Below, one piece after another: positions 1-64,000 of a DNA stretch of 64,000 nucleotides. Location: positions 12,664 through 76,663 of the forward strand of contig CBDCYE010000001.1 of assembly GCA_965224025.1 (NCBI GenBank). The letters are read 5' to 3'. This stretch comes from Candidatus Multivorans sp. (GTDB lineage Bacteria; Acidobacteriota; Thermoanaerobaculia; Multivoradales; Multivoraceae). The position numbers were made by a program, and so were the translations under genes. Within the stretch, counting starts at the first letter, position 1. Each line of letters opens with the position of its first letter. The notes under the pieces were generated by a model, which had not been told where the DNA came from, made no database searches, and saw only the letters and a list, made by a program, of their open reading frames with translations.

Positions 1-5
1 CCGCG

Positions 6-1751
6 ATGGTGCTGCTGCCACTGGCGGAGATCGTCGTCCGCCAGACCGGTACCGGCATTCCCGGCGCGCTTCCCTTCCAACAGCACCTGACGCTGTGGGT
101 TGCCTTCCTCGGCGCGGCCCTGGCGGCGCGCGAGGGGCGCCTGCTGGCCCTGGCCACCGGAACCCTCCTGCCCGAGGGCCGGTTTCGGAGCGCGGCGGCG
201 GTTCTGACCGGCGGCGTCAGCGCGATGGTGGCGACGCTGCTGGGGCTGGCCAGTCTGGATCTGGTGCGGATCGAGCACGAGGGCGGCATCGAGATGGCGG
301 CCGGCGTGCCCGTCTGGGTGGGGCAGGCGGTCATGCCGGTCGGCTTCGCGCTGCTGGCGCTGCGGCTGGCGTGGAAGTCGTCGGATCGCTGGCTGGGGCG
401 CGGTCTGGCGATGCTCGGCATCGCGCTGGCGCTCTGGATCAACGCGAACGGGGACGCCTTCGCCGATCGGACGGCGGCGCCCTGGTTGGTGCTGATTCTG
501 GCTTCGACCCTGCTCGGCGGCCCCATCTTCGCCGCCCTGGGCGGCGCGGCCGTGTTCCTTTTCCTCACCGACTTCGTTCCGCTCGCCGCCATCCCGGCGG
601 AGAGCTACCGGCTCGCGGTGTCTCCGACGCTGGCGGCGATTCCGCTGTTCACGCTGACCGGCTTCCTGCTCGCGGAGGGCGGGGCGTCCGAACGGCTGCT
701 GCGGGTCTTCCGCGCCATGTTCGGCTGGGCGCCGGGCGGGACGGCGGTGGTCTGCGCCGTGGTGTGCGCGTTCTTCACCGTGTTCACCGGCGGTTCCGGG
801 GTCACCATCCTGGCGCTCGGGGGTGTTCTCTTCGCCGCCCTCTCCGCGGACGGCTACCGCGAGCGGTTCTCGCTCGGGCTCCTGACCTCGTCCGGATCCC
901 TGGGTCTTCTGCTACCGCCGGCTCTGCCGCTGATCCTCTTCGGCATCGTCGCGCAGGTGCCGATCGAGGACCTGTTCATCGGCGGCGTGGTGCCGGGTTT
1001 GTTGCTGATCGTCCTGATCGCAGCCTGGGGCGTGCGGGAGGGCCTGCGCGGCGGCGCCCGCCGCACCCGCGTCTCGATGCCGGAGCTCGGACGGGCAGTC
1101 TGGGCCGGAAAGTGGGAGTTGCTGCTCCCCGTCGTCATCGTGGGCGCGATCTTCAGCGGCTACGCGACCCTGGTCGAGTCGGCGGCCCTGGCCGCTCTCT
1201 ACGCCTTCATCGTCCAGTGCGTGATCCACCGCGATCTGAAGGTGGGGAAGCCACTGATCGCGGTGTTCCGGCAGTGCACCGTGCTGGTCGGCGGGGTGCT
1301 GATCATCCTGGTGGTGGCCATGGGGCTCACGAGTTGGCTGGTGGACGCCCAGGCGGCCCAGCGTCTGGTCGAGCTGGCGCAGGACAACATCGAATCGAAG
1401 ATCCTCTTCCTGCTGCTGCTCAACGTCTTCCTGCTCCTGGTCGGCTGCTTGATGGACATCTTCTCGGCCACCGTGGTTGTCGTACCCCTGATCATTCCGA
1501 TCGGTCTGGCCTTCGGCGTCGACCCGATCCATCTCGGGATCATCTTCGTCGCCAACCTTGAGCTGGGCTACCTGACGCCGCCGGTGGGCCTCAACCTGTT
1601 CCTGGCGTCCTACCGCTTCGAGCGACCGCTCATTCAGATCTACCGCGCCGCCGTGCCGGCGCTCGTCATCCTCGGCGTCGGCGTGCTGCTGATCACCTAC
1701 GTGCCGGTGCTGACCCTGGGTCTCCTGGAGCTGATGGGCAGGGGCGCCTGA
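6..1751 (+). CDS. TRAP transporter fused small/large permease (DctQ-DctM); the start may lie upstream of the window
   Basis: Highly hydrophobic. DctM motifs AIPLFTLTGFLL, SGSLGLLLPP, GVDPIHLGIIF, LGYLTPPVGLNLF; N-terminal four-TM DctQ-like part. Confidence 0.9.
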   Translation: MVLLPLAEIVVRQTGTGIPGALPFQQHLTLWVAFLGAALAAREGRLLALATGTLLPEGRFRSAAAVLTGGVSAMVATLLGLASLDLVRIEHEGGIEMAAGVPVWVGQAVMPVGFALLALRLAWKSSDRWLGRGLAMLGIALALWINANGDAFADRTAAPWLVLILASTLLGGPIFAALGGAAVFLFLTDFVPLAAIPAESYRLAVSPTLAAIPLFTLTGFLLAEGGASERLLRVFRAMFGWAPGGTAVVCAVVCAFFTVFTGGSGVTILALGGVLFAALSADGYRERFSLGLLTSSGSLGLLLPPALPLILFGIVAQVPIEDLFIGGVVPGLLLIVLIAAWGVREGLRGGARRTRVSMPELGRAVWAGKWELLLPVVIVGAIFSGYATLVESAALAALYAFIVQCVIHRDLKVGKPLIAVFRQCTVLVGGVLIILVVAMGLTSWLVDAQAAQRLVELAQDNIESKILFLLLLNVFLLLVGCLMDIFSATVVVVPLIIPIGLAFGVDPIHLGIIFVANLELGYLTPPVGLNLFLASYRFERPLIQIYRAAVPALVILGVGVLLITYVPVLTLGLLELMGRGA

Positions 1752-1796
1752 AGTTGGGCAGGGACGACTGAAGGTAGGCAGGGACGACTGAAGATA
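1737..1796. repeat. Three tandem 20-bp repeats overlapping the TRAP gene stop
   Basis: ggcaggggcgcctgaagttg / ggcagggacgactgaaggta / ggcagggacgactgaagata, period 20. Confidence 0.85.
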
Positions 1797-1806
1797 GGTT
1801 GGCTCG

Positions 1807-2376
1807 ATGAACTGGAAACGTCTGCAGTCGTTCGCCGTCGTCTGGTCCACGGTCTTCGTGGTTGCCGCGATCCTGGCCGTGGTCGGTGTTCAGGTCGTTC
1901 CGCGCGGCGTTCCGGGACTGGTCGGGGCGTTGCATGTGCTGGTGGCGGCCATCGGCTTCTTCTGCGGCGTCGCGGCGACCCGGCGCCGGGCCGAGATCGA
2001 CGCCCTGCGCTGGCGCCGCGTGGAGGACTCGGACCTCACTTCGAGCGAGCGGGAACACGCCCACCGCGAGGCGGAGTCGGAGCTGAAGGGGGCGAGCGCA
2101 CGGTTCCTGCTCGTCGGCGTGACCTTGGGGGGCTGGCTCGCCTACCAGTTGCGCGCCGAGCGTCCGGAGGCGGGCGCCGCGGTCACGGAACTTCTGGGCG
2201 GTGAAGCGCCGGAGGTCGCCGCGCCCGGGCAGACCGCGGCCGAAGCCCTGGCGTCGGCGCCGGCGTACACGGTGAGCGCGTCCGATCTGCTCATCGCGAC
2301 GCCGCTGATCGCGTTCGGTCTCGGCATGCTGTGGGCGCGTCGCGGCGCCGCCCGGTCGGCGCCCTACGGCGGCTGA
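1807..2376 (+). CDS. Hypothetical membrane protein
   Basis: 189 aa with about four hydrophobic segments; codirectional with the TRAP gene. Confidence 0.65.
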   Translation: MNWKRLQSFAVVWSTVFVVAAILAVVGVQVVPRGVPGLVGALHVLVAAIGFFCGVAATRRRAEIDALRWRRVEDSDLTSSEREHAHREAESELKGASARFLLVGVTLGGWLAYQLRAERPEAGAAVTELLGGEAPEVAAPGQTAAEALASAPAYTVSASDLLIATPLIAFGLGMLWARRGAARSAPYGG

Positions 2377-2405
2377 GCGAGCGGGGCGCTAGCCCGCATG
2401 TTTCA

Positions 2406-3552
2406 GTGCGCCGTGGTAAGGCGCCATTTCCCAGTGGGTGCGAATCCCGCCCGGCAACTGTCGCTCCAGCCGGAAGCAGTCGGAGCGGATGAAGGAGGTA
2501 ACGAGATCGTCTGAAGCACTCCGATGAAGAAGGGCCGCCTTGGGCGGTTCAGCGAGCATGCGGGCCGCAACGCGAGTGAACGCCGAGCAGGCCTCGAAAC
2601 GGGCAGTGCGGGAGCCGACCCGCCTGAAATACGGGGAAGGCTGCCACCGGTCGGGAAGCGAGCGACGCTTACACCGCCCGGTTCCGCCGGGGTAGTGGCG
2701 GCGGCACGCATGAAGAGGGAGATGGAGGCAACACGGGAAGCCCCCGATGGTGGCGTTGCACGCGCCAACCGACAACCCGCGAGGGAGAGGTCGTGGCCGT
2801 TTGGGGTGGCGGAGAGGCTCGTAGTACCGGGGATGCCGGGTAACTCCGGCGGAGGGAAGGGGCCTTGGTTCGGGAACAGCGTATGAAGGAGGGAAGGGAC
2901 GTGAGGACTGGCGAGAGCCTAACCGCCTCAAAGAGTGTTCGGAGACTCCAGAGGACGCTACATGCGAAAGCGAAGGAAGCTCCAGGCTTCCGGTTCTACT
3001 CGCTGGCCGACAAGATGTGGCGCGCCGACGTGCTGTCCGTTGCCTGGCAGGAGGTCCGCCGCAACGGCGGCGCTGCGGGCGTGGACGGTGAGACGGTAGC
3101 GGCGATCGAATCGCGCGGTGTGGACCGATGGCTTGGGGCACTGTCGATTTGCCGTAGGCTGAGCGAGTTGACGGCGCGGCGCTACGGACTGCTGGAACCA
3201 GCGGTGGTGGTGGGACGACTCAACCGGCTGATGACCGGATGGGCGAACTACTTCACGCTGGGGCAGGTGAGTCCGTCCTACGCGGCGATAGATCGACACG
3301 CGACGCGGCGGCTGCGCCAGTGGCTGTGCCGGAAGCACAAGGTGAGGTCGGGAAAGAGTGTGCGCTTCCCCGACGAGCGACTCTGGGAAGAGTACGCACT
3401 TACGCGCCTGACGGTGCGAACGGCCAGCCTTCCGTGGGCGAAGGCATGATCCCGTCCGAGAGCCGGATGCGGGAAAATCGCACGTCCGGTTCGATGAGCG
3501 GCGACTGGAAACGGAGCCGATCCAAGGCCACCGCGCCAGTCGTCGACTCTAC
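2406..3552 (+). mobile_element. Group II intron (IIB type, class E-like by recollection) with an internally deleted IEP ORF
   Basis: 5' GTGCG at 2406; domain V gagccggatgcgggaaaatcgcacgtccggttc at ~3460-3492; domain VI ending ...gactctAC at 3552. EBS2 tgcggg (2607-2612) and EBS1 tgaaata (2625-2631) pair with the 5' exon. Confidence 0.92.
2901..3449 (+). pseudogene. Group II intron-encoded protein retaining only RT0 and domain X; RT1-7 removed in frame
   Basis: RT0 segment LQRTLHAKAK...FYSLADK...AWQEVRRNGGAAGVDG joins directly (~3143) to the X-domain segment RLNRLMTGWANYF...RLRQWLCRKHK. No YADD motif. Confidence 0.85.
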
Positions 3553-3766
3553 CCGAGGCGTCTTAGGAGCTCGTTTTGGAGCTGAGGCGGGCGTTTGAGC
3601 GTTGGCCGCGCGCTATCGGTGGGCGTCAGGGGTGGTGAGCGGGTTCGAGTCGGTGCTCGGAGGCGTGGCAAGGCCGTGCGGCGGCGCTGCTGGGTGGTCT
3701 TCGGGCGCACTCCGGCCCGGTAGGGATGCGAGGCGCCGTATTGTGGGGTCGGGTTGGCGTCCGGCC

Positions 3767-5200
3767 TCAGGCCGGCGGGTGGTAGAGGGGTTTGCTTCGG
3801 AGGTTTGCCAGGGCCTGGGCGAAGTCGTTCTGCCAGGGGAAGGCTGTTGGCAGGTGGATCCAGATGCGGCGGTGTGTGATGCGTATGCGGGCGGCGATCT
3901 TCAGGAACTGGAGGCGCAGGGTGCCGCACTGCAGGCGGGCCTTTGAGGTGCCTGGCAGGGCGAGTCGTCGCACGGCGGCGAGCAGGACGTAGGCGAAGGA
4001 GGAGAAGTAGAGGCGCAGTTGATTGGCGGCCATGGTGGCGGTCGAGGTGCGGTCGGCGAACAGGTCGAGCTGCTGCTCCTTGATGCGGTTCTCCATGTCT
4101 CCGCGGGCGCAGTAGAGCTGCTCGTAGAGTGCCTGCTTGCCGGCGCGGCTTTTCGGCAGATTGGAGACGATGAAGCGAGGATTGCCGCCCTTCTCGAGCC
4201 ATTCCGCCTTGCCCGCCACGCGCCTCTTGCGAGACCAGGTGGAGCGTGTCCGGTAGCGGAACTCCCGGAACCGGCGCGACGCCTTGCCGGTGGCGCAGAA
4301 GCGCCGCCGCGACTTCGCAAGCGCCTTCGCAAGCCGCCTCGCAAGGCGCGGATTCTTTGCCAAGCCGAACACGTAGAAGAGTCCCTGCGTCTCGCACCAA
4401 GCCATGATCCGTTCCCGGCAGAAGCCCGAATCGCCGCGCAGGATGATCCGCGTGTCCGGCCACGCTTCTCGAATCCGGGCGACGATCGGCGCCAACTCGC
4501 GGACCGTGCCGGCGCTTGCGTCCTCATCCGCGCACCGCAGCCGCGCAAGCAGCAGGTGCCCGCCGCAGAACGCGTACAGCGGCATGTAGCAGTAGCACCG
4601 GTAGTAGCCGTGGAAAAATCGACCCTCCTGAGTCCCGTGCAGCGGATCGTCCGTCGCGTCGAGGTCCAGCACGATCTCCGCGGGAGCCTCCTCGTGAGCC
4701 TCCAGGAACAGCTCCACCAACAAACCGTCCAGTGCCGCACTGTCCGCCGGAATCCGCTTGTAGCGGTCCACTGAAGCTTTCTCCGGCAGGGACAACTCCA
4801 GCCGATTCAACCCGGATGCGCTCGCCAGAGGGCGACCCTTGTCCCGCGCCCGAAGACGATCCGCTCCCGTGATGTCCCGCTTGCCCACCAACAGCGCCAT
4901 GAACGCGTCAAGGCGCAGCTGAGTGTGATCATTCAGGTCCTCGTAGCCCAGAGCCAGACCGTAGACACGCTGAGACACCAGCTCCCGGACCGTGTGCTCC
5001 ACCGCCGACGGATTCCGGTAGTCCCGAAAACAAGACGCCATGCGCGCCAACAGGCCGATCCGAGCGTCCGCTTCCCGAAGCAGCAAGCCGCCGCCCTCCG
5101 TCGTCAACCGACCGCCGTCGAAACAAGCCGTCACCCGGCGACGACCGTGGAATCCGAACTCAAGCTGCGACGAAGTACACTCTGTGATCACGGGCCTCAC
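3767..5200 (-). CDS. IS1380-family DDE transposase
   Basis: LGYEDLNDH, IVLDLDATDDPLHGTQEGRFFHGYY, ILRGDSGF, LYCARGDMENRIKEQQ. Confidence 0.95.
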   Translation of the reverse strand: MRPVITECTSSQLEFGFHGRRRVTACFDGGRLTTEGGGLLLREADARIGLLARMASCFRDYRNPSAVEHTVRELVSQRVYGLALGYEDLNDHTQLRLDAFMALLVGKRDITGADRLRARDKGRPLASASGLNRLELSLPEKASVDRYKRIPADSAALDGLLVELFLEAHEEAPAEIVLDLDATDDPLHGTQEGRFFHGYYRCYCYMPLYAFCGGHLLLARLRCADEDASAGTVRELAPIVARIREAWPDTRIILRGDSGFCRERIMAWCETQGLFYVFGLAKNPRLARRLAKALAKSRRRFCATGKASRRFREFRYRTRSTWSRKRRVAGKAEWLEKGGNPRFIVSNLPKSRAGKQALYEQLYCARGDMENRIKEQQLDLFADRTSTATMAANQLRLYFSSFAYVLLAAVRRLALPGTSKARLQCGTLRLQFLKIAARIRITHRRIWIHLPTAFPWQNDFAQALANLRSKPLYHPPA

Positions 5201-5315
5201 TCCTGCGGGTAGACCAAATGTCTGATAACACTTGGATTATCCGCCGGATGAGGCCCGATCTCAAATCACCCCGTGAGATATGCGGGCTAGCGCTAGGAGA
5301 CTGCGCGGCAGAAAA

Positions 5316-5360
5316 CTGGGTGCGCGGGCCTTCTGGCCCGCATCCGGCGCAAAGCGCCGG
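5316..5360 (+). repeat. REP-like palindromic element (CCTGGG family), intergenic double hairpin
   Basis: ctgggtgc-gcgggcc-ttct-ggcccgc-at-ccggcgc-aaa-gcgccgg. Confidence 0.8.
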
Positions 5361-5387
5361 TCTCTGGGAGTTCTGCCGCGTAGTCTC

Positions 5388-5684
5388 CTACCGCAGCCGA
5401 GCCACGGTCGCGCCCCAACCGCCGCCGCCGGGGCCGCCGCTCTTGAACGAAACGACCCGCGGGTCGCGCTCCAGCACCTTGCGCACGATCTGACGCTGTA
5501 CGCCGATGCCGCGGCCGTGAATGATGCGGACCTCGCGGAAGCCCTTCTCGTACGCGGCGTCGAGGTAGCTCTCAACCACGTCCTTCACGTCGCGGGGCGC
5601 GAAGGGGTGCAGGTCGATCTCGTCGCCGATCGGCACCTCCACGACATCGTCCATGTCGGGCGCGAAGTCGTCTTCGGGGGGCAT
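5388..5684 (-). CDS. Smr/MutS2 C-terminal domain protein
   Basis: EIDLH, VRIIHGRGIG and GGWGATV motifs. Confidence 0.9.
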   Translation of the reverse strand: MPPEDDFAPDMDDVVEVPIGDEIDLHPFAPRDVKDVVESYLDAAYEKGFREVRIIHGRGIGVQRQIVRKVLERDPRVVSFKSGGPGGGGWGATVARLR

Positions 5685-5698
5685 GGCAGTGGCAATGC

Positions 5699-8644
5699 CT
5701 AGAACAGCTTGAGGACGGCGATGAAGGCGCTCCAGCCGTCGTCCGGTCCCGCGAGCGCGGCGCCCACGTCCATGTTGACCACCGTGCCCCAGGGGCCGAT
5801 GAAGGTGCCGACGATGCCGGCGCCGGCGAGCAGCTCATTGTCCAGGCCGGAGGCCATGTCCGTCGCCCAGGCGGCGTCGCCGATCAGGTCGATACGGAAG
5901 ATCTGGCCGAGTTCGAAGCCGTAGGTCAGGTGCGCCGCCGCCGCCCGCTCGGCACGGACCTTGTCGCTCTGGTAGCCATGGACGGTCACGTCCGAGAAGA
6001 ACCCGAACTCGTACTTGCTGAAGCGGTCCAGGTCGGCGCCGTCGACGTATTCCACTGACAGGCCGATCTTCTGGAACTTCGGCAGGTGCCAGGTCTTGGC
6101 GACGCCCACGTTCCACAGCGTGTAGCTGTCCGGGGTCAGGTTGGCGACGCCGAGGCCCCAGGGCTCCCAATCGCCTCGCAGGTTCCAGGCGCCCCCGAGC
6201 ACCAGCCGGTAGCCGGAACGGGTGTAGCGGAGGGTGGTCCCCAGGCTGTGACTCAGATGATCCGTGGGCAGGACGAAGTCCTCGCTGGTCTCGTCGGCGC
6301 GCTGGAACTTGTGCCAGGACAGCTCGTAGCGGAAGTCGAGCTTGGCGTAGCTGCCGAGCGGGCGGCCGAGGCTGAAGTCCATGTTCGGGCGGAGCCGTTC
6401 CACGTTCTCCTGCGGCGACTCCCGGCCGTCGCGGTAGAGAGTGTCCTCGCCCGCGAACGCCAGCGCGAAGATGTCGAAGCCGGCATCCCAGCGCGAGCCG
6501 AACAGGCTCGGGTTGGCGACATTGGCGAGGATCAGCGGACCGGCGATGAACAGGTCGGCCTGGGCGCCCGTGCCGCGCCAGTCGAACGCCAGCCAGTTCA
6601 CGCCGCCCAGGGGCAGGGGGCCGTCCTGGGCCTCGTCGTAGAAGGCGCCGCCGACGATGAACATCCGGGTCTTGTCGTCCTCCTTGACCACCCGCTCGCC
6701 GGTGTCCTTGTCCACGGCCAGGTAGCGAAGCCCCACCTCGGTGTCGCGCACCATCGTCGCCTCGGAGGCCAGGGTCGCCTGCCGGCGGGTCTCGAAGTCG
6801 GTCGGGTTGATCGAGATACCGGTGAGTTCGGTCAACCCTTCCACGACCGTTGTCGCGTTCAGCAGGGAGAACAGCCGCTGACTGACCACCCGGGCCGGCA
6901 GCCAGTACGACGACCGCTCCCACGCCGCCGGCTCGCCGTTCTCGTCGACCGGGCTGTAGAAGGTGGTTTCGTCGTTCGAGAGCACGTCGCCGGTCAGGCC
7001 GAGCTGGACCGCGCGGGTCTTCACACGGGCGTAGATCTTGCGGTCCACCCACACCGTGCCGCGGAACAGGCTGCGGCCCTCCCCCAGCGCCGCCGCCGGC
7101 TCGAACTCGACGACCCAGGTGTCGCGGCCCTCGACCGTTGCGGTGCCCCGCAGCCGGTAGCGGTACTCCTTGGTGAAGGTGATCGCGGCGGGCATCGCGG
7201 CCGCCTTCTCCGGCTGGATCAGGGGGATCTCGGGGATCTTCTTGCGCCGCCAGCGGATGCCGTTGACGAAGAAGTTGTCCCAGGCCCAGTCGAAACCGGC
7301 CTCCTGGCGGAAGAAGAAGGGGCCCTGGAAGGTCACGTCGACCGTCTGGATGCCGGTGCCGAGCTGGAAGCGCAGCGAGGTCGTGTTGGTGGCGCTGTAG
7401 TTCGCGATCCGCCTCGACTGGTCGTCCTCGAAGGCCTGCAGCCGCCTCAGGATCTCGCCGACCGGCACCTGGCGCGTGTCGGCGACGGTCAGGGCCTCTT
7501 CGATGCTCGTAGCACCGTCGAGGTTGACCGCGAGATCGCGGTCGAGCCGGAACACGAACGGCCCGTCGGTTTCGGTCAGCTCGAGTTCGTAGCCGTTCCG
7601 GGTGCGCCGGCCGCCGAACAGCAGTTCGGTTTCGCCGGTCGCGGGATCGAAGCGGGCGGGCGACCCGATCTGCCGGTCGCTGAAGCTGAGCGTGACCGGT
7701 GCACCTGCCGCCGGTGGCGACACGACGATCCGCAGGCTCAGATCCTCGCCGTGGACGAAGCTCCAGGCCGCAGCACCCGCAGGCGTCGAGTAGGGGTCGA
7801 AGGCGACATCGCCGGAGAACTCCTGGGCGATCAGGCGGGCGGCTCGAACCGCTGCGGCGTCGCCGGCGCCGTCGCCGGAGAGTGCGAACAGGGACAGGGT
7901 GGCCCCGGCCTCTGCCTCGGCCGCCGCGCGCACCAGCAGGTTGCCCCCGGCGGCTCCGCCGGTGGCCGTAGTGCCGGCCGGACCCGGCTCGACCGCGACG
8001 AGGGCATCCGGGTCCAGTTCACGGATCAGTCCCCGCAGCGCGCCCAGATCGACGGACTCCGAGGTGACCACCGCCACTCCGTCCAGGTAGGCGTCCAGTT
8101 CCTGGCCGTAGAGTGCCCGGAGCAACTCCGGATCGCCCGGCAGCGGCGCCGAGACAACGGCGGCATCCGGCTGCGCCCCCGAAACGGCGACCGCCGCCCG
8201 CTTCAGCGCCAGCGCGTACTCCTGGATCTGCAGCGCTTCATTCCTTAGCTCTCCCGGCCAGACGAGCTGAAAGAAGGACCCTGCCTGGGCCGACCGGGCG
8301 AGGTTGGCCAGCCGCTCCAGCTCCGGCGTCAACTCGTCCGCGCGGTCGGCCGCCGGCGGCGGCGCGGCGAAGCGCACCGCGTACCAGGGAGTGGCGCCGC
8401 TGTCGCGCAACCGCGACGCCGCCTCGGCCGCCGCGCCGACTTCGGCCTCATCCGTGAGGTCGACGGGCCACTTGACCACGAGAAGCGCCTCGTCCGCCAG
8501 TTCCGGCAGCGCACCCAGGATCTCCGCCGCTCCGCCTGGGTCCTCAGTCGCCAGACCGACACAGGGATTGCAGGGCAACTGCCCGGCCGCCGGCACTGCT
8601 ACAGCGAGCACGACAGCTGTTGCAAGAAGAGCTTGTTTCGTCAT
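5699..8644 (-). CDS. Large secreted/outer-membrane protein (signal peptide, soluble domains, C-terminal beta-barrel-like region)
   Basis: Signal peptide MTKQALLATAVVLAVAVPAAG; MucB/LolA-like stretch YRYRLRGTATVEGRDTWVVEFEP...GTVWVD; amphipathic beta strands; terminal Phe. Confidence 0.7.
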   Translation of the reverse strand: MTKQALLATAVVLAVAVPAAGQLPCNPCVGLATEDPGGAAEILGALPELADEALLVVKWPVDLTDEAEVGAAAEAASRLRDSGATPWYAVRFAAPPPAADRADELTPELERLANLARSAQAGSFFQLVWPGELRNEALQIQEYALALKRAAVAVSGAQPDAAVVSAPLPGDPELLRALYGQELDAYLDGVAVVTSESVDLGALRGLIRELDPDALVAVEPGPAGTTATGGAAGGNLLVRAAAEAEAGATLSLFALSGDGAGDAAAVRAARLIAQEFSGDVAFDPYSTPAGAAAWSFVHGEDLSLRIVVSPPAAGAPVTLSFSDRQIGSPARFDPATGETELLFGGRRTRNGYELELTETDGPFVFRLDRDLAVNLDGATSIEEALTVADTRQVPVGEILRRLQAFEDDQSRRIANYSATNTTSLRFQLGTGIQTVDVTFQGPFFFRQEAGFDWAWDNFFVNGIRWRRKKIPEIPLIQPEKAAAMPAAITFTKEYRYRLRGTATVEGRDTWVVEFEPAAALGEGRSLFRGTVWVDRKIYARVKTRAVQLGLTGDVLSNDETTFYSPVDENGEPAAWERSSYWLPARVVSQRLFSLLNATTVVEGLTELTGISINPTDFETRRQATLASEATMVRDTEVGLRYLAVDKDTGERVVKEDDKTRMFIVGGAFYDEAQDGPLPLGGVNWLAFDWRGTGAQADLFIAGPLILANVANPSLFGSRWDAGFDIFALAFAGEDTLYRDGRESPQENVERLRPNMDFSLGRPLGSYAKLDFRYELSWHKFQRADETSEDFVLPTDHLSHSLGTTLRYTRSGYRLVLGGAWNLRGDWEPWGLGVANLTPDSYTLWNVGVAKTWHLPKFQKIGLSVEYVDGADLDRFSKYEFGFFSDVTVHGYQSDKVRAERAAAAHLTYGFELGQIFRIDLIGDAAWATDMASGLDNELLAGAGIVGTFIGPWGTVVNMDVGAALAGPDDGWSAFIAVLKLF

Positions 8645-8788
8645 TTCCCGAGGAGTTCCCAACGCAGTGTCGGACCTTAGCCCGGATAACAGCTTGTGGC
8701 GGCTCAGATTCCCTGTCCGCGGAGGGTGTCGGTTCGTTTGCCTCGTGCATCAGCCCTCTCGGCACCGACTTCCAGCCCAGTCGGGGTT

Positions 8789-8884
8789 AGGAGGGGTCAG
8801 CTCCCAGGTGCCTCTGAACGAGCGAAGCGCCACACCTCCCATCTCCTCCCAAGCGCTCACGTCACCTGGGAGCTGACCCCTCCT
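8789..8884. repeat. 22-bp perfect inverted repeat with a 52-bp spacer downstream of recA (MITE/REPIN-like or RNA hairpin)
   Basis: aggaggggtcagctcccaggtg (8789-8810) and cacctgggagctgacccctcct (8863-8884). Confidence 0.8.
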
Positions 8885-8919
8885 GCCCCAAGACGGGCGG
8901 GTGCGTCCGACGACGCCGG

Positions 8920-9990
8920 CTAGCCCGCCGCGGCGGCGCGGTCGGCCGACTCCTCGGCGGCGGCGACGATCGCGGGCAGTCCCATCTCGGAGCGCAGGTG
9001 GGCTTCGATCTCGTCGGCCAGTTCCGGGTTGTCGCGTAGAAACTGCTTCGCGTTCTCCCGGCCCTGGCCCAGCCTCACATCGCCGGCCGAGAACCAGGCG
9101 CCGCTCTTCATGACCCGCTTGTGCACGACGCCGAGGTCGATCAGCTCGCCGACCCGGGAGATGCCCTCGCCGTAGTCGATGTCGAACTCGGCGAGACGGA
9201 ACGGTGGCGCGACCTTGTTCTTGACCACCTTGATCCGCACCCGTGAGCCGACCACCTGGTCGCCGTCCTTCAGCGCGCCGATACGCCGGATGTCGATGCG
9301 GACCGACGAGTAGAACTTGAGCGCCCGGCCGCCGGTCGTGGTCTCGGGCGAGCCGAACATGACCCCGATCTTCTCGCGGATCTGGTTGATGAACACCACG
9401 GTCGTCCGCGACTTGGCGATGATGGCCGTCAACTTGCGGAGTGCCTGTGACATGAGACGAGCCTGGAGGCCGACATGGGAGTCACCCATCTCGCCTTCCA
9501 GTTCGGCGCGCGGCACCAGGGCGGCGACCGAGTCGATCACCACGATGTCGAGCGCGTTCGAGCGCACCAGCATTTCGGCGATCTCCAGCGCCTGCTCACC
9601 GCTGTCCGGCTGGGACACCAGAAGGTCGTCGATATTCACGCCGATCTTCTCGGCGTACTCGGCGTCGAGGGCGTGCTCGGCGTCGATGAACGCCGCGGCG
9701 CCGCCGGTGCGCTGGGCCTGGCCGACCACCGAGAGGGCCAGAGTCGTCTTTCCGCTGGATTCCGGGCCATAGACCTCGACCACGCGGCCGCGCGGGAAAC
9801 CGCCGGTGCCGATGGCGGAGTCGACGGCCAGCGAACCGGTCGAGATCGATTCGATACCGAGGTTCTCCTGTTCGCCGAGACGCATGATCGCGCCCTTTCC
9901 GAACTGACGTTCGATCTGAGTGAGTGCGCCCGAGATGGCTTCCTCGCGACCGACTTGCTGCTTGCGCGCATTCGCGCGGGTGGGGGTCAT
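8920..9990 (-). CDS. recA: Recombinase RecA
   Basis: [50 protein letters not shown]. Start set at ATG 9990. Confidence 0.98.
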
Positions 9991-10223
9991 GGGTTTCTTG
10001 TTCCTCTTTTTGGCTATGGCGCGTGGGCGGTGTTCGGGCGGAAGCTCGGGCAGTGATCGACGGCCTTCGAGGGGGCAGCGGCGCGGTTCCGGCGGCGTCG
10101 CCGCAGGCTGTGCGTGGCTATACTTCCGCGCGACCGATGCGGCGGTCCCCTGGATCGTCAGACGGTTCAACGGAAGGCGGGACTTGGCCGCTGCGGACGC
10201 TCGGCGACGTGGCGTAGAACAAC

Positions 10224-11234
10224 GTGACAGCCGACATCGACAAGGGCATAGTCAGCGTATTGCAGCCCCCCTTGGGCGTCAACCGCGAGGTCCGGGACCG
10301 GCTCGTCGCGATTCCCGGCGCCTGTGTCCGCGAAGCGGTGCCGCTGGCCTCGGTGACGACGCTGCGAATCGGCGGTCCGGCGGATCTCTTCGTCCGGGTC
10401 GAGTCCGAGGCGGCGCTCACCGCGGTGATGACCGCGGCCCGTGAGTGTGCGGTCGCGCTTCACCTGCACGGTCACGGTTCGAACGTGCTGTTCCCGGACA
10501 GGGGCATTCGCGGCGTCGTCTGCCGGCTCCGAGGAGAGCTCGAACTCGTCGAGGTGGAGGGCGAGACGGTACGGGCCGGCGCCGGGGTCACGCTCGCCAG
10601 ACTGGCGCGGGACACGGCGAAGCAGGGTTTGCTCGGGCTCGAGGCCTTGTCCGGTTTCCCTTCGACCGTGGGCGGCGCCGTGGTCATGAACGCCGGCTGC
10701 TACGGCACGGAGATCCGCGATGTTCTCACCGAGGTCCGCGTGGCGCGGCCGGGGCGCCCGGTCGAGGCCGTGCCGGTCGCCCGGCTTGAGCCCGGCTACC
10801 GGACGACGAACCTGCAGGGGACCGACGCGGTCATAACAGGAGCGGAGTTCCGGCTCCGGAGCGGGGACGGCGCCGCGGCGCTCAGGCGAATCGACGAGTT
10901 GAACCGGCGGCGGTGGCGGAGCCTGCCGTCCGGCAAGCCGAATGCCGGTTCCGTGTTCCGCAACCCGGAGGACGACTTTGCCGGCCGGCTGATCGAAGCC
11001 TGCGGTCTGAAGGGCCTGCGCCGCGGCGGCGCCGAGATCAGTCAGCGCCATGCGAACGTGATCGTCAACCGGGAGAAGGCGCGCGCCGCAGACGTACTCG
11101 ATCTGATGGTGGCCGCCCACCGGGCGGTACGAAACCGGTTCGGCGTCGAACTGCGGCCCGAGATCGTGCTGGCCGGCGGCCTGGCCGAGGAGTTCTGGGA
11201 CCGCGCTAGGAACTTGCGCGGTAGAACGATCTGA
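10224..11234 (+). CDS. murB: UDP-N-acetylenolpyruvoylglucosamine reductase
   Basis: [46 protein letters not shown]. Confidence 0.95.
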
Positions 11235-11280
11235 CCTGGGAACGCGGGCATCCTGCCCGCATCCGGCGCGGAGCGCCGGC
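11235..11280 (+). repeat. REP-like palindromic element right after the murB stop
   Basis: cctgggaac-gcgggca-tcc-tgcccgc-at-ccggcgc-gga-gcgccgg. Confidence 0.85.
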
Positions 11281-11383
11281 CTCCGGTCGTTCTTCCGCGC
11301 TAGTTCGGAGTGATACAGGCTATCCTCGGAGGTCGACGCGAGACGAGGGCCAGACGAGGCTGATGGAAGGGAAGGGAGAGACG

Positions 11384-11932
11384 ATGAAGGGGACTTTGAA
11401 TCGGACATCGTGGCGGCGACCGGAAGTGGTCGTGGCGTTTGTTGCGGCCATCGCGCTGCTCGCCCTTGCCTGCGGCGGCGGGGGCGGTGTGGCCGAGACC
11501 CGCGCCGGCTTCATCGCACAATTGCAGTCGTTCACGGTTCAGGCACCGGCTGCCGAGGAGGCGATGGCATCCGAGGAGGCCGAAGCCGAAGCCGAAGCCG
11601 AAGCCGATACAGACGCCGAAGCGGAAGGCGACATGCCGGCCGAGCCCGCCATGGTCAACGTCATGCTCGACATCCTGGTTCACAACGAGGGCGCCGGCAC
11701 GCTCGACGGCATCACGGTCGACCTCACGATCGCCGACCCGGACGGTGCGGAGAAGGAACGCCGGCTGCTCTGGGTTGAGACTGCCGGGCTCACCAAGGGC
11801 TCCCAGACGCAGGTGGTCTACGACCTGATCGATGTCGCCTATACCGAGGGCGATGGCTTCCACGTCGAGGTTCGCCACGCGATCCCGATGGAAGAGCGCG
11901 GCGACTACCGCGAGTTCGACGCGGAGAGCTGA
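11384..11932 (+). CDS. Hypothetical lipoprotein with an acidic (EA)n linker
   Basis: Lipobox LALAC followed by GGGGG; gccgaa hexamer repeat encoding EAEAEAEAEA. Confidence 0.7.
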   Translation: MKGTLNRTSWRRPEVVVAFVAAIALLALACGGGGGVAETRAGFIAQLQSFTVQAPAAEEAMASEEAEAEAEAEADTDAEAEGDMPAEPAMVNVMLDILVHNEGAGTLDGITVDLTIADPDGAEKERRLLWVETAGLTKGSQTQVVYDLIDVAYTEGDGFHVEVRHAIPMEERGDYREFDAES

Positions 11933-12774
11933 GGGTCGGCGACGACCGAGATGGCCCGCGCCGCAGGCAGAGGGGTCGCGCGTTCCCGGGACTGCGTAGA
12001 GGAGATCCGCGCCGTACTTCCGGCGGATCTCGGGCCGCCGATAGCTTCCGTCACCGCCTCAGCGTGAGCCGGTCCAGGCCACCGTCCAGGTCCCGCGCGG
12101 CTTCGGCGTCCCGGAATGCGGCCCCGACTCGGCCGATGCGGCCGACCTGGTCCGGCCGTCCGGACTTGGTTCTCCGGTAGGATCCGCACCATGACTGAAC
12201 CGCGGCAGCCGCAGGCAGCCCTTGGACTCGTCCCGGCGACACCTACCTCCTAGCGGCTTACTCGGGAGTTTGACTCTCGACGAGCCGATGTTGTCCGACG
12301 ACTCGACTTTTCGTCGGTCGGTTGACCCGCGCCGCCCGGAGGGGACGCGCCAATGAGAACCACCTGGCTGATGGTCGCTTCGGCGGCTCTCGCCTGTACG
12401 GCACCCGCCGATCCGGATCCCGCCGCGGTCCGCCTGGCGGCTCTAACCGTAGCGGCAGCGGCAGATTCGATCGACGATCTTCAAGCTGTTGACGACCCCG
12501 ACGCTGCCGGCGTCCGCGACGCCTTCCACAACGCAACCCGCGAGGCCCTGGTGGCCGCCCGTCAAGCCCAGCGACTCGGCACCTGCATCGACGGCCGCCG
12601 CGTTCGCTGGCAGCCTCGAAGCGGCCGAGGCCGCCGAACGCCTAGGCGACGCCCTAGTCCTGGCCCTCGAAGCGCGGGACGACTACGCCGCCGCCCGCGA
12701 CCACTTCACCCATGCAGCCACGAAGCTGGCCGATGCCCGCGCCGATGCTCTCCGAATCGGCCGGGATCTGCGCG

Positions 12775-13045
12775 CACTCGCTTCAAGCCGAGTAGTTTGA
12801 AGGCTTCGTTCTGGAGTGGAGTGGGCCGTGCGAGGACGTCGGCGGTGGAGTCGGCCTTGCCGTGCATCCGCACGCGGTTTCGGGTCAGCGTGGCCAGGTC
12901 GGCGAGCAAGGTCTGGAAGCTGTGGACGGGGAGTCCGTCGCGGGAGTTGGCCTTGGTCATTGCCTCGGGCGACCTGCGCGCGGGATCACGGGCGACTCGC
13001 GTTGGTCGTCGCGGCGTTGGTCGTCGAAGAGGAGGGGCGCCAGGG
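12775..13045 (-). pseudogene. C-terminal fragment of an IS1634-family transposase (frameshifted, no IS ends seen)
   Basis: LAPLLFDD and DGLPVHSFQTLLADLATLTRN...PTPLQNEAFKLL align with the C-terminus of the 43001-44776 transposase (LAPLLFEDD, DGLPVQNMADLL, PTPLQQKAFQLL). Confidence 0.8.
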
Positions 13046-13342
13046 TCCGGCGCAGCCGAAGCCCAGGACGCTTGGAGCGCTGCACGCGCAACACTGAGCC
13101 GACGCCGCACCGAGCGGGTGCACGACGAGCGGGTCACAAAACTACGAGTGGACCGCGCTAACAACGCCGTGAAGGCCGCCTCCGATGAATGGGGCCGCGC
13201 CAACGACGCCGCGAGTGCCGCCTTCGATGAACGCGGCCGGCTGGTTCTCCGCATTCGGGCTACCGCAGCCGCCGGATCGGCGAAGTCGCCCACGCTGACC
13301 CAAGTCAAGAGGCGATTCGGTGGTGAGAAGACGCCCACGCTG

Positions 13343-13686
13343 CAAGACCTTGAAGGACTGGAAGCCAAGGCCGCGACTCTCGCCTACCCGGCCGTCGAGG
13401 CGGAGCTCGCCGAACGCGAAGCCGCGGACCGCGCCAAACAGGCGATGGAGGCCGCCGAGGCCCGCGTCGATGAAGCGATCACCGCCTACCGCGTCGCCGT
13501 GGACGCTTGGCGCACAAGACCTTGAAGGACTGGAAGCCAAGGCCGCGACTCTCGCCTACCCGGCCGTCGAGGCGGAGCTCGCCGAACGCGAAGCCGCGGA
13601 CCGCGCCAAACAGGCGATGGAGGCCGCCGAGGCCCGCGTCGATGAAGCGATCACCGCCTACCGCGTCGCCGTGGACGCTTGGCGCA
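13343..13686. repeat. Perfect 172-bp tandem duplication
   Basis: caagaccttgaagg...gcttggcgca at 13343-13514 and 13515-13686. Confidence 0.95.
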
Positions 13687-13843
13687 CACTGCTCGAATGA
13701 TAGGCGGCCCTGTTCCGGCGTGTTCAGAAGCTCCCGGAACGGTTCACGGATCCGCAGCACAGAAAAGCGCCGGTCGGCAAGGCGAGCGTCAGGTCGAAGG
13801 CCGCGGCGAACTTTCTACCTGTGTGTCGATCGTGACGAACCGC

Positions 13844-14173
13844 TCAGTTCAATGTGTGGTCCGGGTACGGCCGTGGGCGCTCTGCGGCTTTCAGGCGAGC
13901 GAACCGCCCCAGCCGCTCAACGTACGCGCTGGTAGCGGTTGGCGCCTCCTGGAACGGTATGCAAGCGTCGTCGTAGAAGAAGATCTTGGTTGCGCCGTCA
14001 GCGGTCCGCACCTCGCCGTCGTGGCTCATTGCGGCGAGTGTCGAGTGCGCCGGGCGCTGCTGAAGGTTGAACCCGGCGAGGACGCCGTACTCGCGGTTGA
14101 AGACCCGTACGCTCCGGTCGCGAATCTCGATTCCGTAGGGCAGGGCGATTGATCTGCCATCTACCAGCGGCAT
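13844..14173 (-). CDS. Hypothetical protein of mobile-element/phage type
   Basis: Protein-like composition (LPYG, VFNREY, IFFYDDACIP); tightly coupled to the upstream small ORF. Confidence 0.55.
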   Translation of the reverse strand: MPLVDGRSIALPYGIEIRDRSVRVFNREYGVLAGFNLQQRPAHSTLAAMSHDGEVRTADGATKIFFYDDACIPFQEAPTATSAYVERLGRFARLKAAERPRPYPDHTLN

Positions 14174-14175
14174 TG

Positions 14176-14424
14176 TCAGTTGTCGCCCTTCTGAAGCGGT
14201 CCGATGCTGCCTCCCCGCGTCAGGTCCGCGTGGAGGGTGATCCGATCGCCCCGCATCAGGCGCACGCCGGGCGGCTCGGGGAGGTCTTGCAGCGTCTGGC
14301 CATTGTCGAGGCGCACACTGACCTTCGCCGGCTGCGGTAAGGCCGTGTGCTCGTCAAGCCCGCGGATGATCTTCGCCGCCGGTCGGTACATGTGGCCGAC
14401 CTGGCCCCTGTACTCCTTCATCAT
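14176..14424 (-). CDS. Small hypothetical protein
   Basis: 82 aa, ends 2 bp before the next ORF, AT-richer upstream region. Confidence 0.45.
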   Translation of the reverse strand: MMKEYRGQVGHMYRPAAKIIRGLDEHTALPQPAKVSVRLDNGQTLQDLPEPPGVRLMRGDRITLHADLTRGGSIGPLQKGDN

Positions 14425-14501
14425 GCTGCCGCAATTCTACTCCACACCGTGGCGTCGTATAGTCCTTCTTACTCATAGTTGACGTCACCCCCAGGAACCC
14501 C

Positions 14502-15089
14502 GTGAATCGACCCCTCCAACGCGCCGGCGACGACGGACTCTCCGCCGGCGACCGAGGCGAGACGACCGCCGGACTGCGCGACGCGGCGCTCCTGCGCACG
14601 ATGAGCGACGCCCTGCTGCGGGCCTCGGAGCTCGCGGTGATCGCCACCGGCGACGTCGAGCGCGAAGGCGACGGAAGCGGCCGCCTGGCCATCCGGCGCT
14701 CGAAGACGGACCAGGAGGCCGAGGGAGCGGTCGCCTACCTGACACCGGCGACAATGACGGCGCTCGACACTTGGCTTGCCGCCGCGGCGGAGCGGGAGAC
14801 GGGCGCGGCGTCCAGCTCGAGCGGCCGCTACGAAGGGCCGGTCTTTCGGAGGGTGACGCGGACTGGGGCCGTGTCAGGCCACGCACCGCTGACGACCAAC
14901 GCGGTGCGCGCCGTCGTGCGCAAGCGGGCCGCCGCGGTCGGGATAGACGGCGCCTCCGGGCACAACTGCCGGGTCGGGTCGGCCCAGTCCCTCATCGAGC
15001 GCGGCGCGTCCATCGCGGCCGTCGCGATCGCCGGCCGCTGGAAGGACCCCGGCATGGTGGTCCGCTACGCCAAGGGCCTAGGAGGCTGA
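14502..15089 (+). CDS. Tyrosine recombinase catalytic domain (Cre-like), lacking the N-terminal core-binding domain
   Basis: LRDAALL...LLRASEL (Arg), RRSKTDQ (Lys), SGHNCRVG (HxxR), GRWKDPGMVVRYA (Trp, Tyr). Confidence 0.85.
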   Translation: MNRPLQRAGDDGLSAGDRGETTAGLRDAALLRTMSDALLRASELAVIATGDVEREGDGSGRLAIRRSKTDQEAEGAVAYLTPATMTALDTWLAAAAERETGAASSSSGRYEGPVFRRVTRTGAVSGHAPLTTNAVRAVVRKRAAAVGIDGASGHNCRVGSAQSLIERGASIAAVAIAGRWKDPGMVVRYAKGLGG

Positions 15090-15740
15090 GCGCGTCGCGG
15101 TGTTGAGTCGAAAGTCCTCGCGTCGGCGCGCAACATCAATGCTGCCCCAGCGCCGCGCTGTCAACTCCGCGCCCATTGGCGGGAACTTCCCGTGGATCAC
15201 CTTGATCCCGCGGGTCTCCAGGAATTCAGCTACCGGCACGAAGTCCCGGTCAGAGGAAACCAGGACCGCGATGTCGTAGTTGTCGATCCAGGCGAGGCTG
15301 ATCATGGCGGTAGCCATGCGAACATCAACGCCCTTCTCCTCAGTCCCTCGCATGTCTGCATTGCAGACCGGACAACAGGCGACTACCCCGTGGCACGTGG
15401 GGCACTTGGGGGCTCTCTTCTTCTTATGCCGCGGGACCATAGACACGCTCACCCCCGGAAAGGTGTCCAGCTTCCTCGTAGCCCACTGGTGCATCCTGCG
15501 GTCCTTCTCGCTGTTTGGATCGTAGGAGCCGTAGATGTTCACCCCCTGATACTCGGCTACCGCCGTAGCGGCGACGACATCAGCCGCAGCACGTGAGAAT
15601 ACAGGGCCGAACTTCGACCAATCTGTGCGGAACTCCCTGTCCTGGCTCTGCATTGAGAGCGTGTAGTTCCAGAAGTCCACGAACACGCGGACGCGGTGGC
15701 GAGGCAAACCGGAAGGAGGGGTCGGAGCGCGATTCGGCAT
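15078..15740 (-). CDS. NYN (LabA/DUF88, PIN-fold) nuclease with an internal Cys4 zinc-ribbon insert
   Basis: VFVDFWNY, EEKGVDV, VLVSSDRDFVP; insert CPTC...CPVC. Start at ATG 15740. Confidence 0.88.
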   Translation of the reverse strand: MPNRAPTPPSGLPRHRVRVFVDFWNYTLSMQSQDREFRTDWSKFGPVFSRAAADVVAATAVAEYQGVNIYGSYDPNSEKDRRMHQWATRKLDTFPGVSVSMVPRHKKKRAPKCPTCHGVVACCPVCNADMRGTEEKGVDVRMATAMISLAWIDNYDIAVLVSSDRDFVPVAEFLETRGIKVIHGKFPPMGAELTARRWGSIDVARRREDFRLNTATRSAS

Positions 15741-15749
15741 GGGGGCAAG

Positions 15750-15842
15750 AAAATTCAGGGACGCACAAAGGCGTCCCTGGGATAGAGATAACCGGGTTCC
15801 GTAGTTCCCTGTCTGGGCGGCGACCCGGTGGGTCGTATTAAG
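15750..15842 (-). ncRNA. Candidate structured leader/small RNA upstream of the NYN gene, ending in a terminator-like hairpin
   Basis: Hairpin cgaccc/gggtcg (15821-15835); competing pairing 15823-15829 with 15791-15797; 9-bp hairpin 15756-15779 followed by AATTTTCTT on the minus strand. Confidence 0.45.
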
Positions 15843-15847
15843 ACGAG

Positions 15848-15878
15848 ATTTTATGGCACGCCTAACCGCTCGTGTCAA
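15848..15878 (-). promoter_or_regulatory. Sigma70-like promoter TTGACA-N19-TAAAAT for the NYN locus
   Basis: tgtcaa at 15873-15878 and atttta at 15848-15853 on the + strand. The spacer is longer than optimal. Confidence 0.55.
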
Positions 15879-16060
15879 GAGGCAAGTAAGGCTCCCTCCG
15901 GTGGGGGCATATCGCTGCGTATCGGATGTTGATGGGGTCGCTCCAGTTGCCCTCCAACGGACCGTGGCGCGGTGGCGCGGTGTCTTGGAGGGAAGTAGGC
16001 CGCTCTGGAGCCGGAGCGCCCGCACCTGAGCGGACCGGGACGAGAGGGCGGCTTGACCCC

Positions 16061-17488
16061 TCAGTACGCGTTCTTGGTCAGACCCCGGCGCAGGGTTAGC
16101 CACAGGATCTGGAAGTCGAGACGGAGACTCCAGTTCTCGATGTAGTAGAGGTCGTACTGGATCCGCTTGCTGATCGAGGTGTTGCCCCGCCAGCCGTGGA
16201 CCTGGGCCCATCCGGTCAGCCCCGACTTCACGCGGTGGCGCAGCATGTACTGCGGGATCTCGCCGCGGAACTTGCGGACGAACGCGGGACGCTCGGGGCG
16301 GGGGCCGACGATCGACATGTCGCCGCGGAAGATGTTCCAGAGCTGGGGTAGCTCGTCGATCGACCAGCGCCGCAGGAAGGCGCCGATTCGGGTGCGACGG
16401 GGATCGTCCTCGACCGCCCACACCGGCCCGGTGGTGGATTCGGCGCCCATCCGCATCGAGCGAAACTTGAGGATCATGAAGGAGCGGCCGTCGAGTCCCA
16501 TCCGCTCCTGCCGGTAGAACAGCGGCCCGCGGTCCTCGAGCTTGATCAGCACCAGCACGATCGGCAGCAGGGGCAGCAGCACGGCCATCGCCGCCAGGGA
16601 GATGCCGATGTCCATTGTCCGCTTGGCCAGACTTGACCAGCCCTCCATCGGCACGTGAGAGAGGTTGATGACCGGCGTGCCGTCCACGTCTTCCATGTCG
16701 GCGCGCAGCGTCGCGTACTGCAGGACGTTCGGCACCAGTCGGATCTCGATCAGCTCGTTGCCGATGCGGTCGAGCAGGTTGAGGATCTTCCGGTGCGCCT
16801 CGAACGGCAGGGCGATCATGAGCTGATCGACGTGGTGTCGCTCGATTGCTGCTTCCAGGTCGTCGAGAGTGCCGATCACGCTGACGCCGCTGACGCGCTC
16901 GGTGGATTGCTTGTCCGGGTCGTCGTCCAGGAAGCCCACGACCTCGTAGCCAAGTTCCCGGTGCCGGACCAATTTGGCCGCGATCTCCTCGCCGCTGTCG
17001 CCGGCGCCGACGATCAGGATGCGGCGGACGTTGTGCCCTCGTCGCCGGACCACGCGCAGAGCGGCCCGGGTGACGAAGCGGAGCAGCGCGACCAGGAAGA
17101 TGTCGCTGGCAGCGAACAGAGCGAAATAGGCGCGGCTGTAGGAGAAGGGGTCGTCGCTGCCGGCCTGAGTCACGCGGTCGAAGGTCAGGACCGCGGTCAG
17201 GATCACGAGCGCCAGGACGGTCGCGACGACGATGCTGATCGCCTCGTCCACCCGGCTGTGTCCGCGGCGGATGCGGTAGAGGCCGTGGAAGTAGTAGACC
17301 GTGGGCCAGATCAGCAGGATGAAGGGCAGCATCCTGAGGTACGGCTCGAAGTCCGGCACCGACTTCGTCACTTCGATGACCGGCTGCACGAAGCGCAGGT
17401 ACCAGGCCAGGAAGAAGGCGCCGACCGTGGCGGCGATATCGCCGGCGATGTTCAGCGTGGCGGTGACGCGGAGTCGCTTCTGGAGCAC
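16061..17488 (-). CDS. Undecaprenyl-phosphate glucose phosphotransferase (WcaJ-like)
   Basis: ILIVGAG, KRTMDI, FKFRSM-like motif, DELPQLWNIFRGDMSIVGPRPER, GLTGWAQV, DLYYIENWS. Confidence 0.92.
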   Translation of the reverse strand: MLQKRLRVTATLNIAGDIAATVGAFFLAWYLRFVQPVIEVTKSVPDFEPYLRMLPFILLIWPTVYYFHGLYRIRRGHSRVDEAISIVVATVLALVILTAVLTFDRVTQAGSDDPFSYSRAYFALFAASDIFLVALLRFVTRAALRVVRRRGHNVRRILIVGAGDSGEEIAAKLVRHRELGYEVVGFLDDDPDKQSTERVSGVSVIGTLDDLEAAIERHHVDQLMIALPFEAHRKILNLLDRIGNELIEIRLVPNVLQYATLRADMEDVDGTPVINLSHVPMEGWSSLAKRTMDIGISLAAMAVLLPLLPIVLVLIKLEDRGPLFYRQERMGLDGRSFMILKFRSMRMGAESTTGPVWAVEDDPRRTRIGAFLRRWSIDELPQLWNIFRGDMSIVGPRPERPAFVRKFRGEIPQYMLRHRVKSGLTGWAQVHGWRGNTSISKRIQYDLYYIENWSLRLDFQILWLTLRRGLTKNAY

Positions 17489-17579
17489 GGTTCTGGGATC
17501 GTGGGGGTGTAGGGGCGCCCGACTCTGGCGGGCGCTGGATGTTAACAACCGGGCTAGGAGTGGCGCCGCGGGCCGGCGG

Positions 17580-18737
17580 TCAGTGTCCCGACTCCCCGAG
17601 CACGTTGCGGTAGATCGCGAGGGTGCTCTCGGCGGCGGTTTGCCACTGGAATCCGGCGGCGCGGGAGGCGGCGCGGTCGGCGAGCTGCCGGGCGTGGTCC
17701 CGGTCCATCATGCAGCGCTCGATGGCCCTCGCGATCTCCTCCACCTCGAGGGGATTGACGAGTTCCGCGTAACCTCTGGCGATCTCCTTGAGCGACGACG
17801 TGTTCGACGTGATCACAGGCGCCCGTGAGGCCATCGCCTCGACCACGGGCAGCCCGAAACCCTCGTACAGGGTGGGGTAGAGGAACAGGCTCGCGCCCTG
17901 GTAGAGCGCCGGAAGGGCGCGCGCCGGCACATGGCCGACGAGTTGGACGTGGTCGCCGACCCCGAGCTGGCGGGCGCGGCGCTCGAGCTTGAAGTCGCTG
18001 CCGGGCCGCGCGCCGACGCAGACCAGGGGCGCTTCGAAGCCGGCCCGTGAACGGGCCCTGGCGTACGCCTTGATCACCCGGTTCAGGTTCTTGTGGGGCT
18101 TTGGGTTGCCGACGAACAGCAGGTACGGCTGCCGTACACCCACGTCCTTCAGGCGGGCGCCGAGCTCCTCCGCGCTGAGCAGTTGCCGGAAATGATCCTC
18201 GACGCCGTTGTACACGACCTTGATCTTCTCTTCCGGGATGTCGAAGTAGTCGAGAACGTCGCTGCTCGTGTTCTGGGACACGGCAATGATCCGGTCGGCT
18301 CGGTTGACGCTGTGGCGAAACATGCGTTGAGCGTAGAGGGACGCCGCGCGACTCGGCAGGAAGCCGGGGTAGAGCAGGTGGATGATGTCGTGGATCGTGA
18401 CCACGGTCGGACACGGAACGATCGCAGGCAGGACGTAGTGGGTGGCGTGGTAGAGGTCGAGGCGCGACCGCCAGATGCGCCAGGTCATCATCCCGATCTC
18501 GCGCAGCGAGTAGACCGGCGAGCGTTCGACGACGCAGCGGAAGTTCGCCGGCAGATCGACTCCGAAGTCGCGATCCTCGGGGCGGACGAACAGGACGTAC
18601 TCATTCGGGGCAGCTTCCTGATTGGCGGCCGCTTCCTGTTCGGCCTCAATCCGGGCCAGACCGCGGATCAGATTGGAAACGTAAACGCCAATCCCGAAAT
18701 CGCGCACTTTTCGAGCGTCGATGCCGATGCGGGCCAC
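17580..18737 (-). CDS. Family 4 glycosyltransferase
   Basis: IGIDAR, VVTIHD, PHKNL, LYPTLYEGFGLPVVEAMA. Confidence 0.92.
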   Translation of the reverse strand: MARIGIDARKVRDFGIGVYVSNLIRGLARIEAEQEAAANQEAAPNEYVLFVRPEDRDFGVDLPANFRCVVERSPVYSLREIGMMTWRIWRSRLDLYHATHYVLPAIVPCPTVVTIHDIIHLLYPGFLPSRAASLYAQRMFRHSVNRADRIIAVSQNTSSDVLDYFDIPEEKIKVVYNGVEDHFRQLLSAEELGARLKDVGVRQPYLLFVGNPKPHKNLNRVIKAYARARSRAGFEAPLVCVGARPGSDFKLERRARQLGVGDHVQLVGHVPARALPALYQGASLFLYPTLYEGFGLPVVEAMASRAPVITSNTSSLKEIARGYAELVNPLEVEEIARAIERCMMDRDHARQLADRAASRAAGFQWQTAAESTLAIYRNVLGESGH

Positions 18738-18869
18738 AGGGCAAGCCTAGTTCACGGCGCGTGTCCGCGATTGACAGTTGCCGCGACGATTCGTAGCCTC
18801 TCTGGTTTGCGCGGTTGCGCCTGGCCGGATTGCGCGGCGGCTTGAGTAGCGACGGCGGTACGCCTGACG

Positions 18870-19484
18870 GTGAATGGGATGCACCTGCAGCTCGACCAAG
18901 CCCGCAAGGGCCCTGTGCATTGGCGCGAGGTCGTCCCGGCGGTTGCCGTGGACGTGCGCCGGGACGAGGCGCTCGTCCTCGGCAGCGTTGACTGCGAGGG
19001 CAGTCTGACGTTCACCGGCCCGGACTTCCTGCTCCAGGCGAGGTTGCGCTACCGCCAGAGGCTCAACTGCAACCGCTGCCTGACCGCATATGAGGAGGAT
19101 GTCGACCTGCCGCTCACGTTCGTTGTAGCCGTTCGCCGCGAAGACGCGTCCAGCACGTCGGACGGCGCCGTGGACAGCGCCGGGGCCCGCGAACTGGAGG
19201 CGGAGGATCTCTCGGCGCTGTCCGCGGTGGACGGCGCGGTCGACCTCGGCGTCCTGGTGCGAGAGCAGGTCGAGCTGAACGTGCCCATGAAACCGATCTG
19301 CGATCCAGCCTGCCGCGGACTGTGTCCGCAGTGCGGAACGGACTGGAACCGCGGGGAATGCACCTGCGCCAAGGACCAGGTCGACCCGCGCTGGTCGGCC
19401 TTGGAAGCGGTCCGTGAACGACTTGGCGGTAACCTGACGCAGCCGCTGCAAACAAAGCTGAACACTCCAGAAAGGAACCCTTGA
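18870..19484 (+). CDS. yceD: YceD/DUF177 protein
   Basis: CNRCL and [25 protein letters not shown]; directly upstream of rpmF. Confidence 0.9.
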
Positions 19485-19485
19485 A

Positions 19486-19671
19486 ATGCCAAACCCCAAA
19501 CGACGGCACTCGAAGGCGCGTCGCGACCGGAGACGGGCCCATGATGGGCTGAAGCGGCCCGCCGGCTCGTTGTGTCCGAACTGCGGCGAAACCAAGCAGC
19601 CGCACCGCGCCTGCAGTCACTGCGGCCACTATCGCGGTCGCGACGTGGTCGATATCGACGACGTTCTGTAG
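19486..19671 (+). CDS. rpmF: 50S ribosomal protein L32
   Basis: [19 protein letters not shown]...CPNCG...[11 protein letters not shown]. Confidence 0.97.
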
Positions 19672-19717
19672 CCGGCAGTCTGGAGAGCGCTAGACTGGTG
19701 GTTTCCGAAGGACAGAG

Positions 19718-20788
19718 TTGGCCCTGAAATTGACGGACCGAACCTCCACGCGAACTCCGACCGTGATCGCCGTTGACGCGATGGGCGGGGACGACGCACC
19801 CCGGGCCGTGGTTGAGGGCGCGCTGCTGGCGGCGCGTCGACGGAAGCTGCGGCTCCTCCTCGTGGGCCGCCGGCCGATCCTCGAGCAGGAGATCGAGAAC
19901 TTCGAGCCCGGGCCTGCTGTCCGGGATCGGGTCGAGATCGTGCATGCCGAGGAGGTCGTTGGCATGTGCGAGTCCGCGCTCGCGGTGCGACGCAAGCGCG
20001 ACTCTTCGGTGCGCGTCTGTGCCCGCCTGGTCAAGGATGGCCGGGCGCAGGCCATGGTGACCGCGGGCAACACCGGCGCCGCCCTGGTCGCCGGCAAGAT
20101 GGTGATCGGCGTGGCGCCCGGTGTCGATCGACCGGCCCTCGCGGTGACCATGCCGCGGCGCGTCGGTCGAACCATCCTGCTGGACGCGGGCGCCAATGTC
20201 GACTCGAAGCCCGACCAACTCCGTCAGTTCGCGGTCATGGGCCACTATCTGGCCCAGCAACTGCTGCGGATGAACTCGCCGCGGATCGGCCTGCTGTCGA
20301 TCGGCGAGGAGGCCGGGAAGGGCACCGACCTGGTCCGCGAAGTGTTCAAGTCGCTCGACGCCACGGGACTCAACTTCGTCGGCAACGTCGAGGGCCGCGA
20401 CGTGTTCAGCGGCACCACCGATGTCGTCGTCTGCGACGGCTTCGTCGGCAACGCGATCCTGAAGAGCGCCGAGGCGCTCGCGGAGTTCGTGGGCGGCCAG
20501 TTGCGCGAGGAGATGGGGCGCACCCTCCGGTCGCGGCTCGGCTATCTGCTGGCCCGGCCCGCCTTCGACCGCTTCAAGAGCCGGATCGATTACAGCGAGT
20601 ACGGCGGCGCGCCGCTGCTCGGCCTGCGCGGCGGTTGCTTCGTCGCCCACGGTCGTTCGTCCGCCCACGCGATCTGCAGCGCGGTGCAGCGCGCTGTGGA
20701 GTTCTGCGAGGCGGGCATCCACGTCAAGGTCAGCGCCAAGCTGTCGGAGGTTGCCTTCGAGGCGGCGCCAAAGGCGGTAGCGGGATGA
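19718..20788 (+). CDS. plsX: Phosphate acyltransferase PlsX
   Basis: IAVDAMGGDDAP, AGNTGA, LDAGAN, DVVVCDGFVGN, GGAPLLG. Confidence 0.96.
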   Translation: MALKLTDRTSTRTPTVIAVDAMGGDDAPRAVVEGALLAARRRKLRLLLVGRRPILEQEIENFEPGPAVRDRVEIVHAEEVVGMCESALAVRRKRDSSVRVCARLVKDGRAQAMVTAGNTGAALVAGKMVIGVAPGVDRPALAVTMPRRVGRTILLDAGANVDSKPDQLRQFAVMGHYLAQQLLRMNSPRIGLLSIGEEAGKGTDLVREVFKSLDATGLNFVGNVEGRDVFSGTTDVVVCDGFVGNAILKSAEALAEFVGGQLREEMGRTLRSRLGYLLARPAFDRFKSRIDYSEYGGAPLLGLRGGCFVAHGRSSAHAICSAVQRAVEFCEAGIHVKVSAKLSEVAFEAAPKAVAG

Positions 20789-21828
20789 CAAACGGACTCA
20801 GGCGAGCTTCTACCAACCATGCACGGCGGGTCTGGATCGCCGGCACCGGCATGGCCGTGCCGGACAAGATCCTCACCAACGCCGACTTCGAGCGCATGAT
20901 CGACACGTCGAACGAGTGGATCGTCGCCCGAACCGGCATCCGCGAACGACGGGTCGCTACCGACGACGAGTACACGTCGGTCTTTGCTGTTCAAGCCGCA
21001 CGCGAGGCGATGGAGATGGCGGGTGTGGCGCCCGCAGAGGTGGATCTCATCCTGATCTCGACGGTGACGCCGGACATGCCCTTCCCGTCCACTGCCTGCC
21101 TGGTGCAGGAAGAAATCGGTGCGAAGGATGCGACATCCTTCGATCTGAACGCGGGCTGCACGGGCTTCATCTACGGTCTTTCGGTCGGGCACCAGTACGT
21201 CGCCAGCGGCGCGGCCTCGACGGCTCTGGTGATCGGCGCCGAGTCGCTGACCAAGTACACGGACTACGAGGACCGCGCGACCTGCGTTCTGTTCGGCGAC
21301 GGCGCGGGTGCGGTTGTGCTGCGCGGCGAAGACCCCCCGGCGCCGAGTTCGGAGAACGGGTTGCCGGGCGTCCTCTCCGTGGCGATCCACAGCGATGGTT
21401 CGCTGGCCCACCTGCTCGAGATGCCGGGCGGCGGCAGCCGCAATCCTCCGAACCGTCCGGAGACGTTGGAAGCGCGGCTGCCCTTCATCCGGATGCTCGG
21501 CAACGAGACCTTCAAGGTGGCGGTCCGCACCCTGGCCGAGGTCTCAGGCGAAGTGCTCGCCGACGCCGGCCAGGCGCCGCAAGACGTCAAGTGGCTCATT
21601 CCCCATCAGGCGAACCGCCGGATCATCGACGCCGTGGGCCGCCGGATCGACGTGCCCGCCGACCGCGTGTACGTCAACGTCGATCGTTACGGCAACACCT
21701 CGGCCGCGTCCATCCCGATCGCGCTCGACGAACTGAACCGCGACGGGCGGATCGACTCCGGGGACCTGGTCCTGATGGCGGCCTTCGGCGCCGGGCTGAC
21801 CTGGGGCGCCGCCGCAGTCCGCTTCTAG
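20785..21828 (+). CDS. fabH: 3-oxoacyl-ACP synthase III
   Basis: EWIVARTGIRERR, AGCTGF, PHQANRRI, YGNTSAASIP, FGAGLTWG. Confidence 0.96.
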   Translation: MTNGLRRASTNHARRVWIAGTGMAVPDKILTNADFERMIDTSNEWIVARTGIRERRVATDDEYTSVFAVQAAREAMEMAGVAPAEVDLILISTVTPDMPFPSTACLVQEEIGAKDATSFDLNAGCTGFIYGLSVGHQYVASGAASTALVIGAESLTKYTDYEDRATCVLFGDGAGAVVLRGEDPPAPSSENGLPGVLSVAIHSDGSLAHLLEMPGGGSRNPPNRPETLEARLPFIRMLGNETFKVAVRTLAEVSGEVLADAGQAPQDVKWLIPHQANRRIIDAVGRRIDVPADRVYVNVDRYGNTSAASIPIALDELNRDGRIDSGDLVLMAAFGAGLTWGAAAVRF

Positions 21829-21844
21829 TGTCCCGCCGCCGTCC

Positions 21845-21889
21845 CTTGGGAACGCGGGCGTCTCGCCCGCATCCGGCGCCAAGCGTCGG
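21845..21889 (+). repeat. REP-like palindromic element between fabH and fabD
   Basis: cttgggaac-gcgggcg-tct-cgcccgc-at-ccggcgc-caa-gcgtcgg. Confidence 0.85.
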
Positions 21890-21910
21890 ACTTTGGAATG
21901 GTCCTGTTGG

Positions 21911-22837
21911 ATGAGTGGGGTGGCGTACGTCTTTCCGGGCCAGGGCTCGCAGCGGGTCGGCATGGGCCGGGCGTTGGCTTTGGCCTTTCCGGAGGCGCGG
22001 GCGGTCTTCGAGGAAGCGGACGACACCCTCGGTTTCGCGCTTTCTGTGCTTTGCTTCGAGGGGCCTGAAGACGAGCTTCAACTGACGGCCAACACCCAGC
22101 CCGCGATTGTCGCCGCATCGGTAGCGGCGCTCCGCTGCTACCGGGCTCAGGGCCTGGAGACGGAGTCGCCGGACTTCGTCGCCGGTCACAGCCTGGGCGA
22201 GTACTCGGCCCTCGTCGCGGCCGGCGCGCTCGAACTCGGCGACGCTCTGCGCCTGGTCCGGGCCCGGGGCGAGGCCATGCAGAAGGCGGTGCCGGTGGGC
22301 GAGGGCGCGATGGCCGCTGTGCTTGGCCTGAGCGTCGAAGACACGGCGGAGGTCGCCGCCGAGGCCGCGGGCGACACCGGCGGTGTCTGCCAACTCGCCA
22401 ACCTGAACGCGCCGGGGCAGATCGTGATCGCCGGCGCCAGCGAAACGGTGGAGCGGGCAATGGTGCTGGCGAGTGGCCGGGGCGCGCGCCGGGCGATTTC
22501 GCTGCCGGTTTCGGCACCTTTCCACTGCGCCCTGATGGCGCCGGCCCGCCAGGCGATGGCGCCGTTGATTCAGGCGGCGCCGATGGCGGACCCCCAGGTG
22601 CCGGTGGTCTGCAACGTGGATGCGGCGCCGGTGACAAGCGCTTCCGCGGCCAGGTACGCGCTGGTCCGGCAGATCGACGGCCCCGTGCGCTGGGCGGAGT
22701 CGGTGACGGTCATGGCGGCCGAAGGCGTCGGCCGGCTGATCGAGTTCGGTCCGGGTAAGGTGCTTTCCGGCCTCGCGCGGCGGATCGATCGAAAGCTGAA
22801 GGTCCGGTCGGTGGCCGAGCCGGGCGACATGGAGTGA
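21911..22837 (+). CDS. fabD: Malonyl-CoA:ACP transacylase
   Basis: FPGQGSQ, AGHSLGEYSA, LPVSAPFH, EFGPGKVLSGL. Confidence 0.96.
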   Translation: MSGVAYVFPGQGSQRVGMGRALALAFPEARAVFEEADDTLGFALSVLCFEGPEDELQLTANTQPAIVAASVAALRCYRAQGLETESPDFVAGHSLGEYSALVAAGALELGDALRLVRARGEAMQKAVPVGEGAMAAVLGLSVEDTAEVAAEAAGDTGGVCQLANLNAPGQIVIAGASETVERAMVLASGRGARRAISLPVSAPFHCALMAPARQAMAPLIQAAPMADPQVPVVCNVDAAPVTSASAARYALVRQIDGPVRWAESVTVMAAEGVGRLIEFGPGKVLSGLARRIDRKLKVRSVAEPGDME

Positions 22838-23589
22838 CGACCGTGAGCATCTTCGATTTGAGCGGACGGACGGCGCTGGTCACCGGCGCCTCGCGCGGGA
22901 TCGGCCGCGCCTGCGCCGTGCTGCTGGCGCGGCAGGGCGCCCGCGTGGTGCTGGCGGCCCGGAACGAGGAACTGCTGGGCGAAGTCGCCGCCGAGATCGC
23001 CGCCTCGGGAGGCGAGGCACACGCGATGGCGCTCGATCTGGCCGATCACGAACAGGTACCCGGCGCGGTGCGGCAGCTTCCGAAGGAGTTCGCGGCGGTC
23101 GACATCCTGGTCAACAACGCCGGCATCACGGCCGACAACCTGTTGGCCCGGATGACCCTGGACCAGTGGCAGCGGGTGCAGGACGTGAACCTGACCGGCG
23201 TCTTCGTCCTGACCAAGGCGCTCGTGCGGGGCATGATGCGTCGCCGCTTCGGGCGGGTCGTTTCGGTGTCGTCGGTCGCCGGCGTGCTCGGCAACGCCGG
23301 GCAGGCGAACTACGCCGCCTCCAAGGCCGGGCTGATCGGGTTCAGCAAGTCCCTCGCCCGCGAGCTGCTGAGCCGGGGGATCACGGTGAACGTTGTCGCG
23401 CCGGGCTTCATCGAGACGGACATGACCGCCGCGATGCCGGAAGGCGCCGGCGAGCGCTTTCGGGAGCAGTACGGTGTGATGCGTCTCGGCACGGTGGATG
23501 ACATTGCGCCCGCCGTGCTGTATCTGGCAAGCGACGAGGCGTCCTACGTCACCGGCGAAGTCCTGAGCGTCAGCGGCGGAATGACCTGA
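22834..23589 (+). CDS. fabG: 3-oxoacyl-ACP reductase
   Basis: [37 protein letters not shown]. Confidence 0.95.
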
Positions 23590-23695
23590 GAGACAACACC
23601 AGTTGGACGGATCGGCCTCGCGGTGGCATAGTCTCGCTCTGTCAGCGGGCCGGAAAACGCCAAACCTGCGCCATCACCCCCAAAGAGGAACCAGA

Positions 23696-23935
23696 ATGTC
23701 CGTAGTCCAAAAGGTCAATAGCATCATTGTCGAGCAGCTCGGAGTCGATGCCGACGAAGTCACTCCGCAGGCCAGTTTCACCGACGACCTCGGTGCGGAC
23801 TCGCTCGACATCGTCGAGTTGGTCATGGCCTTCGAGGAGGAGTTCGGCATCGAGATCCCCGATGAGGATGCCGAGAAGATCGGCTCCGTCAAGGAAGCCA
23901 CCGACTACATCCAGGCGCACGGGGGCGACAACTAG
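23696..23935 (+). CDS. acpP: Acyl carrier protein
   Basis: [20 protein letters not shown]; RBS agagga upstream of ATG 23696. Confidence 0.97.
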
Positions 23936-24023
23936 CGAGCTGGCTCCGGCCGCCCCGAGCGGGTCCGCTGACAGCGCCGCCAAACCCGTCGCAGACTCCG
24001 TGTTTGGCCCCATCTCCCACCTC

Positions 24024-24081
24024 TCCAGTTGGCCGCGCCGCCGAACGCAACGGAGTGCATTCGGCGGCGCAGCCAACTGGA
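24024..24081 (+). other. Long imperfect hairpin between acpP and fabF
   Basis: tccagttggccgcgccgccgaa...ttcggcggcgcagccaactgga, ending 7 nt before the fabF ATG. Confidence 0.7.
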
Positions 24082-24088
24082 CGGATTC

Positions 24089-25330
<1,242 letters not shown>

Positions 25331-25339
25331 CGCTATCCC

Positions 25340-25369
25340 TTGACACCCCAAGGCCTTCCGGTGTCTAAT
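25340..25369 (+). promoter_or_regulatory. Sigma70-like promoter TTGACA-N18-TCTAAT for the aro-his-trp operon
   Basis: ttgaca at 25340-25345, tctaat at 25364-25369. Confidence 0.6.
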
Positions 25370-25413
25370 CCGGCGTTCCGGTACATTCCGGTCCCCGGAA
25401 CCCGCACCACGCC

Positions 25414-25509
25414 ATGAACTCACAGGCCAGCGACAGCGCGATCACGATGCCCACGGTTACCGGCGTCGTTGCGCAGGCTTGGTGGGCTCACGGTCACGGC
25501 AAGGGCTGA
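25414..25509 (+). CDS. Putative attenuator leader peptide MNSQASDSAITMPTVTGVVAQAWWAHGHGKG (alternative start 25447)
   Basis: Short ORF between the promoter and the operon, with TGG TGG (25480-25485) and CAC GGT CAC (25489-25497) near its end. Not in the ORF track. Confidence 0.72.
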   Translation: MNSQASDSAITMPTVTGVVAQAWWAHGHGKG

Positions 25510-25511
25510 AA

Positions 25512-25584
25512 ACCGGGCCAAGTCCCGGTAAGTGGTCCGGGACGAGGGTGAGCGAGAAGACCTCCTTCCGGATCGAAGGAGGTC
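25512..25584 (+). promoter_or_regulatory. Attenuator-like alternative hairpins, including a 10-bp stem sequestering the aroDE Shine-Dalgarno
   Basis: accggg/cccggt (25512-25529) competes with gtcccgg/ccgggac (25522-25543). gacctccttc-cggatc-gaaggaggtc (25559-25584) contains AAGGAGG 8 nt before TTG 25591. Confidence 0.7.
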
Positions 25585-25590
25585 ATCAGT

Positions 25591-27186
25591 TTGAGTTCGA
25601 CACCCGAGAATCCGCCGCGAGCCACCCCTGCGGAGGTCGCGCGGAGCGCAACGTATACGGAGGTTGCGCGGAGCGCAACGTCTACGGAGGTCGCCCGGAG
25701 CGCGACCTTGGTGGCGTCGTTGACGGAGGCACCGAGTGCGTCCGGCGACGAGTTGCGCGCGCTGTCGGAGCGCGCCGACTGTCTCGAGGTGCGTGCGGAT
25801 CTGGTCGGCGAGATCGACGCCGACTGGCTGCGGGAGCGTTTCGCGGGCGAACTGCTGTACACCCTGCGCAGCGAGGCGGAGGGCGGCCGCGGACCGGTCG
25901 ATGCGGGTCGGCGGGCGGAGCGGCTGGTTGCGGCCCGCGGGTACGACCTGGTCGATCTCGAGGCCGACCGCGATCTGGGCCGCGAGTTGCTCGCTTCGAT
26001 CGAGCCTGTCAGGCGGCTGGTGTCCTGGCACGGCCGCGGCGCCAGTCTCAAGGCGCTGCGAGGCCGGCTCAGACAGATGTCGGGCGCGGAGGCCCGGCTC
26101 TACAAGCTCGTTACTGCCCCGAAGAGGTCCGGTGAGGAGTTGGCGCCGCTCGAACTGCTGCTCGACACCGGCCGGACGGATGTCGCCGCGTTCGGGGTGG
26201 GCGCCATCGGCGCCTGGACCCGGCAGGTGGCGCCGCGGCTCGGAGCGCCGTGGGTCTACGGCGCCGCGGGTGCGCTGGTTGCCGCCCCCGGTCAACCGTC
26301 CATCGAGCGGCTGCGGGCCGACTACGGCCTGCCGAACCTGCCCCGCGTGTCGCGGCTGTTCGGCGTCGTCGGGCACCCGGCGGCGCACAGCCTGTCGCCA
26401 CGGCTCCACAACGCCGGCTACCTCGACCGCGGTGAGGCCGCGCTCTACGTCGCCTTCGACGCGCCTTCCTTCGAGACGTTCTGGAGCGAAATCGCGCGGA
26501 GCGACTTCTTTGAGCGTGCGGGCATGCCCCTCGGCGGCCTGAGCGTCACCGCGCCGCACAAGGCCGCGGCTCTGGCCGCTGCCGCGGAGGCCGGCGACCT
26601 GGCGGGTCGAGCCGGGGGTGCGAACACCCTGATCCCGGGCCCGGGCGCCGCCGCCGACAGGCAATGGCGGGCAGAGAGCACGGACCCGGAGGGCGTCGTC
26701 GGTCCGCTGCGCCGGCACGGCGTCGAGCTTTCGGGCCGCACTGCCGTGGTCATCGGCGCCGGCGGCGCCGGCCGGGCCGCGGCGGCGGGCCTGACGGCCG
26801 CGGGCGCGGACATCGCGCTCACAAACCGCACCGTCTCCAGCGGCCAGGCAGCCGCGGAGTCGCTCGGCGTTGCCTTCGTTCCGCTCGACGAGCTGGCGCC
26901 CGGCGCGTTCGACGTGGTCGTCAACGCCACCTCGCTCGGCCACGATTCCGCGGACCCGCTTCCCTGCGATCCGAACGCGCTGCGAGCCTCGGCTGCCGCG
27001 GTGGATCTGGTCTACGGCGGCGGACCGACGCCCTGGAGCCGGTCCCTCGCAGCGCGCGGCGTTCGGGTCGTGGACGGCCGGGAAGTGTTGCTGCACCAGG
27101 GTCTGGCGCAGTTCGAGGCGATGACGGGAAAGCCGCTGCGGTTCGAGGTCGGCGCCGCGGCCCTGGGATTGGAGACGCCGCGATGA
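25591..27186 (+). CDS. Bifunctional type I 3-dehydroquinate dehydratase / shikimate dehydrogenase (AroD-AroE)
   Basis: LEVRADL, YTLRSEAEGG, VSWH, YKLV, AAPGQ (AroD); HSLSPRLHN, SVTAPHK, ANTL, IGAGGAGRA, VNATSLG (AroE). Confidence 0.9.
   Translation: MSSTPENPPRATPAEVARSATYTEVARSATSTEVARSATLVASLTEAPSASGDELRALSERADCLEVRADLVGEIDADWLRERFAGELLYTLRSEAEGGRGPVDAGRRAERLVAARGYDLVDLEADRDLGRELLASIEPVRRLVSWHGRGASLKALRGRLRQMSGAEARLYKLVTAPKRSGEELAPLELLLDTGRTDVAAFGVGAIGAWTRQVAPRLGAPWVYGAAGALVAAPGQPSIERLRADYGLPNLPRVSRLFGVVGHPAAHSLSPRLHNAGYLDRGEAALYVAFDAPSFETFWSEIARSDFFERAGMPLGGLSVTAPHKAAALAAAAEAGDLAGRAGGANTLIPGPGAAADRQWRAESTDPEGVVGPLRRHGVELSGRTAVVIGAGGAGRAAAAGLTAAGADIALTNRTVSSGQAAAESLGVAFVPLDELAPGAFDVVVNATSLGHDSADPLPCDPNALRASAAAVDLVYGGGPTPWSRSLAARGVRVVDGREVLLHQGLAQFEAMTGKPLRFEVGAAALGLETPR
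25631..25706. repeat. Three tandem 27-bp palindromic repeats encoding (EVARSAT..)x3
   Basis: cggagg at 25631, 25658 and 25685; core gttgcgc-gga-gcgcaac. Confidence 0.85.
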
Positions 27187-28196
27187 AGATCTCCGCCGGC
27201 CTGCCGACCGGAGTGTCGGCTGCCCTCTTCGACAGCGTGAAGCGGCGCCGCCGGCTGGAGGCGCGCCTGACGGCGCTGCTCGAGGAGCGCGGCTTCGGCG
27301 AGGTGTTGCTGCCCATCCTCGACTACTTCGAGCCTTACCGGCCCCTGCTCCAGGGGCGCCGGCTGGAGCAGCTCTACCGGTTCGTCGACCGGGACGGTCA
27401 ACTGCTCGTGCTGCGTGGCGACTTCACGCCGATGCTCGCGCGGTTGCTCGCCCCCCACCTGGACGACCTGGAACTGCCGCTGCGTCTCTACTACCGCGGC
27501 GACGTGGTGCGGCATCAGCCTCTACGTCCCGGCCGGATGCGCGAGTACTCGCAGTTGGGCGCCGAGCTGCTGGGCGGCGACCGCACCGAGGCGGACGAGC
27601 GGACGCTGACCCTGTTCCTCGACCTGCTGCGTCAGGCCCGCGGCGACGCCCCTGGGAAGGTCTCGCCCGCATCCGGCGAAAGGAATGACGCCGCGCTCCG
27701 GGTCGTCCTCGGCGTCGCCGGTGCGCTCGACGAGCCCCTGCTCGCCGCGGCAGGAGATGGCGCCGCCGGTGAACTCGCTTTGCGGATAGCGAGCCGCGAC
27801 CGGCAGGCCGCGCGCCGGGCCGGTCTCGCCGATGTCGTAGAGCGCGGCTATCCGGAAGACCTCTCCGTGCTCGGGGACGCCGCCGCTGCGGTGACTGAAC
27901 TGCTCCTGCTCCGCGACCGGCTTTGTGCTGAGTACGGCGATCTCGGCATCGAGGTCGAGGTCGATCTCGCCGAGTTCGCCGCCGCCGCGCTCGACCCGAG
28001 GATCGGCGTTTCCGCGGGCCCGCGCGGCTACTACGACGGCCTCATGTTCGCGGCCTACGCGCCGGGTACGGCCCTGGCCCTGGGTGTCGGCGGTCGGTAC
28101 GACAGGGTGTTCCGGTCGCTCAGCGGCGACTGCTCGGCGGTCGGCTTCTCGTTCGGTCTCGACCTGTTGACCAAACTGGCGGAGGGCCCGGCATGA
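27183..28196 (+). CDS. hisZ: ATP phosphoribosyltransferase regulatory subunit
   Basis: LPTGV, LYRFVDRDG..LVLRGDFTP, RLYYRGDV, REYSQLGAE, YYDG, GGRYD, AVGFS; upstream of a short hisG. Confidence 0.88.
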   Translation: MKISAGLPTGVSAALFDSVKRRRRLEARLTALLEERGFGEVLLPILDYFEPYRPLLQGRRLEQLYRFVDRDGQLLVLRGDFTPMLARLLAPHLDDLELPLRLYYRGDVVRHQPLRPGRMREYSQLGAELLGGDRTEADERTLTLFLDLLRQARGDAPGKVSPASGERNDAALRVVLGVAGALDEPLLAAAGDGAAGELALRIASRDRQAARRAGLADVVERGYPEDLSVLGDAAAAVTELLLLRDRLCAEYGDLGIEVEVDLAEFAAAALDPRIGVSAGPRGYYDGLMFAAYAPGTALALGVGGRYDRVFRSLSGDCSAVGFSFGLDLLTKLAEGPA

Positions 28197-28831
28197 TCAC
28201 GTTCGGCCTGCCGAAGGGACGCAACCTCGGACCGGCGCGCGACGCGCTTGCCGCCGCGGGCATGGGTCTCACCGATCTCGATTCCTCCCGCCTGCGCCAA
28301 CGCTTCGGAGGCGTTGGGGTGCTGGGGGTCGAGGTCGAGGTGCTGCTGCTCAAGGACTGGGACCTGCCGCTCTATGTCGAGCACGGGATCGTCGACTGCG
28401 CGATCATAGGCTCAGACGTGCTGGAGGAGACCCAGCCCGACGTTTTCCAGCCGCTGCGCCTCCAGGACGGCCGTAGCCGCCTGTCGTTGATTGCCGAGAC
28501 GCCGGAACTGCCGCGGCGGAGCGGCCAGCTCCGCGCGGCGACCCGCTATCCGGCGTGGGCGGCGCGGCTTCTTGCCGCCCGCAAACTGCACGTCGAGGTG
28601 CTGAGCCTGACCAGCTCGATCGAACTCGGGCCGTTGCTCGACCTGACCGACATGGCGGTCGACATCGTGCAGACCGGCGCCACGCTCAGAACCCACGACC
28701 TGCACGAGGTCGAGGTGCTGGCCCAGGTGGCGCCGACGTTCGTGGTCAACCGGGCTTCGTTCCACGCCCACCGGCGCCGGTTGAGCCGGCTGCTGGGCGC
28801 GCTCGAAGAATCGGGGGCCGCCGGTGACTGA
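28193..28831 (+). CDS. hisG: ATP phosphoribosyltransferase, short form
   Basis: GLPKGR, DLPLYVEHGIVD, ATRYP, SIELGP, DIVQTGATL. Confidence 0.92.
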   Translation: MITFGLPKGRNLGPARDALAAAGMGLTDLDSSRLRQRFGGVGVLGVEVEVLLLKDWDLPLYVEHGIVDCAIIGSDVLEETQPDVFQPLRLQDGRSRLSLIAETPELPRRSGQLRAATRYPAWAARLLAARKLHVEVLSLTSSIELGPLLDLTDMAVDIVQTGATLRTHDLHEVEVLAQVAPTFVVNRASFHAHRRRLSRLLGALEESGAAGD

Positions 28832-30185
28832 GGTCCGTAGCGGGGGAGCGTTGCAGGTCCTGGCGGCGGACAGTCGTGCCGGGCGGGAGCGCCTGGAACT
28901 GCTCGACCGGCGGGGCCGGGGCGGTATCGCGGCCGAGATCGGCCATGCCGCCGCGGAGATCATAGGCCGGGTCCGCAGCGGCGGCGACGCGGCCCTTCTC
29001 GAGGCCGTCCGCCGCTTCGACGGCTTCGACGCGCCGTCGGCCGGCGCCTTGCGGCTGGACGACGCCAGCCCGCATCCGGCTTCTGAACGCATCGACCCCA
29101 ACGTACTCACCGCCATCGACCGCGCACGGGCCGCGATCGAGGTCTACCACCGGGCACAGCCGCACGGTCCGGGTGTCCAGCGCCTGGAACGGGACGGCGT
29201 GTCGATCGAGGAGCGCCGGCTGCCGATCCGCCGGGTCGGGATCTACGTGCCGGGTGGGCGGTTCCCCTATTCCTCTACGGTGCTGATGACCGCGGTGCCG
29301 GCACGGCTGGCGGGCGTCGAGGAACTCGTCGTCGCCACGCCGCCCCGGGCCTACCTCGAAAGTCCAGTGCTGCGGCACGTGCTGGACCTGGTCGAAGCGG
29401 ACGAGATCTGGGGCATGGGCGGCGCGCACGGCGTCGCGGCCCTTGCCTACGGCACCGAGTCGGTCCGGGCGGTCGACCTGATCGCCGGGCCCGGGAACGC
29501 CTGGGTAGCGGCCGCGAAGCAGCACGTGGCGGGCGACGTCGGCGTCGACCGCGCCGCGGGTCCGTCCGAGGTCGTCATCGTGCCGACCGACGGCGCTCCG
29601 GCCGGCTGGGTCGCGGCCGACCTGCTGGCGCAGGCGGAGCACGATCCCCTGGCGGTCGCGGTCCTGGTCACGGACTCCGCGGCGCTTGCCGATCGGGTTG
29701 CGTCGGAGGTGGACCGGCAGCTCTCGCTGCTGCCGACCCGAGACACCGCCGCTGCCGCGCTCGAAGCGCACGGCGCGGCGTTCGTCGCGGACGACCTGGA
29801 CGGTGCGCTCGCGCTGGCCGAACGGTTGGCGCCCGAGCATCTGCAACTGATCGGCGCCGCCGCGGAAGCGCGCGCGGACGAGATGCGCAATGCCGGCGCG
29901 GTGTTCGTGGGCGCTTCGTCGCCGGTGGTGTTCGGGGACTACGTGGCCGGACCGAGCCACGTACTGCCCACGGGCGGCACCGCGCGCTTCGCCTCCGGTC
30001 TCGGGATAGAGGATTTCGTGCGGCGTAGTCACACGGTTCGGTTCTCCGATGAGGCCTCGAGGGCCTGGGCCGGCGCCGCCGAGACCCTGGCGGCTACCGA
30101 GGGCCTGGCGGCCCATGCCGCGGCGGCCAGGTTGCGCCTCGGTGGGGGAGTCGGTGGGCAAAACCGCCGGGAGGCCGAGCCATGA
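28824..30185 (+). CDS. hisD: Histidinol dehydrogenase
   Basis: GIYVPGG, GPGNAWV, AGPSEV, LAQAEHD, APEHL, GDYVAGPSHVLPT. Confidence 0.95.
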   Translation: MTEVRSGGALQVLAADSRAGRERLELLDRRGRGGIAAEIGHAAAEIIGRVRSGGDAALLEAVRRFDGFDAPSAGALRLDDASPHPASERIDPNVLTAIDRARAAIEVYHRAQPHGPGVQRLERDGVSIEERRLPIRRVGIYVPGGRFPYSSTVLMTAVPARLAGVEELVVATPPRAYLESPVLRHVLDLVEADEIWGMGGAHGVAALAYGTESVRAVDLIAGPGNAWVAAAKQHVAGDVGVDRAAGPSEVVIVPTDGAPAGWVAADLLAQAEHDPLAVAVLVTDSAALADRVASEVDRQLSLLPTRDTAAAALEAHGAAFVADDLDGALALAERLAPEHLQLIGAAAEARADEMRNAGAVFVGASSPVVFGDYVAGPSHVLPTGGTARFASGLGIEDFVRRSHTVRFSDEASRAWAGAAETLAATEGLAAHAAAARLRLGGGVGGQNRREAEP

Positions 30186-31267
30186 GTGCCTCCGCCCAGG
30201 GCGCCGGCGCCTTCGTCAGGCCCGAGTTCCGCCGCCTGTCCGCCTACTCGCTCGACCGGGTGACATACCGCTACCGGCTCGACCAGAACGAGGCGCCGTG
30301 GGATCTGCCGCGGGCGCTCAAGCGCGAGGCGCTGGCGCGTCTGGCCGAGCGCACCTGGGCCCACTACCCGGACTTCCACGCCGAGCGTCTGCGGCGTCTG
30401 CTCGGTGACCTCAACGACTGGCCGGCGGAGGGCGTGCTGGTCGGAAACGGTTCCGGCGAGCTGCTGACGACTGTGCTCGAAGGCGTCGTTCGCCCCGGCC
30501 AGGAGGTGCTCGCCTGCGAGCCGTGCTTCAGTCTCTACGAGACCTTCGTCCGGCGCGCCGCGGGCGTGCCGCGGTTCCTCGAACCGGCGCCGGACCTGGC
30601 GCTGCAGACCGGCGAACTCCAGGCCGAGATCGGGCGCGACCCGAGGCGGCCGGTGATCCTGTGTACGCCGAACAACCCGACCGGCACGGCGGCGGATCCC
30701 GGCACGGTGGAGCGCCTTCTGGATGCGCTCGAGGCGCCGCTGCTGCTCGACAACGCGTACGGTGAGTTCTGCCGCCACGACTACCGGCCGCTGCTGCGCC
30801 GCCACTCGAACCTGATCGTGTTCCGGACCCTGTCCAAGGCCTGGTCCCTGGGCGGCATCCGCCTCGGCTACCTGCTGGCGGACTCGGAACTGGTGGCGGA
30901 GCTGATCAAGGTCAAGCTGCCCTACAACATCGGTCAAGCGGCGGCGGTGATCGGCGAAGTGGCCGTCGAACACGCCGACCGGCTTCTGCCGCGCGTCGCC
31001 CTGGTGCGGGCGCGCCGGGAGCAGTGGATGGTCATGCTGCGGGAGTTCGGCTTCGAGGTCCTCGACTCGGAGGCCAACTTCCTGCTCGCGCGCCATCCCC
31101 GCTGCGCCGGGATCCGCGACGGTCTTGCCGCCGGGGGTGTGCTGGTGCGCGACGTGAGCCGCTATCCGGGCCTGGCCAACTGCCTGAGGATCGGAATCGG
31201 CGGTGGTCCGGCGCTGCGCGCGACGCGACGCCTCCTGACGGAGATGAACGTGGGAGAGATGCCATGA
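30182..31267 (+). CDS. hisC: Histidinol-phosphate aminotransferase
   Basis: LDQNE, GNGSGE, PNNPTG, DNAYGEF, RTLSKAWSLGGIRLGY. Confidence 0.95.
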   Translation: MSASAQGAGAFVRPEFRRLSAYSLDRVTYRYRLDQNEAPWDLPRALKREALARLAERTWAHYPDFHAERLRRLLGDLNDWPAEGVLVGNGSGELLTTVLEGVVRPGQEVLACEPCFSLYETFVRRAAGVPRFLEPAPDLALQTGELQAEIGRDPRRPVILCTPNNPTGTAADPGTVERLLDALEAPLLLDNAYGEFCRHDYRPLLRRHSNLIVFRTLSKAWSLGGIRLGYLLADSELVAELIKVKLPYNIGQAAAVIGEVAVEHADRLLPRVALVRARREQWMVMLREFGFEVLDSEANFLLARHPRCAGIRDGLAAGGVLVRDVSRYPGLANCLRIGIGGGPALRATRRLLTEMNVGEMP

Positions 31268-31863
31268 GACGAGCGTCCATCGATCGCAAGACGTCCGAAA
31301 CCCATGTCCGTGCCGACCTGTCGCTCGACGGCGGCGCTTGCCGGCTTGATGTGCCGAACGGTTTCTTCTCGCACATGCTGGACGCCCTGACGCGCCACGG
31401 CGGTCTGGGGCTCGATCTGGAAGCCCGGGGCGATACCGACATCGACCTCCACCACACGGTGGAGGACGTAGGGCTGGTGCTTGGCGACGCGCTGCGGGAG
31501 GCCCTCGGCGAGCGCGCCGGAGTGCGGCGCTTCGCCCACGCTTTCGCACCGCTCGACGAGGCGCTGGCGCGCGCCGTCGTCGACCTCTCCGGCCGCGGTT
31601 CCTTCCACTTCCGGCTGCCCGCGGAACTGGAGCAGGCCTGGGTCACGACCGAGTTTCCGCTCACCCTGATGGGTGACTTTTTCGGCGCCTTCGCCGACCG
31701 CGGACGGCTGACGCTGCACCTGGATGTCCTTTGCGGCCGCAATCCGCACCATGTCGCGGAGGCGTCGTTCAAGGCGGTGGCTCTGGCGCTGCGTGACGCG
31801 GTGTCCCTGCGGACGGGAGGCGATGCCGAGGCGCCGAGCACGAAGGGCAGCCTGACGGCATGA
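31264..31863 (+). CDS. hisB: Imidazoleglycerol-phosphate dehydratase
   Basis: RKTSET, HMLD, DLHHTVED, PLDEALA, NPHHVAEASFKA, PSTKG. Confidence 0.95.
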   Translation: MRRASIDRKTSETHVRADLSLDGGACRLDVPNGFFSHMLDALTRHGGLGLDLEARGDTDIDLHHTVEDVGLVLGDALREALGERAGVRRFAHAFAPLDEALARAVVDLSGRGSFHFRLPAELEQAWVTTEFPLTLMGDFFGAFADRGRLTLHLDVLCGRNPHHVAEASFKAVALALRDAVSLRTGGDAEAPSTKGSLTA

Positions 31864-32546
31864 CCGGAGCGGCGAGCAAAGCCCCGGCGAGCAGCGCGAC
31901 GGTGGTCGACGCCGGCGTCGGCAACATCGGCAACCTGGTGCGGGCGCTCCGCCACCTGAGGTCCGAGGTCGAGATCACCTGCGACCCGGCGGTGATTCGA
32001 GACTCTCGCTGCCTGGTGCTGCCGGGCGTCGGCGCCTTCAGGCCGCCGCGCGAGGTACTGCGCGGCGCGGCCGAAGAGGCGATCCGGACCGCGCTCGAAG
32101 GCGGCGCGTACCTGCTCGGCATCTGCATCGGCTACCAGCTCCTGTTCGACAGCAGCGAGGAGTTCGGGATGACGGACGGTCTCGGCTTGCTCGCGGGCCG
32201 CGTCACCGAGCTTCCGGGCGGCGTGCCCCTGCCGCACATCGGCTGGAACCGCGTCTTCGGCACAGCAGACCATCCCCTGCTCGCCGGCGCAGCCGAGGAC
32301 GACCACTACTACTTCGTCCACTCCTTCGCGCCCCAGGACGTGCCGGAGGAGTCCGTGCTGGGCCGCTGCCGGCACGGCCGCAGTTTCCCCGCGATCACGG
32401 GCCGCGGCCGCATCGCGGGTACCCAGTTTCATCCCGAGAAGAGCGGCGCCGCCGGCCTGCGGCTGCTGCGCAACTACCTGACCTGGGCCGAGGACCTGGC
32501 TCACGGGACAGAAGGAGGCGACGGTGCAACTGCTGCCGGCGATTGA
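31860..32546 (+). CDS. hisH: IGP synthase glutamine amidotransferase subunit
   Basis: LPGVGAF, LGICIGYQ, PHIGWN, YFVHS, QFHPEKSG. Confidence 0.95.
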   Translation: MTGAASKAPASSATVVDAGVGNIGNLVRALRHLRSEVEITCDPAVIRDSRCLVLPGVGAFRPPREVLRGAAEEAIRTALEGGAYLLGICIGYQLLFDSSEEFGMTDGLGLLAGRVTELPGGVPLPHIGWNRVFGTADHPLLAGAAEDDHYYFVHSFAPQDVPEESVLGRCRHGRSFPAITGRGRIAGTQFHPEKSGAAGLRLLRNYLTWAEDLAHGTEGGDGATAAGD

Positions 32547-33345
32547 TCTGCGCGGCGGTCAGGTCGTGCGTCTCGAACGCGGCGACGACGGGCGGCGCAC
32601 GGTCTACGACGCCGATCCCGGCAACGCGCTCCGCCGCTACCGCGAGGCCGGGGTGTCCCGCATCCACGTCGTCGACCTGGACGCGGCGTTCGGCGGCGTT
32701 CCCCAGCGCGAACTGGTCGGGGAACTGGCGCGGCAGGCAGCGCCCGGCGGCATCCAGCTCGGCGGCGGCCTGCGCGACCGCGAATCCGTCGAGTGGGCGT
32801 TCGCGGCGGGCTGCGAACGGGCGGTGGTGACCTCCCTGATCGTCCGCGACTTCGACGTGTTCGCCGGCCTCTGCCGCCACTACCCGGGGCGCATGGTGGC
32901 GGCGCTCGACATCGACCGTGGCGAAGTGCGGCTGGCGGGCTGGACCGAATCGGCCGACCGCTCGCCGGCGACGCTGTGCGGGCAACTCGCCGGTCTGCCG
33001 ATCGCGGCGGTGCTGGTCACCGACATCTCGCGCGACGGGATGATGCAGGGTCCCAACATCGACCTGGCCTGCGAGATCGGTGTCATGGCCGGCGCGCCGG
33101 CGATCCTCTCGGGCGGCGTCCGCTCGGCCGCCGATCTGGAAGCCGCGGCCCGGCGGCCCGAACTCGAAGCCGCAATCGTCGGCCGCGCCCTCTACGACGG
33201 CTCGCTCGGCCTGGAAGAGGCAATCACCGCCTGCGCCGGTTCGGCGGACGCCGGCGGGGTCGCCGGCGCACCAGGCGGACCGGACGGTGCCTCGCTTCGC
33301 CCTGGGAACGCGGGCATCCTGCCCGCTTCCGGGAGAACGCCGTGA
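32524..33345 (+). CDS. hisA: ProFAR isomerase with a REP-derived C-terminal tail
   Basis: [42 protein letters not shown]; tail [11 protein letters not shown] encoded by 33301-33333. Confidence 0.93.
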
Positions 33346-34133
33346 GAGCCACCATCGAGCCGACCGGCCTCACCCGCCGCATCATCCCCTGTCTGGACGT
33401 GGCTGCCGGGCGGGTGGTCAAGGGCGTCCAGTTCAAGAACCTGACCGATCACGGCGACCCGACCGAGGCCGCGGCCCGATACGCCGCCGAGGGCGCCGAC
33501 GAGATCGTGTTCCTCGACATCACCGCCGCGCCCGAGCGCCGCGACACGGACCTCGACTGGGTGCGCCGAACCGCCGAGCAGGTGTTCATTCCGCTCAGTG
33601 TCGGCGGTGGCGTGCGTAGCACAGGCGACGGCCGCAAGTTGCTGCTAGCCGGCGCCGACAAGCTGGGGATCAACACCGCCGCGGTCGCCGAGCCCGAGCT
33701 GCTGACGCGTCTCGCCGAGCGCTTCGGGAGCCAGTGCGTCGTGCTCTCGGTCGACGTCAAGCGGCGGCGTGAAGAGGGAGCGGGCGGCCCGCGCTGGGAG
33801 GTCGTCACCCACGGCGGCCGCACGCCGACCGGGCTCGACGCGCTGGAGTGGATCGAGAAGGGAATCGAACGGGGCGCCGGCGAGATCCTGCTCACCAGCA
33901 TCGACAGCGACGGCATGAAGAGCGGCTACGACCTGGAACTGCTGCGGCGGGCGTCGGCGCTGTCGCCGGTGCCGGTCATCGCCTCCGGCGGCGCCGGCAC
34001 CCTGGAGCACCTGGCCGAGGCCCTGGAAACCGAGGCCGCGGCCGTGCTCGCCGCGTCGATCTTCCACCAAAAGGCGTTCTCGGTAGGCGCGGTCAAGGAG
34101 TACCTCGGCCGCCGCTATCCGATCCGTATGTGA
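33342..34133 (+). CDS. hisF: IGP synthase cyclase subunit
   Basis: [46 protein letters not shown]. Confidence 0.96.
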
Positions 34134-34154
34134 TGAGGAATCGAGGAGACGCCA

Positions 34155-34187
34155 CTGGGTACGCCGGCGCCCTCGCCGGCATCCGGG
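34155..34187 (+). repeat. REP-like element, compensatory stem variant
   Basis: ctgggtac-gccggcg-ccct-cgccggc-atccggg. Confidence 0.7.
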
Positions 34188-34218
34188 CTGAGACGGCATA
34201 GCAATCAACCGACAAACG

Positions 34219-34890
34219 ATGACGAAGGACAAACAGATGACATCCCCAGCCATCGACCCCGCGGCGCTCACCTACGACGACCGGGGCCTGCTGCCGGTCG
34301 TGGTCCAGGACGTGCTCTCGGGCGCGGTGCTGATGCTCGCCTACGCCAACCGGGAGGCGGTGGAACTCACGCTCGCCACCGGCGAGGCCCACTTCTACAG
34401 CCGCTCGCGGCAGCAGTTGTGGCGCAAGGGAGCGACCTCGGGCAACACACTGGCGGTGGTCGAAGTGCTCCAGGACTGCGACCGGGACGCGCTCCTGGTG
34501 CGGGCGCTGCCGGCCGGTCCGGCCTGCCACAACAACACGAGGAGCTGCTTCGAGCCGAACGCCGCCGAGTTCGAGCTCGGCTGGCTGGCGCGTGTGCTCG
34601 CCGAGCGGGCGTCGGCGTCGCCGGAGGAGAGCTACACCGCCCGTCTCCTCGACCAGGGAGTCGACCGCATCGCGCGCAAGGTCGCGGAGGAGGCGGGCGA
34701 GACCGTGATCGCCGGCGTCCGGGCCGACGCGGAGCCCGAGTCGGCGGAGCGGCGCGCCGATCTCGCGGCCGAGGCAGCCGATCTCACCTACCACCTGCTG
34801 GTGCTGCTGCAGGCGACCGGCGTCGGGATCGCCGGCGTGGCCGCCGAGTTGGGCCGCCGCCATCAGCAAGCCGGGGGAACGCAGCCATGA
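34219..34890 (+). CDS. hisIE: Bifunctional PR-AMP cyclohydrolase / PR-ATP pyrophosphatase (HisIE)
   Basis: GLLPVVVQD, YSRSRQQLWRKGATSGN, DCDRD, ACH, SYTARL, KVAEEAGE, EAADLTYH. Confidence 0.95.
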   Translation: MTKDKQMTSPAIDPAALTYDDRGLLPVVVQDVLSGAVLMLAYANREAVELTLATGEAHFYSRSRQQLWRKGATSGNTLAVVEVLQDCDRDALLVRALPAGPACHNNTRSCFEPNAAEFELGWLARVLAERASASPEESYTARLLDQGVDRIARKVAEEAGETVIAGVRADAEPESAERRADLAAEAADLTYHLLVLLQATGVGIAGVAAELGRRHQQAGGTQP

Positions 34891-36380
34891 GCCGGCCCGC
34901 ATCCGCCATCGCTCACACGCGGGAGTTCCTGGCCGACACGTCGACGCCGCTCGGCGTCTACAGCAAGCTGGCCGCGCATGCGGAGGGCGACTCCGGGGCG
35001 CGGCGCTTCCTGCTCGAGAGCATCACCGGCGGCGAGCACGTGTCGCGCTACAGCTTCCTCGGCGCGAGCCCGTCGCAGGTCTGCCGCGTGTACGTCGACC
35101 GGCTGGAGACCCTTGACCTCCATCGTCGCGGTGAGGTTCAGATCGAGCCCGGCGATCCGCTGCCGAAGCTACGGCGCCTGCTCGACGGTGTGACCGCCGA
35201 TCCGGCGCCGCCGTTGCCGTTTGCCGGCGGCTGGATCGGCGCCTTCGGCTTCGACGCGATCCGGCTCGTCGAGCCGTGTCTGGTCGACCATCCGGCCGGC
35301 CGCCCACCCGACCCGTTCGGCCTGCCGATCGCCACCCTGGCCCGCTTCGACGACGTGCTCGTGTTCGATCACGCCCGCCAGCGGATCGTCGCGGTGGCGA
35401 ACGAGATCACGGGCGAGACGACGGCGCCGGAGGCCGAAGCGCGGCTCGATGAACTGCAGGCGGTCCTCGAGAGCCGCGGCGAGGCCACGGCGGCCCGGGT
35501 CGAGGACCTGGGTGTCAAGGCAGAGACCGCCGCCCCGACGCTGAGCGACGAAGAGTACGGCCGGGCAGTGATGGCGGCGAAGGAGTACATCGCCGCCGGC
35601 GACATCTTCCAGGTTGTGCTGGCGCGCCGCTGGACTCTCGACCTGGACGTGTCGCCGGCGACCCTCTACCGGGCGCTGCGCCTGGTCAACCCGTCGCCGT
35701 ACATGGTGCTCTTCGAGGCGCCCGAGGCGTCGTTGATCGGCGCTTCGCCGGAGATGCTGGTGCGGCGCACGGGGCGGCGCCTGGAGGTGCGGCCGATCGC
35801 CGGCACCCGCCCCCGCGGCAGGACCGCGGCGGAGGACCGCGCTCTGGCCGAGGAACTGATGGCCGACCCCAAGGAGCGCGCGGAGCACGTGATGCTGGTC
35901 GACCTGGGGCGCAACGACCTCGGACGGGTGGCGTCGCCGGGCGGGGTCTCGGTGGCCGACTTCATGGTCATCGAGCACTACAGCGACGTGATGCACATCG
36001 TCAGTTCGGTCGAGGCGGAGCAGTCCGCCGCGGCCGGAAACGGCGCCGGCTCGGCCCTCGATGCTCTCCTGGCCTGCTTCCCGGCCGGCACGCTGTCCGG
36101 GGCGCCGAAGATCCGCGCGGTGGAGATCATCGACGAACTCGAGCCGGAGGCGCGCGGGATGTACGGGGGCTCGGTGGGCTACTTCTCGTTCGGCGGCGAC
36201 ATGGACACCTGCATCACGATCCGCACCCTGACCCTGGCGAACGGCGAGGCCTCGATCACCGCCGGGGCCGGCATCGTCGCCGATTCCGACCCGGTGCGCG
36301 AGGCGCAGGAGACCCGGGACAAGGCCGCGGCGCTGCTGCGGGCGGTGGCGCTGGCGCGTGACCTGGAGGGCCGGGCATGA
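34887..36380 (+). CDS. trpE: Anthranilate synthase component I
   Basis: FLLES, AGDIFQVVL, NPSPYM, PIAGTRPRG, EHVMLVDLGRND, PAGTLSGAPK, AGAGIVADS. Confidence 0.95.
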   Translation: MSRPASAIAHTREFLADTSTPLGVYSKLAAHAEGDSGARRFLLESITGGEHVSRYSFLGASPSQVCRVYVDRLETLDLHRRGEVQIEPGDPLPKLRRLLDGVTADPAPPLPFAGGWIGAFGFDAIRLVEPCLVDHPAGRPPDPFGLPIATLARFDDVLVFDHARQRIVAVANEITGETTAPEAEARLDELQAVLESRGEATAARVEDLGVKAETAAPTLSDEEYGRAVMAAKEYIAAGDIFQVVLARRWTLDLDVSPATLYRALRLVNPSPYMVLFEAPEASLIGASPEMLVRRTGRRLEVRPIAGTRPRGRTAAEDRALAEELMADPKERAEHVMLVDLGRNDLGRVASPGGVSVADFMVIEHYSDVMHIVSSVEAEQSAAAGNGAGSALDALLACFPAGTLSGAPKIRAVEIIDELEPEARGMYGGSVGYFSFGGDMDTCITIRTLTLANGEASITAGAGIVADSDPVREAQETRDKAAALLRAVALARDLEGRA

Positions 36381-36955
36381 TCCTCGTCATCGACAACTAC
36401 GACTCCTTCACCTACAACCTGGTCCAGATGTTCGGCGGTCTCGGCGCCGAACTCGAGGTGGTGCGCAACGATGTCGAGAGCGTGCCGGACCTGCTGGCGC
36501 GCGACTCGGAAGGCATCGTCCTGTCGCCGGGGCCGGGTCGGCCGGAGGACGCGGGAGTCTGCATCGACCTCCTGCGGGCGAAACCCGACGTGCCCCTGCT
36601 CGGCGTTTGCCTGGGACACCAGGCGCTCGGCTCGGCATTCGGCGGCACCGTCAGCCGGGCAACGGTGCTGATGCATGGCAAGACCTCCGAAGTCGAGCAC
36701 GGGGGGGTTGGTCTGCTGTCCGGCCTGCCGTCGCCCTTCGTCGCCACGCGCTACCACTCGCTGGCGGTCGAGGAGGAGAGCCTGCCGGCACAGCTTCAGC
36801 CGCTGGCCTGGAGCGAAGACGGAACGCTCATGGCGATGCGGCACCGGGAACTGCCCTACTGGGGCGTCCAGTTCCATCCGGAGTCGGTGCTCACGCACAC
36901 TGGACCGCAGCTACTTCAGAACTTCCTCGATCTGTGTGGAGAGGCCTATGACTGA
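36377..36955 (+). CDS. trpG: Anthranilate synthase component II
   Basis: IDNYDSFTYNL, SPGPG, GVCLGHQ, RYHSL, QFHPES. Confidence 0.95.
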   Translation: MILVIDNYDSFTYNLVQMFGGLGAELEVVRNDVESVPDLLARDSEGIVLSPGPGRPEDAGVCIDLLRAKPDVPLLGVCLGHQALGSAFGGTVSRATVLMHGKTSEVEHGGVGLLSGLPSPFVATRYHSLAVEEESLPAQLQPLAWSEDGTLMAMRHRELPYWGVQFHPESVLTHTGPQLLQNFLDLCGEAYD

Positions 36956-37988
36956 TCTCGACCTTTCGACCCTGTTGCGAACGGCGATCGCCGGCGAGGA
37001 CCTTCCCGCCACGACAGTGGAGGAGCTGTTCGGCCGGCTGATGGACGGCGAACTGTCCGAGGTGTGGAAGAGCGCGTTCCTGGTTGCGCTGGCGGCAAAG
37101 AGTGAGTCGGTGGGTGAGATCGCCGGCGCCGCACGGGCGATGCGGGCGCGGGCGGCGCGCGTGCCGCACACGAGTTCCGGCGTGATCGACACCTGCGGCA
37201 CCGGCGGCGACGGCCGCGGCACGTTCAACATCTCGACCGCGGCCGCCCTGGTGGCGGCTGCGGGCGGCGCGCGGGTGGCCAAGCACGGCAACCGCGCCGT
37301 GTCGAGCCGCTCCGGTTCGGCGGACGTGCTCGACGCTCTCGGCGTGCAGCTCTCGGGCGACACGGAGGCGCTCGGACGCTGCCTCGACGAGGTCGGCATC
37401 GCCTTCCTGTTCGCGCCGATGCTCCACCCGGCGATGGCCCAGGTCATGCCGGTGCGGCGCGAACTCGGCGTGCGCACGCTGTTCAACGTGCTGGGGCCCT
37501 TGACGAACCCGGCCGGGTCGAAGCGTCAGTTGATCGGCGTCTTCGCGGCCGATCTGGTCGAAGAAGTCGCGCACGTGCTGCGGGAACTCGGAAGCGAGCA
37601 CGCCCTGGTCGTCCACGGCGACGGTCTGGACGAGATCACGACCACCGGGACGACCGGGGTCGCCGAGGTCCGTAACGGCGAGGTCCGCACCTTCGAAGTT
37701 CATCCACGCGACTTCGGGATCGCCGCGGCGTCGCCGGACGACCTGGTCGGCGGCGCCCCCGAGAGGAACGTCGAGCTGATGCGCGGCGTGCTCGATGGCG
37801 GCGGAGGCGCCCTCGCGGACATCACATGTCTCAACGCCGGGGCCGCGCTCTTTGTCGCCGGCAGGGCGGACAGCCTCGCCGCCGGTGTCGCCGCTGCGTT
37901 CGAGGTTCAGCGCTCGGGAGCGGCGGCCAGGAAGCTCGAAGAGCTCGTCGGCTGGGCCGGCTGGGACGACGGAGGCGACGGAGACTGA
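36948..37988 (+). CDS. trpD: Anthranilate phosphoribosyltransferase
   Basis: DTCGTGGDG, FNIST, KHGNRAVSSRSGSAD, RTLFNVLGPLTNP, DGLDEI. Confidence 0.96.
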   Translation: MTDLDLSTLLRTAIAGEDLPATTVEELFGRLMDGELSEVWKSAFLVALAAKSESVGEIAGAARAMRARAARVPHTSSGVIDTCGTGGDGRGTFNISTAAALVAAAGGARVAKHGNRAVSSRSGSADVLDALGVQLSGDTEALGRCLDEVGIAFLFAPMLHPAMAQVMPVRRELGVRTLFNVLGPLTNPAGSKRQLIGVFAADLVEEVAHVLRELGSEHALVVHGDGLDEITTTGTTGVAEVRNGEVRTFEVHPRDFGIAAASPDDLVGGAPERNVELMRGVLDGGGGALADITCLNAGAALFVAGRADSLAAGVAAAFEVQRSGAAARKLEELVGWAGWDDGGDGD

Positions 37989-37992
37989 GGCC

Positions 37993-38922
37993 GTGTCCGA
38001 GGTTCCAGACATCCTGCGGCGCATCTGCGAACAGCGCCGCCGGCGCGTGGCCGTCGCTGTGAACCCGGGCTCCGCCCCTGGGAGCGCGGGCGTCTCGCCC
38101 GCATCCGCCTCCCCCCGCCTCGCCCCCGACGCCCCGGGCCGCCGTTTCCTCGACGCCATCTCCACCCGCCGTGGCCGCGCCGTAGTCGCCGAGATCAAGA
38201 TGGGATCGCCCAAGCTCGGCGACCTCCGCGGCCGCTTCGACCCGGTCGCGCGGGCCGAGACCTACGCCGCTGCCGGCGCGGCCTGCCTGTCGGTGGTGGT
38301 CGAGCCGGACCACTTCTACGGCAGCTACGAGCTGCTCGCCGAATGCACCGCCGCGTCCGGCCTGCCCGCGGTGGCGAAGGACTTCGTGGTCTCCGACATG
38401 CAGCTCGAGTGGGCGCGCGATGCCGGTGCCTCCGCAGTGCTCCTGATCGCCGCCCTCTACGACGCCGCGGAGTTGCGGCGGCTGGCGGCGCTCGCCCGGG
38501 GCTTGGGCCTCGTGCCCCTGATCGAGACCCACGACGACGAGGACTTCGAGAAGCTGGCCCCCCTGGGAGCGCAGGCCGCCAGCCCGCTTCCGGCCCTGGG
38601 AACGCGGGCTTCCAGCCCGCATCCGGGTCGCCCGCAACGCGGCAGTGAGGCCCCAGACTGGGAACTCGTCGGCATCAACAACCGCGACCTGCGCACGTTC
38701 GAGGTCGACCTGGAACGAAGCGCCGACCGCGTCGGCCGCCTCCCGGCGTCGGCTCTCAAGGTCGCCGAGTCGGGGATTCAAACGGGCGCCGATGTCGCCA
38801 GGCTGCGGCAGGCCGGCTTCGACGCCTTCCTCATCGGCGAGCGCCTGGTGCTCTCCGGCGATCCGGCCGCCGCGCTCGCCGAACTACTGGGTGCGCCGGC
38901 AACGTCGAAGGTGACCCCATGA
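37993..38922 (+). CDS. trpC: Indole-3-glycerol phosphate synthase with two in-frame REP insertions
   Basis: [41 protein letters not shown]; inserts at 38077-38107 and 38562-38626. Confidence 0.93.
38562..38626 (+). repeat. Two tandem 33-bp REP-like units inside trpC
   Basis: cctgggagcgcaggccgccagcccgcttccggc followed by cctgggaacgcgggcttccagcccgcatccgg. Confidence 0.85.
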
Positions 38923-39556
38923 AGGTCAAGATCTGCGGCGTCACCACGCCCGTCGACGCCCGGCTCGCCGTCGATCTCGGCGCCGACTTCATCGGCCTCA
39001 ACTTCTACCGGCCGAGCCCGCGCTGGATCGACATCGAGCAGGCCGCACAGATCCGGGCTGCCGTCGGGGACCGGGCGCAAGCCGTCGGCATCTTCGTCAA
39101 CCCCACGCGGGAAGAACTCGAAACAGCCGACCGCAGGGTCGGCCTCGACTTCCTGCAGTTCAGCGGCGACGAGAGCCCGGAACTCCTGGCCGAGTTCAAG
39201 GACCGCGCCATCCGCGTGCGGCGCGTCGGCGGCGTGGCCGCCGCGCCGGGCCGGATTCCGGACGAGGACTGCTGGGCGGTCCTGATCGACCGCGCCCACG
39301 ACCGGCTCTACGGCGGTTCCGGCGAAAGCTGGGACTACGCGGCGGCGGCCGATCTCGCTCTGGCGCCGGCCGGCGGCAGGGCGCGCCGGGTCTTCATTGC
39401 CGGCGGCATCGGCCCCGGCAACGTTGCGGAGGTCGTCGCGGCCGTGCCCGGCGCCTACGCCGTCGACACCTGTTCAGGTGTCGAGTCCTCGCCCGGACAC
39501 AAGGACCGCGCCAAGCTGGAGCAACTGTTCGCCAACCTCGCAGAGGGAGCAGCACG

Positions 39557-39560
<4 letters not shown>
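38919..39560 (+). CDS. trpF: Phosphoribosylanthranilate isomerase
   Basis: [47 protein letters not shown]. Confidence 0.95.
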
Positions 39561-40836
<1,276 letters not shown>

Positions 40837-40840
<4 letters not shown>

Positions 40841-41667
40841 CCCCCCTCCGCAAGCGCCCCTCACGCAGCGGAGCCATCGCCGCCGCCTTTGCCCGCTGCT
40901 CCAGGCAGAAGCGCGCCGCCTTCATCCCCTTCCTCGTCGCCGGCGATCCCAGCCTCGAAGCCACGCCCGACCTGCTGCGCGCCCTCGTGGCCGGCGGCGC
41001 CGACGTGATCGAGCTCGGCGTTTCCTTCTCCGATCCGATCGCCGACGGTCCCACGATTCAGCGCGCTTCGAACCGGGCTCTCGCCGCAGGTTCCTCGCTC
41101 AGCGCGGTGCTTGGGATCATCGAGCGCCACCGGGAGGAGCTGGGCGTTCCGATCGTCCTGTTCACCTACTACAACCCCGTCCACGCCCGCGGCGTTGCGA
41201 CCTTCGCCGCCAAGGCCGCCGACAGCGGGGTCGACGGCGTGCTCTGCGTCGACCTGCCGCCCGAGGAAGGCCTGCGCGAACTGCAGCCGGCCCTCGTGGA
41301 ACGCGGCGTCGACTCGATCTATCTGATCGCCGCCACCAGCACGAAGGAGCGCATCGACCGAGCCGCGGCGGCGTCGAACGGCTTCGTGTACTACACCGCG
41401 CGCTCCGACGTCACCGGCGAGCGCGAGGACCTGATCCCCACCCTGGCCCGGGAAGTGAAGCGGGTGCGACGGCGGGTCCGCCTACCGGTCGCCGTCGGCT
41501 TCGGCATATCGACCCCCGAGCAGGTCGAGGAAGTGGCTGCGGTCACCCACGGCGTCGTCGTCGGCAGCTCTCTGGTCCGCCTGGTCGAGGAGAACGCCAC
41601 GGAACCCGGCTTGGCGGCGAGGCTCGAACGCCGCGTCGGCGAGTTGACGGCGCCGCTGCGGCGCTGA
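40837..41667 (+). CDS. trpA: Tryptophan synthase alpha chain
   Basis: [45 protein letters not shown]. Confidence 0.96.
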
Positions 41668-41896
41668 CACCCGCCCCGCGGGGGGCGCGGCGCGGAGTGG
41701 CGCGGCCGTTCCGGTGTCCGCCGAGCGGAGAGCGGGCGACAATGTGGCAGATCTGGCCGGTCTTGGGAGAATTTGACCGAAATCCGCTAAATGGCGGCCG
41801 GTTCTCTTCCGTATCTGTCCCTAGAGTATTTCGCGGAGTCCACACCGCAACCACCACCTTGAAGGAGGATGGCCAAGTGCAGACCGAGGATGACGA

Positions 41897-42778
41897 GTGA
41901 ACGGCAGCAGCTCAAAGAAAGCACTGGCTGTGATCGCGGCGGCCTGCGCCATGCTGGCCGCGTCGGTGCGCGAAGCGGCGCCCGGTCGTCAGCCCGAGTC
42001 GTTCCCGGCGCCGCCGCGTCTCGAGGATATTGCTCTGCTTGAAGAGATCCAGGCTTGGCTTGAACCAACCGGCTCGGACACAGCGTCGATCCGGGCCGGC
42101 GTCCCCCTGCATGAGTCGATTCGAGCGCGCCGGGCAAGCTTCGAGCTCTTCATAGGCGTCGCGGACGGCAGCGCGGTTCGGGACCGGATGCAGCGCGTTC
42201 CATTCGGCTCACAGATTCTCTCCGTGGCCGGGCGCCACGGGATCGACCCCCTGCTCGTAGCGGCACTCGTCCAGACCGAGTCCGCCTTCGACGACCTGGC
42301 GGTCTCGCCTCGGGGCGCGTGTGGCCTGATGCAGTTGATGCCGGCAACGGCCCAGTATTTTGGCGTGAGCAACGTCTACGACCCGAGCGAGAACCTGGAG
42401 GCGGGCACACGCTATCTGGTCTCGCTCCTGCGCCGGTTCGATGGCGACCTGGGGCTCAGTTTGGCGGCCTACAATGCCGGGCCAAGCGCTGTCGGCCGCT
42501 TCGGCGGCCTACCGCCGTTTCGCGAGACGCGCAACTTCACCGAAGGCGTCCTGCGCATCTACGTCGAGCACCACAGGGCGGCGTGGGTTGCCGTCCATCC
42601 GAGACGGCTCGATTCCGACGTTCTGGGCCGGATCCGGCGCCGAGCCTGCGCGTTGCACCCGTCGAGCGGGACCGCGGTTGTGACAGCGCCGCCCGCAGTG
42701 GACCCGCAGCGTTTCCGGCGGTCTGGCGATGGACCGTGTGCGGGCATGAAGAAGCGTCGGAAGTCAACGGCGTCGTAG
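41897..42778 (+). CDS. Lytic transglycosylase (SLT domain); the real C-terminus may be shorter
   Basis: LVAALVQTESAF, GACGLMQLMPATA, LAAYNAG, PPFRETRNF. Confidence 0.85.
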   Translation: MNGSSSKKALAVIAAACAMLAASVREAAPGRQPESFPAPPRLEDIALLEEIQAWLEPTGSDTASIRAGVPLHESIRARRASFELFIGVADGSAVRDRMQRVPFGSQILSVAGRHGIDPLLVAALVQTESAFDDLAVSPRGACGLMQLMPATAQYFGVSNVYDPSENLEAGTRYLVSLLRRFDGDLGLSLAAYNAGPSAVGRFGGLPPFRETRNFTEGVLRIYVEHHRAAWVAVHPRRLDSDVLGRIRRRACALHPSSGTAVVTAPPAVDPQRFRRSGDGPCAGMKKRRKSTAS

Positions 42779-42809
42779 CCTGGGCCGCGCGTATCCGGGA
42801 GAGGGCTAG

Positions 42810-44843
42810 CCGGAACTTCACGGTCGATTTCCGGCGTCGTTTGGCGGCAGATCGTTGATGGCAGTTGGTTTTCGGGCACTTGGGGCTAGTCCAGGAGCGG
42901 GATATTTGTTTACATGCAAACGAATGCGGACATGTAGACAGATCTATGTATTGCCGGTAGGATTCTCGCCACAGCGTGTTTACATGCTGGCCAAGGCGAC
43001 ATGTCCTTCCGCATCGATGTCATCTCCAACCGCGGCCGCTCGCCGCAGACTCTGCTCCGGCAGTCCTGGCGAGAAGGCAAGCGCGTACGACACAAGACGG
43101 TCGCAAACCTCACCAAGCTCCCGCCGCACGTCGTAGACGGATTCCGCGCCGTCCTCAAGGGCGGCGCCGTCTTCGCCGGCATCGACCAGGCCGTCTCCAT
43201 CCGAAGGGCCCTCCTGCACGGCCACGTCGCCGCCATCCTCGGCGTCGCCCGACAGCTCGGACTCCCGCGCATCCTCGACCGCAAGAGCACACGCCGCGGC
43301 AAGCTCGCTCTCGCGGCCGTCGTCGCCCGCATCATCGACCCGGCCTCGAAGCTCTCCACGGCACGGCATCTCTCGCCGGATACGGCCGCCTCGAGTCTCG
43401 GGACCGTCCTCGGACTCGGGCGCGTCACCGGCAACGAGATGCTCGCCATGCTCGACTGGCTTCACTCTCGGCAGCGTCACATCGAAGCCAGTCTCGCGAG
43501 GCGGCATCTCGCCGGAAGCACACTGATCCTCTACGACGTCAGCTCAAGCTTCGTGGAGGGCAGGTGCTGCCCGCTCGCCGCCTTCGGCCACAACCGGGAC
43601 GGGAAGAAAGGCAAGAAGCAGATCACCTACGGGCTTCTCTGCAGCGCCGACGGATGCCCGGTGGCCGTCGAGGTGTTCTCCGGCAACGTCAGCGACCCGT
43701 CCACGGTGAGCGCTCAGGTGCTCAAGCTCCGCAAGCGCTTTCGCATCGAGCGGATCGCGCTCGTCGGGGATCGGGGCATGCTCACCAGCGCGCGCATCCG
43801 CGAGGACGTCGAGCCCGCCGGGCTCGACTGGATCTCGGCACTGAAGACGACCGAGATCCGAAAGCTCCTCGTCACGCGAGACCCCGAGGAGAATGCCCGG
43901 CCGCCGCTTCGCCCGGAGGATCTCGTGGCCGACCAGGTGGCCGAAATCACCAGCCCGGACTTCCCCGGCGAGCGCCTCATGGTCTGCTTGAACCCGCGTC
44001 TGCGTGAGGAACGGGCGCGAAAACGCGAGGACCTGCTTGCAGCAACCGATGCCGCCCTCGCCGAAATCGACGCAAGTGCCCGGAGGCGACGGCCCGGAGC
44101 AAGCAACCGCGACCGCATCCACGCCGCGGTCGGCGAACAGGCCAACCGGTGGAAGGTGCGCAAGCACTTCGACATCGAGGTGCGCGACGACGGAATCAGT
44201 TGGGAGCGCAACCAGGAGAAGATCGACGCCGAGTCCCGGCTCGACGGCGTCTACATCATACGCACCAGCCTCTCGGGCGCCGAGATCGACGCCGAGCAGA
44301 CGGTCGAGGCCTACAAGGCGCTCGCACGCGTTGAACGAGCCTTCCGGGCGATCAAGACCGACCGCCTCCAAGTGCGCCCGATCCATGTCTACGCGGAGAA
44401 CCGGGTACGGGCACATGTCTTCCTCTGCATGCTCGCCTGGTACCTGGAATGGCACATGCGCCGCACGCTCGCGCCGCTCCTCTTCGAGGACGACGATCCC
44501 GAAGGCGCGAGCGCCAAGCGATCCACCCCGGTCGAAAAGGCACGACCGTCCGACAGCGCAAGAAGGAAGACCGCTTCCAAGACCACGCCCGACGGCCTCC
44601 CCGTCCAGAACATGGCCGATCTGTTGAACCACCTCGGAAGCCTGACACTCAACGAGGTCACCCTCCAAGGTCAGCCCGACAGCCGGTTCATGGTCACCGC
44701 CGAACCGACGCCACTACAGCAAAAGGCCTTCCAACTCCTCAAACTCCCAGCGAAACCCGTGTTTACAGCAGTCTGACACCGCAATCTGGAGATCCTGCCC
44801 GTGTTTACTGCCGCTTCTGCGTCCAGGCCAAGTGAAGTTCCGG
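42810..44843 (+). mobile_element. IS1634-family insertion sequence, apparently intact
   Basis: Perfect 12-bp IRs ccggaacttcac (42810-42821) and gtgaagttccgg (44832-44843); CTAG duplication at 42806-42809 and 44844-44847. Confidence 0.92.
43001..44776 (+). CDS. IS1634-family DDE transposase
   Basis: LLRQSWREGKRVRHKTVANL, LYDVSSSFVEG, FGHNRDGK, VGDRGM, YKALARVERAFR..K, RVRAHVFLCMLA. Confidence 0.93.
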   Translation: MSFRIDVISNRGRSPQTLLRQSWREGKRVRHKTVANLTKLPPHVVDGFRAVLKGGAVFAGIDQAVSIRRALLHGHVAAILGVARQLGLPRILDRKSTRRGKLALAAVVARIIDPASKLSTARHLSPDTAASSLGTVLGLGRVTGNEMLAMLDWLHSRQRHIEASLARRHLAGSTLILYDVSSSFVEGRCCPLAAFGHNRDGKKGKKQITYGLLCSADGCPVAVEVFSGNVSDPSTVSAQVLKLRKRFRIERIALVGDRGMLTSARIREDVEPAGLDWISALKTTEIRKLLVTRDPEENARPPLRPEDLVADQVAEITSPDFPGERLMVCLNPRLREERARKREDLLAATDAALAEIDASARRRRPGASNRDRIHAAVGEQANRWKVRKHFDIEVRDDGISWERNQEKIDAESRLDGVYIIRTSLSGAEIDAEQTVEAYKALARVERAFRAIKTDRLQVRPIHVYAENRVRAHVFLCMLAWYLEWHMRRTLAPLLFEDDDPEGASAKRSTPVEKARPSDSARRKTASKTTPDGLPVQNMADLLNHLGSLTLNEVTLQGQPDSRFMVTAEPTPLQQKAFQLLKLPAKPVFTAV

Positions 44844-44867
44844 CTAGCGTTAGAATGCCCGTACTCA

Positions 44868-45977
44868 ATGGGCGGGCGATCGTTTCCCTGGCGGTCCAGA
44901 CCGACTTGGCTTTGCTGGTCGGGCGGGAAGGAGTCGGCTTGGGCGCTCCGGGAGCTCCGGGCCGAGCCTTCCTGCGATGTCCGCGGACTGATCGCACTGG
45001 TGAACGAGAAGAACGGCCGCGTCATCCTGCACGGCGTTCGGCACACGCTGCTTCAATGGCAGGCCGAGGCGGTCGAGCTGCCGCTGCGGCTCATTCCGCT
45101 GGATTGGACATCCTCGGCGACCGAGCGGAACGCTGCCCTGGCCAGAGGGTTCGGCGAGCTAAGGACGGATGGCGCGCAGCGTGTCGCCTTTGGCGACCTG
45201 TTGTCTGTGCGCGGCCGCGACCGACGCCTGCTGGTCACTGCCGAATCGGGACTCGAAACGGTCTTTCCGCTCTGGGGACGGGACACGTGCGACCACTCGG
45301 CAGACATTCTGGAGGCCGGTCTGTCGGCCTGGATTTGCTGCGTCGACACCGGCTGCATACCGGCGGATTGCGTGGCGCGCCGTTTCGACGCGAACTTCGT
45401 GGCCCGTCTGCCCGACGGCGTCGACCCGTGCGGCGGGAACGACGAGTTCCACACCTTCGTGGAATGGGCGCCGGGCTGGAACCGTCGCGTGCGGGTCGAG
45501 CCGACCCGAGAGATCGAGGTCTACGACGGCGCCTTCGCGGAACTGGAACCGGCGCCCGAGGCCGCCGTCCGCGCCCAGCCCGGCGACGGAGTCGGGGAGG
45601 TTTGGGCGGGGGACGGCTCTCCTGCGCAGCCGGCCATCGACCCCTTCAGCCATTTCGCGCGGCTCGACCGCGTGCGGCGGTATGTTGACGCCCATCTCGC
45701 CGGCGACCTGGGTGTCGACGTGGTCGCCAAGGTCGCGGCGATGTCGCCGACGGGCTTTTCCCGGTACTTCCGGGAGCACGTGCGGATGACCTTCACGTCC
45801 TGGTTGGTCCACCGGCGGGTCGAGCACGCATGCCTGCTGCTGCGGGAGCGCAACATCGCGGTGAGCCGGATCGGGGAAGCCGTCGGTTTCCACAGCGAGC
45901 GGACGTTTCGCCGGGCCTTTCACGAACAGATGGATTGCAGCCCCTCGGCGTACAGGAAGCGGTCGCTCGAGGAGTAG
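44868..45977 (+). CDS. Adenine-nucleotide alpha-hydrolase (diphthine-ammonia-ligase-like) domain fused to an AraC-type HTH
   Basis: WSGGKES, VAFGDL, FPLWG, DPCGGNDEFHTFV, followed by MSPTGFSRYFREHVRMTF...VGFHSERTFRRAF..PSAYRK. Confidence 0.8.
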   Translation: MGGRSFPWRSRPTWLCWSGGKESAWALRELRAEPSCDVRGLIALVNEKNGRVILHGVRHTLLQWQAEAVELPLRLIPLDWTSSATERNAALARGFGELRTDGAQRVAFGDLLSVRGRDRRLLVTAESGLETVFPLWGRDTCDHSADILEAGLSAWICCVDTGCIPADCVARRFDANFVARLPDGVDPCGGNDEFHTFVEWAPGWNRRVRVEPTREIEVYDGAFAELEPAPEAAVRAQPGDGVGEVWAGDGSPAQPAIDPFSHFARLDRVRRYVDAHLAGDLGVDVVAKVAAMSPTGFSRYFREHVRMTFTSWLVHRRVEHACLLLRERNIAVSRIGEAVGFHSERTFRRAFHEQMDCSPSAYRKRSLEE

Positions 45978-46120
45978 GCGGAGTTGGGGGCATGGACGCC
46001 GTGGCGCCCACCTTCGTACCAGTCAATAGACTGGCCGGGAGGGACTCGGAGGGAATGGGACGACGAACCGAAGGCCGCGGGGCTACAGTGACGCTGGGCC
46101 CCCGTTTCGGCTGGTGGCGG

Positions 46121-48415
46121 ATGACGTCGCTGGCCTTCCTGATTCTGGTGGCGGCCGTAGCCGCGCCGCTGCAACCCACCGCCTGGGCCCAGACCGCCGA
46201 CGAAGTGGACCTCACCGTCCACCTGAACGCCATCGCGACCCGCGAAGAAGCGCCGTCCGGCGATGTGACGATCGAGTTCACCGAAGCCTCGACCCGCGAA
46301 CCCGTGGCGTCCTACGTTGTCGAGGCGTCTTCGGACGAGCAGACCCTCCAGGTCACCGTGCCGGCGCTCGAGTCGCGTTCCGGCTGGTTCGCCGCCGCGC
46401 GCTCGCCCGGCTGGTGGAGTTCGACTGCTTACATCGCCCCGGACGCCCGGGAAGTGTCGCTCACACTGGTTCCCGAGGGCGTCGTGCGCTTCGCCATCGA
46501 CGGCACCGACAAGGGAGTCGACCTCCTGCGGACCGGCCAGGTCTGGATCGGCGGCCGGGTCGGCAGTCGCGGTGTGCGCCTCGAGCGACGAATCTACGGC
46601 GGGCCCTGCGAGGTCGACCGTGAGCCGGACCGGCGCGAGGTGCTGGTCGCCTGTCCCTTCGCCCGGGACGAAACGGTGGACCTGCGCGTCCGGTTGGGCC
46701 TGTTCCTGCCGCTTCTACGTTCTGAAGTGACCGTCACGGCCGACACCGACCTGGGGCTGATCGAGCCGGTCCGGGGCGCGGTTGTGACGGGCAGCGTGGC
46801 TTCGGCCGACGGCTCGAGCCACCGGTTCGGGATGAGGCAGCGGGATTCGCACCTGGCATTCGGCTGGTCGGCTTGGACCGACGCCGGCGGCGTCTTCGCA
46901 TTCGAGGGGCTGTCGCCCGGTGCATACGAACTCCGGTTGGCCGGCTCCGACGGCGACAGTTGGCCGGTGCGCATCGAGTCGCTGAACGACCGGATCGACC
47001 TGGGTCAGCTCGAGTCGGCGGCAGCGAATCTGCTGACCGTTTCCTTCCTGGCGCCCAGCGCCGTGGAGATCGGCAATCTGAGACCGATCGTGTTCGCCGC
47101 GACGCTCGGGCCTGATGGTGAGGTCGAGAACCGGGGTCGTATGTTCGAGTTCGACGAGCGGGGAACGGACGGTTCCTTCGTGTGGCGTGGCCTGCCGGCG
47201 GGTGACTATCAGGTCGAGGTGGCGGACAATCGCGGAAATCGCTGGCACCATGAAGTGGTCCGTTTCTTCGGCCAGGACCACTACTACGTCGAACTCGATG
47301 CGGTGCCGCTGGTCGGGCGGATCGAGCGTGGCGGGGAGCCGCTGGAGGACGTGTTGGTCTGGTTCGGTGGCATGTGGGGCTTCGAACGAGTTTCGTTCCG
47401 GAGCCATGAGGAGGGCCGCTTCAGTGGCCTGTTGCCGCGCGAGGGCTTCTGGCCGGTCGAGGTCACTCCGGCGCCCGGCTGCGATCCCTGCGAAGGCGGT
47501 TGGGACTCGGATGGTTGGGACGGTTTCGATGACCGCGAAGTCAACGACGCCGGCAGCTTCGAGATCGAAGCGGATTCCGATGGCGTTGCTCTAGTTCGGA
47601 TCGAGCTGCCTGCAAGCGTGGTCAGCGGTCGCGTTGTACGGCGGAACGTCGTGACGGAGATCCTCGAACCGGTGGAAGACGCATATGTGTGGGTGCGTGC
47701 GCTTGAGGAAGTGGCGGGTGAGCCGCGCGACTACCTGCTGCCGGGCAGTTGGCGCAGAAAGACCGATGCCTCAGGCACGTTCGAAGTCACGGGTCTACCG
47801 GAGTGGGTGTACAGCATCTCGGCCAACGGCTGGGTGGATGACCGCGAACTCCGGTCGCGGGCGGTGCAGCTTCAGGTAGCGAGCGATGACCGGATCGAGG
47901 ATCTCGAGCTTCGTTTGGACGACTTGCGGCCCGTGTCCATCGTTGTCCGTTCGGGCGGTGTTCCTATCTCCGGCGCGCAGACGTTCGTGCTCTTTCCGGC
48001 CGGTACACCGAACGTAGTGTCGGGCGAGTACACCGACGGCTCAGGCGTGGCTTCGCTCTGGTTGCCGATGGAGGCGGAGGTAGTCGATGTCGTTGTCCGG
48101 CTCGAAGGCTTCGGGATGATCGGCTGGCGGTTCGAGGTTCGGGATGAAGCGCCGTTGGAGGTGGAGATGTCCCCGGATCGCGGCGACCTCCGCGTGCCGG
48201 ACTCGTGGGACGCGTGGCTGGTCACTCCAGGCGGTGTCTCGGTCAGAGTCGGGCGCACACTCGCCGCCATAAACGACCGAGGTCAGATTCAGACCGATGG
48301 AGACGAGTTCGTTGTGAGGGACCTGGCCCCGGGTACCTACTCGTACTGCCTGTCGGACGGTGTTTGCAGCACGGTCGATGTCGTGCCCTGGGCCGAGAGC
48401 CGGGTGCGGGAGTAA
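46121..48415 (+). CDS. Secreted protein with repeated carboxypeptidase-regulatory/transthyretin-like beta-sandwich domains
   Basis: Signal peptide; repeats TDAGGVFAFEGLSPGAY, DGSFVWRGLPAGDY, TDASGTFEVTGLP, VRDLAPGTY. Confidence 0.75.
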   Translation: MTSLAFLILVAAVAAPLQPTAWAQTADEVDLTVHLNAIATREEAPSGDVTIEFTEASTREPVASYVVEASSDEQTLQVTVPALESRSGWFAAARSPGWWSSTAYIAPDAREVSLTLVPEGVVRFAIDGTDKGVDLLRTGQVWIGGRVGSRGVRLERRIYGGPCEVDREPDRREVLVACPFARDETVDLRVRLGLFLPLLRSEVTVTADTDLGLIEPVRGAVVTGSVASADGSSHRFGMRQRDSHLAFGWSAWTDAGGVFAFEGLSPGAYELRLAGSDGDSWPVRIESLNDRIDLGQLESAAANLLTVSFLAPSAVEIGNLRPIVFAATLGPDGEVENRGRMFEFDERGTDGSFVWRGLPAGDYQVEVADNRGNRWHHEVVRFFGQDHYYVELDAVPLVGRIERGGEPLEDVLVWFGGMWGFERVSFRSHEEGRFSGLLPREGFWPVEVTPAPGCDPCEGGWDSDGWDGFDDREVNDAGSFEIEADSDGVALVRIELPASVVSGRVVRRNVVTEILEPVEDAYVWVRALEEVAGEPRDYLLPGSWRRKTDASGTFEVTGLPEWVYSISANGWVDDRELRSRAVQLQVASDDRIEDLELRLDDLRPVSIVVRSGGVPISGAQTFVLFPAGTPNVVSGEYTDGSGVASLWLPMEAEVVDVVVRLEGFGMIGWRFEVRDEAPLEVEMSPDRGDLRVPDSWDAWLVTPGGVSVRVGRTLAAINDRGQIQTDGDEFVVRDLAPGTYSYCLSDGVCSTVDVVPWAESRVRE

Positions 48416-48419
48416 CGGT

Positions 48420-50189
48420 TCAGTTCGCCTCAGCGGCCGCTTCCGGAGCCGGCACCGAGACTGGCGCTCGCAGCAAGGACATGACCCCCGTCGTCTCGTC
48501 GCGGACGCCGACGGCGACCTGGTACCCGCCCTCGGGCAGGTTCATCGCGACTTCGACCCGGTAGTTGCCGTCCACGGCCGGGACGCCGGTTTCGCCGCCG
48601 ACGGCGATCGTCTTCTGGCGAACGTTCGTCCGAGCGCCCTTCTCGTCTTCGACGGCGAGCAGCCAGAGGCGGAGTTGTGCAGTCGCGTTACGTGCCTCGC
48701 CGTCCTTGCCCGGCAGCGTCACGATGGATTCGGCGGGCACGTCAACGCCGACCGTCAGCTCATGGACCTTCTTCTCGAGCGGCGTGGTGCCGCCGAAGTC
48801 GACACGCGCTCCGAGAGGATTCTCCGCGTTTCCGAGGTAAGCGACGGAGAGCAACCGTTCGGCGAGACGTTCGTCCAGTGACTTGTCGCGGTAGGTGCGC
48901 CGGTACTCGATCCTCCGGCCCTTGGCGGCGCTGGGCGCAAGCAGAACGGAGATCTGCCGCACCTGGCCAAACTTGCGTTCCTCGGGAACGAAACCAAGCG
49001 AGTACGAGGCGCCGAGTTCTTCGGTCATGTCGTCGAACAGAATCGCCAGGTCGTTCGCGTTGATCAGCGCCTTGCCGCCGGTCTCGTTGGCCAGCATGTG
49101 CAGCCCGCTCTGGGCGTTCATCGCGTGCAGGCTGACGTTCTGGAAACTCGGCGTCAGGCCAGGATTGTCGAGCGAGATGTCGGGAGCGGAGCTGCGCACG
49201 CCCGCGGCGTCCAGGCCGTAGAACGTGACGCGGTTGGCGTTCGCGTGAGCTGAGATGCGGTTGAAGCGGCTGCTTTCGTCGTACTGGACCATTTCCGACA
49301 TCGTTTCCGAGGGCGCGCTTTGACGCAGTGGCGCACAGAGCTGGTTGCCGAGGTAGTCCAGGACGGAGATCCCCGGACGTTGCGGCAGGCCGTCCGTGAT
49401 GTGGACGACCGTCTTCTTGCCCGGGACGCCGGCGAGTGTCGTCACCAGGTCGGCCAGACCGTCGACCGCGATCGCCGTGTTCGTAGCCTGGTTGTTCGCG
49501 TACTGCCTCGCCAGCGAAAGCAGCTCGCCCCAGTTGTCCTCGCAAGGTCGGCAGAACGGCGCCATCTCGCAGAACTCGTGGCTGTCGATCAGGCTCCTGA
49601 TCGCGAAGCGGCGGCTGCCGCCGCCGTTCTGGATGGCGCGCGGGGACCCTTTTGGAACGGTCGCGGCCCCTTCCAGGATCGCGTCCAGGTCGCGTGTCGG
49701 CGGTACCAGCACGTCGAGCCGGTGGTCGAACCGCGCGAGCATGAAGCTCGCGTCCATGGACCGCCACGGTTCGACCGCAGCCTCCAGGCGTCGCAGCAGG
49801 CGGGTGCGGTGAGACGGGAAGACGTTCGGGTCATCCAGGTAGAAGACGACGGTGAGCGGACCTTCGTCCGTGGTACCGGGCGTGGTTTCGCTGCGGACGG
49901 CAGGGCGTTCTTCGTTGCGGCGGCCGGTCCGTTCCTCCACGGAGATCGCCGACTCGTAGAAGTTCGAGATCTCGACCGGCTGGCCGTCCACGTACAGCTC
50001 GAAGTCCTCGCGCTTCAGATCCTTGACCGGGCGGCCCTTCTTGTCCGTGACGACGACATCGACCTCGACCACCTGGACATCGACGGAATCGACGAAGGGC
50101 TGGGTCGGCTGTGCCGCCGTCGGCCCCGCTGCAAGTACGGATCCGAGTAGCAGGGCCAGGAGCGAGATCCTCCGGTTGGCAACAGTCAT
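48420..50189 (-). CDS. Secreted acidobacterial VWA-related domain protein, paralog 1
   Basis: VQVVEVDVVVTDKKGRPVKDLKREDFELYVDG, GKKTVVHITDG, LANETGG, YSLGF. Confidence 0.85.
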   Translation of the reverse strand: MTVANRRISLLALLLGSVLAAGPTAAQPTQPFVDSVDVQVVEVDVVVTDKKGRPVKDLKREDFELYVDGQPVEISNFYESAISVEERTGRRNEERPAVRSETTPGTTDEGPLTVVFYLDDPNVFPSHRTRLLRRLEAAVEPWRSMDASFMLARFDHRLDVLVPPTRDLDAILEGAATVPKGSPRAIQNGGGSRRFAIRSLIDSHEFCEMAPFCRPCEDNWGELLSLARQYANNQATNTAIAVDGLADLVTTLAGVPGKKTVVHITDGLPQRPGISVLDYLGNQLCAPLRQSAPSETMSEMVQYDESSRFNRISAHANANRVTFYGLDAAGVRSSAPDISLDNPGLTPSFQNVSLHAMNAQSGLHMLANETGGKALINANDLAILFDDMTEELGASYSLGFVPEERKFGQVRQISVLLAPSAAKGRRIEYRRTYRDKSLDERLAERLLSVAYLGNAENPLGARVDFGGTTPLEKKVHELTVGVDVPAESIVTLPGKDGEARNATAQLRLWLLAVEDEKGARTNVRQKTIAVGGETGVPAVDGNYRVEVAMNLPEGGYQVAVGVRDETTGVMSLLRAPVSVPAPEAAAEAN

Positions 50190-50202
50190 CGGCACTCTCG
50201 AT

Positions 50203-51984
50203 TCAATTGGCGATCGCTTCCGTCGATTCCTCGACTCCGGGTGCAGGCACCGTGACCGGTTCGCGAACCAGCGACATCACCCCCGTCGTCTCGTCCCGGA
50301 CACCGACGGCGACCTGGTACGCGCCCTCGGGCAGGTTCATCACGACTTCGACCCGGTAGTTGCCGTCCACGGCCGGGACGCCGGTTTCGCCGCCGACGGC
50401 GATCGTCTTCTGGCGAACGTTCGTCCGAGCGCCCTTCTCGTCTTCGACGGCGAGCAGCCAGAGGCGGAGTTGTGCAGTCGCGTTACGTGCCTCGCCGTCC
50501 TTGCCCGGCAACGTCACGATCGCCTCCGCCGGCACTCTGACGCCGATGGTCAGCTCGTGGACCTTCTTCTCCAGTGGCGTCGTGCCGCCGAACTCGACAC
50601 TCGCTCCGAGAGGATTCTCCGCGTCTCCGAGGTAAGCGACGGAGAGCAACCGTTCGGCGAGGCGTTCGTCCAGTGACTCGTCACGGTAGGTGCGCCGGTA
50701 CTCAATCCTTCGCCCCTTGTCGGCGCCGGGCGCGAGCAAGACGGAGATTTGTCTTACCCGGCCCAGCTTGCGCTCCTCGGGCACGAAACCAAGGGAGTAC
50801 GAGGCAGAGAGCTGGCCGGTCATGTCGTCGAACAGAATCGCCAGATCGTTCGCGTTGATCAGCGCCTTGCCGCCGGTCTCGTTGGCCAGCAGGTGCAGCC
50901 CGCTCTGCGCATTCATCGCGTGCAGGCTGACGTTCTGGAAACTAGGCGCCCGACTGGGGTGGGTGAGCGAGATGTCGGGAACGGAACTGCGCAGGCCGGC
51001 TGCATCCAGGCCGTAGAACGTGACCCGGTTCGCGTTGGCATGAGCGGAGACGAGGTTGAACCGGCTGCTCTCGTCGTACTGCACCATTTCCGACCTCATC
51101 TCCGAGGGCGCGCTGGGCCGCTCGAACGCGCAAAGTTGATTGCCGAGGTAGTCGAGGACGGAGATCCCCGGCCGTTGCGGCAGGCCGTCCGTCATGTAGA
51201 CGACCGCCTTCTTGCCCGGCACACCGGCGAGCGTGGTCACCAGGTCGGCGAGGCCGTCCACTGCGACCGCCGTGTTTGTCGCCTGGTTATCCGCGTATCC
51301 TCTCGCCAGGGACAAGAGGTCGCCCCAGTTGTCCTCGCAGGGCGTGCAGTGCGGAGCCAACTCGCAGAACTCGTAGCTGTCGATCATGCTCTTGATCGCG
51401 AATCGCCGGGCGCCTTCGCCATTCTGGATCGCGCGCGGCGACCCTTTCGGCACCGCGGCGGCCCCTTCGAGGATCGCGCCCAGGTCGCGTGTCGTCGGTA
51501 CCAGCACGTCGAGCCGGTCGTCGAACCGCGCGAGCATGAAGCTCGCGTCCATGGATCGCCACGGTTCGACCGCGGCCTCCAGGCGTCGCAGCAGGCGGGT
51601 GCGGTGAGACGGGAGGATGTTCGGGTCATCCAGGTAGAAGACGACGGTGAGCGGACCTTCGTCCGCGGTGCCGGGCGTGGCTTCGCTGCGGACGGCAGGG
51701 CGTTCCTTGTTGCGGCGCCCGGTCGGTTCCTCCACGTAGATCGACGACTCGTAGAAGTTCGAGATCTCGACCGGCCGGCCGTCCACGTACAGCTCGAAGT
51801 CCTCACGTGCAAGGCCCTTGACTGGACGTCCCTTCTTGTCCATGACGACGACGTCGACCTCGACCACCTGGACGTCGACGGAATCGACGAAGGGTTGCTC
51901 GCTTTGTGCAGTAAGCGCGCCGGCGCCGGCGATGGCGACGATCAGCGTCGCTACGGGAGTTGGTGTTCGCCTGCGACTCGTCAT
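50203..51984 (-). CDS. Secreted acidobacterial VWA-related domain protein, paralog 2
   Basis: Same motifs; close paralog of 48420-50189. Confidence 0.85.
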   Translation of the reverse strand: MTSRRRTPTPVATLIVAIAGAGALTAQSEQPFVDSVDVQVVEVDVVVMDKKGRPVKGLAREDFELYVDGRPVEISNFYESSIYVEEPTGRRNKERPAVRSEATPGTADEGPLTVVFYLDDPNILPSHRTRLLRRLEAAVEPWRSMDASFMLARFDDRLDVLVPTTRDLGAILEGAAAVPKGSPRAIQNGEGARRFAIKSMIDSYEFCELAPHCTPCEDNWGDLLSLARGYADNQATNTAVAVDGLADLVTTLAGVPGKKAVVYMTDGLPQRPGISVLDYLGNQLCAFERPSAPSEMRSEMVQYDESSRFNLVSAHANANRVTFYGLDAAGLRSSVPDISLTHPSRAPSFQNVSLHAMNAQSGLHLLANETGGKALINANDLAILFDDMTGQLSASYSLGFVPEERKLGRVRQISVLLAPGADKGRRIEYRRTYRDESLDERLAERLLSVAYLGDAENPLGASVEFGGTTPLEKKVHELTIGVRVPAEAIVTLPGKDGEARNATAQLRLWLLAVEDEKGARTNVRQKTIAVGGETGVPAVDGNYRVEVVMNLPEGAYQVAVGVRDETTGVMSLVREPVTVPAPGVEESTEAIAN

Positions 51985-53714
51985 CGTGCTCGTGCCTGGG
52001 GCGCAGCATCGGCCGGGCGCGGTACGGTAACCGACTCGCGCAGCAGAGACAGCTCCCCCGTCGTCTCGTCCCGGACCGCGACCACGACCTGGTAGTCGTT
52101 TTCGGGCAGGCTGATCGCCACTTCAAAGCGGTAGACACCATCGCTTGCGGAAACACCACTGGAACCGCCGACTTCAACGGTCATCTGACGCACCGGGGTT
52201 CGACCGCCCTTCTTCTCCTCCATCGCCAGCAGCAGCAGGCGGAGCACGCCGCTCGGTTCGCCGCCGCCAGGGCGCAGCAGGATCGCCTCTTCGGGGACCA
52301 CGATGCTGACCGGAAGTCGATGCACCTTCTTCTCTTGCAAGGTCGTCTCGCCCAAGCCGACGCCGATGCCGAGCGAATTGGAGGAGTTGCCAAGGTAGGC
52401 CACGGACATCAGTTGTTCTGCCAGTTGTTCGTCGGCCGTCTTGTCGCGGTAGGACCGGCGGTACTCCACCCTGCGGCCCTTGGCGGCGTCCGGAGCGAGT
52501 TCGACCTTCAAACGGCGTACTTCGCCCAGCTTCTTCTCGTCGGGGACGAAACCCAGGGAGTAGGAGGAAGCGAGTTGATCGGTCACGTCGTCGAACAGGA
52601 CGGCCATGTCGTTTGAGTTGAGAAGAGCCTTGCCGCCGGTCTCGGAGGCGAGTTGATGCAGGCCGCCCTGGACGTTCGTCCAGTGCAGACGGTCGTTCGA
52701 GAATGACGGGGCACCGCCGTCGAAGGCCATGGACTGGCTGAGCCCGGCCCGAATACCGGCGGCGTCGAGCATGAAGAACGTGACGCGGTTCGCGTTCGCG
52801 TGCGCCGAGATGCGCTGGAATCGGTTGCTCTCGTCGTACTGTTGTGCGGTCGAGTTCACTTCGCTGACGATTCTCGGGTCGTTCGGGCACAGATCTTCGG
52901 CGATGTACATGAAGACCGAGAGCCCGGGTTGCTGTGGCAGTCCGTCGCTCACGTACACGATCGCCTTCTTCCCGGGAATTCCGGCCAACGTGCTGGTCAG
53001 GTCGGCGAGTCCGTCCGCCGCTATGGCGGCGCGGGTCCCCTGCTCGTTCGCGTGCATGGCCGCCAGCGCAAGGAGCTGCCCGATGTTTTGGCAGCCGCGG
53101 TTGTTCCGGTTCAGATCCTGAATCACCATTCGTCTGGAGCGTTGTTTCTGAACTGCCCGGGCGAGTCCCTTCGGTCGGTTTGCCGCCGCCTCAACGATCG
53201 CGTCGAGATCCCGGGTCGGCGGAACGACGACCTCCAGTCGGTTGACGAAGCGCGCCAGCATGAACCGCGCGTTCATTGACCGCCACGACTTGACGGCCTT
53301 CTCCAGGCGCCTCAGCAGCCGCGTGCGATAGGGAGGGAAGAGGTTCGAATCGTCCATGTAGAGGACGATCGTGAGCGGGACAGGATCGTTCGCATACCCG
53401 GTCGCTGAAGGCGCCGCCGCCGTCGAATCGCTCCGATCGGTGGGCTGTGGCGGCGTCGTGAGAATCTCCGACTCGAAGAAGTTGGTGATTTCGACCCGTT
53501 GGCCGTCCACGTACAGCTCGAGGTCCTCGCGCTTCAGATCCTGGACCGGGCGGCCCTTCCCGTCCGTGACGACGACGTCGACCTCGACGACCTGGACGTC
53601 GACGGTGTCGATGAAGGTCTGACTCGGCTGCGCCGCGAGTGTGGCCGACCCGGCAAGGCTCAGCAACAAGGCCAGCACCGGAGCGGATCCGCGATTGTGG
53701 TCAGTGAGTGTCAC
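51981..53714 (-). CDS. Secreted acidobacterial VWA-related domain protein, paralog 3
   Basis: Same motifs, more divergent. Confidence 0.85.
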   Translation of the reverse strand: MTLTDHNRGSAPVLALLLSLAGSATLAAQPSQTFIDTVDVQVVEVDVVVTDGKGRPVQDLKREDLELYVDGQRVEITNFFESEILTTPPQPTDRSDSTAAAPSATGYANDPVPLTIVLYMDDSNLFPPYRTRLLRRLEKAVKSWRSMNARFMLARFVNRLEVVVPPTRDLDAIVEAAANRPKGLARAVQKQRSRRMVIQDLNRNNRGCQNIGQLLALAAMHANEQGTRAAIAADGLADLTSTLAGIPGKKAIVYVSDGLPQQPGLSVFMYIAEDLCPNDPRIVSEVNSTAQQYDESNRFQRISAHANANRVTFFMLDAAGIRAGLSQSMAFDGGAPSFSNDRLHWTNVQGGLHQLASETGGKALLNSNDMAVLFDDVTDQLASSYSLGFVPDEKKLGEVRRLKVELAPDAAKGRRVEYRRSYRDKTADEQLAEQLMSVAYLGNSSNSLGIGVGLGETTLQEKKVHRLPVSIVVPEEAILLRPGGGEPSGVLRLLLLAMEEKKGGRTPVRQMTVEVGGSSGVSASDGVYRFEVAISLPENDYQVVVAVRDETTGELSLLRESVTVPRPADAAPQARAR

Positions 53715-53900
53715 CGCCTTGCCTCCTGCGCCCCTTCCGGAGCCGGTTTGTTCACTTGACGGCGAAACGAAGCAACTTCCGTGCCTGGGGAGGCGCGAGC
53801 AGCGGTTCTTTCTCGTGCGAACGGTGGCACCTGGGCCGCAGACTCAGGCTTTCAGCCTACTCTGGTGCGAGGCCTTGCGGCTGCGGGGCGGATCGTTCGC

Positions 53901-54308
53901 TCAAATGAAGGTGGCCGTGAACGGATCCACCAGCGCGACCCCGCAGCCTCTGAAGTCGCGCGTGTTCCGGGTCGCCAAGGGGAGTTGATGTTCCAGGGCG
54001 GTTGCGGCGATCAGCATGTCCGCCTGAGTTCGCGTCTCGCCGGTGGCCTGGAAGCGGCCCCGGAGGTCTCCAGCGCGACGTGCGACGGTTTCGGTCACCG
54101 GGAGCACGTCGCAGAAGCCGGCCAGGAACTCGCTGAACCAGATCTCTACACGTTGCGTCGGTCGCCATGTCAGCCCGTAGCGCGTTTCTTCGATGCTGAC
54201 GACGCTGAAGGCGAAGGGCGGCTTTACCGTGGCTGCCCATCGCTCGACGACAGGATTCGGTCGCGACCGACTGAGCTCGGCCACGATGTTCGTGTCGAGC
54301 AGGATCAC
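53901..54308 (-). CDS. vapC: VapC-family PIN toxin
   Basis: ILLDTNIVAE, ADMLIAATALEH, LATRNTRDF. Confidence 0.92.
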   Translation of the reverse strand: MILLDTNIVAELSRSRPNPVVERWAATVKPPFAFSVVSIEETRYGLTWRPTQRVEIWFSEFLAGFCDVLPVTETVARRAGDLRGRFQATGETRTQADMLIAATALEHQLPLATRNTRDFRGCGVALVDPFTATFI

Positions 54309-54631
54309 TCCGCGCCTGCTCGTGAGCGGCCGGACTCCTGGTGCTCGAGGCCGTCCAAGTCCTCGGGCCAGCCCTCGCGATTCCGGCGCTCGCCGACCTG
54401 AAGCTCATAGTCTTCGTCGGCACAGACGGCACGAAACTCGGCGAAGAGGTCGGCCAGGCTTCTTGCGGACCGTCGTTGCCTCTTCTCCACCGTGTTGAGA
54501 ACGCCGGGATTCACGACCGCGGCTACCAGTTGGTCTCGGTTGTAGATCTTCTGGGGTTCGGTCTGGGACCGGCGAACGACTTCGGAGAACTGCTGCTTCG
54601 CGGCACCGATGCGCCAAGAGGTCGTGTCCAT
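54305..54631 (-). CDS. Phd/YefM-family antitoxin
   Basis: WRIGAAKQQFSEVVRRS..EPQKIYNRDQLVAAVV; overlaps the vapC start by 4 nt. Confidence 0.85.
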   Translation of the reverse strand: MDTTSWRIGAAKQQFSEVVRRSQTEPQKIYNRDQLVAAVVNPGVLNTVEKRQRRSARSLADLFAEFRAVCADEDYELQVGERRNREGWPEDLDGLEHQESGRSRAGAE

Positions 54632-54668
54632 GATGGACACGTTATGGGATCGGATATGGACAAGTCAA
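54623..54668 (-). promoter_or_regulatory. TA promoter TTGACT-N18-TAACGT with a palindromic operator over the start codon
   Basis: cgtgtccat-g-atggacacg (54623-54641); extra half-site atggaca near 54656; agtcaa at 54663-54668. Confidence 0.65.
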
Positions 54669-54712
54669 ACCGCTACGATGCTGCGTTGATGCAGCGGGTT
54701 GGCGGTTGCCGT

Positions 54713-55711
54713 ATGGCGAAGATGACGTCCCGTTCCACCGCCGCGCTCCAGGCCGTGGTCGCCGGCATCCTGTTCTCGACCGGCGGGGCGGCGGTCAAGG
54801 CGACGGAACTCGATGCCTGGCAGGTGGCCGGGATGCGGTCCGTCGTCGCGGCCGCGGTGCTGCTGATCGCGATTCCCGCGGCTCGGCGTTGGACCGGCGG
54901 TCCGGGACCAGCCGGGACCGGCCCGGCTTCCGGTTGGTGGCGCAACCCGGCGCGGCGGCGCGCCCTGCTCCTGACCCTGGGGACCGGCTGCTGCTACTGC
55001 CTGACCCTCGTGCTGTTCGTGCACGCGAACAAGCGGACCACGGCCGCCGAGACGATCTTCCTGCAATCGACGGCGCCGCTGTTCGTGCTGCTGCTGGCGC
55101 CCATCCTGCTGCGCGAGCGCCCGGGGACGAGGCAGCTCCTGTTCGTGCCGCTGTTCAGCGCCGGCCTGGTGATGGCCTTCTTCGGCGGGGCCGACGCGGC
55201 GGCAACAGCGCCCGATCCCCGGACCGGGAACGTGCTCGCCACGTTCTGCGGTCTGGCGTACGGCCTGACCCTGATGGGTCTGCGCGCCGCCGGCCGCCCG
55301 CTGTCGGCGGCAGCAGCAATCGGTACGCCGGGCGAAGTGTCCTCTGCAGGGGACGGCGGTGCTGTCCGCGCGCCCGGGATCGCGGCCGCGGCTTGCGGCA
55401 ACGTGATCGTGTGCCTCGCCTGCCTGCCGGTCATGGCGCCGCTCCGGGCCGCCGATCCTGGCGATCTGGCGATCGTGGTGCTTCTCGGCCTGTTCCAGGT
55501 CGCTCTCGCGTACGTCTTCGTGACCCGCGCCGCCCGCATCCTGGAGGCGCCCGTTCTCGCGCTCCTGCTGCTCCTGGAACCGGCGCTCAGTCCGTTCTGG
55601 GCGATGTGGCTCCACGGCGAGCAGCCGCACCTGCTCACCTGGCTGGGCGGCGGGGTCGTCGCACTGGCGACGGTGCTGCTGGCGACGGTGGTGCGGTCCG
55701 CAGAGGAGTAG
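54713..55711 (+). CDS. EamA/DMT family transporter
   Basis: About ten TM segments; FLQSTAPLFV..L..LRER, LLLEPALSPFWA. Confidence 0.88.
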   Translation: MAKMTSRSTAALQAVVAGILFSTGGAAVKATELDAWQVAGMRSVVAAAVLLIAIPAARRWTGGPGPAGTGPASGWWRNPARRRALLLTLGTGCCYCLTLVLFVHANKRTTAAETIFLQSTAPLFVLLLAPILLRERPGTRQLLFVPLFSAGLVMAFFGGADAAATAPDPRTGNVLATFCGLAYGLTLMGLRAAGRPLSAAAAIGTPGEVSSAGDGGAVRAPGIAAAACGNVIVCLACLPVMAPLRAADPGDLAIVVLLGLFQVALAYVFVTRAARILEAPVLALLLLLEPALSPFWAMWLHGEQPHLLTWLGGGVVALATVLLATVVRSAEE

Positions 55712-55818
55712 AGCGCGCTACCGTCTGCTAAACAATCGCCTCCTGCGGCGTCTTCACCACTGAACCCACCCGCGCGCCGGTCACCGATCCGGCACGCCCG
55801 GAGCCAAGGAGACGCCGT

Positions 55819-56436
55819 TTGACGACTGCCACCGTTTCGATGACCACAGAGCCGCCCGCAGCGCTTCCCGCAGTGTCTTCCGAGAGGCCGGACTCGACCG
55901 GGGCGGGGCTGCAGGAGCTGTTCGAAGAGCATCACCAACTCATCTTCCGCACCGCCTGGCGGGTCACCGGCAACGCGAACGACGCGGAGGATGTCCTGCA
56001 GACGATCTTCCTGCGGCTCCTGAAACGGCCCCCCGCGGCGCTTGAGACGGGAAACGCCGGCGGCTACCTGCGGCGGGCGGCGATCAACGCCTCGCTCGAT
56101 CTGATCCGGGCCCGCAAGCGTTCCCGCCTGGTGGCGCTCGATCAGCAGATCATCGAGGAAGTGGAACCGGCCGGGGACGGCGCGAGCGACCCGGGTCGGC
56201 GCTTTGCCTCCCTGGAACTGCGCGACCGGCTGCGGCGGGAGCTAGCGAAGGTGAACCCGCGGGCGGCGCAGATGTTCGTTCTCCGGTACTTCGAGGGCTA
56301 CCGGAACTCGGAGATCGGCCCGATGATGTGTACTTCGCGCATGACCGTGGCGGTGACGCTGCATCGCCTGCGCAAGCGTCTGAGACTGGCGCTGGCGGAA
56401 GAGCGAGGACAGGAAGCAACGGAGGTGCAGACGTGA
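55819..56436 (+). CDS. ECF sigma factor
   Basis: DAEDVLQTIFLRL, YLRRAAINASLD, FVLRYFEGY..SEI, LHRLRKRL. Confidence 0.92.
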   Translation: MTTATVSMTTEPPAALPAVSSERPDSTGAGLQELFEEHHQLIFRTAWRVTGNANDAEDVLQTIFLRLLKRPPAALETGNAGGYLRRAAINASLDLIRARKRSRLVALDQQIIEEVEPAGDGASDPGRRFASLELRDRLRRELAKVNPRAAQMFVLRYFEGYRNSEIGPMMCTSRMTVAVTLHRLRKRLRLALAEERGQEATEVQT

Positions 56437-59279
56437 GCAACCGCAACCAGATGAATCGAACCCTGATCGAAACCGCTCAGGGCATCGCAGCCGAGCAGCC
56501 GCCGGCCGCTGCCGCCGCGGCGGCAGCGGAACGGGCGCGCAGCGCCCTCGCCGCCGCCACCGCGGATGCCGTGGCCGTCGCGGATCCGAGCGACGCCGGC
56601 GCTACTACGCAGACCCTGACGTCCTGCGCCGACTACCAGGCGCGGATGCCGGCCCTGGTCGCGGGCACCCTGCCCGAGGCCCAGCGTCTCCTGGTCGAGG
56701 ATCACAGCCGCGAGTGCATTCCCTGCCGCAAGCACCTCCAGGCCGTGCGCGCGGGCCGCGCCGTGTCGGACTCGCTGTCCGGGCCGGCGGCGCCGGCGCG
56801 GGTCGGCCGCTACTACGCTGCCGCAGCCGCGGTCGTGGCCGTTGCCGCGGCAGGCGTCTGGACCTCTCAGCGCGTGTTGCAGCCGCCCCAGGACGGGATC
56901 GTCCAGGTCCAGAGCGTCGACGGCCGGATGTTCGTCGCCGGTTCCGGCGCCGGCTCGGAGCTCGTTCCACTCACGCCGGGTGACGCGATCGACGGCGGCG
57001 ACCGGATTCGCACCGGCGCCGGCAGCCGCGCGGTGTTCGAACTCGCCGACGGTTCGCGCATCGAGGCCGCCGGCCTCACCACCTTCCGCGTCGACGCCCG
57101 CCGACGGGGTCACCGCGTCCGGGTCGACCGGGGCAGTGTGATCGTCCAGGCCGCGAAGCAGGAGAACGGATCGCTGATCGTGTCGACCGAGGAGATGCTG
57201 GTGTCGGTCAAGGGCACGATCTTCGCCGTCACCCACGGCGTCAAGGGCTCTCGCGTGTCGGTGATCGAGGGTGAGGTCGAGGTCGAGCAGGGTCGCAAGC
57301 GGCAGAGCCTGGTGGCCGGCGATCAACTGCGGAGCCGGACGACCCTGGCAGCGCTGACCCTGCAGGAAGAGGTCGGCTGGAGCCAGGACGCCGACCGCTA
57401 CGTGGCGCTGCTGGAAGAGTTCAAGTCGCTGCGCAGCGAACTGAACCAGTTGATGGAAGCGGCCCCGGTCCGCTACTCGACGGGGCTGCTCGACTTGATG
57501 CCGAGCGACACGGCCGTCTACCTGGCGATGCCGAACGCTTCGGCGACGCTGAGCGAGATGGTCGAGTTGATCCGTTCCCGGATGGAGTCGAGCGAGTTGC
57601 TCGCCGAGTGGTGGGCGGAGCTCGAGGCGTCAGGCGTGATCGACACGATCGACGACCTGGTGGGGAACCTGGGGGAACTCGGCGACGCGATGGGTGACGA
57701 GACCGTCGTGGCCTTTGTCCGCGGCGCCGGCGACGAGGGGTTCACGCCGCTGCTGGTGACCGATGTGACCGACGCCGCGGCCTTGCGGGAAGCGCTCGAG
57801 GATCACATCGAGGATCTCGTGGAGGGAGGCGACGAAGATCCGATCCGTATCCTCGACGACCTCGACTCCGCGACCGAGTCCGACGGCGAACTCCTGGTCT
57901 GGATCGCCGACGGCATCGCCGCGGCTTCGACCTCGCTCGCGACGGTGCGGACCGTGGCCGCGAATGCGGACGGCGCCACCAACGCCTTCGTCGACTCCCG
58001 CCTGCACGGTCGCCTTGCGGAGCGCTACGCCGCCGGCGCGGAGCTGCTCGCGGCGGTCGACCTGGCGACGTTCCTTTCCGGCATGGGCGATGCTGACGAG
58101 GACGAAGAGGGCGCTGAAGCGTTCGCGTTCACCGGGCTCGACAAGGTCCAGGATCTGGTCGTCTCCCGCACCCAGGACGGCGACCGCGCGAACGTCACGG
58201 CGACCCTGACCTTCGACGGCGAACGTTCCGGAATGATCTCCTGGCTGGCGGAACCCGGGGCGAATGGCGCCCTGGACTTCTTCTCGCCCGACGCCTCCTT
58301 CGTCACTGCCGGCGTGATCGAGGATCCGCTCACCATCTACGATCAGGTCGTGGATGCCCTGGAGGAAGCGGGCGTGGAAGGCGACGAGGCTCTGGCCGAG
58401 ATCGAGGCCGAACTCGGCCTTTCCTTCCGCAACGACTTCCTGGTGCATCTCGGCGGCGAGTACGCGGCCGGCATCGACGGGCCGGTGCTGCCGTCGCCGG
58501 CCTGGCTGGCGGTGGCGTCGGTCTACAACGCGGAAGCCCTGCAGAGTTCGATCGAGACGCTGGTCGAGAAGGCGACAGAGCTGCTGGCGGAGGTGGACGG
58601 CGCCGGAGATGCCAACGTGACCCTCGAAGAGCAGGAGTCGAACGGTCGCACCGTCTACCGTCTTGCGCTCGACTTCGGCGACGACGCCGGCGCCGGCGAC
58701 GACGGCAAGGAGGACGACGACCTCGACGATGTGCTCGAGAGCCTGCTCGAAACTCCCGAGATCTTCTACACGTACTTTGATGGGTACATGGTGAGCGCCT
58801 CCAGCGTGGCAAGGATCGACACCGCGATCCGGTACCGCGGCAGCGGCGCTTCGCTGATGTCCGGCCAGCAGTTCATCGATCTGCTGCCACCAAACGGGTA
58901 CATGGACTTCTCCGCGATGGTCTACAACCGGCTCTCCGAGACGGCGAGCGAGCTGTTCGAGCTGTTGCCGACCGCTGTCGTGGACGACGATCAGCAGGCC
59001 GTTGTCCAGGCGATCGAGGAGTCGCTCAGCAGCCAGGGGCCGTCGCTCTACACGGTGTACGCGGGCCGCAGCGAGATCGTTGTGACGTCCAGCGGTCCGA
59101 GCCTGCTCGCCTTCTCCGGGTTGGGTCAGGTCCTCGGACTCGGCGCTTTCCTGCAAGGATTGGAGTTGATGGAGGAGGCTGGCGAACCGGCGACCGCGCC
59201 GGCGCCGGCGACGGACTCGCGGGTTGTCGCCGACCGATTGGCGCCGGTCGATCAACTACTACTGAGGCCGGCCGCTTGA
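56433..59279 (+). CDS. Anti-sigma factor: ZAS motif, TM, FecR-like domain and large periplasmic domain
   Basis: DHSRECIPC (HxxxCxxC), [17 protein letters not shown], FecR-like [10 protein letters not shown]...[12 protein letters not shown]. Confidence 0.8.
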
Positions 59280-60235
59280 CGGAGGAAGCCGGCGCGCCGC
59301 CGGTCATCGACCTTGACGGCCTGGGCGTCCGCTTCGGCCGGCACCAGGTCCTGGACGACCTGCGCGGCGCCTTCTCGGGCCGCGCGATCGGTCTCCTGGG
59401 GCCGAACGGCGCCGGCAAGACGACGCTGCTCAACACCCTGCTCGGCTTCTACAGGCCCAGCGCCGGCACCGCCCGCCTGTTCGGTATGGACATCTCGGCC
59501 CAGGGCCGCGATCTGCGGCGCCGGGTCGGCTACATGCCGGAGCGGGACGCCTTCATCGCAGGCATCTCCGGTGTCCGCTTCGTGCGGCTGATGGCGGAGC
59601 TTTCCGGGTTGCCGCCGGAAGCCGCCCTGGAACGCGCCCACGAAGTCTTCTTCTACGCCGGCCTGGGCGAGGCCCGGTACCGCAACGTGGAGACCTACTC
59701 GCTGGGGATGAAGCAATTGCTCAAGCTGGCGCAGGCGATCGTCCACGGGCCGAGCCTCCTGTTCCTCGACGAACCGACGAACGGTCTCGATCCGCCGGCT
59801 CGTCTCCGCATGCTGCGGCTGATCCGGGAGATCCGGGATTCGGGCAAGGCGCGGATTGTCGTCTCGTCACACCTGCTGCGGGACGTGGAGGAGTGCTGCG
59901 AGGAAGTGTTGGTGCTCAACCGCGGGCGCATCGCCACGTACTGCAATCTGGCGGAGGAGCGCCGCGCCAACCGCCGTTTCCTCGAGCTCGACCTGGGTGC
60001 TGAGCGCGAAGGCGCGGGAAGCGCCTTCCGAAGCGCGATCGAAGGACTCGGCTGCGAGGTTGCGGTGGTCAATCGACGCCGGATCAAGGCCGTGCTGCCG
60101 CCGGGCATCGAAGTGCGCCACATCTACGCGTCGGCGATCGAGCAGGATGTGACCATTCGACGCCTGGACTACAAGCGCACTTCGCTCGAGGACATCTTCC
60201 TGAAGGCGATGGAGGGCGACGATGGCCGTCTATGA
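59276..60235 (+). CDS. ABC transporter ATP-binding protein
   Basis: [29 protein letters not shown]. Confidence 0.93.
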
Positions 60236-61094
60236 CCACGGCTACAGAGGCTACGGCGGGTCGCTGATGCCCGCGCGGAGCCGGTTCCTCGTCATCAGCC
60301 GCTACGGACTGCGCGATGTCTTCGCTTCGCGGCTGTTTCTCGCCTTCTTCGCCTTCTGCTTCGCCTGGCCGCTCGTGTTGCTGGTCGCCATGTACCTGCG
60401 CTACAACGCGGAGGCGCTGGCCCTCATCAACATCAGCGCGAGCGACCTGCTGGATCTCGTCCAGGTGAACACCTGGTTCTTCCAGAATCTGTTCCTGCGG
60501 GCCCAGTTGTACCTGGCCTTCGTCATCGTCCTGGTGGTAGGGCCGTCCCTGGTGTCGGCCGACCTTCGCAACCGGGCGATGCCGCTCTACCTCTCGCGCC
60601 CGCTGACGCGGACCGACTACGTGCTGGGCAAGTTCCTGGTCCTGGCGGTGCTGGTCTCTGCGATCACCTGGGCGCCGGGGCTGCTCCTGTTCACGATCCA
60701 GGCCTCCCTCGGCGGGAGCGAGTGGCTGCAGGAGCACTGGAGAGTGGCGCCGTCCCTGGTCGTCGTGTCGGCCGTGTGGACGGTCTGCATGTCGCTGCCC
60801 ATGCTGGCGATCGCGGCCTCGGTGAAGTGGAAGCCCTGGGCGCGGATCGTGTTCATGGGCGCCATCCTGACCGGCGCCGCCTTCGGCTCGTTCTACAGGG
60901 AGTTCTACGACTCGTGGTGGGGCAGCATGGTGGTGGCGTTCGACGTGACCGCCGCGCTCTCCGCCTCGGTGTTCGGCACTGAAGGGAGCGTGCAGATGCC
61001 GGGCGCGGCCGCCTGGCTGGCGGCGGGCCTGCTGGTGGCGGCGTCGGCGGCGTTGCTCTACCGGCGCGTACGCGCCTTCGAGGTCGTCTCGTGA
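60222..61094 (+). CDS. ABC-2 type permease
   Basis: TM segments; [16 protein letters not shown]. Confidence 0.85.
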
Positions 61095-62110
61095 GCGGCA
61101 ACGCCCTCCTGGGAGCGCGGGCGTCTCGCCCGCATCCGGGGCGCAACGCCGCGCCAGGCGACGACCGCAACATCGTCCTGCGCGATGTCTCCAAGTTCTA
61201 CGGCGACGTGCTGGGCGTCAACGGGGTCGACCTGGTGATCGAGCCCGGGATCACCAGCCTCGTGGGCCCGAACGGTTCCGGCAAGAGCACCCTGATGAAC
61301 CTGCTCGCGGGTCTGCTGCGGCCGACCCGGGGGCAGATCAGCGTTCTCGGCGTCCCGGCCGGCCGGCCGCAGGATCTGTTCCGCCACTTCGGCTACTGCA
61401 CCCAGTACGACTCCTTCCCGCGCGGGGCGACCGGCTGGCAGTTCGTGTTCTCCTACCTGCTGCTCCACGGCTTGGACCGCAGCGCCGCCGAGCGGCTCAC
61501 CTCGCGGGCGCTGGAGCGCGTCGGACTGGTCGACTCGGCGCACCGGCGGATCGCCGGCTACAGCAAGGGCATGCGGCAACGGATCAAGCTGGCGCAGGCG
61601 ATCGCGCACCGGCCCCAGGTCATGGTGCTCGACGAGCCCCTCAACGGCCTCGATCCGATGGTGCGCGCCGAGACCATCGAACTGTTCCGTCAACTGGCGC
61701 GCGAGGGCCAGCACGTCCTCATCTCGAGCCACATCCTGCACGAGGTCGACCTGCTCTCCGACCGCGTGATCCTGATCTCGAACGGATACATCGTGGCGGA
61801 GGGCGAAGTGCCCGGGATGCGTGCCGAGGTCGAGGAGGTCCGCGAACGGCCGATGCAGGTCTTCGTGCGCTGCAACCGGCCCAAGTGGCTCGCTGCGCGC
61901 GCGTTCGAGCTCGACCACGTCACCGAGGTCCAGCTTCACGACGACGGCGGCGGCATCCATTTACGCACGCGCGATGCGGACCGCTTTCTGCGCCTGGTCG
62001 GTCGCCTGGTCGCCGAGGGCGGTGTCGAGGTCGAGGCGGTGGGCCCCGCCGACAGCGACCTGCAGGCGCTCTACCGCTACCTCGTGAACGAAGAGGAGGA
62101 GCCGTCGTGA
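61091..62110 (+). CDS. ABC transporter ATP-binding protein with a REP-derived N-terminus
   Basis: [27 protein letters not shown]; 61108-61140 is a REP copy ([11 protein letters not shown]). Confidence 0.92.
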
Positions 62111-62961
62111 CCGTGGTTCCCGAGGCCGCCGCTTCCAGAGGCTTCGACTGGGCGCTGCTCGGCCGGCAGGTCGGCGGGCTCGTGCGCCTGGAACTGCGCC
62201 GGCTGCTGCTCACCCGCCGGTCGGTGATCCTGGGGCTGGCCGCGCTGGTCCCGGTGGGGATCGTTCTGCTGGTCGGCTCGATTCCCATCAGCGGGCAGAC
62301 GGTGCTGGAGCGGTTCGGCAATCGCACGGTGTACGAGACCATCTTCGAGACCGTCTTCCTCGGCGCGATCCTGTTCTTCGGTTGCCTGTACGTGTTCTTC
62401 AACCTGTTCCGCGGCGAGATCCTCGAGCGCAGCCTCCACTACCTGTTGCTGACGCCGCTTCGCCGCGAGGTGGTGGTGGTGGCGAAGTACGTCGCCGCGG
62501 TAGCCGCCGTGGCGGCCCTGTTCATGGCCAGCACGGTTCTCAGCTACCTGTTGATCTACCTGCCGGTCGGTATCTCGGGCGCCGTCGACGATCTGACAAC
62601 CGGCCCGGGCGGCGCGCATCTCGTTGCCTACCTCGGCGTCACCCTGCTCGCGTGCATCGGCTACGGCTCTCTGTTCACGCTGATCGGCATGGTGTTCCGG
62701 AACCCGATCATCCCGGCCGGCGCCCTCTACCTGTGGGAAATGCTGCACTTCTTGCTGCCGCCGGCGCTCAAGAAGCTCAGCGTGATCCACTACCTGAAGG
62801 GCCTGCTGCCCGTGCCTCTCTCCGACGGTCCGTTCGCCGTGGTCGTCGAACCGCCGCCGGTGGCCGTCTCCGTCCTCGGCCTGCTGGCCCTGACCGCCGT
62901 CGTGCTCGCGGTGACCGCCCTGATCATCCGGCGCATGGAGATCCGGTACACCGAGGACTGA
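62107..62961 (+). CDS. ABC-2 type permease
   Basis: TM segments; [25 protein letters not shown]. Confidence 0.85.
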
Positions 62962-62964
62962 CGC

Positions 62965-63390
62965 ATGTCCTCCATCGACATCGGCGGCCTCGCGGTCCCC
63001 GCAGCAGCGCTCACCTTCAAGTTCGTCCGCTCCTCCGGACCGGGCGGACAGAACGTGAACAAGGTCGCGACGGCCGCGCAGTGCCGCCTCGACCTCGACG
63101 CGGCCGGCATCGAAGGTCCGCTACGCCTTCGCCTGGAGCGCGTGGCCGGCAAGCGCCTCACCGTCGCCGGCGAGATCGTCGTGTCCGCCGACACACACCG
63201 CACCCAGGCCCGCAACCGGGATGAGGCTCTCACCCGGCTGGCGGCGATGATCGAAGAGGCGCGCCCCGAGCCGCGGCCGCGCCGACCGACCCGGCCCTCA
63301 GCCCGCGCCAAGGCGAAGAGACTCGCGGACAAACGGCGTCGCGGCGAGACGAAGAAGCGCCGCGGTGCGGTCGATGCCCGCGACGACTAG
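62965..63390 (+). CDS. arfB: Alternative ribosome rescue factor ArfB
   Basis: RSSGPGGQNVNKV, RTQARNR, basic tail RPTRP...KRR. Confidence 0.93.
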   Translation: MSSIDIGGLAVPAAALTFKFVRSSGPGGQNVNKVATAAQCRLDLDAAGIEGPLRLRLERVAGKRLTVAGEIVVSADTHRTQARNRDEALTRLAAMIEEARPEPRPRRPTRPSARAKAKRLADKRRRGETKKRRGAVDARDD

Positions 63391-63785
63391 TGCAACGCCT
63401 TCCGGCACGAGACGGTCGTGAACCGCCCGCGGTCCGCGGTCTCCAGATCGATCTCTATGTCCTGGCCGCGAGTCAGCTCATCCCACACCGGATGGTCGAG
63501 CTGAGGGCAGGCGATCTCAGCGGTCATTTGCTCCCGCTGGCGCCCGGTCATGTTCATCAGGTCGCCAGCGAACTCCGGGATCACCTGGACCCTGTGAATG
63601 AGCCGGTCCACTCGTTCCAACTCGCGGCCAACCCACACGCGGTTCCAACCCGGACGCAACCGCGTGGGTGGAAAGTCCTCACCGTGGCGGTACACCAGGT
63701 CGGCGCTGACGTGTGGCGTCGTGTTGCAGGCCGCGGGCAAGACTGCGGCGACGAGCAGCGGCAGCGGTAGGAGCGAGCGGCGCAT
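63387..63785 (-). CDS. Hypothetical lipoprotein
   Basis: Signal MRRSLLPLPLLVAAVLPAAC. Confidence 0.55.
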   Translation of the reverse strand: MRRSLLPLPLLVAAVLPAACNTTPHVSADLVYRHGEDFPPTRLRPGWNRVWVGRELERVDRLIHRVQVIPEFAGDLMNMTGRQREQMTAEIACPQLDHPVWDELTRGQDIEIDLETADRGRFTTVSCRKALH

Positions 63786-63853
63786 AGCGGCGGACAAACT
63801 ACCGCACTTGACGTGCCGGGGCGACAGTACGGCCCGCCGCTATGCTTCGCGGG

Positions 63854-64000
63854 ATGAAATCCACAGCCATCCTCGCGGCGTTCACCCTCACGCTCGCGGC
63901 GCCGGTCACCCACGCCGACGACTGGCCGCAGTGGCGCGGCGCCGAACGCCGCGGCGTCTGGCACGAGGACGGCATCCTCGACCGCTTCCCCGAGGACGGC
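63854..64000 (+). CDS. PQQ-binding-like beta-propeller protein, N-terminal part (truncated by the window end)
   Basis: MKSTAILAAFTLTLAAPVTHA-DDWPQWRGAERRGVW; DWPQWRG is typical of this family. Confidence 0.75.
   Translation, partial: MKSTAILAAFTLTLAAPVTHADDWPQWRGAERRGVWHEDGILDRFPEDG

Follow-up and report, generated by a model that had tools for sequence, protein, structure and literature searches.

Homing of a group II intron into the terminal inverted repeats of an insertion sequence (IS) is known from RmInt2, for which retrohoming into both inverted repeats of ISRm17 was shown experimentally (PMC4615759). ISRm17 is assigned to the ISNCY/ISDol1 group (PMC10194956). Two other introns, RmInt1 with the target ISRm2011-2 and E.c.I4 with IS3-like transposase genes as the target, lie in sense orientation inside the transposase gene (PMC5894124, PMC3522654).

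The locus described here lies in a window of 64,000 nucleotides, i.e. the whole stretch of DNA that was analysed, and consists of a group II intron in the terminal repeat of an IS1380-family element (Table 1). The intron and its relatives share with RmInt2 an endonuclease-less protein, an IS terminal repeat as the target with either repeat usable, and a selected target in which CTAG immediately precedes IBS2 (PMC4615759). Head-to-tail tandem copies are also common to both (PMC4615759); at L070, L130 and L252 the 5' exon ends in the 3' end of another intron. The differences are that the target IS belongs to IS1380 and not to the ISNCY/ISDol1 group (PMC10194956), that the proteins of the relatives have 453-471 aa in contrast to the 419 aa reported for RmInt2, and that RmInt2 is described from one strain (PMC4615759) whereas the present habit is found in many genomes of several phyla. 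Unlike RmInt2, the window copy has lost its reverse transcriptase (RT) domain. Kinship with RmInt1 and RmInt2 (class D) was examined by a sensitive blastn search with domains 1-3 against 72,556 plasmids; in S. meliloti the match was limited to 66 nt, and the intron lineage may differ from that of RmInt2. A multicopy IS as the homing site is also shared with RmInt1 and E.c.I4 (PMC5894124, PMC3522654). In contrast to these two, the window intron is in a terminal repeat, outside genes, and antisense at the transposase-distal end. The kind of behaviour is not new, since RmInt2 and ISRm17 are a published case of homing into IS inverted repeats; what differs is the IS family. Our literature search, which covered few subscription journals and did not extend to the Zimmerly intron database, found no IS1380 case.

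Table 1. Features of the intron-bearing IS1380-family element, in window coordinates.
Feature	Position	Strand	Remarks
Left target-site duplication CTAG	2389..2392	.	Matches 5287-5290; last base G2392 belongs to IBS2
IBS2; linker (2 nt); IBS1	2392-2396; 2397-2398; 2399-2405	+	Pairing with EBS2 and EBS1
Outer 13 nt of transposase-distal inverted repeat (5' exon)	2393..2405	+	Contiguous with 3553 in intron-less L054, L064
Group II intron	2406..3552	+	1147 nt; deletion derivative of ~1994-nt element; Rfam RF02003, RF02005, RF00029
EBS2, CGGGC	2600..2604	+	Internal loop 5' of three-way junction; covaries with exon -14..-10
Domain 1 helix, 5' strand GCGGGA	2608..2613	+	Pairs with 2682-2687; helix in Rfam RF02005 alignment
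EBS1, UGAAAUA	2625..2631	+	Terminal loop of hairpin 2619-2636; covariation with 5' exon
3' strand TTCCGC of helix closing EBS1 hairpin and second hairpin	2682..2687	+	Strand-pair covariation
Remnant intron-encoded protein ORF, 194 aa	2865..3449	+	N-terminal stretch joined in frame to maturase (X) domain; RT deleted near 3146
Domain 5, catalytic hairpin	3460..3492	+	RF00029 alignment and plastid D5 models
Domain 6	3493..3552	+	~57 nt shorter than in relatives G025, G026b, G018; RF00029 alignment
Remainder of IS1380-family element	3553..5286	-	99.4% identical to intron-less G026 copies
IS1380-family DDE transposase, 477 aa, full length	3767..5200	-	Antisense to intron; PF13701, NF033539
Transposase-proximal inverted repeat, CCCGCATATCTCAC read inward	5273..5286	-	Unoccupied; 12/14 identical to other end
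Right target-site duplication CTAG	5287..5290	.	

The point of insertion can be placed exactly, because two copies of the element in the sister genome G026 lack the intron and read CTAG CCCGCATGTTTCA|CCGATGCGG, so that 2393-2405 run straight into 3553, and a contig of sequencing run X1 has CTAGCCCGCATGTTTCA immediately before 3553, i.e. an empty IS end. As originally predicted, excision of 2406-3552 gives back the IS end: the restored CTAG-CCCGCATGTTTCA-C matches the empty G026 copies, while the 3' exon of the window copy differs from them at two positions (+5 and +9). The far end of the IS, at 5273-5290, reads GTGAGATATGCGGG-CTAG, and the length without the intron is 1747 bp. With terminal repeats, a short target duplication and a DDE transposase the element is a member of the IS1380 family. 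The transposase is intact and the intron antisense to it, again as foreseen: it covers positions 5-432 of the 435 of PF13701 (E=9e-147, 489 bits) and scores 390.7 bits against NF033539 (cut-off 180).

The intron starts with GTGCG at 2406 and ends with CTAC at 3552, in agreement with the GUGYG and AY ends of group II introns. Both domain 1 and domain 5/6 of the ribozyme structure are recognised by Rfam models, RF02003 at 2432-2575 (89.1 bits, gathering 49) and RF00029 at 3458-3552 (50.1 bits, gathering 40). A3546 in domain 6 is the predicted branch point. Compared with the full-length intron of G025 the identity is 86% outside a 792-nt and a ~57-nt deletion, the breakpoints of the large deletion being taken from BLAST coordinates against G025.

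The exon-binding sites of the window copy fit the end of the IS. EBS1 pairs with 2399-2405 at 7 of 7 positions including one G-U, which agrees with the original prediction, and EBS2 pairs with 2392-2396 (G-CCCG) at 5 of 5, i.e. with the last base of CTAG and the first four bases of the IS. The pairing was further examined in 77 related intron/exon combinations. The mean EBS1 pairing was 5.95/7 with the intron's own exon vs 3.10 with other exons, and that of EBS2 3.08/5 vs 2.56; in both cases none of 5000 permutations reached the observed value. The covariation of EBS and repeat, proposed earlier as a check, is found for EBS1, which pairs at 6/7 or more in 58 of the 77 combinations and tracks changes in the repeat (e.g. 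GGAATAA/TTATTCC vs TGAATAA/TTATTCA). EBS2 likewise covaries with its part of the exon, e.g. ACGC/GCGT, GTGT/ACAC, CGGT/ACCG and CAAT/ATTG. Note that the EBS2 register differs across the intron family: fixed-register pairing is 2/5 or less in 24 of the 77 combinations, many of them members outside IS1380 ends.

The paired target comprises -14..-10 and -7..-1 with a 2-nt linker, and not exactly the outer 13 nt as had been proposed. RmInt2 has the same layout, with IBS2 at -14..-10, the linker at -9/-8 and IBS1 at -7..-1 (PMC4615759). The earlier placement of EBS2 was off by about 7 nt. Its candidate, TGCGGG at 2607-2612, was rejected because it overlaps a conserved helix strand and is not a loop: 10 of the 11 distinct strand pairs found in relatives for 2608-2613/2682-2687 are fully paired, several of them through compensatory changes (GTGGTA/TGCCAC, GCAGGA/TCCTGC, GCACGG/CCGTGC). 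The opposite, transposase-proximal repeat would pair at 6/7 with EBS1, which is the single mismatch stated originally, and at 5/5 with EBS2. In other words, the intron, its site, EBS1 and the fit of the opposite repeat stood as first described, while EBS2 and the exact 13-nt coverage did not.

Related introns lie 13 nt inside IS1380-type ends in Acidobacteriota and in alpha-, beta- and gammaproteobacteria, at either IS end and always reading inward. Of 64 related introns in an unbiased pattern scan, 13 have TAR+CC[CT][GC]; the IS tip is at -13 in 11 of these and at -12 in the other 2. The TAR alone was present at -16..-14 in 20 of the 64, vs 0-2 at 18 control offsets. The TA conserved at -16/-15 may be read by the protein. 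When 5 kb of context was considered, IS1380-family transposase matches were found downstream of the intron at 19 of 57 loci. The transposase adjoins the intron at 17 of them, the two further matches being far away, and it is antisense in 14 (distal end, as in the window copy) and sense in 3 (proximal end), so both ends are used in the manner of RmInt2. The IS1380 neighbourhood was confirmed in detail at L187-L189. The proteins of the full-length relatives are about 453-471 aa long and combine RVT_1 with GIIM; a nuclease domain is absent. The core of the original prediction, i.e. that the exon-binding sites fit an IS1380 terminal repeat, therefore holds and extends to 13 of the 64 relatives.

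These data bear on the idea of a one-off ectopic insertion in which the EBS matches arose by chance, which we regard as scarcely credible. The single intron copy in the window's genome would be in keeping with it, but the pairing is 7/7 and 5/5, EBS1 covaries with the repeat, and 13 of the 64 independent relatives in the pattern scan, across several phyla, share the offset.

IS1380-type ends house about a fifth of the pattern-scan members. Others adjoin chromosomal genes, triple tyrosine-recombinase elements, IS256-type transposases or a REP-like repeat, and the closest same-genus relatives (86% identical) have a different target. A search of plasmid proteins for the intron protein gave at most 54% identity. 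In the three best annotated plasmid relatives (H1, H3 and H4) the annotation shows no transposase up to 3.5 kb from the intron. The RNA contigs compared with the intron are metatranscriptome contigs of related introns, not of the window copy.

Introns of class IIC need a stem-loop, do without EBS2, and enter terminators and attC sites. Under structural targeting of this type, single-stranded DNA of the IS end would fold into a hairpin (CCGCAT...ATGCGG), whose loop the intron would enter. In the empty copies, CCGCATGTTTCACCGATGCGG does form a 6-bp inverted repeat that surrounds the site. However, the empty site folded as single-stranded DNA has z = -0.34, with 61 of 200 shuffles folding equally well, the hairpin is missing from other IS1380 targets, and the intron has a covarying EBS2, which IIC introns lack. 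We consider this route very improbable and do not class the intron with the structure-guided IIC or attC type; what it has in common with IIC introns (PMC7923331) is that the target is a non-coding motif which recurs in mobile or repeated DNA.

The third alternative is that the composite itself moves, i.e. that the outer 13 bp still serve the transposase and the IS takes the intron to new CTAG sites. The repeat of the window IS is only about 14 bp long, of which 13 remain at the tip, and matching 4-bp duplications flank composites elsewhere (TTAG at L196 and L209, CTAA at L206). Matching duplications are equally expected if the intron arrives after IS insertion. The evidence from copy comparisons points the other way. 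Three occupied IS copies of genome G106 represent different IS haplotypes alongside 9 empty copies, and two of the occupied copies match empty ones: L204 and L255 are identical at informative IS sites, L201 and L256 nearly so. This haplotype comparison, which covers G106 only, with the multi-copy genomes G069 and G091 outside it, points to separate retrohoming events. Moreover, G000 and G026 carry the composite at one shared locus only, with at least 4 empty copies elsewhere in G026; in related IS the repeat is at least 18 bp long and is cut in two by the intron; and the flanks at the two ends of L188 and L189 do not match. The originally proposed check of intron-bearing against intron-free IS copies revealed no second composite at another site. 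Transposition of the composite thus appears unlikely to us, and the suggestion that it may still occur is without support from either the G106 haplotypes or a further composite. Overall, of the initial interpretation the match to the target was retained, whereas the place of EBS2 and the mobility of the composite were not.

The reading we prefer, with a probability of about 0.85, is IS insertion followed by intron retrohoming guided by RNA-DNA pairing, and then decay. An IS1380-family element would have entered a CTAG site. An intron with an endonuclease-less RT/maturase would then have retrohomed into the transposase-distal repeat, between IS positions 13 and 14, the target being chosen by pairing of EBS1 with IS positions 7-13 and of EBS2 with the final base of the target duplication and the adjoining IS positions 1-4. 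Retrohoming is the probable route of arrival, and by analogy with endonuclease-less introns priming may have occurred at replication forks. Across the family, EBS2 remains matched to the conserved CC[CT]G tip while EBS1 follows the variable inner repeat. After its insertion the window copy shed the RT domain and part of domain 6. The intron separates the outer 13 bp from the rest of the repeat and may thereby affect IS transposition, which raises the question whether an IS1380-type element is disabled by an intron in its repeat.

Repeat homing, so far represented by one experimental case (RmInt2/ISRm17), is hereby extended to the widespread IS1380 family, and it is shown to be a habit of the lineage, not an isolated curiosity. 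The 77 natural EBS/exon combinations provide a map of the recognition rules of this intron family, including EBS2 pairing with the last target-duplication base and the conserved TA. A wider picture can be drawn only tentatively, and as a whole we would sooner doubt than accept it. Homing to IS1380-family tips would be ancient and recurrent in an intron family that spans several phyla, in which RNA and protein read the junction created only by an inserted IS (YTAR duplication and CC[CT]G tip) and EBS1 is retuned to the variable inner repeat of each IS. There would have been repeated escapes to triple tyrosine-recombinase, IS256-type and REP-like repeat ends, ~866-nt ORF-less mini-introns would arise in swarms, and a repeat-splitting intron would be an IS parasite that curbs transposition.

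The window copy has decayed. Its two deletions took away 792 nt, the RT domain, and some 57 nt of domain 6, and it no longer encodes an intact RT/maturase. GIIM is the sole Pfam domain of the remnant ORF, which scores 48 bits against TIGR04416 (cut-off 300) vs 306 bits for the full-length G025 relative, and its tblastn alignment with the G025 protein is confined to residues 3-89 and 352-453. The window's genome has one intron copy only and no intact partner protein; G026 has at least 4 perfect empty sites and one occupied. Because the RT is lost, an intact partner protein is missing and the perfect sites of G026 are still empty, the window copy is probably immobile, and most likely it is now a relic.

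The window (G000:C2:12664-76663) carries a group II intron lodged in one terminal repeat of an IS1380-family element, and the two together are referred to here as the composite. In Rfam the intron is matched by RF02003 in domain 1 (89.1 bits; gathering 49) and by RF00029 in domains 5/6 (50.1 bits; gathering 40). The transposase is full length (PF13701, E=9e-147; NF033539, 390.7 bits, cut-off 180), and the inward-reading IS ends, CCCGCATGTTTCAC and CCCGCATATCTCAC, share 12 of 14 positions. Intron-less copies of the same IS fix the exact insertion point; they exist in the sister genome G026, from the same genus, where an IS query found five places, one with the intron and at least four without. 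Two of the intron-less copies were compared; they have 99.4% identity with the IS of the window, and their empty site reads CTAG CCCGCATGTTTCA|CCGATGCGG. A contig of sequencing run X1 has CTAGCCCGCATGTTTCA immediately before 3553. The 3' exon at 3553-3562 is CCGAGGCGTC in the occupied copy and CCGATGCGGC in these empty copies (L054/L064), i.e. there are two changes near the junction. The locus is a real and well-anchored example of an intron in an IS repeat, with EBS2 corrected and composite mobility unsupported.

Features of the composite (window coordinates; minus positions are counted upstream from the insertion point)
Feature	Position	Strand	Remarks
Group II intron	2406-3552	+	starts GTGCG, ends CTAC; Rfam matches
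IS1380-family insertion sequence	2393-2405 and 3553-5286		interrupted by the intron; 1747 bp without it
IS1380 transposase	3767-5200	minus	477 aa, full length
CTAG flanking the IS	2389-2392 and 5287-5290		both ends
EBS1	2625-2631	+	UGAAAUA, terminal loop; hypervariable, tracks exon -1 to -7
EBS2	2600-2604	+	CGGGC, internal-loop stretch; varies with exon -14 to -10
Linker	C2397-A2398		between IBS2 and IBS1

The exon-binding sites were assigned by aligning the domain 1 region of the relatives, with 77 unique exon/EBS combinations drawn from 135 sequences. EBS1 pairs on average at 5.95 of 7 positions with its own exon and at 3.10 with other exons, a value reached in none of 5000 permutations; pairing is 6/7 or better in 58 of the 77 combinations, and compensatory changes are seen (GGAATAA/TTATTCC vs TGAATAA/TTATTCA). 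In the window all seven positions pair, one as G-U, so that this covariation and pairing bear out the EBS1 of the original prediction. Its EBS2, TGCGGG at 2607-2612, is not an exon-binding site: GCGGGA (2608-2613) pairs with TTCCGC (2682-2687), and 10 of 11 distinct strand pairs of this helix in relatives are fully paired, among them GTGGTA/TGCCAC, GTGGGA/TCCCAC, GCAGGA/TCCTGC and GCACGG/CCGTGC. The stretch that does vary with the exon lies at 2600-2604 (EBS2/exon examples ACGC/GCGT, GTGT/ACAC, CGGT/ACCG, CAAT/ATTG and CTGC/GCAG). In a fixed register it averages 3.08 of 5 pairs with its own exon and 2.56 with others (0/5000 permutations as high); the register is shifted in some members, and 24 of the 77 combinations form two pairs or fewer. 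In the window EBS2 forms 5/5 pairs with G2392-C-C-C-G2396, i.e. the last CTAG base and IS bases 1-4. The layout is that determined experimentally for RmInt2, with IBS2 at -14 to -10, a linker at -9/-8 and IBS1 at -7 to -1 (PMC4615759).

Species-representative genomes were scanned with a 23-nt domain 1 motif, which gave at least 118 stretches, 80 of them fetched. The hosts include Vicinamibacterales and other Acidobacteriota, Planctomycetota, Latescibacterota, Accumulibacter and alpha- and gammaproteobacteria. In the survey of 5' exons proposed earlier, the 5' end could be recognised in 64 loci. In 13 of these, TAR is followed by CC[CT][GC], and the first IS base is at -13 in 11 and at -12 in the other two. 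One additional locus has the tip at -11. TAR itself occurs at -16 to -14 in 20/64 loci, while each of the 18 control offsets has it in 0-2. This family-wide, multi-phylum pattern and the pairing across the junction of duplication and tip are worth following up.

The neighbours were surveyed in 5.3 kb around 60 further copies. These were the top matches to domain 1 of the window intron and hence a biased sample, and 8 of them lack the motif; 57 items, including the window and four other loci, were analysable. The window transposase matched 19 of them by tblastn, 17 adjoining the intron and 2 far off. Fourteen of the 17 are antisense to the intron, which is then at the transposase-distal end; three (L195, L219, L254) are sense, with the intron at the proximal end. 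In every case the intron points from the IS tip into the element; L187, L188 and L189 were checked in detail. Duplications of 4 bp surround composites in L196 and L209 (TTAG) and L206 (CTAA), and the flanks at the two ends are unequal in L188 and L189. Many of the copies are mini-introns, about 866 nt long, which have no ORF but keep all the ribozyme domains and are present many times per genome and mostly in IS1380-type ends (L189, L195, L196, L201-L209 and others; Vicinamibacterales genomes G068, G069, G080, G091 and G106), in some of these genomes alongside full-length introns (~1990 nt).

A maximum-likelihood tree was computed from domains 1-3 of 76 sequences, without their EBS segments. 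Twenty rows carry the IS1380-type label, and they are spread over both deep clades. The label changes 13 times, at least nine changes being forced by well-supported branches, and so few changes arose in 1 of 500 shuffles. The habit of occupying IS1380 ends is therefore either old, with many later escapes, or it was regained repeatedly.

Transposition of the composite, which the original prediction had held possible, was examined in one genome, G106, where a single IS has three occupied and nine empty full-length copies. Its terminal repeat runs to at least position 18 and is therefore split by the intron. The alignment has 85 informative sites, roughly the last 35 in the flanks, and haplotypes were taken from sites inside the IS. 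No two of the three occupied copies share a haplotype; at these sites L204 is identical to the empty L255, and L201 nearly identical to the empty L256. Separate retrohoming events would give this picture, although gene conversion could have left the same pattern. No case requiring composite transposition was found in G106, and the inference of mobility is left unsupported.

The composite is also present in G026, with an identical intron and one base different in the IS. It occupies the same locus, the right flank being identical over 1.5 kb and the left flank diverging further upstream. The two genomes thus show one shared event and not a second insertion. Identity or near-identity between G000, the window's genome, and G026:C2 extends from ~2229 at least as far as 6794, across the composite and 1.5 kb or more to its right; the left flank diverges upstream of about 2228, with 69 mismatches over 1.5 kb. 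Such a pattern points to a segment that was recently shared or exchanged. A related intron is present in G026 as a 3' fragment (L025, C2:1911146-1911444); its 3' exon is similar to the transposase-proximal end found in a related IS1380 element, which makes this a second, independent association of intron and IS end in that genome. A solo 61-nt piece at G000:C1:27142-27202 is 95% identical to the proximal end of the window's IS and terminates in GCGGG-CTAG; the remainder of the IS is absent there.

Compared with its full-length relatives, of which the one in G025 has 1994 nt and 86% identity, the window intron lacks 792 nt near 3146, and with them the RT domain, as well as about 57 nt of distal domain 6. 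The surviving 194-aa ORF retains the maturase domain alone. The window's genome has related intron fragments but no intact protein of this lineage, its other RT matches being about 30% identical, and at least four perfect empty sites in G026 are unoccupied. For these reasons the copy is probably immobile.

Homing of introns into IS is well known from RmInt1 in ISRm2011-2 and E.c.I4 in IS3-like transposases (PMC3522654, PMC5894124), and homing into IS terminal repeats was shown experimentally for RmInt2 in ISRm17; that study argues that, with two targets in inverted orientation, one is always on the lagging-strand template (PMC4615759). ISRm17 is classed in the ISNCY/ISDol1 group (PMC10194956), whereas the target here is an IS1380 element; the window intron thus adds a further case to a known behaviour. 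Outside subscription journals and the intron database, the searches brought up no paper with an IS1380 repeat as an intron target. In S. meliloti plasmids, domains 1-3 of the window intron find a match of only 66 nt by blastn, so that the intron does not appear to be a close relative of RmInt1/2. In L070, L130 and L252 the intron directly follows the 3' end of another copy, with a 5' exon ending in CGAC[TC]CTAC; these head-to-tail tandems resemble reported RmInt2 retrohoming products.

Other family introns have other neighbours. L230, L234, L249 and L205 adjoin three tyrosine-recombinase genes in a row, an arrangement of the recombinase-in-trio type, which suggests that some lineages were retargeted to the ends of such elements. 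An IS256-type transposase adjoins L240, large serine recombinases adjoin L200 and L221, and other introns are beside ordinary chromosomal genes. The window intron's closest relatives (G025, G033, G012 and the G000 fragment C1:4443709) sit in a GC-rich, REP-like repeat of roughly 100 nt with the core GCGCTCACTCCGCT, which occurs 5-12 times per genome in the window's genus and to which their EBS1 is matched (7/7 in G033). The repeat is found at G000:C1:1107055-1109030 and about 10 other places, sometimes as inverted pairs ~1.85 kb apart around a 450-aa ORF. The miRNA matches at window positions 8780-8887 are spurious; they come from sequence like the upstream part of this repeat, without the core motif.

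Follow-up and report, generated by a model that had tools for sequence, protein, structure and literature searches.

In 'Candidatus Multivorans', an uncultured soil bacterium of the Acidobacteriota (Thermoanaerobaculia), the genes for histidine and tryptophan synthesis share one operon, and the region upstream raises the question of whether a single leader peptide could sense both amino acids. A sequence-only reading of the window (the whole stretch of DNA analysed here, 64,000 nucleotides) had proposed a dual Trp/His leader attenuator, and every sequence feature that it listed was confirmed where it had been placed. This interpretation is supported here by the comparative occurrence of Trp plus His codons and by helix covariation, and we consider it likely that the locus is a ribosome-dependent leader-peptide attenuator with codons for both amino acids, controlling one operon for the two.

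Operon, promoter and leader ORF

The merged aro-his-trp operon was borne out in its gene content by Pfam. Delimited by ORFs and Pfam, it comprises 17 genes without long gaps, from an aroD-aroE fusion to trpA (25591..41667; this and all features below lie on the forward strand), in the order aroDE, hisZ, hisG, hisD, hisC, hisB, hisH, hisA, hisF, hisIE, trpE, trpG, trpD, trpC, trpF, trpB and trpA. The first gene, the fusion itself, occupies 25591-27186 with a TTG start at 25591, and the last, trpA, was assigned by Pfam to 40837-41667. An identical aroDE-his-trp gene order was found in seven other families. The promoter described previously is present at 25340..25369, where TTGACA (25340-45), an 18-nt spacer and TCTAAT (25364-69) can be read from the sequence; both hexamers are kept in all 29 genus-level sequences displayed, and the relatives from other families have TTGACA-N17-TGnTnTAAT. 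A consensus promoter scan did not list the promoter of the window because its second hexamer has no A at position 2.

Downstream of the promoter lies the 31-codon ORF on which the earlier proposal was built (25414..25509; ATG at 25414, TGA at 25507-09), ending, as had been noted, in Q-A-W-W-A-H-G-H-G-K-G-stop. Its only Trp and His codons are four, clustered at the ORF end (25480..25497): TGG TGG at 25480-85, and CAC at 25489-91 and again at 25495-97. No Pfam family matched the leader peptide. It had been cautioned that the leader has no obvious ribosome binding site (RBS), and a Shine-Dalgarno sequence (SD) is indeed absent upstream of it in the window. Leaderless starts, seen in 8 of 26 relatives with 8-9 nt between the -10 box and the ATG, explain this in part, but in the genus of the window the ATG is about 44 nt after that box, so that the ORF is not leaderless there. 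In a small share of one RNA run, the contigs covered parts of fabF and aroDE only, and none lay on the leader. Judging from its sequence, the leader ORF is presumably translated.

Alternative helices and the proposed switch

The RNA downstream of the leader stop codon comprises five segments and can fold in two mutually exclusive ways, with either A:B and C:D or B:C and D:E formed. Segment A (25512..25517), which begins 2 nt past the stop codon, pairs with 25524-29 of segment B (25522..25529), and B may instead pair through 25522-28 with 25537-43 of segment C (CCGGGACGAGG, 25537..25547). The latter, a putative anti-terminator or anti-sequestrator, is also the partner of segment D (25559..25571, through 25561-71). 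Finally, D provides the 5' arm (25559-68) of a perfect 10-bp hairpin whose 3' arm, segment E (25575..25584), contains the aroDE SD AAGGAGG (25576-82). The exclusive stems (25512-17 with 25524-29 versus 25522-28 with 25537-43) and the SD-sequestering hairpin had both been seen before, and the hairpin had been said to have no U-tract; the T-tract is in fact absent, and a scan found no terminator-like site in 25000-26000 of the window. The locus combines exclusive helices, one of which would prevent the terminator or sequestrator, with a first-gene RBS held in a stable hairpin and an alternative pairing that would free it. The anti-sequestrator suggested earlier does exist, but as 25537-47 with 25561-71 and not as gagggt with acctc alone. 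The pairing proposed between gctcac in the control codons and gtgagc fared worse: the two strings are complementary, yet among close relatives only gctcac is constant and gtgagc varies, and in the absence of co-variation this helix was dropped. Two further candidates were rejected, namely a sixth segment that, as in the his attenuator, would lie within the coding tail and pair with A (mean z 0.06, with 4/44 below -2, and so not general) and a helix between the start codon and the Trp codons, obtained with RNAalifold on 19 genus sequences, which had no compensatory changes.

The computed helix energies were -10.1 (A:B), -14.4 (B:C), -15.6 (C:D) and -18.3 kcal/mol (D:E), and the fold of the leader region was better than that of all 200 shuffles (z -2.6). 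The ORF with its W/H tail and the helices turn up again in dozens of species, and the feature thus exceeds what chance would give. Over 44 sequences, the paired cells amounted to 84.9% (A:B), 92.7% (C:D), 99.0% (B:C) and 87.9% (D:E), and pairs changed on both sides numbered 4, 4, 2 and 9, respectively. None of 500 shuffles reached the covariation score and each slid control scored lower, the signal coming from other families since the element is almost invariant within the genus.

According to the proposed mechanism, when charged tRNA-Trp and tRNA-His are ample the ribosome would proceed to the stop codon (25507-09) and its footprint would lie over A; with A masked, B:C and D:E would form, burying the first-gene SD and turning the operon OFF. 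Stalling at TGG TGG or at either CAC would keep the front edge of the ribosome short of A, and the unmasked A would then form A:B first, leaving C free for D and E open with its SD (operon ON). Shortage of either amino acid would suffice, as in an OR gate, and without any translation the model predicts the ON state, which sets it apart from the trp and his attenuators of E. coli. Masking by the ribosome, the assignment of ON and OFF, the level of control in the genus and the response of the leader to tRNA charging are what we infer from the sequence. In the W/H-tailed ORFs of relatives, the gap between the stop codon and the segment-A motif is 0-5 nt.

It might be argued that the ORF is incidental and that the RNA alone acts as a switch by binding a protein, a tRNA or a ligand, since the segment C core CCGGGACGAG and GTCCCGG in segment B are conserved beyond the needs of pairing and the leader of the window has no RBS. 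Such a switch would nevertheless leave the conserved ORF, its frame, its stop position and the W/H enrichment unexplained. Moreover, a scan with all 4227 Rfam families yielded no match to a T-box or to the leader families Trp_leader and His_leader, either at E<=10 in 24800-26200 or at gathering thresholds in the whole window. A T-box identity was dropped on the absence of such a match in the leader, and we find the RNA-only explanation scarcely credible.

Conservation of the leader and gene content

At 25/25 same-genus loci, aroDE is preceded by a leader ORF whose tail has the W..H pattern, all of these ORFs being homologous. Both WW and HGH are present in 22 of the 25, the exceptions being L006 (single W), L018 (W-R) and L025 (single H). 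The indels in the ORF (9, 3 and 27 nt, plus a 9-nt strain insertion) preserve the frame in every case, and the position of the stop codon is conserved in relatives.

Outside the genus, where as elsewhere in this work every genome compared is metagenome-assembled, the analysis took in 16 genomes of the same order, which represent 11 further families. A W+H leader was present in 9/9 genomes with his and trp genes (seven before aroDE and two before hisZ), and no leader was found in the three genomes where aroDE stands alone; the four with aroDE-trp only displayed one W-only leader, one W+H leader and two operons with no leader ORF. In a sample of 47 loci from distant species (L076-L122), which overlaps partially with the former, the leader was found at 29 of the 30 loci with his genes (23 before aroDE-hisZ and 6 before hisZ), the remaining one having only 100 nt of upstream sequence, and at 0/11 loci with aroDE alone. 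The leader peptides of these distant loci are otherwise unrelated apart from the W+H tail. As a check on the dual attenuator, the sequence-only reading had suggested looking for conserved Trp and His codons upstream of aroDE/hisZ orthologues and for covariation in the SD stem, and both were found (25/25 loci in the genus, 29/30 distant loci with his genes, and nine double-sided pairs in D:E). To judge from these arrangements, the leader follows the his-trp genes, not aroDE.

When candidate ORFs were picked by the RNA motif only, 26 of 44 tails qualified as W/H-bearing versus 108 of 6495 control tails (1.66%). Among 364 tail codons there were 51 W and 90 H, as against 0.77% W and 2.14% H across the 18 proteins that the window encodes. 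The picture is that of a short upstream ORF in which the codons for the end products are clustered. An ordinary attenuator sensing Trp only or His only, with the other residue kept for a reason unrelated to sensing, would be compatible with the single W in 8 of the 26 listed leaders, with the non-consecutive His codons of the window and with genome G032, where a trp-only operon retains three His codons in its leader. However, all 26 motif-chosen tails have at least one W and at least three H in spite of their unrelated peptides. Furthermore, the His run was lost in two lineages, G029 and G406, whose aroDE-trp operons have leader tails with 0 and 1 His, respectively, and where hisD was not found at E<=1e-20, which suggests that the His codons track the presence of his genes. 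A W-only leader accompanies a trp-only operon, and the separate his-only cluster of G032 has a His-only leader. On this evidence we regard single-amino-acid sensing as unlikely.

The same tails bear on whether the W-W-x-H-x-H nascent peptide could be an arrest peptide that senses a free amino acid in the tunnel, as TnaC does, or a peptide acting in trans. The tails keep both their motif, two W followed by an H-rich stretch, and the spacing between that motif and the stop codon, and a parallel might be drawn with TnaC and peTrpL as far as the available accounts of them go. Against this, the tails diverge widely between families except for W and H, which fits codon sensing better, and an arrest triggered by excess would switch a biosynthetic operon ON at plenty, which is the wrong sign; an arrest or trans-acting peptide thus seems very improbable to us, and codon sensing by a dual attenuator is the reading we retain.

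A class-wide pattern scan of 401 genomes, including the unpublished G044 (counted in that tally alone), gave matches in 144, with 70/98 inside the order and 73/302 outside it, although most of the outside matches listed do not have the CCGGGACGAG core and a reversed-pattern control matches too. In the locus comparisons above, the motif expression overlooked leaders with a variant segment B, and these were found by eye. A search of the PLSDB plasmids gave no match.

Termination or translation

The earlier proposal was one of translational attenuation. Other families, however, point to ancestral transcriptional control: the D:E hairpin is terminator-like in 23/31 other-family relatives versus 1/30 in the genus of the window. 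Because the SD hairpin is an intrinsic terminator in those 23 relatives, the element is, on comparative grounds, ancestrally a transcription attenuator. In the genus of the window the U-tract appears to have eroded and control would be exerted there by termination or by translation; that it is translational alone is conceivable. The combined energies were -32.7 kcal/mol for B:C plus D:E versus -25.7 kcal/mol for A:B plus C:D, and RNAalifold on 19 genus sequences also predicts the OFF conformation. As thermodynamics favours OFF, ON must be a kinetic state. In the model, a kinetic ON would suit a termination decision and sit uneasily with a switch that is translational alone; the hairpin of the window nevertheless has no U-tract.

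Relation to known leaders

The available text of PMC9413887 and PMC1183508 describes hisL and trpL as short leader ORFs with clustered end-product codons and alternative helices, anti-terminator versus hairpin, and the present leader resembles the enterobacterial ones in a stop codon so positioned that the terminating ribosome would alter the fold. It differs from them in that it apparently senses two unrelated amino acids, in the location of the first-gene SD inside the terminator 3' arm, in the absence of an Rfam leader match and in its host, a member of the Acidobacteriota; moreover, there are five segments here versus four (trp) or six (his), from which the ON prediction for the untranslated state follows. 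The thr and ilv leaders have multivalent codons (Thr+Ile; Ile+Leu+Val), and the one described here is like them in that the regulatory codons of a single peptide stand for two or more amino acids. In those leaders, however, the amino acids come from pathways that connect, and they are the products of one operon or derivatives of these, whereas here the pathways are biochemically separate, have PRPP as the sole common substrate and are linked by nothing but the fusion of the operons. To our knowledge, every leader described so far responds to a single amino acid or to several whose pathways are connected. A Trp+His leader was not found in the published literature, in a search whose scope excluded subscription papers and supplements, among them a 2004 study that reportedly surveyed attenuators in proteobacteria.

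In translational attenuators, a hairpin hiding the first-gene RBS replaces or doubles the terminator, according to the parts of PMC9413887 that were available, and sequestor hairpins are described for Actinobacteria in those of PMC1262725. What differs from such SD-sequestering attenuators is that most of the order's families have this same hairpin as a terminator, and that the U-tract is missing only in this genus. Mycobacterial leaderless poly-Cys short ORFs act as attenuators, as far as the available portion of bioRxiv 10.1101/834739 goes, and the present case would be similar to them in having, in some relatives, a leaderless first-cistron short ORF that senses an amino acid. The mycobacterial cases differ in amino acid, phylum and RNA, and in the genus of the window the ORF is not leaderless.

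A broader scenario, to which we would give an even chance, is that a two-input OR gate for separate pathways arose with the his-trp operon fusion in one order of the Acidobacteriota, that its codons were re-tuned with gene content, the His codons decaying where his genes were lost, and that in 'Candidatus Multivorans' the U-tract was lost and the switch moved from transcriptional to mainly translational. At about 250 nt, the element would also supply compact parts for sensors with two amino-acid inputs. The mechanism itself is textbook; what stands out is a leader that apparently reads two unrelated amino acids in keeping with the fused operon. The relatives form a series of contrasts, with a dual leader at his-trp operons, a W-only or decayed one at trp-only operons, a His-only one at a separate his cluster and none at aroDE alone, and the family of leaders may thus represent a natural example of cis-regulatory logic that is rewritten as operons merge or split.

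The leader region and its operon

The sequence-only reading had placed a promoter, a short ORF, its Trp and His codons, mutually exclusive stems and a hairpin holding the Shine-Dalgarno (SD) sequence before aroDE (an aroD-aroE fusion), the first gene of a merged aro-his-trp operon. All these elements were present as described when the sequence was read again, and the operon was confirmed by Pfam. Downstream of the fabF end (25330), the forward strand carries a promoter, in which 18 nt separate TTGACA (25340-45) from TCTAAT (25364-69), and a 31-codon leader ORF running from ATG 25414 to TGA 25507-09, whose only Trp (25480-85) and His (25489-91 and 25495-97) codons all lie in the final eleven. 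RNA segments A to E follow on the same strand: hairpin A:B (25512-17 with 25524-29), which competes with B:C (25522-28 with 25537-43); C:D, the anti-terminator, in which 25537-47 pairs with 25561-71 (ten pairs flanking a single C-C mismatch); and the perfect 10-bp hairpin D:E (25559-68 with 25575-84), with AAGGAGG (25576-82) in its 3' arm, ahead of the TTG start codon of aroDE (25591). The fold of the leader region beat all 200 shuffles (z -2.6), and consensus scans of it listed no promoter and no terminator. An Rfam search of the leader gave no match, which sets it apart from the T-boxes and from the leader families described so far.

Seventeen genes follow the leader with no long gaps between them (Pfam and ORFs), in the order aroD-aroE fusion, hisZ, short hisG, hisD, hisC, hisB, hisH, hisA, hisF, hisIE, trpE, trpG, trpD, trpC, trpF, trpB and trpA, which ends at 41667. 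Within the 5' end of aroDE there is a 27-nt tandem repeat (2.7 copies, 25631-25703) at which one public run showed a 27-nt deletion, so that the N-terminal extension of the enzyme differs in length among strains.

The window makes up the final 64 kb of a contig of 76,663 bp, in an assembly of three contigs (main one, 5.05 Mb) with a contamination figure of 5.66. The element occurs twice in its own genome, on the main contig and in the window. This 76.7-kb contig (C2) duplicates the chromosomal fabF/aroDE-his-trp region at C1:2383569; the two aroDE proteins are 87% identical, and the window's leader peptide is closer to those of other species (L043-45, L070) than to that of the main contig. C2 may be a mis-binned second-strain contig or an acquired copy. 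It also carries a group II intron at 2432-3552 of the window, recognized by the Rfam models for domains D1-D4 (89 bits) and for the catalytic intron (50 bits).

Conservation and probable translation of the leader

In the genus 'Candidatus Multivorans', an ORF with a W..H tail was found 5' of aroDE at all 25 loci compared, the window's own counted, and both WW and HGH were present in 22 of these leaders, the exceptions being L006 (single W), L018 (W-R) and L025 (single H). In the genus, indels within the leader ORF measured 9, 3 and 27 nt, while indel lengths outside it, in the 5' UTR and past the stop codon, were not multiples of three; a strain from a public run also had a 9-nt insertion within the ORF. 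Two same-genus assemblies were damaged: in L050 the leader ORF was missing from the promoter up to a point just short of A-H-G-H, and in L075 the frames of aroDE, hisZ and hisG were broken at several places. This damage may represent assembly errors or real decay.

The promoter TTGACA-N17-TGnTnTAAT is common to relatives. The distance from the -10 box to the leader start codon was 8-9 nt in eight of 26 relatives, a leaderless arrangement, 14-25 nt in seven and 31-79 nt in six; of the other five, the search expression misfired in one and found no such promoter in four. In the window's genus the leader ATG lies about 44 nt downstream of the -10 box and has no SD, which bears out an earlier caveat that an obvious ribosome-binding site (RBS) was missing. 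Judged from the sequences, leader translation in the genus is supported by frame conservation and not by a recognisable start signal. In the lone RNA run sharing words with the stretch, contigs covered parts of fabF and aroDE and left the leader uncovered.

To avoid selection on codon content, candidate ORFs were picked by the downstream RNA motif alone, and at 29 of 47 loci an ORF of 14 or more codons had its stop codon no more than 8 nt upstream of the motif. The Trp/His criterion singled out 26 of 44 candidate tails, compared with 108 of 6495 (1.66%) control tails taken stop-to-stop across the six reading frames of these loci. Trp accounted for 51 and His for 90 of the 364 codons in the 26 tails, compared with 0.77% and 2.14%, respectively, in the window's 18 proteins. 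Each tail contained at least one Trp and at least three His codons, while the remaining peptide varies among families.

Leader presence and operon content in relatives

Beyond the window's own family, the comparison took in 16 genomes that represent 11 families of the order. His and trp genes occurred together in nine, and all nine had a Trp and His leader, seven before aroDE and two before hisZ, with aroDE upstream or apart. Three genomes had aroDE alone, none with a leader, and four had aroDE-trpEGDCFBA without his genes, two of them with a leader (three Trp and no His codons in the tail of G029; one Trp and three His in G032). A further 47 loci from distant species (L076-L122), partly overlapping this sample, gave a leader in 29 of 30 loci with his genes (23 before aroDE-hisZ and six directly before hisZ), the sole leader-less one having just 100 nt of upstream sequence. 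Five loci were aroDE-trpE, one with a decayed leader (one Trp, one His) and four without; none of the 11 aroDE-alone loci had a leader; and in L105 a leader preceded an aroDE whose downstream gene could not be named. The leader thus belongs to the his-trp genes and not to aroDE. Moreover, at eight loci (L079, L080, L084, L086, L101, L102, L126 and L127) a dual leader with its own TTGACA promoter lies directly before hisZ, with aroDE upstream of the attenuator or kilobases off, which indicates that aroDE entered or dropped out of the regulated unit on more than one occasion.

With the window's protein as query, hisD was not found at E<=1e-20 in G029, G028, G039 and G406 (genomes of L130, L133, L138 and L116; completeness 96-100% where given), all with trp-only operons. 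These lineages may be histidine auxotrophs or have a very divergent hisD. Their leaders are Trp-only (G029), nearly His-free (G406, whose close relatives have H-H-H at that position) or absent. The exception is G032: its aroDE-trp leader retains three His codons, and elsewhere it has a his cluster with a different gene order, ahead of which lie a separate His-only leader ORF (six His) and a terminator. This cluster (L139, G032:C3:415000-431000, reverse strand) comprises hisI-like, hisD, hisC, hisB, hisH, hisF and hisA; with the leader ORF, a terminator-like hairpin with a T-tract precedes it, and the two together resemble a standard attenuator of the His-only type within this bacterial order. 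Because the relatives are not independent, we treat these cases as a consistent pattern, in which His codons appear to follow his genes, and not as a statistical test.

RNA pairing and proposed mechanism

Four helices were kept across an alignment of 44 sequences, 13 from the genus (window counted) and 31 from other families. Paired cells amounted to 84.9% for A:B, 92.7% for C:D, 99.0% for B:C and 87.9% for D:E, with four, four, two and nine pairs, respectively, changed on both sides; within C:D the position of the C-C mismatch is itself conserved. For both conformations, none of 500 shuffles matched the observed covariation score, and slid controls were all lower. The comparative test proposed with the sequence-only reading, namely Trp and His codons in relatives and covariation in the SD stem, thus upholds its central idea of a dual leader.

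The distance from the leader stop to the segment A motif was 0-5 nt for Trp/His-tailed ORFs in relatives, and in the window 2 nt separate the stop from the point where pairing in A begins. Once the stop codon is in its A site, a ribosome would cover the RNA to about 25520, that is, the whole of segment A, so that B would pair with C and D with E (OFF). A ribosome stalled at TGG TGG or CAC would have its front edge at about 25510 at most, leaving segment A free; A:B would then form first, C would be available to D, and E and the SD would stay open (ON). With no translation at all, the model predicts ON. The calculated energies (A:B -10.1, B:C -14.4, C:D -15.6 and D:E -18.3 kcal/mol) give -25.7 kcal/mol for ON and -32.7 kcal/mol for OFF, while before E is made ON lies just 0.6 kcal/mol above the minimum (-26.3). 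ON would therefore be a kinetic state, as in classical attenuators. Unlike the his attenuator, in which a sixth segment pairs with A, the leader has no general segment of this kind (44 sequences, mean z 0.06, 4/44 below -2).

In other families a T-tract comes after the last hairpin and doubles as the spacer between SD and start codon, and 23 of 31 of their sequences scored as terminators, compared with 1 of 30 in the window's genus. As D:E is mostly terminator-like in those families, the element seems to be ancestrally a transcription attenuator whose hairpin also hides the SD. In the window's genus, control may be mainly translational or involve weak termination, and the modelled thermodynamics speak against translational switching purely at equilibrium.

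Discussion

Within the order the B-C-D pattern matched 70 of the 98 genomes sampled, and in the rest of the class 73 of 302, a tally that is the only one to count the unpublished genome G044; outside the order the conserved core was missing from most of the listed matches, and reversing the pattern as a control likewise gave matches. In the openly accessible literature searched in full text, we found no leader that combines codons for Trp and His, nor any account of the operon; an earlier mention elsewhere is possible. The parts of PMC9413887 available to us describe His leaders in Firmicutes and some attenuators in which an RBS-sequestering hairpin stands in for the terminator.

As far as sequence comparison can tell, the leader probably acts in the same way as the trp and his attenuators of the classical type, although by sequence it falls outside the described leader families. 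It differs in that, as a candidate, it would sense two unrelated amino acids, matching the fused operon. This makes the leader of interest for research on attenuation and on operon evolution.
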